Below, piece after piece: positions 1-64,000 of a stretch of 64,000 bases of DNA. How positions within the stretch are numbered: the first letter of the stretch is position 1; every line of letters begins with the position of its first letter. The position numbers were made by a program, and so were the translations under genes. The notes beneath the pieces were generated by a model that ran no database searches, was not told where the DNA came from, and saw only the letters and a list, made by a program, of their open reading frames with translations. This stretch comes from Balanoglossus misakiensis (lineage: Eukaryota > Animalia > Hemichordata): positions 8,377,573 to 8,441,572 of the forward strand of contig CM082594.2 of assembly GCA_040954595.2 (NCBI GenBank), written 5' to 3'.

Positions 1-17
1 TATTTCTAGGTACTTAC

Positions 18-104
18 CCATATACCAGTTTGACTGTATATGCAACGACACAAAGTGTTACAACGAAAAGTCTTCCTCAACTGACGGTTTATGATGCATG
101 CCAT
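18..104 (-). CDS. Probable first coding exon of an unidentified gene running off the left end of the window; the peptide resembles a mitochondrial presequence
   Basis: The minus-strand exon 129..18 is bounded by acceptor tttgtag and donor GTAAGTA. The ATG at 104 has an in-frame TGA upstream and reads MACIINRQLRKTFRCNTLCRCIYSQTGIW (29 codons, phase 0), which is Arg-rich with no acidic residues. A putative non-coding exon 1 ends at 586 (donor GTAAAG). Confidence 0.5.
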
Positions 105-222
105 AATTGCAGATAAGTTCCTGGCTCACCTACAAATTTTAATTAATTTTTGTTCAATTAATGGACTTTCAGAAGCAACAGCAACAACAGTGACCATGAT
201 GATGACCGTTACGAAAATGAAG

Positions 223-308
<86 letters not shown>

Positions 309-338
309 GTTGTTGCTGGTGGTGGTAGTGGTGGTGGA

Positions 339-406
<68 letters not shown>
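223..406. repeat. Compound inverted trinucleotide microsatellite: (ATC)~28, a (GTT/GGT) spacer, then (GAT)~22
   Basis: Directly visible: ATC run 223..308 and GAT run 339..406. It generates the poly-I/M/H/D ORFs at 91..594. Confidence 0.97.
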
Positions 407-407
<1 letters not shown>

Positions 408-665
408 TGAGTACTCCTATATCAAGTACATCACATGTAGTAACATGCCGGTTAAGATATTTGACCCCGCCCCCTATCCCCCCCCCCCCCCCGATCAACG
501 TACGTACGTTGAATGTAAAGAAATAGTCGTTGTTTTCACATTTAAATTACTTGATCACTTCGTAGAAAACAATCTGTTACTTTACCAACTTTGAAAGATT
601 CGAACTATAGCGACGATCGCTTCCTGACACCGATCATCATGTCACGATCACGCTGAAAACAATGT

Positions 666-919
666 AGGCCGCCATATTTGACTGTTTATGTTTGAAACAC
701 AATAACTTAGGGGGCCTTACTGATTGACGAAGTTGGTTTTAGACGAAGGTTAGTTTCAAAACTTTTAAATTTATCTGCTTTTTAAAAAGGGATAAACTTG
801 AGCTATAAACACTCGTTTCATTCTTCTGTTAGTATAGTTGGAGCAAATTATTCACGTAGAAAACGTATTACCCATCATGCCTTTCGATCACCCTTTCAGC
901 GACGGCCATTTTGAGAGAG
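666..919. promoter_or_regulatory. Bidirectional promoter and non-coding exon 1 of RPL13 (TCT/5'TOP initiator, Staf/ZNF143-like site, YY1-like sites)
   Basis: The pyrimidine initiator CCCTTTC (891..897) is followed by GGCCATTTTG (904..913, YY1-like) and the donor gag|GTAATC at 919/920. TTACCCATCATGCCTTTCG (868..886) matches the Staf/ZNF143 consensus YYWCCCRNMATSCMYYRCR at 18/19 positions. A second YY1-like GCCGCCATATT lies at ~668..678. Confidence 0.65.
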
Positions 920-1393
920 GTAATCAGTCGTTACAATATTTAACGAAATCGGTGAAATTTAAGTCCATCCTTGAGATATTTACTGTCTCGACAACAGAAT
1001 AAACAAGAATTGTACATTGTCTTTCCAATTGGTCGTATTATTGTTTATATTTTACCCAGGAAGTTAAGAATATTTGCGAAGATACACGTACTATTACGAT
1101 GGCTGATATGAACATCGTATTCCATCTGAATACACTAGCCTGAACACCGCGTAATAGCACGTGTTGTTCTGTCTGTCATGCATTCGCGGATTCAAATTCA
1201 TTATAAGAAATGCTAAGTATGGATATCGTAAAATGCTAGAATCCGTTTTGATTTGTCCATGTATCGATCAACATGTTATAAATAGCACTTCAAAACATGC
1301 GACAGACTGCCGATTGCTATTTGCCTTACCATGCGCTAGGATAGGATAGGACAGAATTCAATAACATCATTTGTGATGTGAAACATGCCATAA

Positions 1394-1581
1394 GATGTGG
1401 ACGTAACCTCTCTTGTCTAGCTGCTTTAAGGAAAGGAAATTGGTTACTAAGTCCACATACAAGGAGAGAAAGTTATTTCTGATGGCCATAAACATTACTG
1501 GTGTTGGCTGCATACAGGAATGCTAGTCCCCTCTCCTATACATACACCTTGACACAGTATCAGTGATTTTTCTGCTACATA
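1394..1581 (+). ncRNA. Candidate intronic box H/ACA snoRNA in RPL13 intron 1
   Basis: Hairpin 1 (ATGTGGAC..GTAACC / GGTTAC..GTCCACAT) is followed by an H-box-like AGAGAA, then hairpin 2 with a 13-bp stem ATTACTGGTGTTG/CAGTATCAGTGAT containing 4 G-U pairs, then ACAtat. Ribosomal protein introns are classic snoRNA hosts. No target was identified. Confidence 0.35.
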
Positions 1582-1617
1582 TGTAAACAAGATTTTATTG
1601 TTGTGTTTTTCAGCATC

Positions 1618-3095
1618 ATGGCCAAGTTCCGTAACAACGTCATCCCCAATGCCCATTTCCATAAGGACTGGCAAAGGAGGGTGAAAACATGGTTCAACCA
1701 ACCGATGAGAAAGGTTCGCCGTAGGAATAACCGTATTAAGAAAGCACGAAAGATTGCACCTCGACCAGTCGGCGGTCCACTTCGCCCCATCGTTAGGTGT
1801 CAAACTTTTAAATACCACACGAAAACCAGAACTGGACGTGGCTTCTCATTGGAGGAATTGAAGGTTAGTAACGTTTGTATGTATGTTCAGCTGAAACAAC
1901 CACGAAATCCTTCACATATGTACTCAATTTTTTGCCAAAAGCATGTTTTAAAGTGTAATTTCTCATTGGGTTAAATTTCCAGGCTGCAGGGATCTACAAG
2001 AAATATGCGCCAACAATCGGCATCTCAGTGGATCACAGGAGGAGAAATAAATCAACAGAGTCTCTTCAAGCCAACGTACAAAGACTGAAGGAATATCGTT
2101 CCAAATTGATTCTGTTCCCCAAGAAGGCAAGCCAGCCCAGAAAGGAAGACAGCAAGGTTGGTCAAACTCTCTTTTACAACCCGTGTGTGCTTCTGTCCGA
2201 GATGCCTGTGATATTGAATCACAGGCTCTCCTGATGGTGTGTGCAATGTTAGTCAAAAATGACTCTGGCAATGTTCCTGTAATACAGGAACTTTGATCAG
2301 TGTATTGTAATGTGTATTTAGTACGGCCAGCATGTTGTCAGCAGTCTTTAATTTAGCTCGCAAGCGCTTTTTTGCCGGGTGCGGGCATTTTCACCGACAC
2401 ACAAGAGGAGAGAATAGTTTGAGAAGTCAGTCGGCGTTTATCGTTAGTGCACAGCTATTACGTGATCACTTCAGGAAATACAATTCTCGCGTCACGCTTT
2501 TCACGCGACAGAGAGCCAAATATGTTTTCGTAGCTTCGCCCGAAGTAACTTTTTTGAGGTTTTTCGGCTGTAAAGAGAAGTATTTTAAGGTAATTAGTAT
2601 TTTAAAACTTAGTTTATATGATTAAACTTATACAGGCCATTTTTCTCTGAAAATACACACACACTGTAGCTTTAAAGAAATGGTGGTACATGTACTAAAC
2701 ATTTGATCTTCAGAAGCTGAACTTGCACTTGGCCACAAAAGGCAAAGTACCACCACTTTTTGGATTTATTATTCAAAGAGCAAATACCAGCCATAGGAAA
2801 GAAAAGCAAAGTGCTCCCAATGAAGGTTTGAGTTCGAGTACCGAAATTGTAATATTGTCTTCTTTGATGCTTCCAGGAGGAGGAACTGAAGATGGCCACA
2901 CAGCTGTCGGGTCCAGTCATGCCAATCCAGAAGGTGCACAAGAAAGAAAAAGCTCGTGCCATCTCGGACGAAGAGAAGAAACACAGCGTGTTCCAGGCAC
3001 TCCGCATGGCTCGTGCCAATGCCAGGCTATGTGGCATCAGAGCCAAGCGAGCCAAGGAAGCGGCAGAAGCAGCCGCTATGACCAAGAAGAAATAA
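1618..3095 (+). CDS. RPL13: 60S ribosomal protein L13 (eL13), 212 aa
   Basis: Coding exons are 1618..1863, 1983..2156 and 2877..3095 (639 nt), all with GT-AG introns. The translation [29 protein letters not shown]...[14 protein letters not shown]...[30 protein letters not shown].../...[23 protein letters not shown] is unmistakably eL13. AATAAA lies at 3119..3124. Confidence 0.98.
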
Positions 3096-3571
3096 ATCGA
3101 ACCGAACCATCATGTACAAATAAACGAGATCTGTTCAGCAGTCGTTTTCCACTGAATTTAGCTTGTCTGTATCATTACTTGAGTGTGTGTGTGTGTGTTG
3201 TGTGAAGTCGTACATGTCACTTCGTTTCCAGTTGCGAGGTCATTCAGTTAGTTGCCAATCACTGTTTGGCTAGAATACCATCTCTCAACGTGGACGTTTG
3301 TTGCACATAATTTACCTGTCCGGTCACAGAGGGCGTACTCCAAAATTTGATTAGGGCGATGTTTGTTTAAGGGTCCACTTGGGTGAGGGGGTTTTCAAGT
3401 TGGCAAGAATACAAATGGACGAATGTAAGGTTTTATACATGTTTTAATAATTTATTTTAAAATGAAGCATGATAAACAGCAGCATTGCGGGATAATCTTA
3501 CAAGAACACAAAGATTCGCGCGTTCCTTGTTCGAGAAAACCCAAAGTTTCACAGCTGCTTTTTTTGCCATT

Positions 3572-5024
3572 TTAATCCACTTTCTTGCTGACGTCCGCTT
3601 TTGACGTTGGCGTCATCGCCCAGGCGAGAGCCACGGCCAAGAAGGGAGCAAACCAGTACACCATAAGATGGTCAAAGAGAGGGTGATTCTCACAGTTGTA
3701 TGTCAGGGCTGTGGCCAGAGCAGGGTTGAACATCATTCCAGTCCATTCCAAACCTGTTGGAAAAATACGTGAGAAACGATTTTAATACTACAGCAATTTC
3801 TAAGACCATAACCGTGACCACTAGCATTTCTTTCTCCAGTCACCTCGGGGACAAAGGCTCCTTTCTCAGCTTCAAAGACTCTACTGTTTTGTCTGTTGTA
3901 CCTGCTTCCTGTCAATTAAAGACACACATTCCGGGAGCATTTCGAAGGCAATCTAAAACTCGGTACTTTCCGAGACTTCCGCGCAGGTAATTAGAGCTGC
4001 GGGGAATTTTGGAAATGCTGGCCTTGACATTGATGAGCGCAAACTCGTGTGTACCTGTCCATCAAATAATTATCCTAGTGCAGTAGGATATGATGCAAAC
4101 CATCTATTCAACTTTGACCCGTTGGTCAACCAATGGTGGTCTACTCATAATTGGTCTGCTGAGCCAATAAACGCCATTCTTGTGGGAGGCAAGCTATGAC
4201 CATGGAGGTAACATGGTGGTAGGTCCACGCTATGACCAACTGAAGTGGTCATTCTCTTGATTAATAATATTCTTTTGTTTGGCAAAATCAGCAAAAAATG
4301 GGACATTCCCTGTACCGTGTATATCATGGAGGTACTAGTACCTCCATGGTGTATATGTACTAATTTGTTCAGCCATTTTATAACAGAGTAAGGTCACTGA
4401 CCGCTCGGTTACATAATAAACTCACTCACCAATGACAATAATGGTGACGGACACTAATGACTCCACATACATGGCGTATCTATCACCGCCAACGTGGACG
4501 TGGATGACCAGTGTGCTAATTAAGGTGGCCAGCATCTCGGCCAACATTCCAGGCACCATGGAAACCTTTAAGGCGGACTGGCATGGCAATGACAGGAGTT
4601 CTGACTTTGCCAAGTGGGTCTCTGACATCGCCAGTTTCCAAAAGACCTTGACGTAGGTCGGGGCGATAAGACCACCCAACAGTTGAGCGGCGATTTTAAT
4701 ATGCCCCCGTATAATGCCCGTACGACGTGCCAACATGTCTTCCCATACGTTGCATACGCATCCCGACCCGTCAAAGGTCAGGGAAAAAGAGACGAATAAG
4801 CAAAAGAGGTAAAAGGCGTATCCGATAATCCCATACGCGTCCAGGATGATGTCTCCTTCCAAGATTCCAGCCACCATCTGGAAAGTTGACAACAGCTCGG
4901 CAGCATATACGTGGTAGCGCAGCGGAAGGAACTTTCTGTACACAGCACGGAGGACATATACCAGAAGTGTCGTTACAGCCACGAAAACCACACAGGCAGG
5001 GCAAGTTGGGAGAACCAACATCAT
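3572..5024 (-). CDS. AQP11: Unorthodox (super)aquaporin, AQP11/AQP12-like, 258 aa
   Basis: Exons are 5024..4430 and 3753..3572 (phase-1 intron, 777 nt). There are multiple hydrophobic segments with AELLSTFQ and AEMLAT motifs. Exon 2 reads GLEWTGMMFNPALATALTYNCENHPLFDHLMVYWFAP...SKKVD*, carrying the NPAxxxxxxxxC signature of AQP11/12. A minus-strand AATAAA lies at 3456..3451. AQP11 versus AQP12 cannot be resolved (probably a pro-orthologue). Confidence 0.9.
4317..4356. mobile_element. DNA-transposon footprint: 24-bp perfect palindrome with an 8-bp target-site duplication (P-element-like)
   Basis: GTGTATAT (4317..4324) + CATGGAGGTACTAGTACCTCCATG (4325..4348) + GTGTATAT (4349..4356), inside the aquaporin intron. 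Confidence 0.7.
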
Positions 5025-7394
5025 GGAATGTTGCTAGGCCAAATCTCCACGAGAAAAGTCCGTGTAACTCCAAAAACTGCTCGTATATTAACTGTCGATT
5101 GTTATCGGCGTTGTCAATGTGTGCCCTGGACAGCAAGGGTGTTGTGACAATGCTGCATTCTAGTGCCATAAATAATGGTACCAGCTATTGTATTAAAAGT
5201 ATACGTATGCAAAACACACGGGATGACGAACGTACGAAGGCTATTTTTACATTCCTTTACCAGGGTGGGGTGTTGTATTACAGGGTCATCAGATGAGCTA
5301 CCAGGCTTGATGAGCTCCTGTACTCTATGGCAGTCGCTGTGCCTGTCGTTGAGGAATGGAACTTTCGTCCTTCCTACGATTAGCGTCCCCTCCACAGGAC
5401 GTTCCATACGTAACCACGGTAACGCGGACGCGCATTTCAGTATCATCAGTCTCGGAGCAAGACTAGATGAGAGCTCCTGTATATCGCTGAGCCTTTACGG
5501 CGACATACAAAGTTAGTTAGGCCTAAATATCAGATCTTTCAAAAATTAACGTGTTTCTTCATTTTGGCTCAATAGTTTAAACTATTATTTTTCGTGGATG
5601 TTTGGTAGAATGGAGGATTCGCCCCCCCCCCTCACTTGGTAGCGCAACTGTCCCGACTTCTTGTGGAAATTCGGGTGGTGGCTTCAAACCAATTTGAGGG
5701 GAAATGGCCAGGGGAAGGTGTGGGGGTGATCGTATTTTTTTCCAACAGTAACAGTGGTACACATTTTTACGTGGCAACGCCCTCATCGGACAGGTAGCCG
5801 CTCTCCGCGTTACTGTGGCCAATTTGCATAGGTGACCGTTTACCTCGGGCTTTAAAATCTTAGATGAATGTATTTTTTCATGCTTCTATGAATGGTCCTA
5901 GGTGCCCACATCTTTTTACTTTTTTTCGGTACATGTATCTTTTCCCCGCTTTCCCTCCTTCCCAATGCATGTAATTCGGTATGCTTTAAAATTAGGATGA
6001 AGTCCGCCAATGGTGGAAAGGTAGATCACAGACAACCTCTTCGCGCTCTGTTTGTAACACACAGACTGAAACAAAGATGTAGGCTTCCCAGGGCAGCATT
6101 GTCAAGGATTTCCACTTCGTTCTTTCTGGTTATTTGCCGTCTATGTAAAAAATGTGGGACGTGTAGAATGTTGGTAGTCTTTCTCTCGCCTCAAGATGAT
6201 CCATAGAAAGTTCACAATCGTAAACAAATGTGCCCCGTAAGGAGTTTCATATTAAATGCATATTGTTTTCTATTTTACCACCATAATTTGGTTCAAATCT
6301 ATTTTTTGGCTATGGTAAAGTTCGCCGCCAACTTTCACTTTTCTCCATTTTTGTAGTACTGGTATTACAACATGCAGTTCGAATTGTGGGGCAAAACTTG
6401 TAAACTTCTTACACCTCTTTCAGTTTATTCCGGAAACGCAACGGAATACGCCGGTGTAGTTGCGTTCTTTTTTGTAACCAGAGGAGTGACAAAGTACAAA
6501 AGTCCGGCGGCCGGTTGGGTTTGTATTTCCAAGTGCATGTATGCAACAAAGAACAGACATCTGTTGTGTGCATAAGAACATATGTGACAAGCAATTAAGT
6601 TAACAGTGTGCATGGCATTGGCTAATTACATTCAAATGGTTATTTCAAGTTACTGGTGGAGAAATTGTGGTGAGAAATTTGTTATTGTTCAAAATCCGAT
6701 GAACAAGGTTTAGTTTCTTGTGGGTTACCTTGGTCTGTTCCCGCTTCATCCCCAAACCTCTGTGCGTGTGTGGTCTGATGTTAAGTGTGGTGCCAAACTT
6801 TGTACGAATCGTGAATACTTCGTGGACTGTCAAAAAAAGACGGTGTTGAAATTACGTAAATTAACTGTTTATCAAATGAAATTGAATCGATGGTTGGAAA
6901 CTGACAAAAATCCACGCGAAAAAATTCTCCCATCCGATTTTTTGATGGATTTTTTGATGGATAGTGAGGGTGTCGGTCTATAGTAAGTGCAGTCGTGTGG
7001 ATTTGTGAGTCGACGTTATTGTGAAATGGTGACGGGGCGGTCATTGCCGGTGTTCAAATTACTTGTCAGTGAATGTGTAAAGTTAATTTACACACAAAAA
7101 GCGTAGTTTACAACTTCAAAGGTCAACACAAGCATGATTGATAAGTTTAATACTGTAGTTTCGTGTTCAAATTCTTGAAGCATGGTGAAATGCCCAGCAG
7201 TTTGCTTATCAATACAACATATATGTATATAGTCAACCTTGCTAAAAGTTACAGCTAATGTCCCTTTAAATACTTCAGCGTAAAAAAAATTAATTTTACG
7301 GATAAATTAATCTAAACGAGGTTTAACTGCAGGGATCTTATTGCGTTTGACCTATATTTTTGGCATCCTAGAACTTTTCACTCTGTGAGATGTG

Positions 7395-7600
7395 AGATCA
7401 TACAACTTCTTCCAAGTTTCACCCGTAAAGATTCTCGGTCTTTGGAAGCTGCTTCGTGTTGTTTTCTCCATTTTGTGAAGTCCAAGCTTTCCTTCAAATC
7501 GTCCACCTCTCAGCATGTTTGGGTTTCACTTTTTGTCGTCTGCAGCAGATTGATCTTGTTGTTCAATAATTTTGTGTCGTATTGAAAATAAATCTTTCTT
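7395..7600 (-). mobile_element. Possible decayed LINE ORF1-like coiled-coil fragment
   Basis: The minus-strand reading KLLNNKINLLQTTKSETQTC*EVDDLKESLDFTK resembles the EV..LK.SL.FT coiled-coil segment of invertebrate LINE ORF1 proteins and is interrupted by a stop. This is resemblance by eye only. Confidence 0.25.
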
Positions 7601-10163
7601 GATATTGTTTTCATTTCTCCTAATGGTGCCGATGTTATTTCTGGGTGATTTTTTTTTCTCAAAATGTGTGATTTTAAAACTTTGCTATGACCGAAGTAGT
7701 CACAGACTTTTTGGACAACCACACTGTCGACGAGGTTCTTCAACAAAGGGCCTGTGTTCAAACGGCCACCGCAAAGAAGTATAGACGCGCGCTTAACCTA
7801 TCCATGGTAGAGGAACAATGGACAAATTAAAACATTCCAGGACAAGTTACGGTCACTGAACAGCCATTTCATCGTCTGCATATTCCACAAGAGAGGGGAT
7901 TAAATTGGCACGGCCAAGGACTCTCCAAGAAAGACTCGGACTCCCTCCTTCTCGCGTGACTTGGAATTTCCACTAGAAAGGGGGGAGGGGGAGAGAGAGT
8001 GGTTTGTGAGATGAAAAGATCCAGACCACACAAACATGATACTCCGGTTGCAGGTGCCCAAGAAAGTCTCAAGTGGTTCGGCCACAAAAGCACTAGACGT
8101 CCGAAAACCCTCAATTACTACCATCGGGTTTCAGAACCTGAGAGCAATCCTTCCGCCCCACTCTTAGGCTGTCTCCGCTTCTCTCTTTTCTTGTTCTCTT
8201 TCATGTAACTAGGGTTAACATCACCATTTTGTTCATTATGAGCAGATCTATTAGGTTTTGCTCTGGCGAAATAGGTGTTCTTAGCCTAGGGAGATTTCAG
8301 TTGTTACGTGGGGTGGGCTTGGGGCACACTTTACACGATGGACCGTCCCACTGGCATTTCCCCCGGCCCACTCCCCAAAACATTCCTGTAAATCCTCTAA
8401 TGTACACAGCATGGATCTAATCGAACAGGTTTTACCAAATCAATCGAATTTATTCGATATACCAATATCCCAATTTCCTTGTCGATGCTGACAATCGATA
8501 TTTTGGCCTTGGTACAGTGGAAACGAAGGCAATTCACGCACACCTGTGACAATTGGGAGTAGGGGGGAGGCATCTATCAATATCGCGACAAGTGTTCGCA
8601 ATCTCCGAATCACTCGACCAGGATCAGGACACCATCTCAGCAGAGAGAGTGTGTGTTCTACCATTGCGATGAATTGAACCGTATCCAAACCACTTTACAC
8701 AAGTGTGGACATCCCCCAGTCCCATTAGAGTCCCAAGAGCTGTCGCTTCTTTTGCATTATTTTCATGATTTTACTCGTCAATATAAATTAGTCTATCTAT
8801 ATAAGCTAACTAATAGGTATACTGGACATCTTATCGACGCCCGATGGTGGCTGTGTGTTGCGATTGAACAAGTGGTATATTAAACGGGTGCCGCACCCAT
8901 TTAATCGGCCTCCATACAAAGAGTACATAACTATCGTGGTTTACGTCGCACAGAGATGAACAACTGATGCAAAATGTCGTTTTTTTTCTCTGACGGGGTA
9001 TACATGGTGACTTGCACCATCTTGGTATTTTTCAGCAAAAATATCCAACAATTCGTGTTATTTGCATTTGGCCACAATTTCCAACTCGCCTGATATAAAG
9101 CAACCTCATGGCATCTTCTATGAAACGCAACAAAGCAAATACTTTAATTCCAATCTCATTGAAATGTTGCAGGACGAACTTCCTGTTTCCATGCGAAAAG
9201 TAGCAAAGCCAGGCACTGTGTCTTGGCGATGAGTGATAAAAAATACCTCATCTCCAAACGACAAGGCGACTACCCCATCGTTGCGTGCTCTGACGAGCGA
9301 TTTCTCTCTAGACGCACGAGTAAAAGACAGACCTCTGTAAAGTCTACTTATCAATATCTTTGACTTTCTAGAAGCACAGATAATCGAATTTATAACACAA
9401 CCATTCCTTAAAATATGAAATATTAAATATGAAGCGATGGATTCTTATAATATCACTTGTTATGCCAAATACATGGATAAACTCAGAAGCTATGGCCCTT
9501 TTTTAAAATTGGGTCAGACAGTAGCTAGGTGACCGAGTCCCCCCAGACGAGACGTGGCATTTAGCCCCTTTGGTGTGACTTTGTAGGTACAGACATATGT
9601 GTAGTTTGTAAAGGCTCGTTATGTTACGTCTTGCTTCAATCATCACCGGGCTCATTTCACCCGTCTGATACGCCCGACTGCGGCCGATCAAATACCGTGC
9701 ACTCCTTAATTTCGACGGATTTTTGGACGAGACTGCTGGTCCTGCGGTTCAATGCAGAATAACATACGAGCCGGTCATGGGATATTTTAATGGAATTCCT
9801 TGCTCGCTGTTTGTAACAATAGCCGTAAAATGTTCATTTTGCTAACCTCTAAGGCCAGCAGAAAGTGGAAAAATTCTGGCCATCAAAAGCAGAAGGGAAA
9901 ATATTTCGCGTCAAGATAATTGCCCATGATGCGTAAAAGATAAGCCTATTGGAATATAAAAAACTCTTTGTGGTCCTTTCATTTTATGGCAGAGTCGATC
10001 TGCGTCCGATTTGTGTTAAATGTTTAGAACATACCTAGGGTAAATAATAACTATAGTTTGGGAATTAGCGTTTAACAAGTACAAGAAAGTACATGCAATT
10101 ACCGAACACTGAAAGGTCAGATCAAATGACTTTCTGAGGTTTCGTCTGTCCCCCCGACTCGGC

Positions 10164-10269
10164 TATAAATTGGGGGACAGCTCCAGCAGTCCGTCAGGTT
10201 CTCCTTGGCTTCGTTCCAGTCCGACCCAACCGAGCGAATATACCTGGATCGTCTCCAACTGTTCGAAAG
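10164..10269 (+). promoter_or_regulatory. Putative TATA promoter and non-coding first exon of the collagen-resistin gene
   Basis: TATAAAT at 10164..10170, an Inr-like TCAGGT about 30 nt downstream, and a strong donor AAG|GTAAGA at 10269/10270. The ATG-containing exon has its own acceptor (ttttttacttgcag, ending at 10683), which implies an upstream UTR exon. Confidence 0.55.
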
Positions 10270-10700
10270 GTAAGACGGTGGTTCTTGTACATACAAATGT
10301 TGTTACTTGTAGAGTGTTGTATACTTTGTCAACCGCAAGCCGTGTTCTCTGCGCTACAGTTTTGAAATCGTGAAGTGTTTTGGCTGCGTGCCACACTCTA
10401 CACCCACTCATTTTGCCGTCTCTTCCAAATATAGCAGGTTTAAAAAAGGAAAGGAATTTCTTTATTCGTACCAAAGATAAACAGATCTTTAGTAAAAAGA
10501 GTCAAACGACTTTCTGATTCTTTGATTGGGTTTTCATTCCAACAAAGCAAGTAGTAAACGACGCAAAGGGATGTTTTCACATAGATCTAGCCGCCGCAGG
10601 ATACAAAAAAGTTACAAGATGAAGTTATACTATCTTCCATATCTCACAAATCACGCATTGACGCCCTGTTTTTTTACTTGCAGGACTAAACACTGAAATC

Positions 10701-12731
10701 ATGTTTAAGATACTGTTTTTGGTCAGTTCTCTGTTGCTGGTCTCACCGGCTTTTGCCTCCGGGTATTACGCCCAAGCACTGCAGGTAGGCTAAATCCGTC
10801 CATCGATGTAAAATGTCAAATTTTTCACCATCACTCGAAATTTTTCACTGTACTTTCCCGATATTCGCTTAAAATGATGCCGACACAAATTAGATCGGTT
10901 GGCCGTTTTACACGTCACTGTAACTTGCGTTCATAATTGAATTTTCCGCAAAACCTTGTCAGTGAACTGATTTCCCCTCTCTAAATTTCTTTCCACATAT
11001 TTCACGGAACGCCACAGAGAGACTGCGCAGGTAAGCACACCTTTTTACGTGAAAAGATTATGACTTCTGCAGCAAATGTCGCAATGCAAAAAAATATTGA
11101 ACCTTGATTTCGTTTTGGAAAACGTACTTCTAAAACTTGAGACTGAAATTCCAATAGGCGATGCAAAAGCAACGCGTGTTGGTTGACTCCATCAAGCATG
11201 ATTCGAATGCATTGTGACCGGAATCTTGTCATTTCTTTGCAGCCGCTATCAGAGATCTAACATGCATGCAGTGTCCAGGACAGCCTGGTCCGGCCGGTCG
11301 TGATGGAGCCCCCGGCGAACCTGGAAAGGATGGCGAGAGGGGATTCCCAGGTCAGTAATCACGGGTAACAATTCCATCAGTGACTGCATATGATAGACAA
11401 CTGCAGACTCAAAATTGATGTAAAGGACTGGTTCAAAGACATGAATTTTACGTCGGTAGATTGTACTGAAGACAGGTGGTACTGTCTGACCCAGGATCGC
11501 CGAAACTAAAATCATTCAGGCCTTGTGTGTATTGCAATATACAACGAATGATTCGGTTCTCTATAACACTCTTCTCCCCCCCCCCCTCCACCAGGACCTC
11601 AAGGACCACAGGGCGAACAGGGACCACAGGGCGAATCCATTGTCGGACCACAGGGAGAGCAAGGCGAGAAGGGAGATCAAGGCGAAGCGGGTCCCAAAGG
11701 ACCACGTGGTATCCCCGGACCAGCTGGTCCCCAGGGACTGCAAGGTATGACATCATTGCTTCAGTCTGGTCGTTTTTTTTTTGGTTTATTTATATTTCAA
11801 TAAAAGCCGGGGGGAGCCAGTCCCATTCACAGGCTTCAAAAGCCACAAATAAAACCACAACACGTTAAAATGAAGACAGAAATATAAACTATAACTCTGA
11901 CAGTGTTAGGGTGTGAATACTAACATAGATAATTTGCATGGTCGTTTTTACAGGACCACAGGGCTTCCAAGGAGAGCAAGGTGAACCAGGTAAGAAATTG
12001 GTAACTTGAAATTTGGAGCTTAGAGGGTACCTTAGAGAGATAAATGTATCGTCGATTCTGGTGCAGAAAGGAGGTGCGAGAATTTACTGCTGTTTAAGAG
12101 CGCCTGTGGTTTTAACCAACAGAAAATACACCGTTTTAATACTTCCACATCAACATAAGCCAACAGCAAGACATTTGACAACAACGATCTGCTCTTTCTT
12201 CCAGGTGAACCAGGTCTACCAGGTGCTCCAGGCCCAGCTGGTTTGAACGCACCAAAGACACAGTTAACATGTACCACCGTTAACGCCGATTCATATGCTG
12301 TACGCTGTCCCGCAGGTGAGGATTGCAACCTTAGATCTTGGCCGGGGGGGGGGGGGGGGTCAAAATGGCTGCTGTGGATCATGCGCCCTCAAACGGTCGA
12401 TTTAAACAGTCAAACATTTACTGGTTACTATGTGAACCCACGCACTGACACTGGTGGAGTTATTGGGATGGGTGGAGATATGCCACATTAATCGTCTTTT
12501 GCTGGAAATGATGACATTTTAGAGTGGTTTGTTAAAATCTATTACCTGGATACGTCACACCTTACCAAATTACATCTTGTCTTTTTTATTCTACCAGGCT
12601 TCTCACTTGTCGGCTGCACGTGCCATGGATGCCCTGGTTCTGAATACATGACCAATGATAACGTATGCCAGTGTAATTGCAAAGCTGTCCGAGAAGCCGA
12701 GGGCCGCTGCTGTTCAACTTCCATCAACTAA
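10701..12731 (+). CDS. Secreted short-chain collagen with a C-terminal resistin/RELM-like cysteine-rich domain, 211 aa
   Basis: Coding exons are 10701..10784, 11018..11030, 11243..11350, 11595..11744, 11954..11989, 12205..12315 and 12598..12731 (636 nt, open frame, all GT-AG). The protein has a signal peptide [19 protein letters not shown], then [16 protein letters not shown], 33 Gly-X-Y triplets, and the C-terminus [67 protein letters not shown] lies at 12841..12846. Confidence 0.9.
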
Positions 12732-13179
12732 GTCATCATCTGCCTTGGAATTTCTGCGCCCACTACGTCCAACAACGGGCAGCCACACAGTGCCATTTTT
12801 TATCTTACCTCATAATTTGCATAACAATGCCAACAGATGAAATAAATTATAGGATGCATAGGTTAGAATATCCATAGTCTTCGACTTTCTTTAAAAACTG
12901 CAGTTGGACCGTGTATGTAGACCTTTATTTTTATCCGTACGTCATCTCATGCAGGAAGTCCTCGTTCTATCGATCCGAGTCAGGGAGTTTGACATTCCAT
13001 GTGAGATTTTATTATGTTCATTCAAGAACGACCACCAGTTGACGTAGTGTTTCCATTTTTACGTTTAGTTTATGACGTTTTAGCATAGCGGGTAGAAGTC
13101 GACACAAATTGTCGTTCCCACTGGTGTCGTGTAGTTAGTGGTGTTTGTCAGACGCTAGCATTTTTCACTTGTATGACTT

Positions 13180-13800
13180 GGCTGTATGGACAAGACATAA
13201 ATAAAGATCTACATATTCTACAACTTAAAATCGGATCTTCGCTGTCTTTATTTTTAATCCATTTTATTCTCAGTAAAGTGGACGTCTTTCACTCGATATA
13301 TGGTATATTGTCTGTTACCTCAGTCTATAGTAGACTATCAAAATTCTGTTTTCCTCAATCTACCAATATATCCCATCATGACATCACGTGGACAATACGT
13401 AGTCTGCGTGTTCAAAATTGTATTGACACTGCCATAATGAGATTCCATTATCGGAACAACATGTGTTACATCCATTTACTTCAATATTGAAATATGTTCT
13501 ATCAATTGATCCAAATGTATGCAGAGTTAATCTAAATTTCATGATCTTACCATTAACAGTACCAGACAGTGACATCTCGGCTATCAAAACATTTCATTGT
13601 TACTGTTTGATTTTTAAAAAAAAATTATGAATGTGTACTGAGTTTGTTCGCCAGTAATCCGATCGACGTGTGGCATACATTCAAAACAAAACTTGGTTTG
13701 GTGTAATTTTCTTGCCTACTCCATTGTTTGTCTCCATCCAGTTAATGATTACGTAATGTCTGAACATGGATATGCACGCATGGTCTGACTAAATCGATTC
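13180..13800 (-). mobile_element. Possible highly decayed LINE endonuclease fragment
   Basis: The frameshifted minus-strand pieces 'WIK...' and 'DLYLCLVH' resemble the W.KL....DLY.C..Y segment of APE-type endonucleases. Many stops; weak. Confidence 0.2.
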
Positions 13801-14433
13801 TCAGTGCATTACTGAATGATACCACATATACATCTGTACATGATAACTTTTATATTGCAAACTAATTTCCGAAATTGTCTCATTAGTAATTGATATTGAA
13901 CATTTCAATCAGAACACATCAATCACGATATATCGCCGTAAGTTCAAATTACCATCCCCCACCCGCCTACATTGCCAATACTCCTCTGCATGTATTTCGC
14001 TCTTTCTAGACAACGGCAAAATTATGTACATGTGTGTGTATATATATATGTATAGATTAGGCGAAAAACACGATCACTTTACCCCCTAGGCCAATTATTT
14101 TAAACCTATTACCGCCATTCAAATACGGCCGTCTTTATATACGCTAATTGTCCATTCTTATAATTCTACACATGCGTACTCACACTTGTGTTTGTGTACT
14201 TGTAATAATACACGGAAATTAATAGTGGATGTCAATATTTAATTGTTTCTCTCCATATTCGTATTCATGAATAATTGTGCTTGGGAAGATTAATTCTGTT
14301 TATCAATAAATTTCTAATGTTAGTTATTTTCTGTTTGTTCATGCATGCAACCGTCCCCACACTGAAATATCTAATTTCCGTGCATTCAGACAAAATACCC
14401 ACAATCCTCACGCAATTCAAGTACGTGTTGGCC

Positions 14434-14447
14434 ATTGCCATGGCGAC
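14434..14447. promoter_or_regulatory. RFX X-box-like palindrome upstream of CA8
   Basis: ATTGCCATGGCGAC about 110 nt before the ATG. A second copy, ATTTCCATGGTAAC, lies at 14753..14766 in intron 1. Confidence 0.4.
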
Positions 14448-14557
14448 CGTAATCGTTATCTAATGCGGAGCTTGTCACGCTGTTCGTTCTATTTAGGCAA
14501 ATAACGTCGTCTGGGCCTGTGCTTACATCCAAGCTGACTGCGACCTGATTCGAAGAT

Positions 14558-17500
14558 ATGGGGGACTCGTCGGATTCAGGCCAAGTGTGGGGTTACAACG
14601 AAGATGGTACGTATCGCACAGCTATATTCATGATTATTCATTTTACATCCATTTCGAATGCGTTAGCGCTGGTGATATGGTATCGTATTGTTAAAGAACT
14701 GGCCTGTCTCTCACTGCTGTTTGACTGCTGTCATGTCACCATATGAAAAGCTATTTCCATGGTAACAAGTGATGTTCAGTTTTATCTCTGTGCTAGTCTC
14801 AGAATATTTTCATTGTGAACCCATGGTTGTGTTACATCTCGGTAGACAGCACACAGTTTGCAGGCGAAATTTTGCTCATCGGAGCTCACAGACGGATGAA
14901 GTAATTAATTCCGTCGTCACGCTACCTTGATCATTCCCATCAGGCAAATGTGACGTTGAGACAGCGTTTACTAGCTAAACATCTTACCAGTGTTCTAGCA
15001 ACAAGCTGTGCGTCACCTAAAATGAATGCGGACATCAATTTTCCATCAGCGGCTATATAGTCCGTGTCAAACGTGGATGTACATTGTACCACACTTTCTG
15101 TTGTACATCCGTGCAGTCTCAAAGCACCTTCCTTCATCAATGAAAGAAGGCCATCAATTATACTAAAGAAAGCCGAATACAATAGCCAACAGATGACGCC
15201 ATCAACACGTCCGTATACTAGAAGTAGGCACACAACATACAATGCTCGAATAAAGTGGTCGTTTGACAGTTTACAGCCTTGAGAAACAGGCCATTTTTGG
15301 GGGAAGTTTCACATTCCGTCGGGTACACAGTCGTATGCTGTTACCCGCATGATCAGTCAAGATGATGTACATACAACCCGCATTCGCTGTCGTTAATATC
15401 AATTTACGGCGCCATATTGCATTAAATTCGGTACCGGTTAAATCCTTACCAAGTAAATAATCAATTGCATAATTTTCAACGCGCGGTGGTTATTGTAAAT
15501 ACGTGTTGAAATAAATCTTGTTGAATAATATTGATCATTAGGCACACATCATCGTCCCGGGCCTAAGATCTTGGTTGATTCACATTACTTGTTGCAAAAA
15601 TCAACAAGAAATATAATAGAATTTTCCAAGAAGGTTAAGAGATTGATTTATTTTCCTGAAGATTCAGGAAATTTTAATTTCGGCTAAATGACATTTATAT
15701 ATATTTATAGCATAGACAATGACAATGAAACGCTCAGTTATGATTTCGTGCACCATTCCGATTTTTCAACAATTTATAAATTGTAGGGATTCATGAATCG
15801 TTTCATATAACCTGTATGGAACGAATCACGAATCAATTTCCTGTCTTCTCGTATCAGCGTGTCCCTCGAGGCCAATTTTTATTTCGTTTTTGTGAGTGAT
15901 GAATACCACGGGAACAGTATGATATGCAAACCTTTCCATATTCACCAAGAAGCATATGAGTTACTATTTATAACGTAACAAAAACATGGTAGATATGTAA
16001 ATCATTCTCTGAGGTAGCAGTTAATATTACCGTTACTATGGGCTTGACTGTTGCTGTATTTCTAATTTTCTGGCTCTGTTTATTTTTTACTAGGCGCGTC
16101 AGAATGGGGAATCCTTTTCCCTGAAGCCAACGGAGACTGCCAATCGCCAATCAACATCAACTCCCGCGAAGCCGTCTTCGATGGCGGCCTGAACGAACCT
16201 CCTCTAGTCACCAACTACATCGTTTGCCGTGAATGCGAGTTCATCAACAACGGACACGCTATACAAATCGTGTTCAAATACAAAACAGGTAAGACATCCA
16301 CCGGTCCAGTAGACTCTATAATTTTGCAGGGATTAGATCATTATGTAGACGGGAATATCTGTCGCTCGAGGGCGCTCTCCCAAGGGAACGGCGGAGACCA
16401 GTCCAATTATATAATATGCTTCTGTATGAAAATACCACAAGCGGCTTAAATCGCACAAATGCACCATTCATCCAACTATTTCCAATCAAATAAGAGGGGA
16501 AAACTTAAAAATCTGAACTGTTTTTTGTCAAACAGACGCAAATAATTCATCAACACTTTCTGTACTGACTCAGGAGAGCAGGATTACGCTTAAACATGCA
16601 ATAATAATCATTCTGTAGTGCACCGAAATTTTGTAATTCCTTCCATGTGATTCTGAATTTTATGAGATCAAATAGCGAAACGTGTCCTTGATGAGGGCGC
16701 TATCAACGTCACCGGTCATGGCTATAGGCTGACTGACGTTATCTCATGTAAATTCACAAAACAGTCGCGTTTCTTTCATCCGTAGTCAAGGTAACCCCTG
16801 ATACACGTTGTATGTCATCGTTCCACAAAAGTAACGTTGTTCAAGTCCGTGTGTATTAAATTTGCATGAACATTAGTGACCTGTCTATAAAGGCCAATTT
16901 TAAAGTCCTTTGACTGGCCGCTACAGAAGGTTAGACTTTAGTTGTAATAACCAGGCGTCGTCATCTCTTTAATTTTTGTGTAATAAGCTTTAATCAAGTA
17001 TCGGCTATGTATAGGAACAGCCACATTATGACCGCCGTTCAATCAATATCGATATTGAAAGTGTTAATTCTTGGGGTTAATTCTCTGCCTCGACAACACA
17101 ATGCACCCAACAAAGGCTGTTATAGGTTCCATCAATCCGCATATCCAATATATGTCATAATGTTTTGACATATAATTAGCAATAGCTTTTCATTTGGTGT
17201 TGGCAAGCATATGAATATAATAGGATTACAGAACGCCCTGCGGAGCTAATACGACGACAATAAATTGCCGGCAAAATATCATAAACCTGAGCTGAAAGAA
17301 AAGTCCGCTATATTTCTTTGCTAATTTATTCAGTTTCCTTCACTATATGTTGCATTTTTATCTTGTCAATAAATTGTATATTGTGAAGGCTACATGTAGT
17401 AATAAATGATTTTAGCGCTACTGGTTACGATCACGACGGAATATTAATTCCTGTTGAAATTTTCTTAATTACGGCTGATACGAACCAATATATTAAACTA

Positions 17501-20500
17501 TTGAACGAAGCCTGTCAGTGTTCTCCATGAAATATTAATATCCACGTGATATACGTGATAATTGAAATCGTTTTAAATCTATCGTGACTGATAATATGAC
17601 CACGATCTGCATTAGAATTTTAATACCGTACAGGGGTTAAGATACGTTGCATATTTAGCAATACTTGGCGGATTTCTGGCCGCGTGACTTGTGTTTTCCT
17701 CTTTTCGAGATAATTAGAGTGCTGTTGATGACGGCAACCGGTTGTCAAGTTTGACCGATGCGAAATTCGATTTCCTCAGCGCTCGTTCTCAGTTGCAGTC
17801 ATTTGACGCTTTTAAACGCCACGGCCTCCGGGGAATACGGTACGCATTGTCACGTCCCTCGTTAATGGCAGACTCCTTGCCTCGCTGACTGAAGTAACTT
17901 CGGATTGGCATGGCAACCTGGTTACTGTACACCTGTATGGTTTCATGAATTTGTGCTAAATGACGTCATAGACCCCCCGGGTACGCAGCTGCGTGCTCCT
18001 CATCTGTGTCATATGAGTGCGCCATCAACGCCTTATATCAGTGCCACTTTCTATTAAAATCTACTTTCTATTAATTTATTTTGACAGGCTTTGAGAATCC
18101 ACTCAATTTCACCTCAGTTGAAGCAAGACTGGAAGCCGTTCCAAGATCACGTAAGTCAATAATCATAGAAGTTGAATATGTTTTATTAGTTTATTAATAT
18201 TACATAAAGGGATACGGCCACCTACGTAAGTTTAGCCTCAGTTACCATATAACGTGGAGAACTAGCCAATCACAGATTTTCACTGACTTGGTAGATGGCC
18301 TATCGTCTGCGTTCTCGCAAGGTTGTTTCTTAATATTGAGGTCAATTTCTGCAGTGTCAATCTCCCCCTCCAAACATGTCTAATGGCGCTTGAATGACGT
18401 AACCTGTGAGAATAGACCTTCCAAGACGCCTCATCAAACACCTGTTATTTTTGCACTAATCAGTATTCTGTCACTGGCGGACAAAGATGGTACGAGGGCG
18501 CTTTATTGTGTCATGTATAATTATTGGTGCTATTTTGAATAGTGGGCGATAACAGGTGCACGTGTGTTTGTTTGTATTTCGTAGTCATCACAGGAGGCCC
18601 TCTTGCGCAAGACAGTGAATATCAATTAGCAGAGTGTCGATTTCACTGGGGACGCGAGGATGACCGTGGTTCGGAACATAATGTCAATTTCAAAGCTTTC
18701 CCTATGGAGGTAAGCCCCTACAACTTACTTGCAATGTACTAATTCAGTGATGGTGTGGCTTGGGTCAAAAAGACGGGAAAACTTAGCGAGTAGGAGCTGG
18801 AATAGACAAGGGAGTGAAAATGGGAATGGAATTGAAAGGGATGAATCCGTTGGGAAGAGGGGGGGGGGCGTTCTTTTTGGCATGTTTCGGAAAGGGGGGT
18901 TTATTGATATTTTTTCATGGTACAGTTTTCACTGAACACACGCCACGTCACTCTTTTTTAGAAAATCTAAGCGAGCGCCCTCTTCAATCTCTTGGCTAAT
19001 AACGTGGTGTCGCTAGGTTAGGGTATTTCAAAGACAAAAGTTAGTGCGCTGCCTGCTTAAAGAGGGCGCTTTGCAGTCACGTGCTCTAGCCGGCGCTCAT
19101 CCAAGTGCACGCTCAATGCCTTGAAATACACATCCATATTTTTAGAATCGAATTACAAGAAAAGATAATCGAATTTCAGGATTTCATCGCGGTTTTGTGT
19201 TTTAATAAGTTCTGTTATCCGGTATCTTTATTAATGTAACATTAACTCAATATCGCGCGGCTACAAAATAGAAGGTCCACGTCTTACGTCTCAAGCATCT
19301 ACTAGTATTTCGGTACAGTATTGGATTATCATTATTAATAATAATAATTCATTATGTTTCAAAATGATTAAAATATCGTCGATGGCAAATAACAAAATGA
19401 CAAACATTCGCAAACATTTCTCTAACTCGGCGAAGTTGAGCTTAAGAGCCAGTTCCCGACCCCCTTATCTTAGAATTTCATCGTTTCTGGTTACAGAGAA
19501 ACAGGGTTAACACACCAATGTGAATCGTTCAACTGAACACATACTATGCCGTGTCTCGTTGCCATCACCGACAAGCACGAAATAAATTAGCCGCGTTGAT
19601 TTCACAATATATACCCACGTGCGCGACAGACAGTAAACATGTTGTTGAAATGAACAGCACTGAATGCGCCCTGGAAACCGTTAAGTTTATTCGCTCTCAT
19701 GGCAACGGCGTACACGCTTATGTAGTGCGGGTGACATTTTTATTATGCTGAATGTAGTTGCTGACTTTTTTCTTATTGGGGCATTGTTTATTTTACGGTC
19801 GTTATCTTCCTTTTGTGAAGTTGTAGCTCGAAATGATCTTAAGTAAAGCCATCTTTAATAACGTGATTCCGCACGGTTAAGTCATATACCCTAGAGTCTA
19901 TGGTTAAACTTAGTTACAGTATCTAACTGAACTCCGGCACTGCTATAGTTCTTGATTTCATTTCACTAACGGTGATATGTAAAACTGGCACCGAAAAAAT
20001 CGCTCATGCAGTGTTCATTGTTTTTACAAAGAAAATTTATAAAACACTACCTGCTAACCAGCAACTCTCCAGAACAAATTGTGGATTAACTGCACTGGGT
20101 GTGATACTTTGGCTTTTCAATATTTTCGCTTAGAATGCGCATCAGCACTCGAGACATAACCAGCCCAGCACATGTTGTCAAACAACCGTGTAAGTTTGCG
20201 ATGTTGTTCTTCCAACTTATGTCTTACCATGATAATATTTTGAAAGTTTGATTTTGATATTTGCGGTATATGAGCATTTTATCTTTAAAAAAACCTCTAA
20301 GCTTATTCGTAACGAGGATGTACTAGTATATTCTTGGGTTTCACTGCACCGCCCGCTACTTTTTTTATTTCCACGCCGTGTCGCCATTGTACAATAAAAG
20401 CACGCTTACACACAGAAAGCTGTTTTCATATACGACTCGATGGTGTCAATCGATAAGCAGAGTGGATGCGCACGCCATGGTCACAACGAGACAATGTGCA

Positions 20501-23500
20501 ACAAATCCCGTGTCGGCGCTAATGGCAACACTTTGTTAGGAGGGCTAGACCAGATCAACAAGCGCTGTTTCCATGCAGGCTCTGCACAGCTAGTCTGACA
20601 GTTCGTGATTTTTGGCCGTGGATATATCCGCCGACGTCCAACGTGTTCGATTAGGCGCTAAACGAGCCCGCATTTGACCACTCAGCTACGCGGCTTCGCA
20701 GAGAAATACGCCAATGTTTCCTTTACGATCCTCGATTCTGAAGTTTGACAAGATTATTTGTATGTTAAAGTGGTTGATTCATAGTAGCCCTGACCAAGGG
20801 TTTCACACGCCATTGTCACTTTATTTTATTTGAACACGGTATAGTCTTTCCACTTAACTGCCGGGATTTAACAACTTTGCCGACTCCATCAATAAATCTG
20901 TGACGTACATCTTATACACGTAACCAATGCCTCCCGAAGCTTGCCTCGACGCCAAATGGCTTTCTAAGCGTACCAGTGCAGATTAGAAATAATACTGTAA
21001 GATCACACAAATATTTCAGAAGCAGATTTGGCGTTCTAAAGACTGTGATTAGCTGAACAAGTAGCCAGCTTTGCACTCGCCTTTCGTCTTATTTACACTA
21101 AGAGTAGTCTCCGACAAATCGCGATAATAAAGCCTAATTGTGCGCCCTAATCAGCGATATTTAATCGTTAGATTAACGTCCCACACTCACCTTACATGCC
21201 TAGCTGCAAAAATAAAGTCATTTGGTTAAATAACAAATTGAATTTTTGGCTCGATGTTAGCCAATAAAATACTAAAAAAAGAACCATCCTAAACAACCGT
21301 AACGTGTTAATATAACAGCGATTTTTTTCTCGCCTACATAAACACCTAAGTATGAATACAGTGGTATTCATTTATAAAGGAAATGAATATTTATAATTTC
21401 TCTTTCTGCAAATGTGCAACATATTTGAGCGTCATAATGCATAGGCGTTTATTGCGCGAGTTGGCAAAGAGATGGTGTCCCAGAAGAGGCTCATGGGCGT
21501 GACCTAAGGGCTATGTTGGCGCCATGACGTATTTCTCCGTCTGTGAGTCCCATTCAACTCTTAATCTAGCCTAATGTAATTTTGCTGGCTTTTCAAGCCA
21601 ATTTTCGGCTAATTTGATCCTTTTGGGGAGGGCACTTGTGGAGATTAAACCGCCATCCATTTAGACTGCGAAGACCATAGGGAGAACGCGTTAGACAGGG
21701 GGAGATTGCATCCATAGCAACGATATTTCCGCACCATTTGAAATAGTTCCGGTTTTCTTTGTTTTATTACATATTCCGATTTTCCTGATTTCGGTAAGAT
21801 ATTTTGGCGTTCGCCGTCGACTGTCTGTGTTGCATCGCACGCTTGCCGTCATAAAACGACAGACTCCTGTTCTGTATGTCTGAGCTCCATTAAAAACCCA
21901 TCCAGTCCAGCATATACCGTTTCCACAGTTTATCATATAAATCGCAGATTATTGTATTTTGATCATTGCATCCTGAACCCAGGAGATTTCATCTTTAAAT
22001 AGTAAGGCCATCACTTGGAAAATTGAAAATCTTTTTTTCCCCTCTAAAAGGCAAGTCCATCCCAACCGAAGATTAATGTTGAGTTGTCTTCTAGATTGTG
22101 ATCATATCTCTGCTGCGTTCCCAAGAGGACGCACCGCATCAATCGTCGTTGCGAAGAGAAAATTGTGCGCGGGGCTGCCTTTGCCGGGCGCCCAGAAACG
22201 AATCGGTCTGATCTCCAGACGCGGTGTGCAATATGTCCACTCAGGAATCTAAATTCACTCGTGTAGAAGCATTTTTCCTACTAGTTTAACTTACACGAGT
22301 CTAGTCAATGCATAGATGGAGTGCTAACATTCAGATGTCTTATAAGTTATTAGTAGGTAATTGACTTAAACAGCCCTGACTAAGAAACTCACTGAATCGC
22401 TGACTTTATAAATGAGAGTACATAATACAGTGTGTTCGCTGTGTAACCATGTGTAAGGGGGTCGGTGCAGTTGGCATAGATTTAGAGTAATTACAACGCG
22501 CAGTAGTAGCCAGCCCGTGTTGGCATCACTACAAACCGGTATAACCCGATCACATGCATACTCGACCGATAATATACCAGAATTTGTGAGGTGAAAAAAA
22601 ACGTAGACATGTCGACGACGCGGCTGTCAGTGACGTTCATATTAGCAGTCCCGGTCAGGAATGTAACTACAACGTCACATGACTTAAAACCGAGGCATTT
22701 TTCATCGCGAGCGTTTTCGATCGCTTTGACAACACCGGAAAACAATGTGGACCGGCACTTGGAGAGAATACGAGTATGAAGCGAGTACATTAAAACCAGT
22801 AGGAGACAAATTGGACGGCGGATATTTTGCTCAATTTCTAAGCTACTTAACGGATAATGGCACTCTAGACTGCTCGAATTCAATTCTATTAATGTCTTTA
22901 TAGCTCGTGATGACTTAACCGGCATATAGTGCATCTTCACTTAAACAAGTGATACGCTCGCCTTGAAGACAGCTATGGGAGCAAAAATCGGCGACCATGG
23001 GTATTTCTTTACACTTCTTTATTTACAAGTCAAAAGCCACGTTCGGTTCCAAGTTTTGACAGAACAGCAGTGTAAACATTTCCATCGGGGTCACGGTAGT
23101 GTCGACTGGATCGCAAAGAATTTTGATTTTTATTGTGTGTTTTTTGTGGGAGTTATTCTAGTTGCCAAGGTGTACATTGATAGCGAGGGAAGTACGTAAA
23201 CGTAGGCAGGGAAATGCGACGAACATCATCAACGGTGCGGTAGTGCACCGATTACCAAGCACTCAAAACGCAATATTCAGAACATCAAAAAATACGACGC
23301 AACGCTGATCCTTAAGCAGCGGTGACTACGAATGTGAAATATGGTTTCAATGAAATAATAAAAGGAGCGCCCGAGGGTTCCTATTCTCTGAGTTATTGTC
23401 CGTGAGTATTTTTACGACAACTGGGAAGGCACCGGAGGCAGAGAAAACATCATGTCATTGTTCTCTTGTGACTTTTAATACACCGTGTTATATTCAATTA

Positions 23501-26500
23501 TTATTTTAAACTCAGCCCGAGTTTGAGGGCCACGGACTGCGCGGAGAGTCCGTTTCAAACACGACCGTTACGTTTTCTCTGCGAAGTTAAGCTGTAAAAC
23601 ACGACGGGCGCGATCTCTTTTGAACGCGAAGGTATATTGTGGTGTTGGGCGGCGCGGGGTCAGTGCAGGGTCGGCCAAGAATATTGAATGTACCAATGAT
23701 TCAGTTCAAAGAGGGATTCAATAAAATTGAAAGGAACCGACGGAAAATGTGAAGCTCCACCCAGTAACTATAGAGACAATCTGGAAAGGAACATCTGTTC
23801 TGGGTTTTTGGGTTGTGTAGTGTATTCGAACAAATAATAGCAAGGTGATCTTGAAAGGGCCTTGTTGTATCTGGCTTATGCCAAACTAGTTACCTCTGAC
23901 TTCATTAGCCGCGGTTGCATTCACTTAGTACCAGCAATTAGATTACAGACTAAATAGATGTCGCGCAAACAAGCACCTTACATATTTAGAGAGGCCACCT
24001 CCCCTTATACACAAAGTTTTCTTTTCTTTAGTCGGTTCGACTTACACTCTTTGACAGTGTGGGGTCTTTATGAACGCTGTCTACATGGGTTGTATACAAA
24101 AATTCACCCATACAAGATTCATGATTCGGACTGCCGACAAAATGTGAAGAATAACTCCCGCCTAAAGTAGTAACTCTCGCGCTCCATTCCGCTTTCGCTC
24201 TAAAGTGGTCTGCAATTATATTTGATTCAACCGGATATGATCGTGAAAAGTGCAATCGTCACATGGTCGAACACAGACGTCGTTAAACTTTTGATGTATT
24301 TAGTTTTAAGAGTATAAAAAGAGAAAGGAGAAGCCATGATTTTTTTTTCGGGAGCGAAGATAGATTTCTGCGAGTTTGAAACCCGACACTCCGACAAATT
24401 CAACCCGAAAATTCGAGTGTGGTGTCATGCAGATAGGTGGAATACCCCCGGGTTTTGCCGATCTGTGCATTCAGGTGGCGCAATCAATGCACGGAGTAAC
24501 CCGATTCCAGAACAGTAATCGACTGGAAAAAGGAGTAAATCTGTGAAACCGTGAATGCAATATCTGGTGAATTTATCAGGGAAATGATAACCCTAGGCCT
24601 ACTACGTGCCGTCAGTTCAAATCACATGCAGACGACATCATGTTGCCAAAATGTCGGGGCCATTTCTAGTACCTCTGTCCCCACGTATCGTCCTTTTGGT
24701 TAGGCCATAGTAAGGAGTAGATGACTTGGCAGACAAAAACTTTCAAAATAATTCAGAATGAAAACGATGGAATAAAAATCCTCTGTATTTATTTGTAAAG
24801 ATTGTTATGACGGTGTTAGGCGTGTCTGCCATAGCATCAATGATTTCAAAGTTGACAATGTGGACATGTTCAGAAGCGTTGTATTCATGTATTCTTTTGT
24901 CTGTCCCTCTCAAATAAATTCATACCGCCCCGTACTCACTCTCCCATTTAAGCACTTTTGAATGAAGAAAATCATGTCATTTATAAAGCCATTTCTGATA
25001 ATTAGCAGCGTTTCTGTCTTCTCTGGACTATATTGTCGCCACGTTCCTTTTGTAAAAAATCAAACAACTCGCCGCAAAGCGAGGGAAACATCGAAAACAA
25101 ATATCAAACAGGAAAACATTTCATCTTTTTTTTTTCAATAAAAATTGTGTTCTATGTCGACATGTACAGAGAAAGAGCAAAGAGTTCATTCGAATTCGCC
25201 TTGTAGTACACACAGCTGATTTGTACGAAGGCAGGGACAAACATCCCAGCACAATTGTGTGAAATCAGCCACGCAGAAGACATGTTTTCTAATGGATTCT
25301 TGACTACACAGGCATGGCAGATCCGTGTAGAGTGCCAAAGAAAACCCCGCGACCCGGACCGCTTTGCCCCGCCATTTATCGTCTATTTAGCTTAGCATCA
25401 CTAATTCTCGTGTCCCGGTATACGTCACAATTATTACTTTTATGAGCAGTCCGTCTTTGATGCCAGTCCTTTGTCACTGAGCAGAATGGCCGATTTGTTT
25501 CGAATTTTCTGCCTGGATAACTTTAAAATACTCCATAGATTCTGTTTGCCTTTCTCTTGCCCCCTGTTTTCGTTGAAAATGAAAATATGCTCGCTTTATT
25601 GGGGTTTTGGAAACCAATTCATGTGTCCACGTCTGTGACAAGGGCAGATCTCGGTTTTATCCGAATATGGACCGCCCTCGTTCAACAGTAAATCGACAAC
25701 GGCAGCCATCCAAGAGAGGGGACCGAACACTCCCCTATAAGAACAAAGCTTTTGTCGCATTCGATGATGGCGTCAACAATCAAATTTATTTCTGTGCAAG
25801 AAAACTGTTATGTACTCCGAATTCAGGTGAAGCCATGAGTATTCGACAGAACGGTGAAGGTGTTTGACCGTGTAGTGTTTCACAATATCAATAATAACCG
25901 CTGAAACGACAGCTGGGGAAGATGAAACTAAAAGTATGGGCAATTAGAAATTGTCGATGGTGAGTGTAGAGAAAGGGGATTTTCACCTCTGGGATTAAAT
26001 CAAGTAGGGGAAATGCATCCGTAGAGATCGCCAATTCAAGGCGCAGTTGTTGGTCGCAGGAAATATCATTATTAATGGGAAATCTTGTTAACCATCATTT
26101 CGTGATGTTTATTCGGTGTTGCCTGTTATCGACTTCGCGTTCTCCGCTGCTTTATCTATTTCCGTCGTTTTCCCAGCGCTTTTTGGGTGCAAGCGTTTGA
26201 TAGCCTTGCGACGTTTGTGTTGTTCTCACTCACTGACTCACTCACTCACTCACTCACTCACTCACTCACTCACTCACTCACTCTACCCTCCCTCCCTCCC
26301 TCTCTCGCCCTCTTTCTCCCTTCTCTCATTCCACTGGCGCTGTTCATATTATTTCACATGCTTCAAGTTTGGAATGAGCCGAGTGTTTTCCATATGCTCA
26401 TCTGTTTTCCCCAACGAGACGTCGTCATATTACAGCATCCAACGTCTGGCCAATAATTGCCTGTGCTAAAGCAAAAACTGCTGTGCCGGCTCCAAGGCAG

Positions 26501-29500
26501 GTGCCGAACGTCGTTAAAAGTGTAATATGCATGTCGGATCATCGCGTTTGATTTGTAGCTTCGCGCACAAGGCCTGAAAATGTTGGTCCAAGCGTTTTAA
26601 TTTGCAAAGATCGCCGCCGTAACGATGTACCTACATACGGCGGGACAGCTATAGTTGCCAGCCGGCCGATTGATTCGGTTGTAAGATAGCGCGACGTACT
26701 TCCATGTTGGATTGGCCCCATAAAATGCGGGATGTCTGATTAAGGAGGCGCGGCACATCGAGACTGCGCGTCCATAAAAAGCCACTAAATCAGATAATCG
26801 GACGAGTTGTCATCCCGTCGACTTTACAGTGTGTAGACATCGAGTTCCTTGGCAATTTACATTTTGGTTTATTCTTCTTTGTAGTTGAGATTTGATTTCT
26901 TTGAATCACACATATTCCATGCCGTAGAACATGGAGATTTGAGTTGCGATAACCTTAACAGGAAAACCAAACTGACTCATCGGTGGTTGCCTGGATCGAA
27001 CTCATTTTCCGTCTCATGATGTGCGGCGTTTGTCAGAGAATGTTGCCGGAGAAATCAAAGATTAAACGATTCCGTCTTGAACGTTCGAGTGTTTAGATGG
27101 CCGGATAATGGTGATGTAACGGAGGAGAAGGCAAATTAGAATCAGAAACGGTCGTGGGGGGGGGGGGGGGGGAGTTCAGCCCGCGGCTAGTGATGACGCC
27201 GTCGCCCGCGGCAGATGTGAGTGTCTTCACCTGATCAGAAAGAGCCGCGGTATACAGTTTCACAGTCACCGCTCAAAGGTCAAATCATGTCATGTTTGTT
27301 TATTCGATTTTATTTTACAGTTACACTTAATTCACTGGAACAGCAGTACGTACAGCAGTATGGAGGAAGCACTGGGGAAACCGGACGGCATCGCGGTCAT
27401 AGCACTTTTTATCCAGGTACGGGGAATGAACGTCACGATTTGAATAATCATGGAAAGGCAGGATATGATTACCAGATATAGTTTTGACCTAATTTCTCCT
27501 ATTAATGGGGAAAGGAAGCTAAATATTGATTGCAATATGCTCTAAAGAGTGAAATCTGCAATGAACAAAAATGCCAAAAAAATATCTGAGGGAATTTGTC
27601 CTGAAAACTTAAGCATCAATATTAAAGCCTATCATTGTCATTATAGGTTGGTCGTGAGCACGAGGGACTCCGTATATTTACAGAACATTTGGAAGCGGTA
27701 CAATACAAGGTAGGTATACAGAGAGGGACCCTTTTCCTATCATCAACAATGGCAGCACATGGGTCTATAGATGCCTCTGGTCACCGTGTACTTTACACAT
27801 CAAGGGCGCATAGTTCCGCCCAAGATACGGTTGTTGGAAACGCGCGACACGATGATTGGTTTGCCGTATATAGGGCTGCATAAAGTGTACGTACGAATCG
27901 TGAACCAGAATAGTAAAAAGATATTGATGGTCAATCCGATCCTGCTAAAACTTGTTGTATAACACGCCACACAACTTCAACCGAACTGGAGTGCTTCTCG
28001 GGAGACAAATTTGTTATAAACGTTGTTTTTATTAAATTACCTCGTGGGATATTACTGACTTTTTATATCTTATTGTTTCTTAATGCAGGACAGAACAGTG
28101 ACCGTTACAACACCGTTCAATCCAAACTGTTTACTCCCAGGTGAGCATTTTGCACCAACAACTCATTTCAATGACATTAGCCTCTCCGGTCAATGTACAT
28201 CATTTAAGAATCACAGTCTATATTTTTGTTGGTTACTAGTTGCGTGAGTGAAATTGTCTTCGCCTGTTCTGCTCATATAATGTAATTAATCCGCTGATAC
28301 ACGCTCTAAAATGTCCAGTAACTCAAACAGAAGTACTAACTTTTCAATTGAAATAATTTGATAGTCATTAGAATAGGCAATAAGACAAAAGGAGCGAATA
28401 GAACGAAAGGCACAGAAACGAAACGGAAACAATTAACATTTTTTGAACATGATGAAGATGGAAATAGTGGCGACTGCCGATGAATGGGTGTATAATCGGG
28501 GACTAATTGCAGTGGCGGTTACAAAGACTTTTTTTGATCTAGAAACTCTTCACGTGAAATGCCTGTTTCGATGCATTCACAAACTTCGACCCAATTGTGC
28601 ACACCTGGTGGTGAAGTTTGGAAAAATCCCACACGGCATAGAAGACATCGAGGGGGATTAGACCTCCAATTATCATTGATTCAGGCTTTGCATGTTTTAT
28701 TGTCACCCCCCCCCCCCCGTGGTAAAGGGGCGACCACTTCAACTTGCGCTCGTGAGAATGAGAGTCCAACCCCAAATAAGAGAAAAAACTCATTTGCATT
28801 TCATGGCTCATTAGACGCAATGATGTTTAATCGAAATGACACTTATACGGGTCTTGATTGTGTTGCGCGCATCCCAAAGACAATGCTGGATTCATGCAAG
28901 TTTTACAAACAACGGCAGAGTTGACAAAATAGAGCGCTCTGTCCCATCTTTGTGGGAAATTCGCGGAGGGTAATCCTGACTGCAGTGGGTGTGTGGTTAA
29001 ATGTTACTATTGCAAGCCCTGTATACCCATTCGAACAATACCAGTGCCTTTAATTCTAAAAGTCATTATCCTGGGCGTACAGTACTTCTAATTTGACGGC
29101 TCTGGATTTGAGCCGCCGCTGACAATGCAACAAGAAAGCTGGTCTACTTCTGCCAAAGCTGCTTTCTGTGTCCCCTGAAAGTTCTGGCCCTTGAGACAAA
29201 TCTTGATGGTAATCGCGCAAAACTTAAATAAACTAGAATATCCTCCGAGAAGGGCCTCCGGTTGAGAGCGAGTCCACCTGCAGATGAAGATCTCGAAGAC
29301 TTGGTAGAATAGGAAAAGTTGGACCTAGCCAATGGTCACTTCTAACTTTTTTTATTTGGAAAGCGTTGGAAAGAAAGCAAGAAATACTTAAAAGACTACT
29401 CTGGTAATCTAGGGTTTAATACATGCTAATCAAAATAATCATAATTATAAGATTAGCCTCATTAAATTCTCAGTAATCTCCATCGCAATCTGACCCATCA

Positions 29501-32151
29501 GCATAATCACGGGTTGTGATATCATTCATTCTGGATAGGTGACTGAACTCTAGTGCTCTAAAAGGAGCGAGGATGTGCATGTATTTAGAAGTTCATGTCA
29601 CAGATAGGCTAAACTAATTCCCACGTCTTCGCCTTACTGTTCTTCGACAAGCCAACAAATTAATGCTAAAATGGGCCAACTGTCACTTATTTCGCACTGT
29701 CAAAAAAAATCCCCGTATATTCCCCTGTACGAGTCTTTAGAATACGGGCGATTTAAGAAGACGAATTTCAACCGCTCTGTCACGAAGTTTGACAAGTTCC
29801 AAATGTCAAGAAGGCTTTCTTTTCGAGATAACGCGATGCTATCCAAATGCATATCGGAGTCTCACGTCAACGACTGGCAGGAAAAATGTACAAGTGCGTG
29901 ACCCATTGACCTCTAAGTAGAGATTATGTCAGATGCTAAAATTGAACATATTTGCACCATCAGGATCACAGCACAACCTGGAAATCCCCGTTTCTTTCAC
30001 CTACTAAACCAGATCCTTTGAGTGTCTCAGATCTTTCTCTCAACCAGTGTTGAAAAGTACTGGTCTTATAGAACATTAGAGGTAAAGATTTGCCGGTGTC
30101 AATGTTTGCAACTCATTTTGCTCGGTTGGTTGACTCGAGACGTTTTGATGAACTCAAAAAGTCGTCGTGTTACACAATTATACAATCATATGTAATCTTA
30201 GAGACCTGCAATATGCAGCGATTCTATTTTATCTTAAAAGAAACCGCAGCATCCAGTGAAAAACACACATCTGAACTTCGTAAAGAACTTGTCGTCGTGG
30301 TGTAAGTACAGCTGCGTATCTGTTTCGGCAACTCTCCAAACCAGACGGCGATCAATTGAACGTCTTCAAACGCCAGAATACAAACTTTGTTGAAAACACC
30401 AGAAAACACTCAAGGCCGCGAAGGGACCACAACAAAGTTCTTGGGAACATATCGACTTTCTGATTAGTCAGTCAGTCACGGTTGAGTGGCCAGTACTCAC
30501 AATTAGGGACCGCATCTTCCGGGTGTTCCCGCCCTTTTAAATTTGTAACCGTCATCACCTCAACAGTCGCTATAATTGAGATTTATGAAGTGTCAATAGG
30601 CAGCTTTAATTGTGCCTGCAGTTTCTCAAACTGGAAAAAGGACAGAGAGTTGTTTGAGGGTACAGACAGGTACATTCAAATTCTTAATAATGATGCCATT
30701 AGACTAAATGGAACTGGGAGAAAGGTGATGTTACAAAAGAAACATTTAAGTATGATAGAAACCATATACCTCTTGAGCAAAACTGTCTTGTCACCTGTGT
30801 ATCGTCGGAAAACAAAAAAATTGCAGGGTAGCACCGCATTTCAGGAGGGCTTAATAAGAAGTAGACACTTGATTGTACTGAGAAAAAATGTGCCTTGCAA
30901 TTCAGAGGCAAGTTAATTAGGCAAGTGACGACGTAACATGGGTATATCTTCAGATGGCGGGATGATTCGCATGTCTTGGGGTAGTCAGGTTTATCATCGG
31001 GGAAACTCTTTGCAGACACTTGAGTGAGGAATCTTAGACATTCCGTAAGTGATCGCAGACGTCACCCTGAATGGATCGAGTCTGGTTGGGAAACATCTGA
31101 GGTATAACAGACCCAAGATATTTAAATTGAGCGGCTACTAAGCATGACGAGGCACCAACTTGTGGGAAAAAAGTATCACAAGTTTCTTGAAGGTCCGAGG
31201 ATTTTTCTCTGAATGCCGTCAAAGAAGGAAATGTGTTATGAAAGAAGAGAATCGCCAAGTGTAAAAGAACATTTTGTCGAAAACAGATTTCAGATCAGAG
31301 AAATTATCATTGCATCGACTAAAATTAAGACTTTATAAGCTAGAACCTTGAAAATTGTTGACTTTGTAGGCTGTATAACGTAAGAACCACGATTTTTCGG
31401 CAAGAACCATGATTTTTCGGTAACCACGGCTATGCATGAAACTGCCTATCTAAGAACCTTGATGATATGAGAGAGCTATAGAGCGGTAATTGTAAATTTT
31501 TAATGAGAAATTATCATTGTTTTCTCTTAATTTTTTTTTCTTAGACCCTGCACTGCGAGACTTTTGGACATACGGCGGTTCGCTGACGACTCCGCCATGC
31601 TGTGAGAAGGTCACGTGGATCCTTTTCCGGTACCCACTAACGATATCACATTCACAGGTATGTCATGTTTATCATTTTGATGCTTGGTACGCGCTTGAAA
31701 ATATCCTAATAGAAAGTGTATTGATAGGTAAAACACGTTTTACCACTGTTTGTTTCCAAATCCAGTTAGAACGAGTTCTTTTGCCATATTTGAACTTGAA
31801 GCCAAGTTCTATTTGCGACGTACGGTTCTATAAATTATTAAAGATCACAGATAGTCTCGCATTTCAATGTATATGCATACTTTGCTGATATATCCAGACA
31901 GCGTGACGCTGTCATAGGGGAGTAGAGCAGAAATTGGGGTTCATATACTGCACCAAAACACTGAAAAACATGGCAAAATGTTACAGCCGCTGTCCCTGTG
32001 TTAATTTGATTGGTAGATGGAAGAATTTCGGCGCCTGCGCACACATCACAAGGGGGAAACTCTAGCACACGGCGAAGATGGAATATTGGCGGATAACTTC
32101 CGGCCAACCCAGCCTCTCAACGAGAGAGTGATACGAGCGTCCTTTTTGTAG
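14558..32151 (+). CDS. CA8: Carbonic anhydrase-related protein VIII (acatalytic alpha-CA), 275 aa
   Basis: Exons are 14558..14606, 16094..16288, 18585..18709, 27321..27416, 27647..27709, 28089..28140, 31545..31657 and 32017..32151 (828 nt, open frame). Motifs: [99 protein letters not shown]. The Zn ligand His94 is replaced by Arg as in vertebrate CA8. AATAAA lies at 32912 and 32927. Confidence 0.96.
26226..26283. repeat. (CACT)n tetranucleotide microsatellite followed by a C/T-rich tract, in CA8 intron 3
   Basis: About 14 directly visible CACT units with one G substitution. It causes the SLTH-repeat ORFs. Confidence 0.95.
30463..31260 (-). mobile_element. Decayed, 5'-truncated non-LTR retrotransposon (RTE-like RT fragment) in CA8 intron 6
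   Basis: Minus-strand translation gives [11 protein letters not shown]...QFKYLGSVI (the LINE RT FKYLG motif), then in another frame [15 protein letters not shown] (like the RTE 'KLKIY...V...L' segment). It ends in a short (TGAC)3 tail at ~30478..30465. Confidence 0.45.
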
Positions 32152-32949
32152 TGAGCGATTGAAGACGAAATGCCAGGCGTCGACTCGATACAGTCGTCCC
32201 CTGTCATTGCCGCGTTGTAATGCCGCCAAAGAGTTTTGAAATACTGAGCTGTTCTAGGACTTGGATTTCATGCAGGACTGATCGATCTTAGCATTTTCAC
32301 AATTGAAGATCTTTTTGCTGTTGACATAGTAAGGAGTCGTTTTCAAACTCCCAATATCACACTATCACAAACCCTGACAGGGTTCTCTGTACGTGTACAT
32401 AACCTTTATCTGTAATTCTTCATATTCTTTTAGATTTTCTGACCCCTTGTTGTATTGAATCCCAGGTGTAATACATTTCCCACCAATGGAATCCCACCCA
32501 ATTAACAACCTGAAACACTTCATTCATTTCTTATCAGCAGAAGCTGTGAATGTAACGCATCATTTGTTGGTAGTAATAGTTTTATAAATTATGACTACCA
32601 CAACACACTTAGAAGAAGGGAAACTTAATCTTCAGATACACTTAACGCACCTAAATCGTCAGTTTGTGGGGGTTCTAGGCCTCTGGTCGATATGTAGTAT
32701 ACGAGGCTAGGCCAATAGTGGATAATACTAACAGGTACAAGTACATGTATTAGCACAGTTACAAAATGGATAAATAGTATCATTTATAGTTTATTATATG
32801 TCTTATTAAATCTTTATTCTAGTACATGTATAGTCAAATCCCTCCGCTGAGAGAACTATATCCACTGCCTTTTGTATCGATTTACAGAGATTGTTTACAC
32901 ACTCACTTCACAATAAAAGTCGTTGCAATAAAACTATAATGGTGTCTTC

Positions 32950-35900
32950 TCCTCGACGTGACAGCCCCTTGTCCAACTTCAAGCAGTCCATCTTATGAGG
33001 AGAAAAGTCATTCTTGACCTCTGACCTCTCGCCCGTTTGCTTAGGTGAAAGCATGGTTGTTTACTCAGCAAGGCCTCAAGTGGTACACGGACTCTCTCGG
33101 AAAAAAGAGTGGTTTTCTCTACACGCCAAATGCATGTAAAACGGCGATTATGGTCATAGGTCACAAAATGATAGAATGGACGCCATCACGAGAGTTATCC
33201 GAACTTCATTGAGGTGGATCACACACTCAGACTTCTGTCAGCAGTGGTCAGGTGCTACACCTTGTGTTGTCACGTGATTCTAGTGTTGCTGATTACTGGC
33301 AGCGTAATGAGTCGAAATATTATTTCTGGAGCTATGGTAGAGCAAGGAGAAAAGGATGGGTTGGTGGGTTTTGGGTGAGAACACAGGGCGATTTTTTTTA
33401 TTCTCATCGATTGATCGTGAATACCAATCCGGATTATGGGTTTCTATCGTTAGTGTCACCGGCGCCTAATACATAAATTCCGTTTGTAGAAAAGGAAAAG
33501 GTGTTTCAAAAAGGAGAGGGGCAGAAATCTTCAGTGGGGAAACATGCAGCCTATAACCATGGCGAGAAATGTCATCGACCGAGAGGCCTATATTTCACAG
33601 ATTTAGTCATTGAAGGCAGAATGTGAGTGCAAGGGTGCAGATGAAGATGACCCATTTACTTCCAAACCGGATACGGGTCCCGCAAACAATGGCGAGTTCT
33701 TTTGAGATGCAGATCATGCGTCAGTGCTGACCGATGCCTTTTGAGAGAGCTCGGGGGATTGCCTTGTGTTTAAGCGCTAATTCGGTCTTGGTCTTGTTTG
33801 CTACTTAAATTGTCTGCTAATTACCCCGTGCAGCCACGCAGAAGTTCACAAGAGGAGACTGGAAAGTGTTGCAGTGCGCGGACTCTGAAGAACAATCACC
33901 GCTTGATGACTGATTAAACAGACAGGTGGATCGAGAGATAAAACGAAGAGTTATTTATAACTGTGCTTCTCCAGGTGAACATCTGAAGCAAACAGAAAAC
34001 GCAGTTGAAATCTATGCTAGCCTGTTTTCCATGTATTTGAAATGGCTAGTCGTTTGGTAACAGAAATATAGCACCGAAAATTAAACTTTCTACTTAACAA
34101 AGTTTAAAACCCACTCTGTTATACATTTTAGAATGAAAATCGGGGGGGGGGGGTATCCATGTTAGGTTTTGTATGAGTCAAAATCTCGATCAAACGAATA
34201 AACATGTTGAAAATTCAAAATGGCCGCCTACAACCTGTTTCCAATAAGAAGTGACGTGCCCAAACACCTTGGTAATTTGAATTTTAGAAACGATTTCTGA
34301 TTGGTTAAAACAAGTGACCAGATGTTCGCATATTTCCATTCAGAGCATGCTTGTTTCATTTTATTGGGGAACTTGAAGCAAGGCACGTCGTTGCGGAGTC
34401 GTCGCCCTGTGGATTTCATGACCGAAGCTCTTTTTGACACGATTGACTGGGAAACTGAGCTTATCTTATCTCAAGAAAGGACTTCAGATGTACCTAAATG
34501 CAGAAGGAGTCTCTCCTCCATTGGTCATGCATGAACACTGTTGAACTTTACCAGAAATCACGAATTCCAGGGGAACGTACAAAGTTGGGGCGTCACTGGA
34601 CCAGAGAAATGGAGCTGTTCGCATAGGTAAGCCCGCAACGTGTTACTTTGGAAAAGCATATTTTTCAGCTTCGTCTCGACCCCCAAGCGCACCCTTTGTC
34701 GTTACACGACAGAAAAAAAGTCATTGTCAATGACACAGCCCCCGCCTGATTAATTGATTTGTACACATTCGAGGAAATTATGAATCTGCACATATTCCAT
34801 CGGGATGCTATGTGGTACCAAGTTAGAATGGAGTCAGTTCAGACAGGTGTGGGTAACAGCTCCGGACATGAAAAAATCGTCATTAAATGGCTGCTCACTG
34901 ACCATGCTAATTCACATCACGCCAAAAATTGACGAGAATATGTACATCACAATATACTGCTCTTTTTTGAGTGGTGTCTTTTTACTGTTCTGTTGAAGTA
35001 GAGTGTGGTTGATTTTCTTTTCACAATTGCCTTTCATTATCGGTTCAGGCATGTGTGAGTAATGGCTCTGAACATAAAAATAAATCATAAACAAAATGGA
35101 TGTCCGGAGGCCATATATTAATTTATATCGTGACAGACATTGACATGCATATGTACACTGTATAGTACTTTGTCCTTGCACCCAGCTTGGATGGAATTGT
35201 GTCGGATATTTCCAAATGGCTTCTGACATGAAAAAAATCCAGTTTTCTGTTGTTTACGTGTGTTTTTGTTTCGGTTTTAGCATGCGCACGAGAGAATTAC
35301 TATACAGACTGAGATGCCAACAACAATAACAACAGCTGAAGTTCTTTGGATACAGCGAATGGAATAGTTTAGGGCTTAATCCAAATTTGGGATGAAGGTA
35401 AGAGAAGTTAAAGCTCCTTTGTCGAAGATGACATTTACAATCTGTCATCAAGACTTAGTTTATATCATAACTATCTTGTACAGTCTTAAGAAACTATAGA
35501 TCCTCATGTCGCTAGCGGGCGCACTCTAATTTGTAACAATGTCTTTTTGTGAAACGGAGAAAGCGCGCGTCCGATTGGAAGGACTTGATGTTGGCCAAAG
35601 TTTGGTCACCCCGTCAAACATAAACAGATCAGGACTGTAATGAGCTATAGGCGTAACTTCAGTGCTAGCTTTATACCCCCGTGTCGAGTGAATTCGTATG
35701 AGACTATTATTTGGGGCCAAGCGTACATATAGTTGCCGTTATTTTGACAATAGGACAAAAAAGAGTGTAATGATATTTGAATGGTAAAGGTCGCATGGAG
35801 ATATTTAACTCCTGTGCAGACGATGATATTTTTTATCGCTGCGCTGTCACTGTGCCGATGTTATGATTAATCACTGTAATAGAAAACTATTCATACGCAC

Positions 35901-38900
35901 ATTGTCAGTATCATGTGACGTGCAATTCACTGCCACTAAGAACCCTATTGACGTTGATACAGGGATGTCGGGGTTTCTGCCGCTCAGCTCCCGAATAATG
36001 CCGCCCAAATAGAAGTTTGTCCATTATTTAAGGGTCACGTGACATCACGGGATAAAGTGATGTCAATTTGGCTAAATTGGAAGACAACTATTAGGCTGAA
36101 CATTAATCAAAGCATTGACTCCATTCAAATAAACATAGCGTAGTTACTAGTCACAAATGTGTAACTACATTGGTTATCAATGTGTCCGGCAACAGGATTT
36201 CACATTTTACACGCCCATTTGTTTCCATGGCAACCCAGACTGCGCACGAGAGCAGTAATCGGGGACGTTCGATGAATAATGTGCGACGGGGGCCTAGACA
36301 GCGCACATGCGCATTCTGGTGTTCGTGTAAAAATTTCAATGTGTTGCACGTCGTTTTGCACAAACTGTTTGAAAAGGTGCCGGCCATAGTTCGTGACGAT
36401 GTCCAAGACAACTTTAGTGCAGTCCTGGAGTCTATATGGGATCAATGATTTTTGAGCTGGCTAATCCCAATACTAGTATGCAACAAAACGACGTTTTGAG
36501 TCAAGAATTGATTTTTTTGTCAATCTTTTGAGCGCCTTCGTGGAAGTGTGGAATGGAAAGTTGGCGTTTTCTACTTCGCTTCCGGCAAGTGGTTCCTTTC
36601 AAATCGTGTATTAACTATGTCATTCAGAGATTTAATTGATGCATAAGACAGCGGAGCAAAGCTTTTTAGCAAGCTCTTTACATAAGCTTCAGCATTGCTT
36701 GCAATACTTGTTTAGCCCGGATTAAGCAGCCTATCTATAGAATGTCCCATGCAAAATCACATCAGCGTGGTTCCCATTGTTGTCTCTCTGTTTAGTGCTG
36801 ATTAGCAAATGTCTCTGACAGAAAACCCGTCAACTTAGCCGTCGATTACAAAAACAGTGTACGCTGCCTTCAGTGCAAATACAAGTGAACGTGTTGAATC
36901 ATACCGCGGGACTGGGGCAATGTTTTCAAACATTGTTCAATGGTTGGTAAACACGTCTGTATAGAATTGAATGGACCTCGGCCATTGTTCTCCCAGTCTT
37001 ACTAACATGCCGTTCACGCCAGTCTTGCTTGCAATAAAAAAGCTGTACAAATCGAAATCACCTTTGACAATTATTCGGCAAGTTGTTTTACTGCCTCACT
37101 TTTCATGAAGGGAGAGAGAGGGGGAAAGGAAAAAATCGTTGATGGTCAATACACCAAGAAAATACGCAGCAAATTTCAAATTACTCGAAATCGATGCTTG
37201 AATAAAGATGAAGGTGAAATTTGATCGCGGTATTTGAAGCAATTTCAACTGAATGATGCCCGGGAGTACGTGCCATGCATCGGTCGATATCCGTCCCGTC
37301 GATTTTTGGGGGAGTTTTTGATACTTAAAACACTGAAGATCACCTTTCGCAGTTTCTTATTATTGCAGAAAACAAGAGCTAATAATTCCATCACATAAGA
37401 AGATTTATTGATACTGGAACAGAAACGTAAACAAATTGTGATCTGTTAATAAGGAGTGACAGCGCGTCTGGGTCTGCAGGCGCGCGCGCCCAGAAAAGTC
37501 GACTGGGTCTGTGTAAATATTCATCGAATATGTCCGACAAATTCGTGTCTTTGTTCAGTGAAAGCGTTGACTAGAATAATCTGCAAAAAGACTTGGATTT
37601 TTTTTGCTTTTTTCTCTTTCTCTGTTCGGCTGGGCATGCGTACCTCACGCAGTGTGGGACTCGTGCTATTTGTCTTTTGATAATAACACAACGGCAATAA
37701 CAAGGGTGAAGTAAGCGGTGTGTCAACATGAATCGAGGAGAACGCCTCAGGCATATTGAAGTTGATTTCGCCATCTATTAATACAATATATGTTGGTGAA
37801 GAACCCTGTTTGAGTGACTGTTACCATTGAAATGCAACAATGGGTGCAGTAAATCAATTTGGTACGGTTTTTATGACATTTACATTACCATTTGCAAAGA
37901 TTGGCCAATATTAAATTAATATGATCGATTGTGCGAGTCTGTGTGTGTCACAACGCTTTCTTTCTTCGCTGCGCTCTAATGCAACCACTTAATGTAGGTA
38001 TAATGTAAAATATGTTTGTCTTGTCGGCTGATGGATTACTTTTCCTGCTCAATACGCTTTTGTATTGCATTCGCTTATAAAATTACCGAATTGAAGCCTT
38101 TTTGTATTGATATATCTGGTTATTTTATGAATAATACCTAAGTTGCTAAAAGCTAGCGATCTATGTCTAGTGTTAGCCGGGGGATACAGAAGCCTGGCGA
38201 TCGCCCCTCTTCCGCCTTCACCGTCAATATTTCCTCTTAAAATGGACGCTTTATTTGAATTAAGCTGAATATACACTTTGTGAAAAGGAAGGCTGGCTAG
38301 CCCAAGGTCCCGTCGTGTCCGAGTCTCCGAGAGTGAGCGTTGCATAGGCTGGCATTGTCGGCAGAGGAGGAGGGGTCTTGTGTGCGCGTGCGGGCATAGC
38401 CTGTACATAAGCATAGATGTGGTCTGTAGTTGCCCTCTGCCGTACACTTTCTACACCCGCAGTGCGACTCCATCAGAGACTTCATAAAGCGAGCTAGTGG
38501 TCCTTCGAGAGCCCCTATGTCTGCTCCCTGGGATTTTAGCAGCTTTTTTTTATTTCCTAATGAGGCAACTCTCCCAGGATCGAGTGAAAAATAATAGCAT
38601 AACGAGACAAAAATATGAATAATTCCGTCTAATCTCTGACATTAACATTATAATTTCTTTCGACGTTTACAGGTATATAGCCATAATTTAATAATGCAAA
38701 CATTTTACTCCGAAAGAACGTGTTTTAATGGTGTGTTGATGGCGAACTCGTCTGTAGTTTAACAGACAGATATTTTGATAGACTCTCTACTGTTGTCACC
38801 ATATTGTGGACATGTTTACACGCCTTTAATTTGGATGTTCGGTTCACGTGGGGTGGCGTGTTTACAACCTCGGATGGTATTTGCTGAGCTACTGTTCTCC

Positions 38901-41900
38901 CGACTGGATGTTCGATTTTGCCGTATCTAGGATATTGTTTTTGTGTATATTGTACAAGAATGAGGGTGGTTAAAAACGTCTGCGACATTTGCATGGGATT
39001 TCTTGGTAATCCGTGCGAAATCCCTCATGTTGGGGACAGGTGCTGCGTAGTCCGGGATGGATTGCCGGACTAATATGCAGAACTGAAGTTGCCCGCGATG
39101 CCTTATCAGCTGTGCGTGACAACGGGAATTTATTTAATCTATCTCAACTGCACACTTTAGAATTCTACTCTCCCTCTCTCTCTCTCTCTTTCCCTCTGTC
39201 GGTTTATCTATCCGCTGTTTATGTTATTCCGTGCGTGTCCGTGAGCCTTTGCGTCGAAACGGCGGGGCGAAAAAAAAGACCACCTATTAGGCTTAGTTTG
39301 GAAAGCTGTTCAAAGATGGTTGTAAAACACGTCCAAGGCATTTGCTGGATCTATTGGCGTGGTGTTTTCCTTGTGTCTGACTATTCAGTGTGCAACAAGA
39401 AGACAAATGTGCTTTTCATACCACGCCGTGGTGGGCTCATTCACACCGTTTCACAAATCATAATATTTGGTTATTTAGTGGGTAAACATGGGCGGCGAAA
39501 CTAATTAGCAGGCATAATAGCCGCGTGGAAGGCGAAAGGACGCAATGTGCAAAGGTGTAAAATAGGCATTTAACAAATCAAACACGATGTTGTACACGCT
39601 TTTGCCAGCCTTTCTTATTCCCCCGGTCTGACATTATTCAATTATTTAATAAAGCTTTGGAGTAGAAAGTAGCTTGCGGTGGAATAGTGGTAAGTGACGT
39701 CGATTGGTCTCCCGCTGTTCTGTCCAATAAATACGCCGAGCCGAGGCTCTGCCCCAAAACAACAATTAATCGTAATAAAAAAGAATGAAAAAAGCGTGTC
39801 GCTTAGAAAGGCCGGGAGAAGGCGGGAAGTCTGTTTATTCGGGGGAACTGTGTCTACACACAACTTAAAAGTGCCATAATTTGCAGTCTACCGTTAATGA
39901 ACGCTCACATCAGAGACGTGATTTCGAATAAACGTGAAATACGGGTCTCATTACAGACGTCGATCGCGCTCTTTGGGATGAATGAGAACGGACATAACTT
40001 AAACCCGTATTCGACATTTTTATAAGAGCGGAGAAACAAAGAAACAGCATGTTTTCTTACAAAGTCCTTCCTTCAATCAATATGTGTCTCTGTTTTGGTA
40101 TTGACAGTAAAATGCATAATAGCGTGGTATTTTAATACATTCAAGAGAACGGCCTTTCCGATCAATGGAAGCTGTTATATTTGACTGACATTCATTTTCT
40201 AAAAGTTAAACACACAAAGCAAACTTCTTTTCACGGCAATTGTATCATGCCCCCTTCGATCTATTATTTATACAGTTAAGTACTGTTGTAAATTATTGCA
40301 GCCGTCGGGGAGTTTCAGAATGCCTTTTTAGATTTCGTCTTATCTGTCCCTTTTACACCTCGCCAATTTTCGGAAATTATGTCCGATATATAATTCATGC
40401 AAAGAGCTGGAACTGCGCCGCTGCTTGTAGCGCCAAATGACTCCGTGTCTAAACAAATTTACGAACATGTACAGTGGCAATGTTGTCATTGTCGATTGTG
40501 ACGTTGATTCATTTTTTTTGTTGAGCGGACGGATTTGACCTCTTGTAGTGCTCAGCGATGTTCGACACTCGTCATCGTTCAGTCTTTATTTAAACCGCAA
40601 TTCTCCACAGCGCTGAGGCGCTATCACTCCCAGCCTTTTTTTTAGTTTGGGAATTAGAATTGTATCGTGATCGAAAACGATGCTTTGTGATTTGTTAATA
40701 ACAACATGGGGCTTTCTCTGTACCAACGAGAGAAAAAATGGCAGCTTCATCCCTCTGCATCGATTTGAGAGAGACAAAAAATGTTCTGTCGGAGAGATGC
40801 ACTGGAAGAGATCTGTATCTCTGCTACAGACAAATGCATCAAACTGCCACATATACTCTCCCCCCCCCCCCCCCCTCTTTCATATTCGGCTGTGAGATGA
40901 TGCCGCCCGCGCTCTCCCGGGACGATAGCTGTCTGCCTTGGAAGTACCAGCCTAGTCTTTTTGCCGAGGTATACACGTGTCACCGGCGCACATATCTGAA
41001 GCACCGCATTGTAAGTGGGCTTGCTTCACCAGTGTTCTGTAATGTAGCCACTGTCCTCCGAGTCAATTCGCAGCACCACTACATGAAAATCATCTTAACA
41101 AATCTCCAAAGACCACCCCCCAAAGTGGATTGTCATAAGAGGAAAGTTGATAGACCAAGTAGTAGCGTTCACTGGGGGAACACTTTTAATGCAAGGGCTG
41201 TAAGGTAGAGTGTAAGATTAGTCTCCGTATTTACCTCTCCGTGTCCTACCTGATGACTTCTGCGTTGTAGTTTTATCACTTATCACTGAGGAAATCGACA
41301 ATTTTCCCTGACATCTATCATTTCCATTACATGTTTTTTTCACTGACCATTGTGTCTTGGTATCGATATCGCCCAGTCGCCATGGCAATCCATCTCAGCG
41401 GCTACATCACACATAGGGAAGGAGAAAAAAATTAACACTCCGCACATGGCGTTACTTTTTTTCTCTCTCTCCATGTGTGTCCTCAATTCACATCGATTTT
41501 TCGTTTCCCACCACTGTAAAGCTTTTCCTGAAGGTGAAATAATTACTGAAATAAAACATATAAAATCGAATTATCCAGCAGTTTTCCAAACGCTGCCTTT
41601 GTAGTGAAAAACTTGTGACATAAAATAAATGTGTAATTTAAGCGACTCAGAGCGCAAATCGGTTTAGGGCCATAAGTGGGGATAGGATAGTATTAACGAT
41701 TTCTTCGCTGACAAATCTCGATACAACAGATCACTAAAATACACTCAACTGAAAGACTATATTGTCTTTCTGTCATGTCATTTATAACTAGTAATCCCCC
41801 ATTTGCGCTAGACAGCGTTTTTCTTTTTTTTTCAAAGTTGAAGGCTAGCAATCACCTTGTTTAACAGATGAGGAGATTCTAACCAGCAGCTATAGTAAAC

Positions 41901-44900
41901 CTTGTAGACCCTTCACACGGTGGCGTTTCTTGTATTTACAAACACGGTCTCTCGTCGATATAATTATTGCTTCCAGACCGCAAAAGACCGTGAAATATGA
42001 TCTCTTTCGCAGACGAGAATTCGCCGTATAATATGAATCATAATCTCGTCTCATCTCGCGCGTAATCACCGTAAACATTTTCCACTCAGTGATTCCGCTA
42101 AAAGTCGTCTGCAATCCTCGAATATTGTGAATATCGTTGTCACCTCAGCTCATTTTTATGGGTTTCAAAGACATCGCGACGCTCTAATCATTCCCACGTC
42201 AACTTTATATCCCTAACCACATAAGATCTACGGCACTGCAACCGTGACAAATTTCGCGAATGTTTCCGCAAGATGGACACATCCGTTTTGCCGCTTTTTT
42301 CAGCGGCCACATTCGATCAGGAGAGCTTAACGGTGACCAAATACGAATTATTTTGTTTTCTAGCAGGGTTTGTCGTCTAATGCACTAGATCCCTTCATTT
42401 CCCGCTCCCTGTCTCGATGTCTCGTTAAATCTCGAAGCGTGAGACCCACCTGTCAGTTCGATAACGCCGCGCGCGTTCTCTTCCACTTGTCCGTCTAAAA
42501 CCGTTCTCACAACCCGCTTCCCTTTGCAACAAAGAACTAGGGAGGCCTACAAGTCAAATCATTCTCATCAGAAAAAAAAATTACCATCACCTAATGTAAG
42601 TTATTTTTGTAAACGCTGGGAAAATACTGTTTATCTGGCGATGTAAATTCAATTTCCCCTCTGCACGACTCTTTGACGTATCTCCAAAATGGCCGGACCA
42701 TATTGACATTAATATGAACAGCTAAGTGTCTTTCATCGAACCAAGCAGGAAGCTCGCTTGTCCCGTGCATCATTTTGATCAGACGATAGGACCCGAAATC
42801 ATAATATTAACATCTCTGGCAAGTCTTTGTGTACCTTTGTGGCCGTTTACCGCTATTATATTTCATCCGCCACGAATTCATCGTTGTAATCGCAGTCGTA
42901 AAGTTAAGCGCTGTTTTGGATTGATGGAGAGACTTAATATAATTTCAACCTCTCATCGCCCTGAGATATTCCGCCGTTGAATATTAATGGCGGGGTGTTT
43001 TCAATAATGAAACTCGGTCCTTAGGTGTGCTTTATTATTTACACCCACCTGAGTTAATAAGCAGTATTGTTTGTCTAAATGTTCCTCTGACATGAAGATT
43101 AGGCTACGCTTAGTGTGAAACGCTTGGCGAATCAGCCCTTCTCAGTCCAATGCTGTGTTTCATATACAGTACAAATGGCGAACACTTGGGTAGGGAATGT
43201 TGCCTATACATGCTCAAGATGTCGGCGCTAATTTACTTAACTCCGTCGCGGCTCATTTTCTCGTCTCGAGACGTCTAGATTCCTAATAAAAAATACTGGG
43301 GTCGGCATTAAAATGTGCCCAGCGTTTTTTTCTCCCATTTGATATAAGATGCGATACACGGTGAATAAATCCGATGGTAATCTGCGTTGCTATCTTATCG
43401 GGGCGACCACTTCAGCGCACGATACCCGCTACCACACCCCGATTCCCGCCTTCGCAGTTTAGATCCCCATTGTCTGTGTTTGCTTGGTTTCTTAAAGATA
43501 CCGACTCGCTCTATTTTTCTTATCACCTGCCAAACTTGAAAGCTTTAAATCACGATGGTCTTATCTGTGTTTTCTGTCAGAGTAAACCCTCAAGTTACAC
43601 GTTTTTCTCTCCGTCAGTGCTGTGCAGGTATATATTTTTTGTCTCCATGTCGTATAGCCGCCCTGCCAGCCCTGGCCGCCCGACTCACCTTGCAAAAAGA
43701 CAACACAGCATCACGTGATGGGATTTTTAAGGCTATAGAGTTGACTAGTGTGAAAGAAACAGAGCGGGCAGGAGTCGCTAGTCGCTCTGACCAGTTGATG
43801 TGTCAGTTCTCTGACACCTTACAAGTATTAAATCCGCGTCTCAGTCCATTTTCTCTCTTCTACACCTAGTTTTCACTTGGCGCAGGAAGTTTCAGACACT
43901 CTAAGCCTCTAATGTTGTTTCGTAAAAGCCTGGCAGCGGTTTTACGCTTTATCCGTTGCACTTTCTGCAAAGTACCAGAGCCCACTAGAGACCGATCGCC
44001 GAGTCTGGACAGACGTGGCATTACTTACCTTTTTTGTCATGACTGTCTATAGCTGCCACCAAACATTCGCCATCTTTATCTTGTTTCATTCATCTTATTC
44101 CCATGAATTGCTACCTGAAGTCGTTTTACCAGAGATATGTTTGTTAATTACTGTACTTGTAGTACAGCCAAGATATGATTCCTGTCGAGCTCTCGCCTTA
44201 TTGAGTGAAAATTATGGACGAATAATATGAAACCAAACGCAAACTATTTGGGTCGTATTGGACCTTTAAAATTTCGTAAGTTTATAAAATCTCGAAAATT
44301 ATTGCGTAATTTTTCTTTAAAAAACTAAGTAGATTTTATGAAACATCCACTAATTTCGATAATTCTCAAATCTATGTAAAACTTTAATACTTCGATTGTT
44401 TGTGTATTAATTAGAATAATCTGCTACACGATAATCGGTTAATGTTTACTTATAACGCTGAAGCAAACAATTTATTTAATCATATATGTAACGGGTCAAA
44501 GGTCGTGTAAACCTTTAAGATCTTAGACCAAAAAGTGAAGTATTAATGTAGTAGACGTAAAGCATTTTAACTCGTTGGATTGGTGATCAGGTATGGTTAT
44601 TACCCCCGTGAGATTGTCGTCATTTCTGAAAGGTATAGTTTCAAGGGCCGTGACTTGAGAGACGTTCGTAAGACTGTTCGATGTTCACTCGAAGGTCAGC
44701 GCTTGCGCTGATCCAGTCACGTGACGGTGACGACAGTGGCAAGACTGGGAATTCTGTCCTGTTCGTGATCAAACTGTACACATGCTGAATTTTTGTTGGA
44801 GTTGGCTATCTACACCCTCTTTTCTCGAGCAAATCTTAATATTTCTCTTGTGAGACGCCGGGCTCCGCTGGTCCGGCCTGAAATCATATCTCCGGCTGAA

Positions 44901-47900
44901 AACGAGACACTTCTTGTCAACTGATATCACGGCAATCTTGTGGCCTGATGATTTAGCTGTGTCACTTCGCATAAATAATATATAAATAAACTTAGGAAGA
45001 CATAAAATGACCAGTGCATCGGCAGGTGCTGTAGTGAGGACGTGTTTGTTTACGTGTTTACGATTGATCCAGTGTCTGCTATATCAATATCGTACTATGG
45101 ACGATGGACGTTGTGCAGCAGGCCTCCTATACATGTACATGTAGTTCCATAGCCAGGTATTCTTATATAAAGCATACGGACATCGTTGCAGGTCGCCCAA
45201 TATTTGGAGAGGTCTTCTTGTATTGTATGCCCCCTACTGTCAAAGGACATCGATTACTGTCAATGAAAACCGTATCAGTGATGACAGGTTGATGAAATTT
45301 CCTGATAGTGAACTTGACCGACATCCCATGATCAAGCTAAGTACTTGTCAGGTGATTTCTCGCACTGGTGATTAATTCGCTCCGGTCATTGGTCAATGAC
45401 TAAAAAAGTACATGTGTCTCTAAAACATGATTCGAGTTTATAGGTTAACCAAAGTTCATGCCATGCAACGAGCAAAATAATCATAAAGTAGTTCACGTGT
45501 TGTGAAACTTCGTTCGTGGTGTTCGAAAGTTGGGTTGGTAGTTGACAGCTTGTCGGTGTATCGGATGACGTTTTTTTGTGGCCGTAGCTGGTTCTTCTGC
45601 CTCCTCTAAGAATGTAATTTTGGTCTTTGCTCGGATTGCGGTTGTTTGTATTCTTTGTTTCATTACCGTCATTTAAGATATACACCAGTGTCTTTCTGAC
45701 TTATACTCTGTTACCTCATGATGTCTTTTCGAGTTCATCCCCAAACCCTACTACATTTCTCTGCAATTCGCAAAATTATCAGGGATAGCGAAGAGTTGCA
45801 TTATCGTGTGAGTTATGCGGCCAGAGTAAAAGATTGATGAAACTGAAGTGATTCCACTGCTCTGATGTAGATGATGGGCGGTCTGCGCGTGTGAGAGCGA
45901 CAATGACAGGCGACAAAGAAACAAAACATGACATGTCGCTGGGAAAAGGTACTTGATTGCCGTTTGATTGTCATAAATGACATTTCCACCATGAAAATTA
46001 CATTTGCCCCTTTTAGAGAGTCAACTGAAAATGGATGGGTTTTTCTTGTTTGTCAATAATGTAAAGTGACAAGTCACTTTTACGGAACCATTTTAACATC
46101 ATTAATAAATGGGGCATATTTGATGAAATCCGCATTTCTGTTTTTTTTCCTACATGAGGGGGAAGCAGTTGTACACATCCCCAGTGGCGCTCTCCACTCG
46201 TTTAGATTTAGACTCAATTAAGGTAACTTTAAATCGGACAACGGGAATACATAAATGGTTTCATGGAAATTAATGAATACGAGATGCAGATTGGCGTTTA
46301 GCACAATTTTGCCACGAGAGTTTTGGCCAATAAAACAAAAAAATGGCGATGGACTAACCCCTCCCGTGTATGTAGCTCGCTGTTGAACTAACTACAAGCC
46401 CTGTGATTCCCAATCTCCGCGAAAGTGAATCGTCACCTCCTCGCAATCTCCGAAGTTTCCTATTAAATTGGTGAAATGTACGTACAGCTTGTCAATAAAT
46501 TGAACACGTTTGTGTCGACAAATGAACATGTAGATTCGACAACGCGAAATCCCCCTATCAACTCCATCACGAAACATGCGTACAAGACGTAGAGGCCTGT
46601 ACAATCTGCCACTCTACATCCAGTGCGCTGTATCGCTCGACAAAATTCGCTGTTGAAACACCTCTCTTGCATACTGTCGTGGGCAATCGAATAACACGTA
46701 TGCGACAGATCGGCGGGGATAGCCAGAAGAATTGCACGACAGATCTGCCGATGATATCGAGATGTGACGAAAAAGTGACGCGAGACGATAGTGCCTGTCT
46801 CAGTCAAAGATTTCAATGTTGGCATTGATTGAACGACGTGTTTCTTTGATCCTGGCGTTGTTTCGCGTTATATTGGGTTCAAGTTAACACGGGGTATTTT
46901 TGATTAGTTTTTATCACTTCAGCCAATTTCCCTGTTAGCTCAGTATAAAACAACACCATTTTAAAAATATAGATTTCTAGTCTTGATATGAATTTTGGTA
47001 GCAGTTTCTCGGTGTGGAAGTTAATCGCCAAACCCCAGAGTTCCGCGGCGGGCATGTCCCGTTTTTTTCAACAAGTGCAACGGTCACTCAAAAGAACTGA
47101 CTCTACAAATTACAACACGACGGATAAAATGTCGAAATTGCCAAGAACGGCTCAGTCAATGACAATTCAATTTGAGAAAGTAAATCGACCTTTTATTATA
47201 AAATCAACTTCAGGATAACTCGCAGCACCTGTGACAGTTGTTATTTAAGCGACGTTTTAGTTGAATATACAGGGCGTGCTTCTCATCCCTAGCTTCACTC
47301 CATCCGTACCATAAAACGCTTATCAAATGGATGTAGCCTCCACCGGAAAATTAAAATGGATCAGGTAGCCATGGCAACAGGGTATTGTAAAGGATGACAA
47401 CCATTACTCCTGACGGAAGCGATTTTCTACTTTCATTTTTTGTATACAAATCGGATTTTTTCCTATTAGATGTATCACATTCAATTTGGCGGCAATACAT
47501 TTTAGCGCCGTATGAATTATAAGTTGACCTCACCAATTTACGCAATCAAAGAGAGACTAAACACTCTACAGACACCCACTAACACTAAAATGGCGTAAAA
47601 ATATTGCGTCACTTAACTACTTTTGGTCCTTTGTTAGTCGATTGTACACGGTATCTACACGTTTACAGGAAAACACTTGTAGGCAAAACAATGAATTTTG
47701 TAATGGGCATTTCGCGAAATGTATGCATAATAAACTTCGCGAATCACATTTTAAATTGTATGTAATGGTTGTATGGTTGACTCAAAATCGTTTTCCTTCT
47801 TTGTCTGACTGTCCGGTTTTATCTCTGACTCCGTTTGCTGCCCCTGTTTCCCTCTGTCTGTTGGACTGTTTTTATATGTCCATGACGGTCTGCCTTCTAG

Positions 47901-50900
47901 TCTGTTCCCTCTCCCCTTCCCCGTCTCCATCTCCAGCTCTTTGTTTCTCTTTCAAATCAAAATACACATGTGTATATTACCATGCGTCTGTCGCCGTCGG
48001 CCCATTCCTTTTCTGCCTCTGTCTGTCTGGGTCTGTCTGTCTGTTTGTCTGTCTGTCTTCCAGCCTGTATGCCCCCCCCCTCTCTCTAAAATACGTGTAT
48101 TCCGGAAGTAAACAGATCAACTCTCCTATCCAACAACGTAATATGTGATTAGCGATTTTCGCTAAAATACACGTGGAGGATGTTTTGATCGACAATATCC
48201 ACTCACGTTATAGCTGGTTTCACAACTGTAAAAGACAGTTTGTAATACCGCTACAGGCTGTACTTATTCGCTTCAATACAGTATCAATTCTACACTATTA
48301 ACTTCTTCTCCCTTACTATCTCTAGGCGGTTCTTCATTCAGACTTCAAATCGAATTTGTTTGCGGAAACTTGAGAGACTATCCAACTGGGATATTTGCCA
48401 ATACAATATCAATTCCACCATCTTTCTGTTATTCGACTCTACCTGTTTCCTCGGTTGAAGATGTTCGCTCTCCGTATCTCTGTCCGGGAAAATAAGAGTT
48501 GTAAGCGAATCGCCAACTTTGCACTCTGAACTGTGAACTGTCTCGTATATACGCTCTCGGCCAGGATGATGTCACAGATTGCACGGGCAAATCACATTAC
48601 GTCACCCATGCCACCGTTTGGAGCGGATCGTTTCTCCCGGATCCAGTCGCCATTGGTGTCTGGACGCTGACAAAAAAACGCTCGTGTGGTCGGGGGAAGA
48701 AAGACCAGCGGAGTGTGGAGCGTTGTACCCCCCAAGTGAAATATTCAAGTTACGCGTTGAGATGATGGTGGTGGTATAACTGGGCCGTGACTTGCCTATG
48801 GCATTGCTTTGATACTGAAATCAGAGTCGTTTCCATAAGCTCGTCCTTTGTTCATATACAACTAGCATGATTATCATCACAAAATACCAAGTTAAAAGCA
48901 TGCATGATCAGTCTCTTTTAGTTTCTCTGTGTTTCGCCGACTTAAAGCATTCAACAGGCGTATTTTGATTATTTACCCAGAAGCCGACTAGGCTCTTTGT
49001 ATGTGTGTGTTCACGTCATTCGCATCAATGGCTCTCCAAAGATAGACACGTTGATGGTAGCTCTATACGCAACCCTTGATGTATATTTCATGCATGAAGG
49101 CCTAGATTGGTTGACTACTACAAAACCCGGTAACCCGATGTGCTGCTTAACTATGCAGTGTGTTTACAAGGACGGGCATAGTTCCACTCATGTTTTTGCG
49201 CCTGTAATTATAGTAATTATGACCGACTGCGAGTCTGAATAGACGTCCCCGGCTGGGCGAGTAATCAAATATCATATTTAAGACAAGCGAACCGTTTGGT
49301 TGGAGGAATAGAGACAATGGCGTATTTGTCGGAGAGATTTTTTTTTACAAAATTCCGGGGAAATAGTGCACGGCCGCCCGGGTATCTGTCGAGATGTGTC
49401 TCCCTCGTCCCGATTTCTGTAGTGCAAACTTGCATACACAGCTATTACTGGAACAATGTAGATCCTTTTATTTTCGACGATTTACAAATGAACAACGCAT
49501 GAATGACCACGGCAATATGGCAACCATTGCTTCTCTATTTTCTTCGGCGGGGTTTGTGAACCGTACGCTACGGTGGCACCCACGACCCTCTATCAATACA
49601 TCATGTTGCGTATTGGTTTCCAAAATAACCAAGTTATCAGCAGTCCTTGGAGGTGGCTCTTTGTTACGCGGGGTTCCGCTCTCTGCGCCTGGCGGAAACA
49701 ATGATTTGAGTCCCTGTTTGCTGTTTTTACTGTTGTTTTTAGAAAATGTGTCTCTTTTAGGATACAAGATTGGGCCACGCCTGGCGTAGTCCGGTAGCTC
49801 ACACTCACTATTCAGTAGTATTCACTTTCATATGCGGTTGAAAAGACGCTATGAAATTAAACTTGAGGAAAAGGCGCCCGCTTTCATTGTCACTTTATGG
49901 TAGCCGTAGACAATCTATACGGCGCATTAATTTCATCGCAAAGAGGTCCGTCCGCGCCGAATATTTACAGAAAATCAAATCCGATTAGATATCATTTCAA
50001 ATTGAAATTGCGAAAAGTGCAAGGCAATCAGTTAATGTTGAACTTGTCATTTGAAGTGATTGCCGTCACTTTGCGCACTGCCCTCATGTAATTAACCGAT
50101 AAATTCGGTTCGAGTTGTCACAATATTGGCAGTGCATATACGAAGGCTCTCATGCTTAGAAATGGTTTTCCTGTGCAATTTTATGCGCCGATCAAATTGC
50201 ATTGGAGGTGAATTTTATTTGGCTATAACTATCATCTTTAAGTGATATTGAATAGCTATTTAAATATGGAGTCATATCGGGCAAAGATAAACCCAATAAT
50301 ACCTATCAATCAAGCGCGATGGCTTCTTGTCAAAAGTATATTTTGAACCATACTGCGATGTCATTTCTCGGCGTCGGTCTCTAGTGAAGGCGAAAATTGT
50401 GACTACGCGCACAGACACCTGTCGAGTGTAGTGCTTGTCCCGCTTATAATGTACTCATTTGATCTTTTACACAGCTGTAAAATCATATGTTTACAACATC
50501 TGTGAATGCCCTATCACTTTCGCAGAAACATAGCCGCCATACAGTTCTGGGTTGCGCTGAACTGCACCGGTTCGCCCCACGGGCAGCGCGCGCGCGAGAG
50601 CGAGAACACAAACCAGACCAGGGGCGCAGAAAACCTCGCTTTGAAATATTGTTTTTAAAACCATTACACGTGTTTAGCTTCACGGTGCTCTAACAACGGT
50701 GCGCTTTAGCCCAAATAACAGACCGTTATTGTGTCGTCACAATATCACAAGAACCGTGTCTGAAAGTTTATTGAATGTGTGCATTAGTCATTTGCGGACT
50801 AAAATAACCAAGCATTGAACTTGAATCCACGCGTGTAGTATAGGTCTTAAGTCATACCTAGGGAAATCCGCTGCGGCCGGGTTCGGTTTGCTTTTGAACG

Positions 50901-53900
50901 ACTATTTTGTTGTCATTAATTTCTTTTCTCATATATTTCCCGCTCGCTTTGAAGTCTTTTACCAGACAGCGAATCGTGTCAACTCTTACATGTTGGTAAA
51001 CTCTGAAACCATAATGGGGTGGGTCATCGTGTGTGTGACAAGCGATGTGCGCAGATGTAGAGCTGTGATTGGCAGCAGAGATGTGTAGCTTTTCCTATTT
51101 GTTTGGGTTATTTGCCTTACACACGACTTGGGACACGATGGCCTATCGACCACTCAACGTGGCCTTATACAACACCCCGGTCTTTTCTAAACTGTGCCAT
51201 GCTTTCTTTGAGAGCAGACGAAATTCTATCGGATTTGTAAAGGCTATCATCGCCTACCCATGCTCTTCTCGCTTTTCAAGGTATTCACATTGTCAAAGAC
51301 TCGCATTTTTTCATTCGAGCCTCTTGTAACACTATAGAGTTTGTGTAAGAACCCTATGTTTACTGCAGAAACAAAACTCAAGTAAACTAATCCCGGCTAT
51401 TTCGTCCTGCCCTGGCTACATGTAATGTTAGCGAGGTCACCCAGACTGCATCTAACGTTTCAGTCCTATTTCTCCTCCCCACTACCCCCTGTTGTGTTGT
51501 TTCAAGAGTGTATTACATACACACGTCTCTTGTAGTGTGCGCTTTACAATGGCCCGTGTAAGCTAGTCCACACATGACATGGAATTCTAGCACGGGATCT
51601 TTTGTGTGGGCTTTACGCCATTTTGTTTGCGAGACAAGTAAACAGTAAATTGGCGAGCAATATCCCATTCCCCCCATCTTGCAATGCATGAGCTGTAACC
51701 TAAGCTAGCAATCACACGCTAAACTTTCAAAAAACGCCGGCAGTACGAGACAACACAAGTTGGAACAGTGCACTGCATTCAATTTCGATTGTGTACTAAA
51801 TTTTCGTTTCCTCCGCGCGCTCGACATCTTTGGATCCGCGGTCGGGCGTCGCGAATTCCTCTTCCTCTCATCAATAGCGTCTCGGCAGCGACTGCTTATC
51901 ATCATTTTTTCGATTTTTCACCTGGCGACTTTGTCACTCTTCCGGTACATGAGTTTCTGCCTCGCTAAAAACATCATTGATTCGGTTCATTCCAAATCTG
52001 CAAGAGTCACTACCCTATGTTTACAAACCCAGCCAAGTCTGGCCTTTTTTTGGTCAGTATATTTTCTTGTCCATGACAGGGTACATATGTTTGACATGCT
52101 TTTATCTTCTTAGGGTTTAGACGTATTCAATACCGACTTGCTAATCCCGACAAAACATCCATTGTCAGTGGTGGTTTCTACATACCACGCCTATCCATTG
52201 GTTTTTTCAAGGTTGTCGTTTCGGCGAGTGGCCCTCTCTGCTGATTATTCTGTGCGCGCATTTTCTCTTTGAAAGACTCACAAAGTACACTGTTTTGGTG
52301 CATACTAGCGAGTTAAATACAAGCATATACATGCAAATCGACGCAGTCACATTAACTGCTCGCCCCTTTTCTCTCTCTCGGCAGACAAGCCAACTTCAGT
52401 TTCACAACTAAAACCGAAAACATGTTGCATCTGAAGACGAATGTGAACTTTACTTTACTTCGCTGCATTCATAATGTCGGCAGTTTTTTTTCATGCAAAG
52501 TTTCAATACAACGCAACGCTAATTACATCTTAACTCTCTTTCATGCATAAGCTCCTCAATTCCAGTAAATCTTTCGTTTGCATTAATTGATGGCAGTCAA
52601 TGTATTGACGGGAGTTCATTCAAAGATCGCTTGAACTCTTTCACGTCACTTAATAAAGCCACGTGTGGTTACGCCATCATCTTGGTTCAAACCCGGAGAA
52701 GCTTCTGAAAATGTATGATTTATAAATGCGCACGAAGGCAGTGGACTGTGCCAAAGCACTCTCTATATTCAACTACCGTCTTGCTTCACTCCCATTTTGA
52801 ATTCTCCCTGATAACTTGGCGATTTACCGGCATTTCTCCAGGTGCCAAAGTGGTCCCAGCGCAACAAGGTGTGCATCCAGTGACCACGCTAATCTTGGGT
52901 CTGTCTTCTGTAATCTGTTTCAAGAATGCCGGGGTTTTGTGATTTCTGCCGTGCAGGTCCCTTGTCTCATGATAAAATGAAATCCGCCAGGAGAGCCGTA
53001 GCGCTGCTCCCCAGAGCCAAGTGTGTGTGTTCGCCAAATCCTCCGCTAACCGCCGCCTGGTGCCCGGGTCTTAATTCCGCCTTTCGCTGCCCCCATGTTG
53101 ATATCATCGCGTAATCTCCTGGAATTGAAATCACTTCGTACCCGATAGTCGCCATTGGATGACGATGCCATATTTCCAGACATTGTCAAACAAAAAAAAA
53201 ACCCCGCGATTATAGGGAAATCAGAGAATTCTGGTAATTCCCATTAAAGAAGCAGTATGGCAAGACCTATAATTCCATAACGGTGAACTCTACAGACAAG
53301 GCCACACGTACCGAGCTGAGATACCATTTTTTACGATTTCAGGCGATAATTGCATTGAATCTCCATAAAAAGATTTGATGGTAAATTGTGGGGATTTATC
53401 GGTTTAAGCATTATTGTCGGTACGGGTGTGATTTGAGTTATATCAACTCCAGGCCAACCATTTGCATTCTTTTAAAAGTACGACGTAGTCAAAAGAAAAC
53501 TTTAGTGGAGAGATGCATGAGCGTTGCAAGAATTTACTTTTGATTGAATTTTTTTCACATTCGTAATGGAGGGTCAAAACCGAGTTAGCCCGGCACTTTT
53601 TTTCACAAATAAAACCCTCACTCTTGAAAAGCGGTTGACTTGAATGAAATGTTTAAAAAATATAGATTTCAATTTTCCCTTTCGATTCAATATTGCGCTG
53701 GCAAGCTGTATTGATATTCATTCCGCATAATTGAAGCATTTGTGTGGAAAACGCTTCCTCTTTGAGATGGAGATGGGATTTTCCTGTGTTCGGGGTCTTG
53801 TATTGCTATATAAACGTTGCATTGTGTCACTCTGAACATTCTGATTACTGATTAATAGCCGTTGATTTTTACACTAAATTTGTCCATAATAACATATAGA

Positions 53901-56900
53901 AATGCGTCATATTGACAAGTACCGTTGACTGCCACGCTGAAACGCCGGGCTTTCACTCTAACAGAATTACCATTAAGAACGCATTGAAGTAATATTTGTG
54001 AGTATAACAAAGAGAAGGAGACTTAACAGGCAACACAAACCCCCAAGTCTTCATTGAAAAGGCGAGTGGATAAATTAACAGTCCATCTTACAAGACACAG
54101 GATATGAGTATTTTGAGTACGCTGTTTCAGCGAGGTCTTTTTTTTCATTCCTCATTTCGAGGTGAAAAATATTAGCGGTCTCTTCTGATGCATAGTTACA
54201 GAGAACAGGGCAGGACTTCACTCCATAGGAGACGGCAAACAATGACGCCACGGCTACAGACCGTTATAACCCACAACCGCCAAGATGGAGGCGGCGAAAC
54301 TTGTCGTGTATAACCCATGCACCCGATGTTGCAATATGTTTGCCGTATATTGTTGTATATTGTGTTGCTGCCTTATAAATTGAGTGAAGCATAGCGTCTA
54401 GGAAACCCATACTTATTTCAATTTTAATAGCATTGCCTACAGATACCGACAGTTCGCTCCAGGCAGTTTGTTGCTTGTGCACAAACCGACGGAACTCCTT
54501 TTGATGTGATCGCCCATATTGCAATTTATTAAAAAACACAATGTATACAGTTATGACGATCCCCCCTTTCACGTGAGAAGTAAGTTTTCCGTCTGTCAGT
54601 AGGAAAATAAAGCTAATGAGATAGGACATCACCGACACTTCGATTTCAACCTCATCTCATTGAATACAATCAAAGTCTCGTCTTTCACGGGGCCTCGGAG
54701 CTATTTTGTGAAATTTCACTTGATATGGCCACTCAGCGTTTCTCGGCCTGTTTTCAAACGGGGATCTGCGAGCCACGATTACAAAGCACGGGCTCTCTGA
54801 CACCCTTCGGTTTTCTGTGAGTATAAATCTCGTTCCCACAAAGACAAAACAAAATCACGTGTGATATAGCTCGGGAACCATAATTGGCCTTTGAAAAGAC
54901 AGCGGCGTGATGTCGCCGATGTGACCTCCCCAAGTGAAGTGAATCCTATGCATACGAATGACGGGGAGGTAAAAATTGCGTGATGACACAAACCATATGC
55001 CCGAATCAACTCTTCAATGAATATCCCATCTCCCTTCCCTCAGGGTCCTATCCAATACTGGTAAACTATATCAAACAGTGAAACGCGAGATCCAGCCGGT
55101 GCAGTGCGGCCAGAGAAGAAAATCGCATCACTTTTAGGGCTCCATTCATTAAAAAACAGAAATCCTTCTTTTCATAATAATACGCGGTTCTTATCGGCTA
55201 AGAACATCGCCTCGAAATATGATTTAAGAGAGAACGGGCGGGCGGGGCATGAGCCCTGGCCTGCCTGACAAAAGTATGGTGTGTGTTTTTTGCGGTGAGA
55301 GATTATCAAAAAACCGCGGATGAAAATCTTAAGATATTCAGAAACTGCTTTTCATATGCTCGCCGAAGCAAATATCGGTAAAGCGACAAGGCTTCCGACG
55401 TCGGCAAAATCATTTAGACCTAATCAATGCAAATACAAAACACAGGAATTGATTTGCTGAGCGCTTCTGAAGTGTGGATTTCTATAGTCGTCTTTGACAT
55501 AATAAACAACACAAGAGAGGTTTTTACACCGACCATGCAGCTCACTCTATAGAAATATTTATACCGACTTATTCAATTTAGCAAATTGAATTAGAATCTT
55601 TAAACGGATTAGAAGGTTAAGTTTTCTTTCTTATTCATGCATCTTTTTTGTTTAATAATTTGCTAGTTTTCCTGCGTGTCCGTGGGTTGCATTTTGATTG
55701 ATTCTGCATTCGATACAGCTGGGATTAGATCCTTGCAACGTGTCTGCACATAACCGTTGAGGAAATGTCCTGTCAGCTAGCTACCCTGTCTCGCAGATCT
55801 CTGAAGCTATCGTCTGCCAATCAGAGTTGCGCACTCAAATCACTCCATTATTTGGAACCTTTCCCTGGATTTTTGTCAAGCTCGCTCCTTTGCTGTCTGT
55901 TTTTTTTCTCTCTCTGTCGATCGACACCGTTACTTTCATACCCACAGGTCGTCAGACGACAAACATTGGTGGGTAGTGCGCACTCTAGAATCAGCGCGCC
56001 GAAAATTCGTTCAGTAATTTAGCCTAGACTAAAAAACGACGAACCTCGCAAGAAGAAAATAGAGAGTCCGCACACGATAAGAAAAAACCGACAATAACAT
56101 TTTGATTAGACAATAAAAATACAAAAATAATACGACCCGTTTAGCGGATATTACACGCGGGGTATACCTGTAGCCTCGGCGTGAACAGTAATGTTATAAT
56201 AATACACACGAAATGTGGGGAGTAACCTTTCCTTAAGTTAGATACATAACTCATACTTACTGGGTTACAACATACACAGCGAAAGCACGTTTTATTCTGA
56301 TACGTATTCACAGGCATGGATGATTATTTTTCCATGGAGTTTTTACCCGCGCAAATATTTTCTTTGAGAGAGGAAATTTATTGATTGTGTGTTGGGTTTC
56401 TTCTGAGGGTGCGCAGCTGTGAACATTTTTCGGTATGTTGTTAGTATGTCAAACATATGTAACCGGGCAATGCTAACATTTTGCCAAGGGGGTTGGTGGA
56501 AGAGCGAGCTGTAGAGGTCTAGCATTCTGGCGTCCATTCGCCACTTTTCCTTTCATCGTCAACGGCAAAACACCAAACATTTTTAGGTGCGAAGACCTCT
56601 AAAGCATCGCCATTACACAGACCGGTGTGTTTGTTTTCTTTGCGTCCCCGGTCGCTGTGACCAGAAGGCACCTTGGGCCCGCTGGATACACAGCCTGTGT
56701 ATAGCCTCGTTTTATTTTACACCTTCCACGCCGTAGATGCATATTTATATAATGGCGGGACGGGTTTATTTGGCGATCTGTGGAGTCCGTGTAAAATTAT
56801 GGAATGTGGAATTGTAATGATACGAACACCGTGTATGTTGCCAGTGCTACTCTCGTTTAAGTAGCTGCATATTTTAAACGCCACTATTTATAAGGGGTTT

Positions 56901-59900
56901 GAGCAGGCTGTTTGTTTGGGTGGACGGCGATGCACTAGGACAGAGAATCTCATTCTGTAAGTGATATGTTTAAAGTGCCGGGCAGATGTTCCGAAGTGGT
57001 AAAACGCATCCCAAACAGCAGAGCCACATTTTCAAATAGCGTCGGTAAACTTAAACTAGCTGATTCATTTCCACAAAGCACGTCGCAGAGTGATGGCGAT
57101 CGAGAGGGGCCCTGATTTTTTCTCCCCCCCCCCTCAAGATTTCACCCTGACCCCCCGGAATCTCTTCCTCAGTTCAGTAGCAGGGTATTAAACATTAGTA
57201 ACGAAAGGTATCTTAACTACACTTGCGAGATAAATATTATCGCCTAAAGCGCCGCTGTTTCTTTTTTCTTGTGAGCTGGTTTCGGGGGGAGTGGGTGAAT
57301 CTAAATGAACGGAAGCCTGAAACGCACACTCTACAGTAGCAGTCCTGTGCCACTACTGTTAATAATTGACATAACCTTTAATTTGTGAAATATTTTACAT
57401 GCAGGTCACAACGGGGAGTCTATATTTAGACCCTGTCACATGTTTATACAGGAGCTTCACCTGAATAAGTGAGTTTGACCACTTTTCTCCCCCTCCCCAA
57501 ATCGTCTCCGCGATTCTTTTGTTAAAGGTGTGTTCGATACACATTCTGATGACACGTCTGCACCATTGGAACCCTGGGAATAATTTGATTGGTCCAAACT
57601 TCTTCAAAAAGTCCGACCTATTTTTTTTTTTACCAATCTGTCCATGTGTTTTGTTAAATGTAGCGTAGGCAAAGCAATGGTGGCCACAGTGGCATTTCAA
57701 TCTATCCTTCATTTCTCAATTAGTCATCGTGAAAAACGAGGTAATTTAGTGTGCTGCACAATTTACTTCCATATGTAAGTGCATGGTGCCTGTCACTAAC
57801 AAATTGAAATTTCATTCCTGGGCCAGCTAATCCGGTAATATTGTACAATACAGCGCAGATAATTCCATACCGTTGTAACATAAAATTGGTCGGAGTAAAA
57901 CGCCGCATATGACAAAGACACTGGCTAAGACGCATAGCTGACTTAACAGGTATACCGGCCATGTTTAATCAATCTCTGACATTAATATTTATGTAAAAAA
58001 AAGTTTCAAACGTGCCGAATCTTGAGTGGAAAGTTTTAACAGTTGCGACTTGAAATGGAGTGGTTTGGTTTCTTGTTTGTCTTACAACCACGCACACAAA
58101 AGCGGGGACTGGCTTCTCTTCCTTCGCGGAATTTAAGACGCAAGTTCAAATTTCCTGCCTGATACCGGCCTGTTGAATGTAAGTTCACACCTCGGCCCAT
58201 TTGTTCGGCGTGAGCGAGAACAGCGCTGTGAAAGTATTTGTGTGCAGAAACCCCCATGTTGTTGTGGTTTATTAATCGCTACCCGTTTTGTAGGTGGTAT
58301 TCTCAGACATTCACTTCTCTGCGTCTGTTTTTCGATTCTGTTGTCCGCCAGCTTTGGGAAGTGCCGTGCGGTGCACCCCCGATGCCGGCATGGCATTGGC
58401 CCCGGCGAGTTGATGATACATAGATTTTGAATTTCAATCGATGAAGGGAGGAAAGAAAACACGAAAAAAGGCAAGTTAACAAAGAAAACAGAAAGCTCTA
58501 TTGAGAGGGGTCATATCAAATATACCCCGCTATTGGCCAGATTGAGACTTTTTTGGCTATCATGTATACTTTGGCTATGAGCTATCCGTCTCGACCATTC
58601 TAAATACATTAATTCAATCGTGCAACAATAGCGAGTTCTATGTAGGCATTTTAAAGACGGCTTGCACTATTTTATTAGTAACTCCAGAGCGATGGGGTCT
58701 GAACAATTGAGACAGCGGGCTTGCTGGCAGGCACCTTGGCCAAACACGCCGCTTTGCATCCGACACTCCTGTGAATGCGTGCATTGTGAACATTAGGTCG
58801 GTCTTGTTGCTGTTTGATTGTATAAAGAATACCCGGCTTGGTGTCCTCTTGGCTTTATGTGAAAGGCCCTCCCCTAAAGCCCTGTCTTGACTTTTTTTCC
58901 CTTTCCCATAGTCTACCACCCCTTTCAATACATGCAGAGGTGAGCAGATGCATATCCTAAGATAACCCAACACGTACATTAACTTTGTCAATATTCTGAA
59001 CTAACAAATACACGGGGGATTTTTTCTCCTCTAAATATATCCCCACATTATTTAGGCCTGGGTCAGGATGGGAGAGAAAGGTACACCCTGCAATTTCATT
59101 TTTTTTTCATGTCACATTAATATTTCAATTTTGAGCATTGTATTCTTTTGTATACGTTTTGCTATTGCCGCGCGAAAAAAGTCAAAATTGTTTTCCCAGT
59201 CAATTTATATGCGAATAGAATACTAGACACCCAAAGCGTTGGGTTAGGTAACTTTGATTATATGTCTCCAACGCCGTGTCATTGTCTGCGGAGTCATACG
59301 CCTTGCCTGTTCCTTTTATTAATTTTCACTGTTATTACTAGGCTTTCAGAAATCAGCAATTTCGACAAAAAGCCACTAATAAACACTTTTTATTGATCTC
59401 TTTAAAATGAAATTAGATTTTCTTTTTCGGCTGTCAACTTTTCAGGGCGAAATGAAAATAAGCGGCGAAATAGCAGTTTGGGAGAACAGAGAAGCCATTG
59501 AAAATTGAAGTGACGTGTTAAGTGACATTGCATGAGAATACTTATACACTCATAAATTAATCCCTAGCTGCTTTCACGGTTTTCTTAAGGACTGAACAGG
59601 TTAGCCCCCGTGTCAACGCGAAATCTGCCACGGCCTGCTCCAAACCCAGAGAGCGTAGTTACAGGAGACCTTCTCTGGAAAAAAATTATGCAAAGGCTCG
59701 GGCTGTGATGAAAATTGCCACTCAAGAACTCAGTTAGCATGAGCGATGACTCTTGAGGCAATGATGATGGGAAGATAATATACAGACCAATTGAAAATCA
59801 CAAACTATGTCTGCAGAATTTATTAATAAACTGGCGAAATGGCCCTAAACAGAATCGCCCTCTTATATTTAAACCCGATTCCAATCTTGCCACCGTAATA

Positions 59901-62900
59901 ACAAATATTAAGATTAAAATAGAATTAATATTTCCGACATCTGAAAATAATCAATTGTTTCAACATCGTTAGTTCATTTTGATGTATATCAAGATTTACC
60001 CTGTGCTTATAGAGAGTTGCCCACACGTCTTTCCACTTGCCATCGGCGGCACAGTATAGACGTGACCAGTTTACCTGTCATCTGTCTCCCCGTCCTTCCT
60101 AACTGAATATCATCATAACTATCTGTACGGGTCAAATGATTTTAATGTAACTGTGTTCGGGTTTTGACTCCCACTGTTGACTGCTCGATTACCAGTATTT
60201 ATCGTTCCTCTGTTTGCTTTGATATGCTTTACTGTCATACGCTCTCTTTCGCCATGTCTAAGTTTTCACAGCAAAAAGATCTTACCGTAGAAAAATATTT
60301 CTTCTTAAAACAACAACCGGCCACCTGTGCCTAGTTAATCGCGTTATTTTGGTCTCAATAATCGTATATAATCTCCTAAGCGATATTTAAAAAACTGAGT
60401 AGATTGCTTAGGGTTTTGATCGCATTCTGTGTGAAATATATAATAACCAACGCGAGAGAATTTTGATGGTTTCATTGGGCTGTCTATCCCGTGATGGCCA
60501 GCCGTTATAGCTGAGCATCCGTAAGCCCATAATCCGCGGACGCATTTTTATTACAAATAAATAGAAATAAGATTGATGTGTGAAAAGTGGCGAGGAAAAC
60601 GCAGTGGGAAAAGCCGGGGTGTATAAAGGAAATTTTATTTGAAAAGCCAATAATAATGTTGCACCCGGCAAAACGGCTGTAATAGCAGGGAGTGATGAAG
60701 CGCGTGAAACGTCAGCTCTTGCTGTCTTAACCCTTGGAGAGGCAAACCCCGTTACGTTGCACTGGCAAGTCTGTAGTTAAATACACAGTTCCACAGACTA
60801 ATACATGAAATAGTTTTGGTGATTATTTTGCAATTTTTGTTAAAACTCTCTCAAGACGCCGGAGAAAATTCACCCAAAATCTCTCCGGGGAGTTTCAGTC
60901 CAACCGTGTGGACATTATCCTTAACGAAGGAGTCTAAGTATTGTCTTAGATTATGAAACTGAAGGAAAACGTATACATTGAAAATTTACAGGACAGTTTT
61001 GCACACAGTTGTAGTGAATGTGTTTTTCGGTTCAAACTGATGTAGGTACCAAATGCATTGACCAATTTGTCGACATTTAATGGTTACGAAATCCCCATAA
61101 CCAAAGTATTAAAGTCTTTATATCGGATCGTATAAACAAACACGTCAATCATCTCATTGTTTGCCCTATATGAAAATTTTCACAAGAATTCTCATATTTT
61201 CCCGGCCTAATAACAAAAATATGTTATGCCTAATTTAAGATTATGGTAATAATATTTACAGCGGGTTATTGGTAACTAGTACCGTAGAGTTTGACGATGG
61301 CCAATAGATTGAGAATGAAAAATAAATTCCTCGTTTCGTGCGTATACGCTTCGATATATTGTATTTTTGATATATTCACTTCGATTGATTTTTTTTTTAG
61401 TCTAAAGATTTTTTGTGAGTTTTGAATCTCATCGACTGAAACACAAGGACGCTGTGTCTGTTGACTAGGCTACCTCGCGTAACCTGTCCCCGGTAACCGT
61501 ACACTACACACCAGCTACCGCATGCTCGCATAGCAGACATCCTGTACTATATACCAGGCAATCTATTTCATAAAACTAACAACAATTAACCGACACACTT
61601 TATGATTATGTTCCTGTCAATGTCATTTTTAAAAATGCAAGTTCCCTGTTATCTTAACATTTGTAGGCAAACAAACTTCATGTGATGTATTTATGGCACC
61701 GTGTCAAGAAGCGAACAAATGGGAGTCGTCCGTTGTTTTGACTGTAAGCAAAAACCTCACAAAGATCAGTTTTTAAGTCCGTGTGGTAAACAGCACAAAA
61801 AATACTCCAATCTTAATCAGAATGTAATGAGGCTCTAAAGTCAACGGCAGAGTATACACTAGGTGACCACAAGATAAATGTCTGGGCAATGGCAAATGGG
61901 AGGCGGGGACGACCGACCCCACTTCAAAGCGCCGCTAAACGGTATGTAAAGCAATAAGCACGTGGATATCGGTGTAATTTGGGGGAGTCGAAACGGGAAC
62001 CATGACCGTGGTTTACAATTGCACGGAGCCGGTCACGAGTTGCGTTTTGTAAGGGACTGTTATTCGATCGGTTCTGCCTGGCGAAGAGCTACAGTGGGAA
62101 CAAGACACGGCTAACTGGCGAACATAAATACCAGTGGTCTTCCCTTGCTATGAGGCTGGCCACACAAAACCACAGTCCTGTGAGTCGCATGTAAGAAATA
62201 CATTTATTTAGGTTTGAATTTATACATAGCTTTGTTAGAATGTTCAATGCAGAGGATATGTTACAGAAATACACCTGTTTACCTTATTTTTCGACTTCAA
62301 AAACAATCGGAGAGTCTTTTGAAGGGAAAGAGAAGAAACGCCGACTGCAGGGGTAGAACCACAGCCATTTTGGCATGGAAGTTGACATAAACAATGTACA
62401 AACTTGTAGGATATTTTCGGTGGTGTTGTGTGTTTGGAGGGGAAACTAGAAGGAGGTAACTCCAAAAGAGACCTTTTGGACCACAATAGTAAAAGTTCCT
62501 ATTACAATTTTTGCAGAAACGACAAATCAGAGATCAGAAATAGTCAGCGACTCGAACATTTCGAGAAATTGTCTGCCTGCACTTGGTTTATTTTCTATCA
62601 AAAATAATTTTTTAAGTAGACAAAATCGAAAAACAAGATTATTCAAAAGATTTTTTTAAATAACACTTCTACAATAAGCTTTTTAATTTACAGCATCGGA
62701 GTACGGTGACGTCACAGTGGCAGAATTTGCCCCGTAATATCTGAGTCAAAATGTTGTCTTTCATACGAGGGACGGATGCCATTGCATTTACTCAAGTATA
62801 CATACACACAATGGCATTTTCCTCAAAAGAGTTCCTGTAGAAACCAAATACATACAAGGCATCTATCGCCCATCAAATTTATGAAAATGAAACACTGGCT

Positions 62901-64000
62901 TGCTATTGATTCTCTCCGCTATCGTTTTCAAAGATTTTTTGGCAACTCGAATAAAAATTGGTCGTTGTTCTGCGTGAGTAGACAGATAGAGATTCTTTCC
63001 ACTACGGAAGGCATTTGATGAGTTCGGCAAGGTGGGTTGATTCTGTTCGCACGACGTGTCCTTCATCTTACGCCCCTATCGTCGACAGACACACAGTACT
63101 TTTTTCCCCGCGTTGTGAAACGTGAACAGGTTCAGTCGTTTTTTTTTTCGGTGGTCGCAAGGTGTTCACGCGCACGTGTAGTTCACATTTTGCATCTCGC
63201 AATGGCGTTCCATGCATCTCTTGAAAATTCAAACTAGCCTTAGTTTGTAAAAATGTACAAATATCGTTTGAAAAGCAGACACGGCAATCTCACTGAAGTT
63301 TGGCTTGGAAGTTCTTTGAAAGAAAAGTCTCTCTGAGTTTTGTTGTGTCAAATAATTGTAACAATAAACCTCGAATGCTTACTGAGCTAGATGTCTTTTG
63401 TAGTGAACGTTCCAACTGCGAATGTCTGCTTTAAATGCATCGGTGGACAAGGTCGTGGAATTTTTGGGCAGTCTACAGTGCATACATCGGTCACCGCGAC
63501 GATAGATTGGTGAGCGCCATAGCTGCATCATACTCCCTGTGTACAGGTAGTCCATTTACCGCCATATTTACTCCTAACCTATACCGAATAAAAAGAAACA
63601 GAAATGCAAAATAAATGACTAAATCAAAGGTCAAATTTCGTGCGGTGACTTCTCTTCCGAGGGCGTGAATAAGCGGGGATAACTGTCGACCGTCGTTTAA
63701 CGGAAGTGCGAAGTTATATTTCTCAAGCTTTTTGCAATTATCGCCCCCTAGTAGTTAAAATTTCAATAACCGTATAGTCAATTTTCGAATGATTGGGAGT
63801 AACGACGATTTATCGAGTCCGCCATGACGTGCATACAGACGCATCTACACGTCAAATCATAGGGACGTTTATACGGCTAGTGATATGACCGGTTTACTGG
63901 CGGCGGCCGCGGCAGTTTTCCGCACCGGTACCCGACTATGGTGTCGTGAAATAACACGGTGTGTGTGGGTAATCTCAGGGATGATAGACAAGCGGATTGC
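32950..64000. other. About 31 kb non-coding region (gene desert or long intron) with scattered decayed repeats
   Basis: No ORF has recognisable protein similarity and I found no convincing chain of spliced exons on either strand. Small exons cannot be excluded. Confidence 0.6.

Follow-up and report, generated by a model that had tools for sequence, protein, structure and literature searches.

A predicted secreted protein joining a collagen stalk to a probable resistin head in an invertebrate genome

Introduction

The locus described here raises the question of whether a resistin head can be carried on a collagen stalk in an invertebrate and, if so, what such a protein might do. In the available portion of a survey of 116 vertebrate genomes (PMC4467842), the resistin gene (Retn) was present in 84 of them and absent from the fish and birds examined. 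The gene was limited there to tetrapods and the coelacanth, no invertebrates were examined, and the origin and ancestral function of resistin were left open.

The locus lies in a stretch of 64,000 nucleotides of Balanoglossus misakiensis DNA, which is referred to as the window. An initial annotation had proposed that seven exons at this position encode a collagen-stalked protein with a resistin head, and had put it forward as a candidate new class of secreted defence collagen.

Gene structure

Seven coding exons were assembled on the plus strand between positions 10701 and 12731. Every intron boundary is of the GT..AG type and the joined exons give 636 nt, corresponding to 211 amino acids and a stop codon, as first proposed. 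The features of the gene and its flanks are:

10164..10170, plus strand: candidate TATA box, approximately 100 nt before a strong donor
10195..10269, plus strand: probable non-coding first exon, flanked by a strong donor (10270, score 7.1) and followed by a strong acceptor before 10684 (score 8.6); its start is placed from the candidate TATA box
10701..10784, plus strand: coding exon 1, predicted signal peptide (about amino acids 1-19) and start of the N-terminal segment, followed by a phase-0 intron
11018..11030, plus strand: coding exon 2, a micro-exon of 13 nt encoding Cys31
11243..11350, plus strand: coding exon 3, Cys40, Cys43 and the opening collagen triplets (Pfam Collagen E 1.3e-4, under the cut-off)
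11595..11744, plus strand: coding exon 4, collagen in which two residues interrupt the run after triplet 13 (Pfam Collagen E 5.7e-8, 32.9 bits, over the cut-off)
11954..11989, plus strand: coding exon 5, four collagen triplets
12205..12315, plus strand: coding exon 6, last part of the collagen, then the linker and head cysteines 1-2, followed by a phase-1 intron after Cys-Pro-Ala-G (no Pfam match for this exon on its own)
12598..12731, plus strand: coding exon 7, the other eight head cysteines with the stop codon, 134 coding bases
12841..12846, plus strand: candidate polyadenylation signal, with a second one at 13200

Splice sites were scored with a generic splice matrix with hand-set frequencies. 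On this scale the six donors of the model were the top six of the 119 GT sites in the span, and five of its six acceptors ranked within the top six of the 121 AG sites, which bears out the proposed exon structure. The top-ranked acceptor outside the model sits just before the start codon and, together with the donor at 10270, it points to the probable non-coding first exon. As 75 matches to the TATA motif occur in the window, where they are common, a role for the candidate TATA box is suggested only by its position. The first intron of the coding model is in phase 0 and the remaining five are in phase 1, and no hidden phase-1 exon scoring above 6 with the same matrix was detected in introns 3-6.

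The acceptor of exon 2 was weak (-3.1) and its donor was joint-best (7.2). This exon was the best among eight frame-keeping candidates, and both a branch-point-like CTGAT and an AG-free, pyrimidine-rich stretch are present upstream of it. Two direct joins that skip exon 2 also keep the frame, both via weak sites. The N-terminal segment is thus the least certain part of the protein.

The weak acceptor of the micro-exon would fit a wrong gene model, or a silent gene, in which the collagen and head exons did not belong to one transcript. Against this, the splice sites are top-ranked, the predicted reading frame contains no stops or frameshifts, and its Gly codons are mixed. In addition, a single frame in exon 6 runs from the final collagen triplets to head cysteines 1 and 2, which makes the collagen-head fusion independent of any guessed junction. 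We regard an error of this kind as extremely unlikely, and the gene is predicted to be real and well formed.

N-terminus and collagen stalk

Hydropathy analysis placed the only hydrophobic segment of the protein at amino acids 1-19, and this segment was taken as the signal peptide because the peak lies there and no later hydrophobic segment is present. Amino acids 22-43 are without Pro or Gly, are compatible with a helix and include Cys31, Cys40 and Cys43, in agreement with the signal peptide and Cys-rich N-terminus initially described. The amphipathy of this segment was borderline (197-350 of 5000 shuffles were equally high).

The initial annotation had given the stalk as (Gly-X-Y)33. The count of 33 triplets was correct, but the run is not uninterrupted, as the collagen (amino acids 45-145) consists of 13 triplets, two extra residues (amino acids 84-85) and a further 20 triplets. 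Fully wound, it would form a rod of approximately 28 nm. The triplets are Gln-rich and acidic, with 20% imino acids, and a linker of 8 residues connects the collagen to the head. The mature protein has an acidic pI of 4.7, the head a neutral one of 6.7. One G-X-K-G-D motif is present in the protein, which we take to be of the adiponectin lysine-glycosylation type.

The ten-cysteine head

The spliced protein reproduced exactly the cysteine spacing reported for the head, C-X11-C-X8-C-X-C-X2-C-X11-C-X-C-X-C-X9-CC. The strict resistin signature (C-X11-C-X8-C-X-C-X3-C-X10-C-X-C-X-C-X9-CC) was not matched; with a tolerance of one residue the head passes, only the fifth cysteine being shifted (X2/X11 versus X3/X10). 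When the head residues were shuffled, none of 7,199,287 shuffles contained the relaxed ten-cysteine resistin pattern, which was chosen post hoc. The last-exon portion of the head pattern, also chosen post hoc, occurred once in the window and in none of 200 window shuffles.

Searched against Pfam, exon 7 alone matched a single family, Resistin (PF06954), at 19.9 bits (E 0.0011), which is under the gathering cut-off of 25 bits. The stop-to-stop frame of the exon, which includes the junction Gly and one intron-encoded residue, reached 27.6 bits (E 4.5e-6). No Pfam match to the PCSK9 family was obtained for exon 7 at E up to 10, and none to C-type lectin, fibrinogen or gC1q heads for the five exons scanned at the same limit. 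Among 177,635 PDB sequences searched at E up to 10, the head had three matches, two of them to resistin constructs and one to RELM-beta, all weak when taken singly (E-values of only 0.04-0.18). The head contains no Trp, and the two Trp common to all three of these aligned vertebrate resistin/RELM-beta chains are replaced.

The peptides encoded by exons 6 and 7 were modelled together, in three copies each. They were predicted to fold together, with a score of 0.87 versus 0.02 for the best of three controls; the runs agreed in at least 98% of contacts, and the partner pLDDT was at least 90. In the benchmarks of this model, 51 of 78 solved microbial pairs attained the pass mark, as did 2 of 108 mismatched ones; for eukaryote pairs the figures were 39 of 65 solved and 2 of 126 unrelated. 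The closest contacts included Cys1-Cys10 and Cys2-Cys9 of the head, presumably the disulfide pairing of resistin. The pass may reflect memory of solved resistins. As the 25 contact pairs listed all fall inside one copy, the model backs the fold and not the trimer. Folded by itself, exon 7 had a pLDDT of 61, and a fold search with this exon 7 model gave a best Z of 2.4, to unrelated chains; the absence of resistin from that list is uninformative, as the query was only half a domain.

An intron shared with vertebrate resistin genes

The intron inside the head is in phase 1 and interrupts the Gly codon that follows head cysteine 2 (Cys-Pro-Ala-G). In the portion of PMC4467842 available (Hu, Tan and Irwin), both coding introns of human RETN and RETNL are in phase I, and in the Chinese alligator, where exon 2 is duplicated, this exon terminates at Cys-Pro-Ser-G, a boundary read by eye from S1 Fig. 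To the extent of these data, the head intron and intron 2 of vertebrate resistin genes coincide in both codon and phase. The 134 coding bases of exon 7 may likewise be compared with partial Retn genes lacking exons 1 and 2, given in the accessible S1 Table of PMC4467842 as mostly 120-133 bp, with one of 180 bp. Under uniform positions we estimate the chance of such an intron match at about 1 in 180, and it would be likelier than this since Gly codons after AG attract introns. An intron in common with vertebrate resistin genes suggests that the family may be much older than the backboned animals.

A Gly codon after CAG is a site of frequent intron gain. The intron is located in such a codon, and could on this account fit a head drawn from a wider family of resistin/PCSK9-type modules, not specifically related to vertebrate resistin and joined to collagen independently. 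That origin is nevertheless very unlikely, given that all ten cysteines are there, that the Pfam matches at E up to 10 included Resistin but no PCSK9 family, and that both the position and the phase of the intron match those of vertebrate resistin as far as the published boundaries extend. The Pfam and PDB matches, the two-peptide fold model and the intron position agree, and for this reason the head is, very probably, a true resistin domain, a strong inference that sustains the identity given to it in the initial annotation.

Neighbouring genes and the window

The other genes identified in the window were an RPL13 gene, an unorthodox aquaporin and a carbonic anhydrase. Their coordinates, and those of one repeat, are:

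190..410: (CAT)n tract and, after it, an (ATG)n tract, together a long imperfect palindrome
1618..3092, plus strand: RPL13, three exons, tail-to-tail with the aquaporin
3572..5033, minus strand: unorthodox aquaporin, two exons, AQP11/12-like by eye
16094..16288 and 31545..31657, plus strand: exons of an alpha carbonic anhydrase gene with a long intron

An exon of RPL13 was most similar to the proteins of hemichordates (Glandiceps 93% identity, Ptychodera 90%, Saccoglossus 85%), ahead of all else among the best 120 of 554 matches. Over all three exons, identity was 82-89% with hemichordates versus 62-77% with 15 other chosen animals. The identities point to an acorn worm as the likely source. 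The RPL13 tree gave no supported resolution among the window sequence, the three hemichordates and the echinoderms. With this neighbour closest to hemichordates, and with the spliced model, the proposed combination of collagen and resistin-type head in an invertebrate stands.

No snoRNA was detected in the RPL13 introns. The second NPA box of the aquaporin is intact, its first is apparently Cys-Val-Cys, and no Pfam MIP match was obtained for it. The carbonic anhydrase exons presumably resemble the non-catalytic CA8 type. The palindrome yields spurious microRNA matches, which are below their cut-offs. No protein-coding exon was recognised at positions 32000-64000 by a long-frame listing and a strong-site exon scan, which small exons could escape.

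The neighbours of vertebrate Retn include STXBP2, MCEMP1 and TRAPPC5, an order already nearly lost in the coelacanth according to the published excerpts available. None of these was among the genes identified in the window.

Relatives and prior description

Searches for homologues used single exons of 38-49 amino acids, with which relatives under approximately 60% identity would be missed. A word search with exon 7 among proteins of 77-2000 amino acids gave no candidate, and neither did the weak search with the exon-6 region among proteins of 60-193 amino acids, despite the common collagen words in that query. With phmmer, exon 7 had no match at E up to 0.001 among 1.84 billion representatives; mouse resistins score just 15-17 bits with this query. 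The ESM Atlas held no usable match for exon 7, a metagenome scan matched 597 stretches of which none was confirmed, and no paralogue was found within the 64-kb window. As each query was one short exon, this lack of orthologue matches does not amount to uniqueness.

Outside the vertebrates, the accessible Table S14 of PMC6214176 counts four Pfam Resistin matches in Nematostella, one in Aiptasia and none in six corals. These sea anemone proteins resemble the present one in having a Resistin match in a non-vertebrate, in a table that gives counts and not architecture. In the literature searched, which covered few subscription journals, no secreted protein combining collagen with a ten-cysteine resistin head was described, and the term 'resistin domain' did not occur together with 'collagen'. 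For resistin in invertebrate deuterostomes, the same literature led no further than the sea anemone counts. Calling the protein a new class, as the initial annotation had done, is too strong, in view also of the tabulated sea anemone matches: it is a known layout bearing a head that is not reported on such a layout in the literature searched.

Possible functions

The protein is predicted to be a secreted resistin homologue with a collagen stalk. By analogy with known families, the leading reading is that it acts as a multivalent, oligomeric defence collagen that binds microbial surfaces. We would give this reading slightly less than an even chance. A helical tail mediates trimer formation in resistin and RELM-beta, and N-terminal cysteines that of hexamers; the collagen of C1q, MBL and SP-A has a hinge at its interruption. 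On the pattern of these families, three chains would wind into the collagen rod of approximately 28 nm with three heads packed at its tip, Cys31, Cys40 and Cys43 could join several such trimers in a bundle, and the arms might splay at the break after triplet 13, which would serve as a hinge as in C1q, MBL and SP-A. The clustered heads could then bind, by avidity, anionic lipids or other repeated microbial features in mucus or body fluid, and the bound microbes would be clumped or tagged. The acidity of the mature protein and the pI of its head do not favour electrostatic attack on membranes.

Several features speak against a direct transfer of resistin or defence function to this protein, namely the cysteine shift, the replaced Trp, the acidic chain, the lack of the motif P-G-K-X-G-P/Y anywhere in the protein, and the lack of a kappaB-type site within 5 kb upstream of the start codon. 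The motif is that through which MBL and ficolins bind MASP.

A signalling ligand similar to adiponectin and the C1q/TNF-related proteins, in which the collagen would set the oligomer size and the trimeric head would bind a host receptor, is also conceivable by analogy, if somewhat unlikely. The acidic protein and its one G-X-K-G-D motif, of the adiponectin type, would suit such a ligand, and in the portions of the literature available TLR4 and CAP1 are among the candidate receptors through which resistin acts in vertebrates. The same partial sources assign to resistin both signalling and direct antibacterial roles, and as the two coexist there, a signalling role would not exclude defence.

In collagens VIII and X, C1q-type domains bring the chains into register and initiate the triple helix. 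A resistin domain that did only this would make the protein a structural short-chain collagen of mucus or matrix, and the Gln-rich, acidic triplets with their 20% imino acids, the N-terminal cysteines available for cross-linking and the head without Trp are all concordant with it. Yet a rod of 33 triplets falls within the size range of soluble defence collagens, and the resistin head of mouse RELM-beta has binding activity itself, according to the excerpts available. A purely structural role appears unlikely to us.

Evolutionary implications

With a hemichordate gene that has both the ten-cysteine head and the shared intron, the resistin family would date back to the deuterostome ancestor. A bolder proposal, which is possible though we think it rather improbable, is that the ancestral resistin had the present form, that the last common deuterostome ancestor already possessed it as a defence collagen of a fourth kind, and that vertebrate resistin derived from it. 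Vertebrate resistin would then have lost a block of symmetric phase-1 collagen exons and retained both the head intron and, for its stalk, the N-terminal cysteine and helix. Were this the case, resistin would have begun as a microbe-binding molecule and acquired metabolic signalling later. The present protein offers a ready test of whether microbe binding is the oldest role of resistin. It would also show that a single type of trimeric head is compatible with a coiled-coil stalk as well as with a collagen one.

Comparison with known systems

With adiponectin and the C1q/TNF-related proteins, the predicted protein shares a small, secreted collagen-plus-head layout, N-terminal cysteines and one G-X-K-G-D motif, whereas its head is not gC1q. 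The likeness to the collectins (MBL, SP-A, CL-11), ficolins and C1q extends to the signal peptide, the short Cys-rich N-terminus, the short, interrupted collagen and the C-terminal globular head. Collectin introns split Gly codons, and those of the present gene do so too. In contrast to these defence collagens, the protein has no coiled-coil neck (the 8-residue linker being in its place) and no MASP-binding motif, and its head is resistin-type and not a C-type lectin, fibrinogen or gC1q domain.

Resistin and the RELM (FIZZ) proteins (PF06954; PDB 1rh7, 1rgx and 1rfx) are secreted, as is predicted here, and have in common with this protein a ten-cysteine C-terminal head, a phase-1 intron after Cys-Pro-X-G and extra N-terminal cysteines usable for links between trimers. 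They differ in size (about 110 amino acids and three coding exons, versus 211 amino acids and seven here) and in host, which is here a non-vertebrate; in the present head the fifth cysteine has moved by one and two conserved Trp are replaced. Their stalk is an alpha-helical coiled coil, whereas that of the present protein is a collagen of 33 triplets. No such coiled coil directly precedes the head here, as amino acids 45-145 are collagen and only amino acids 22-43 are helix-compatible. Because its head is not that of a defence collagen and its stalk is not that of a resistin, the protein was filed under neither family.
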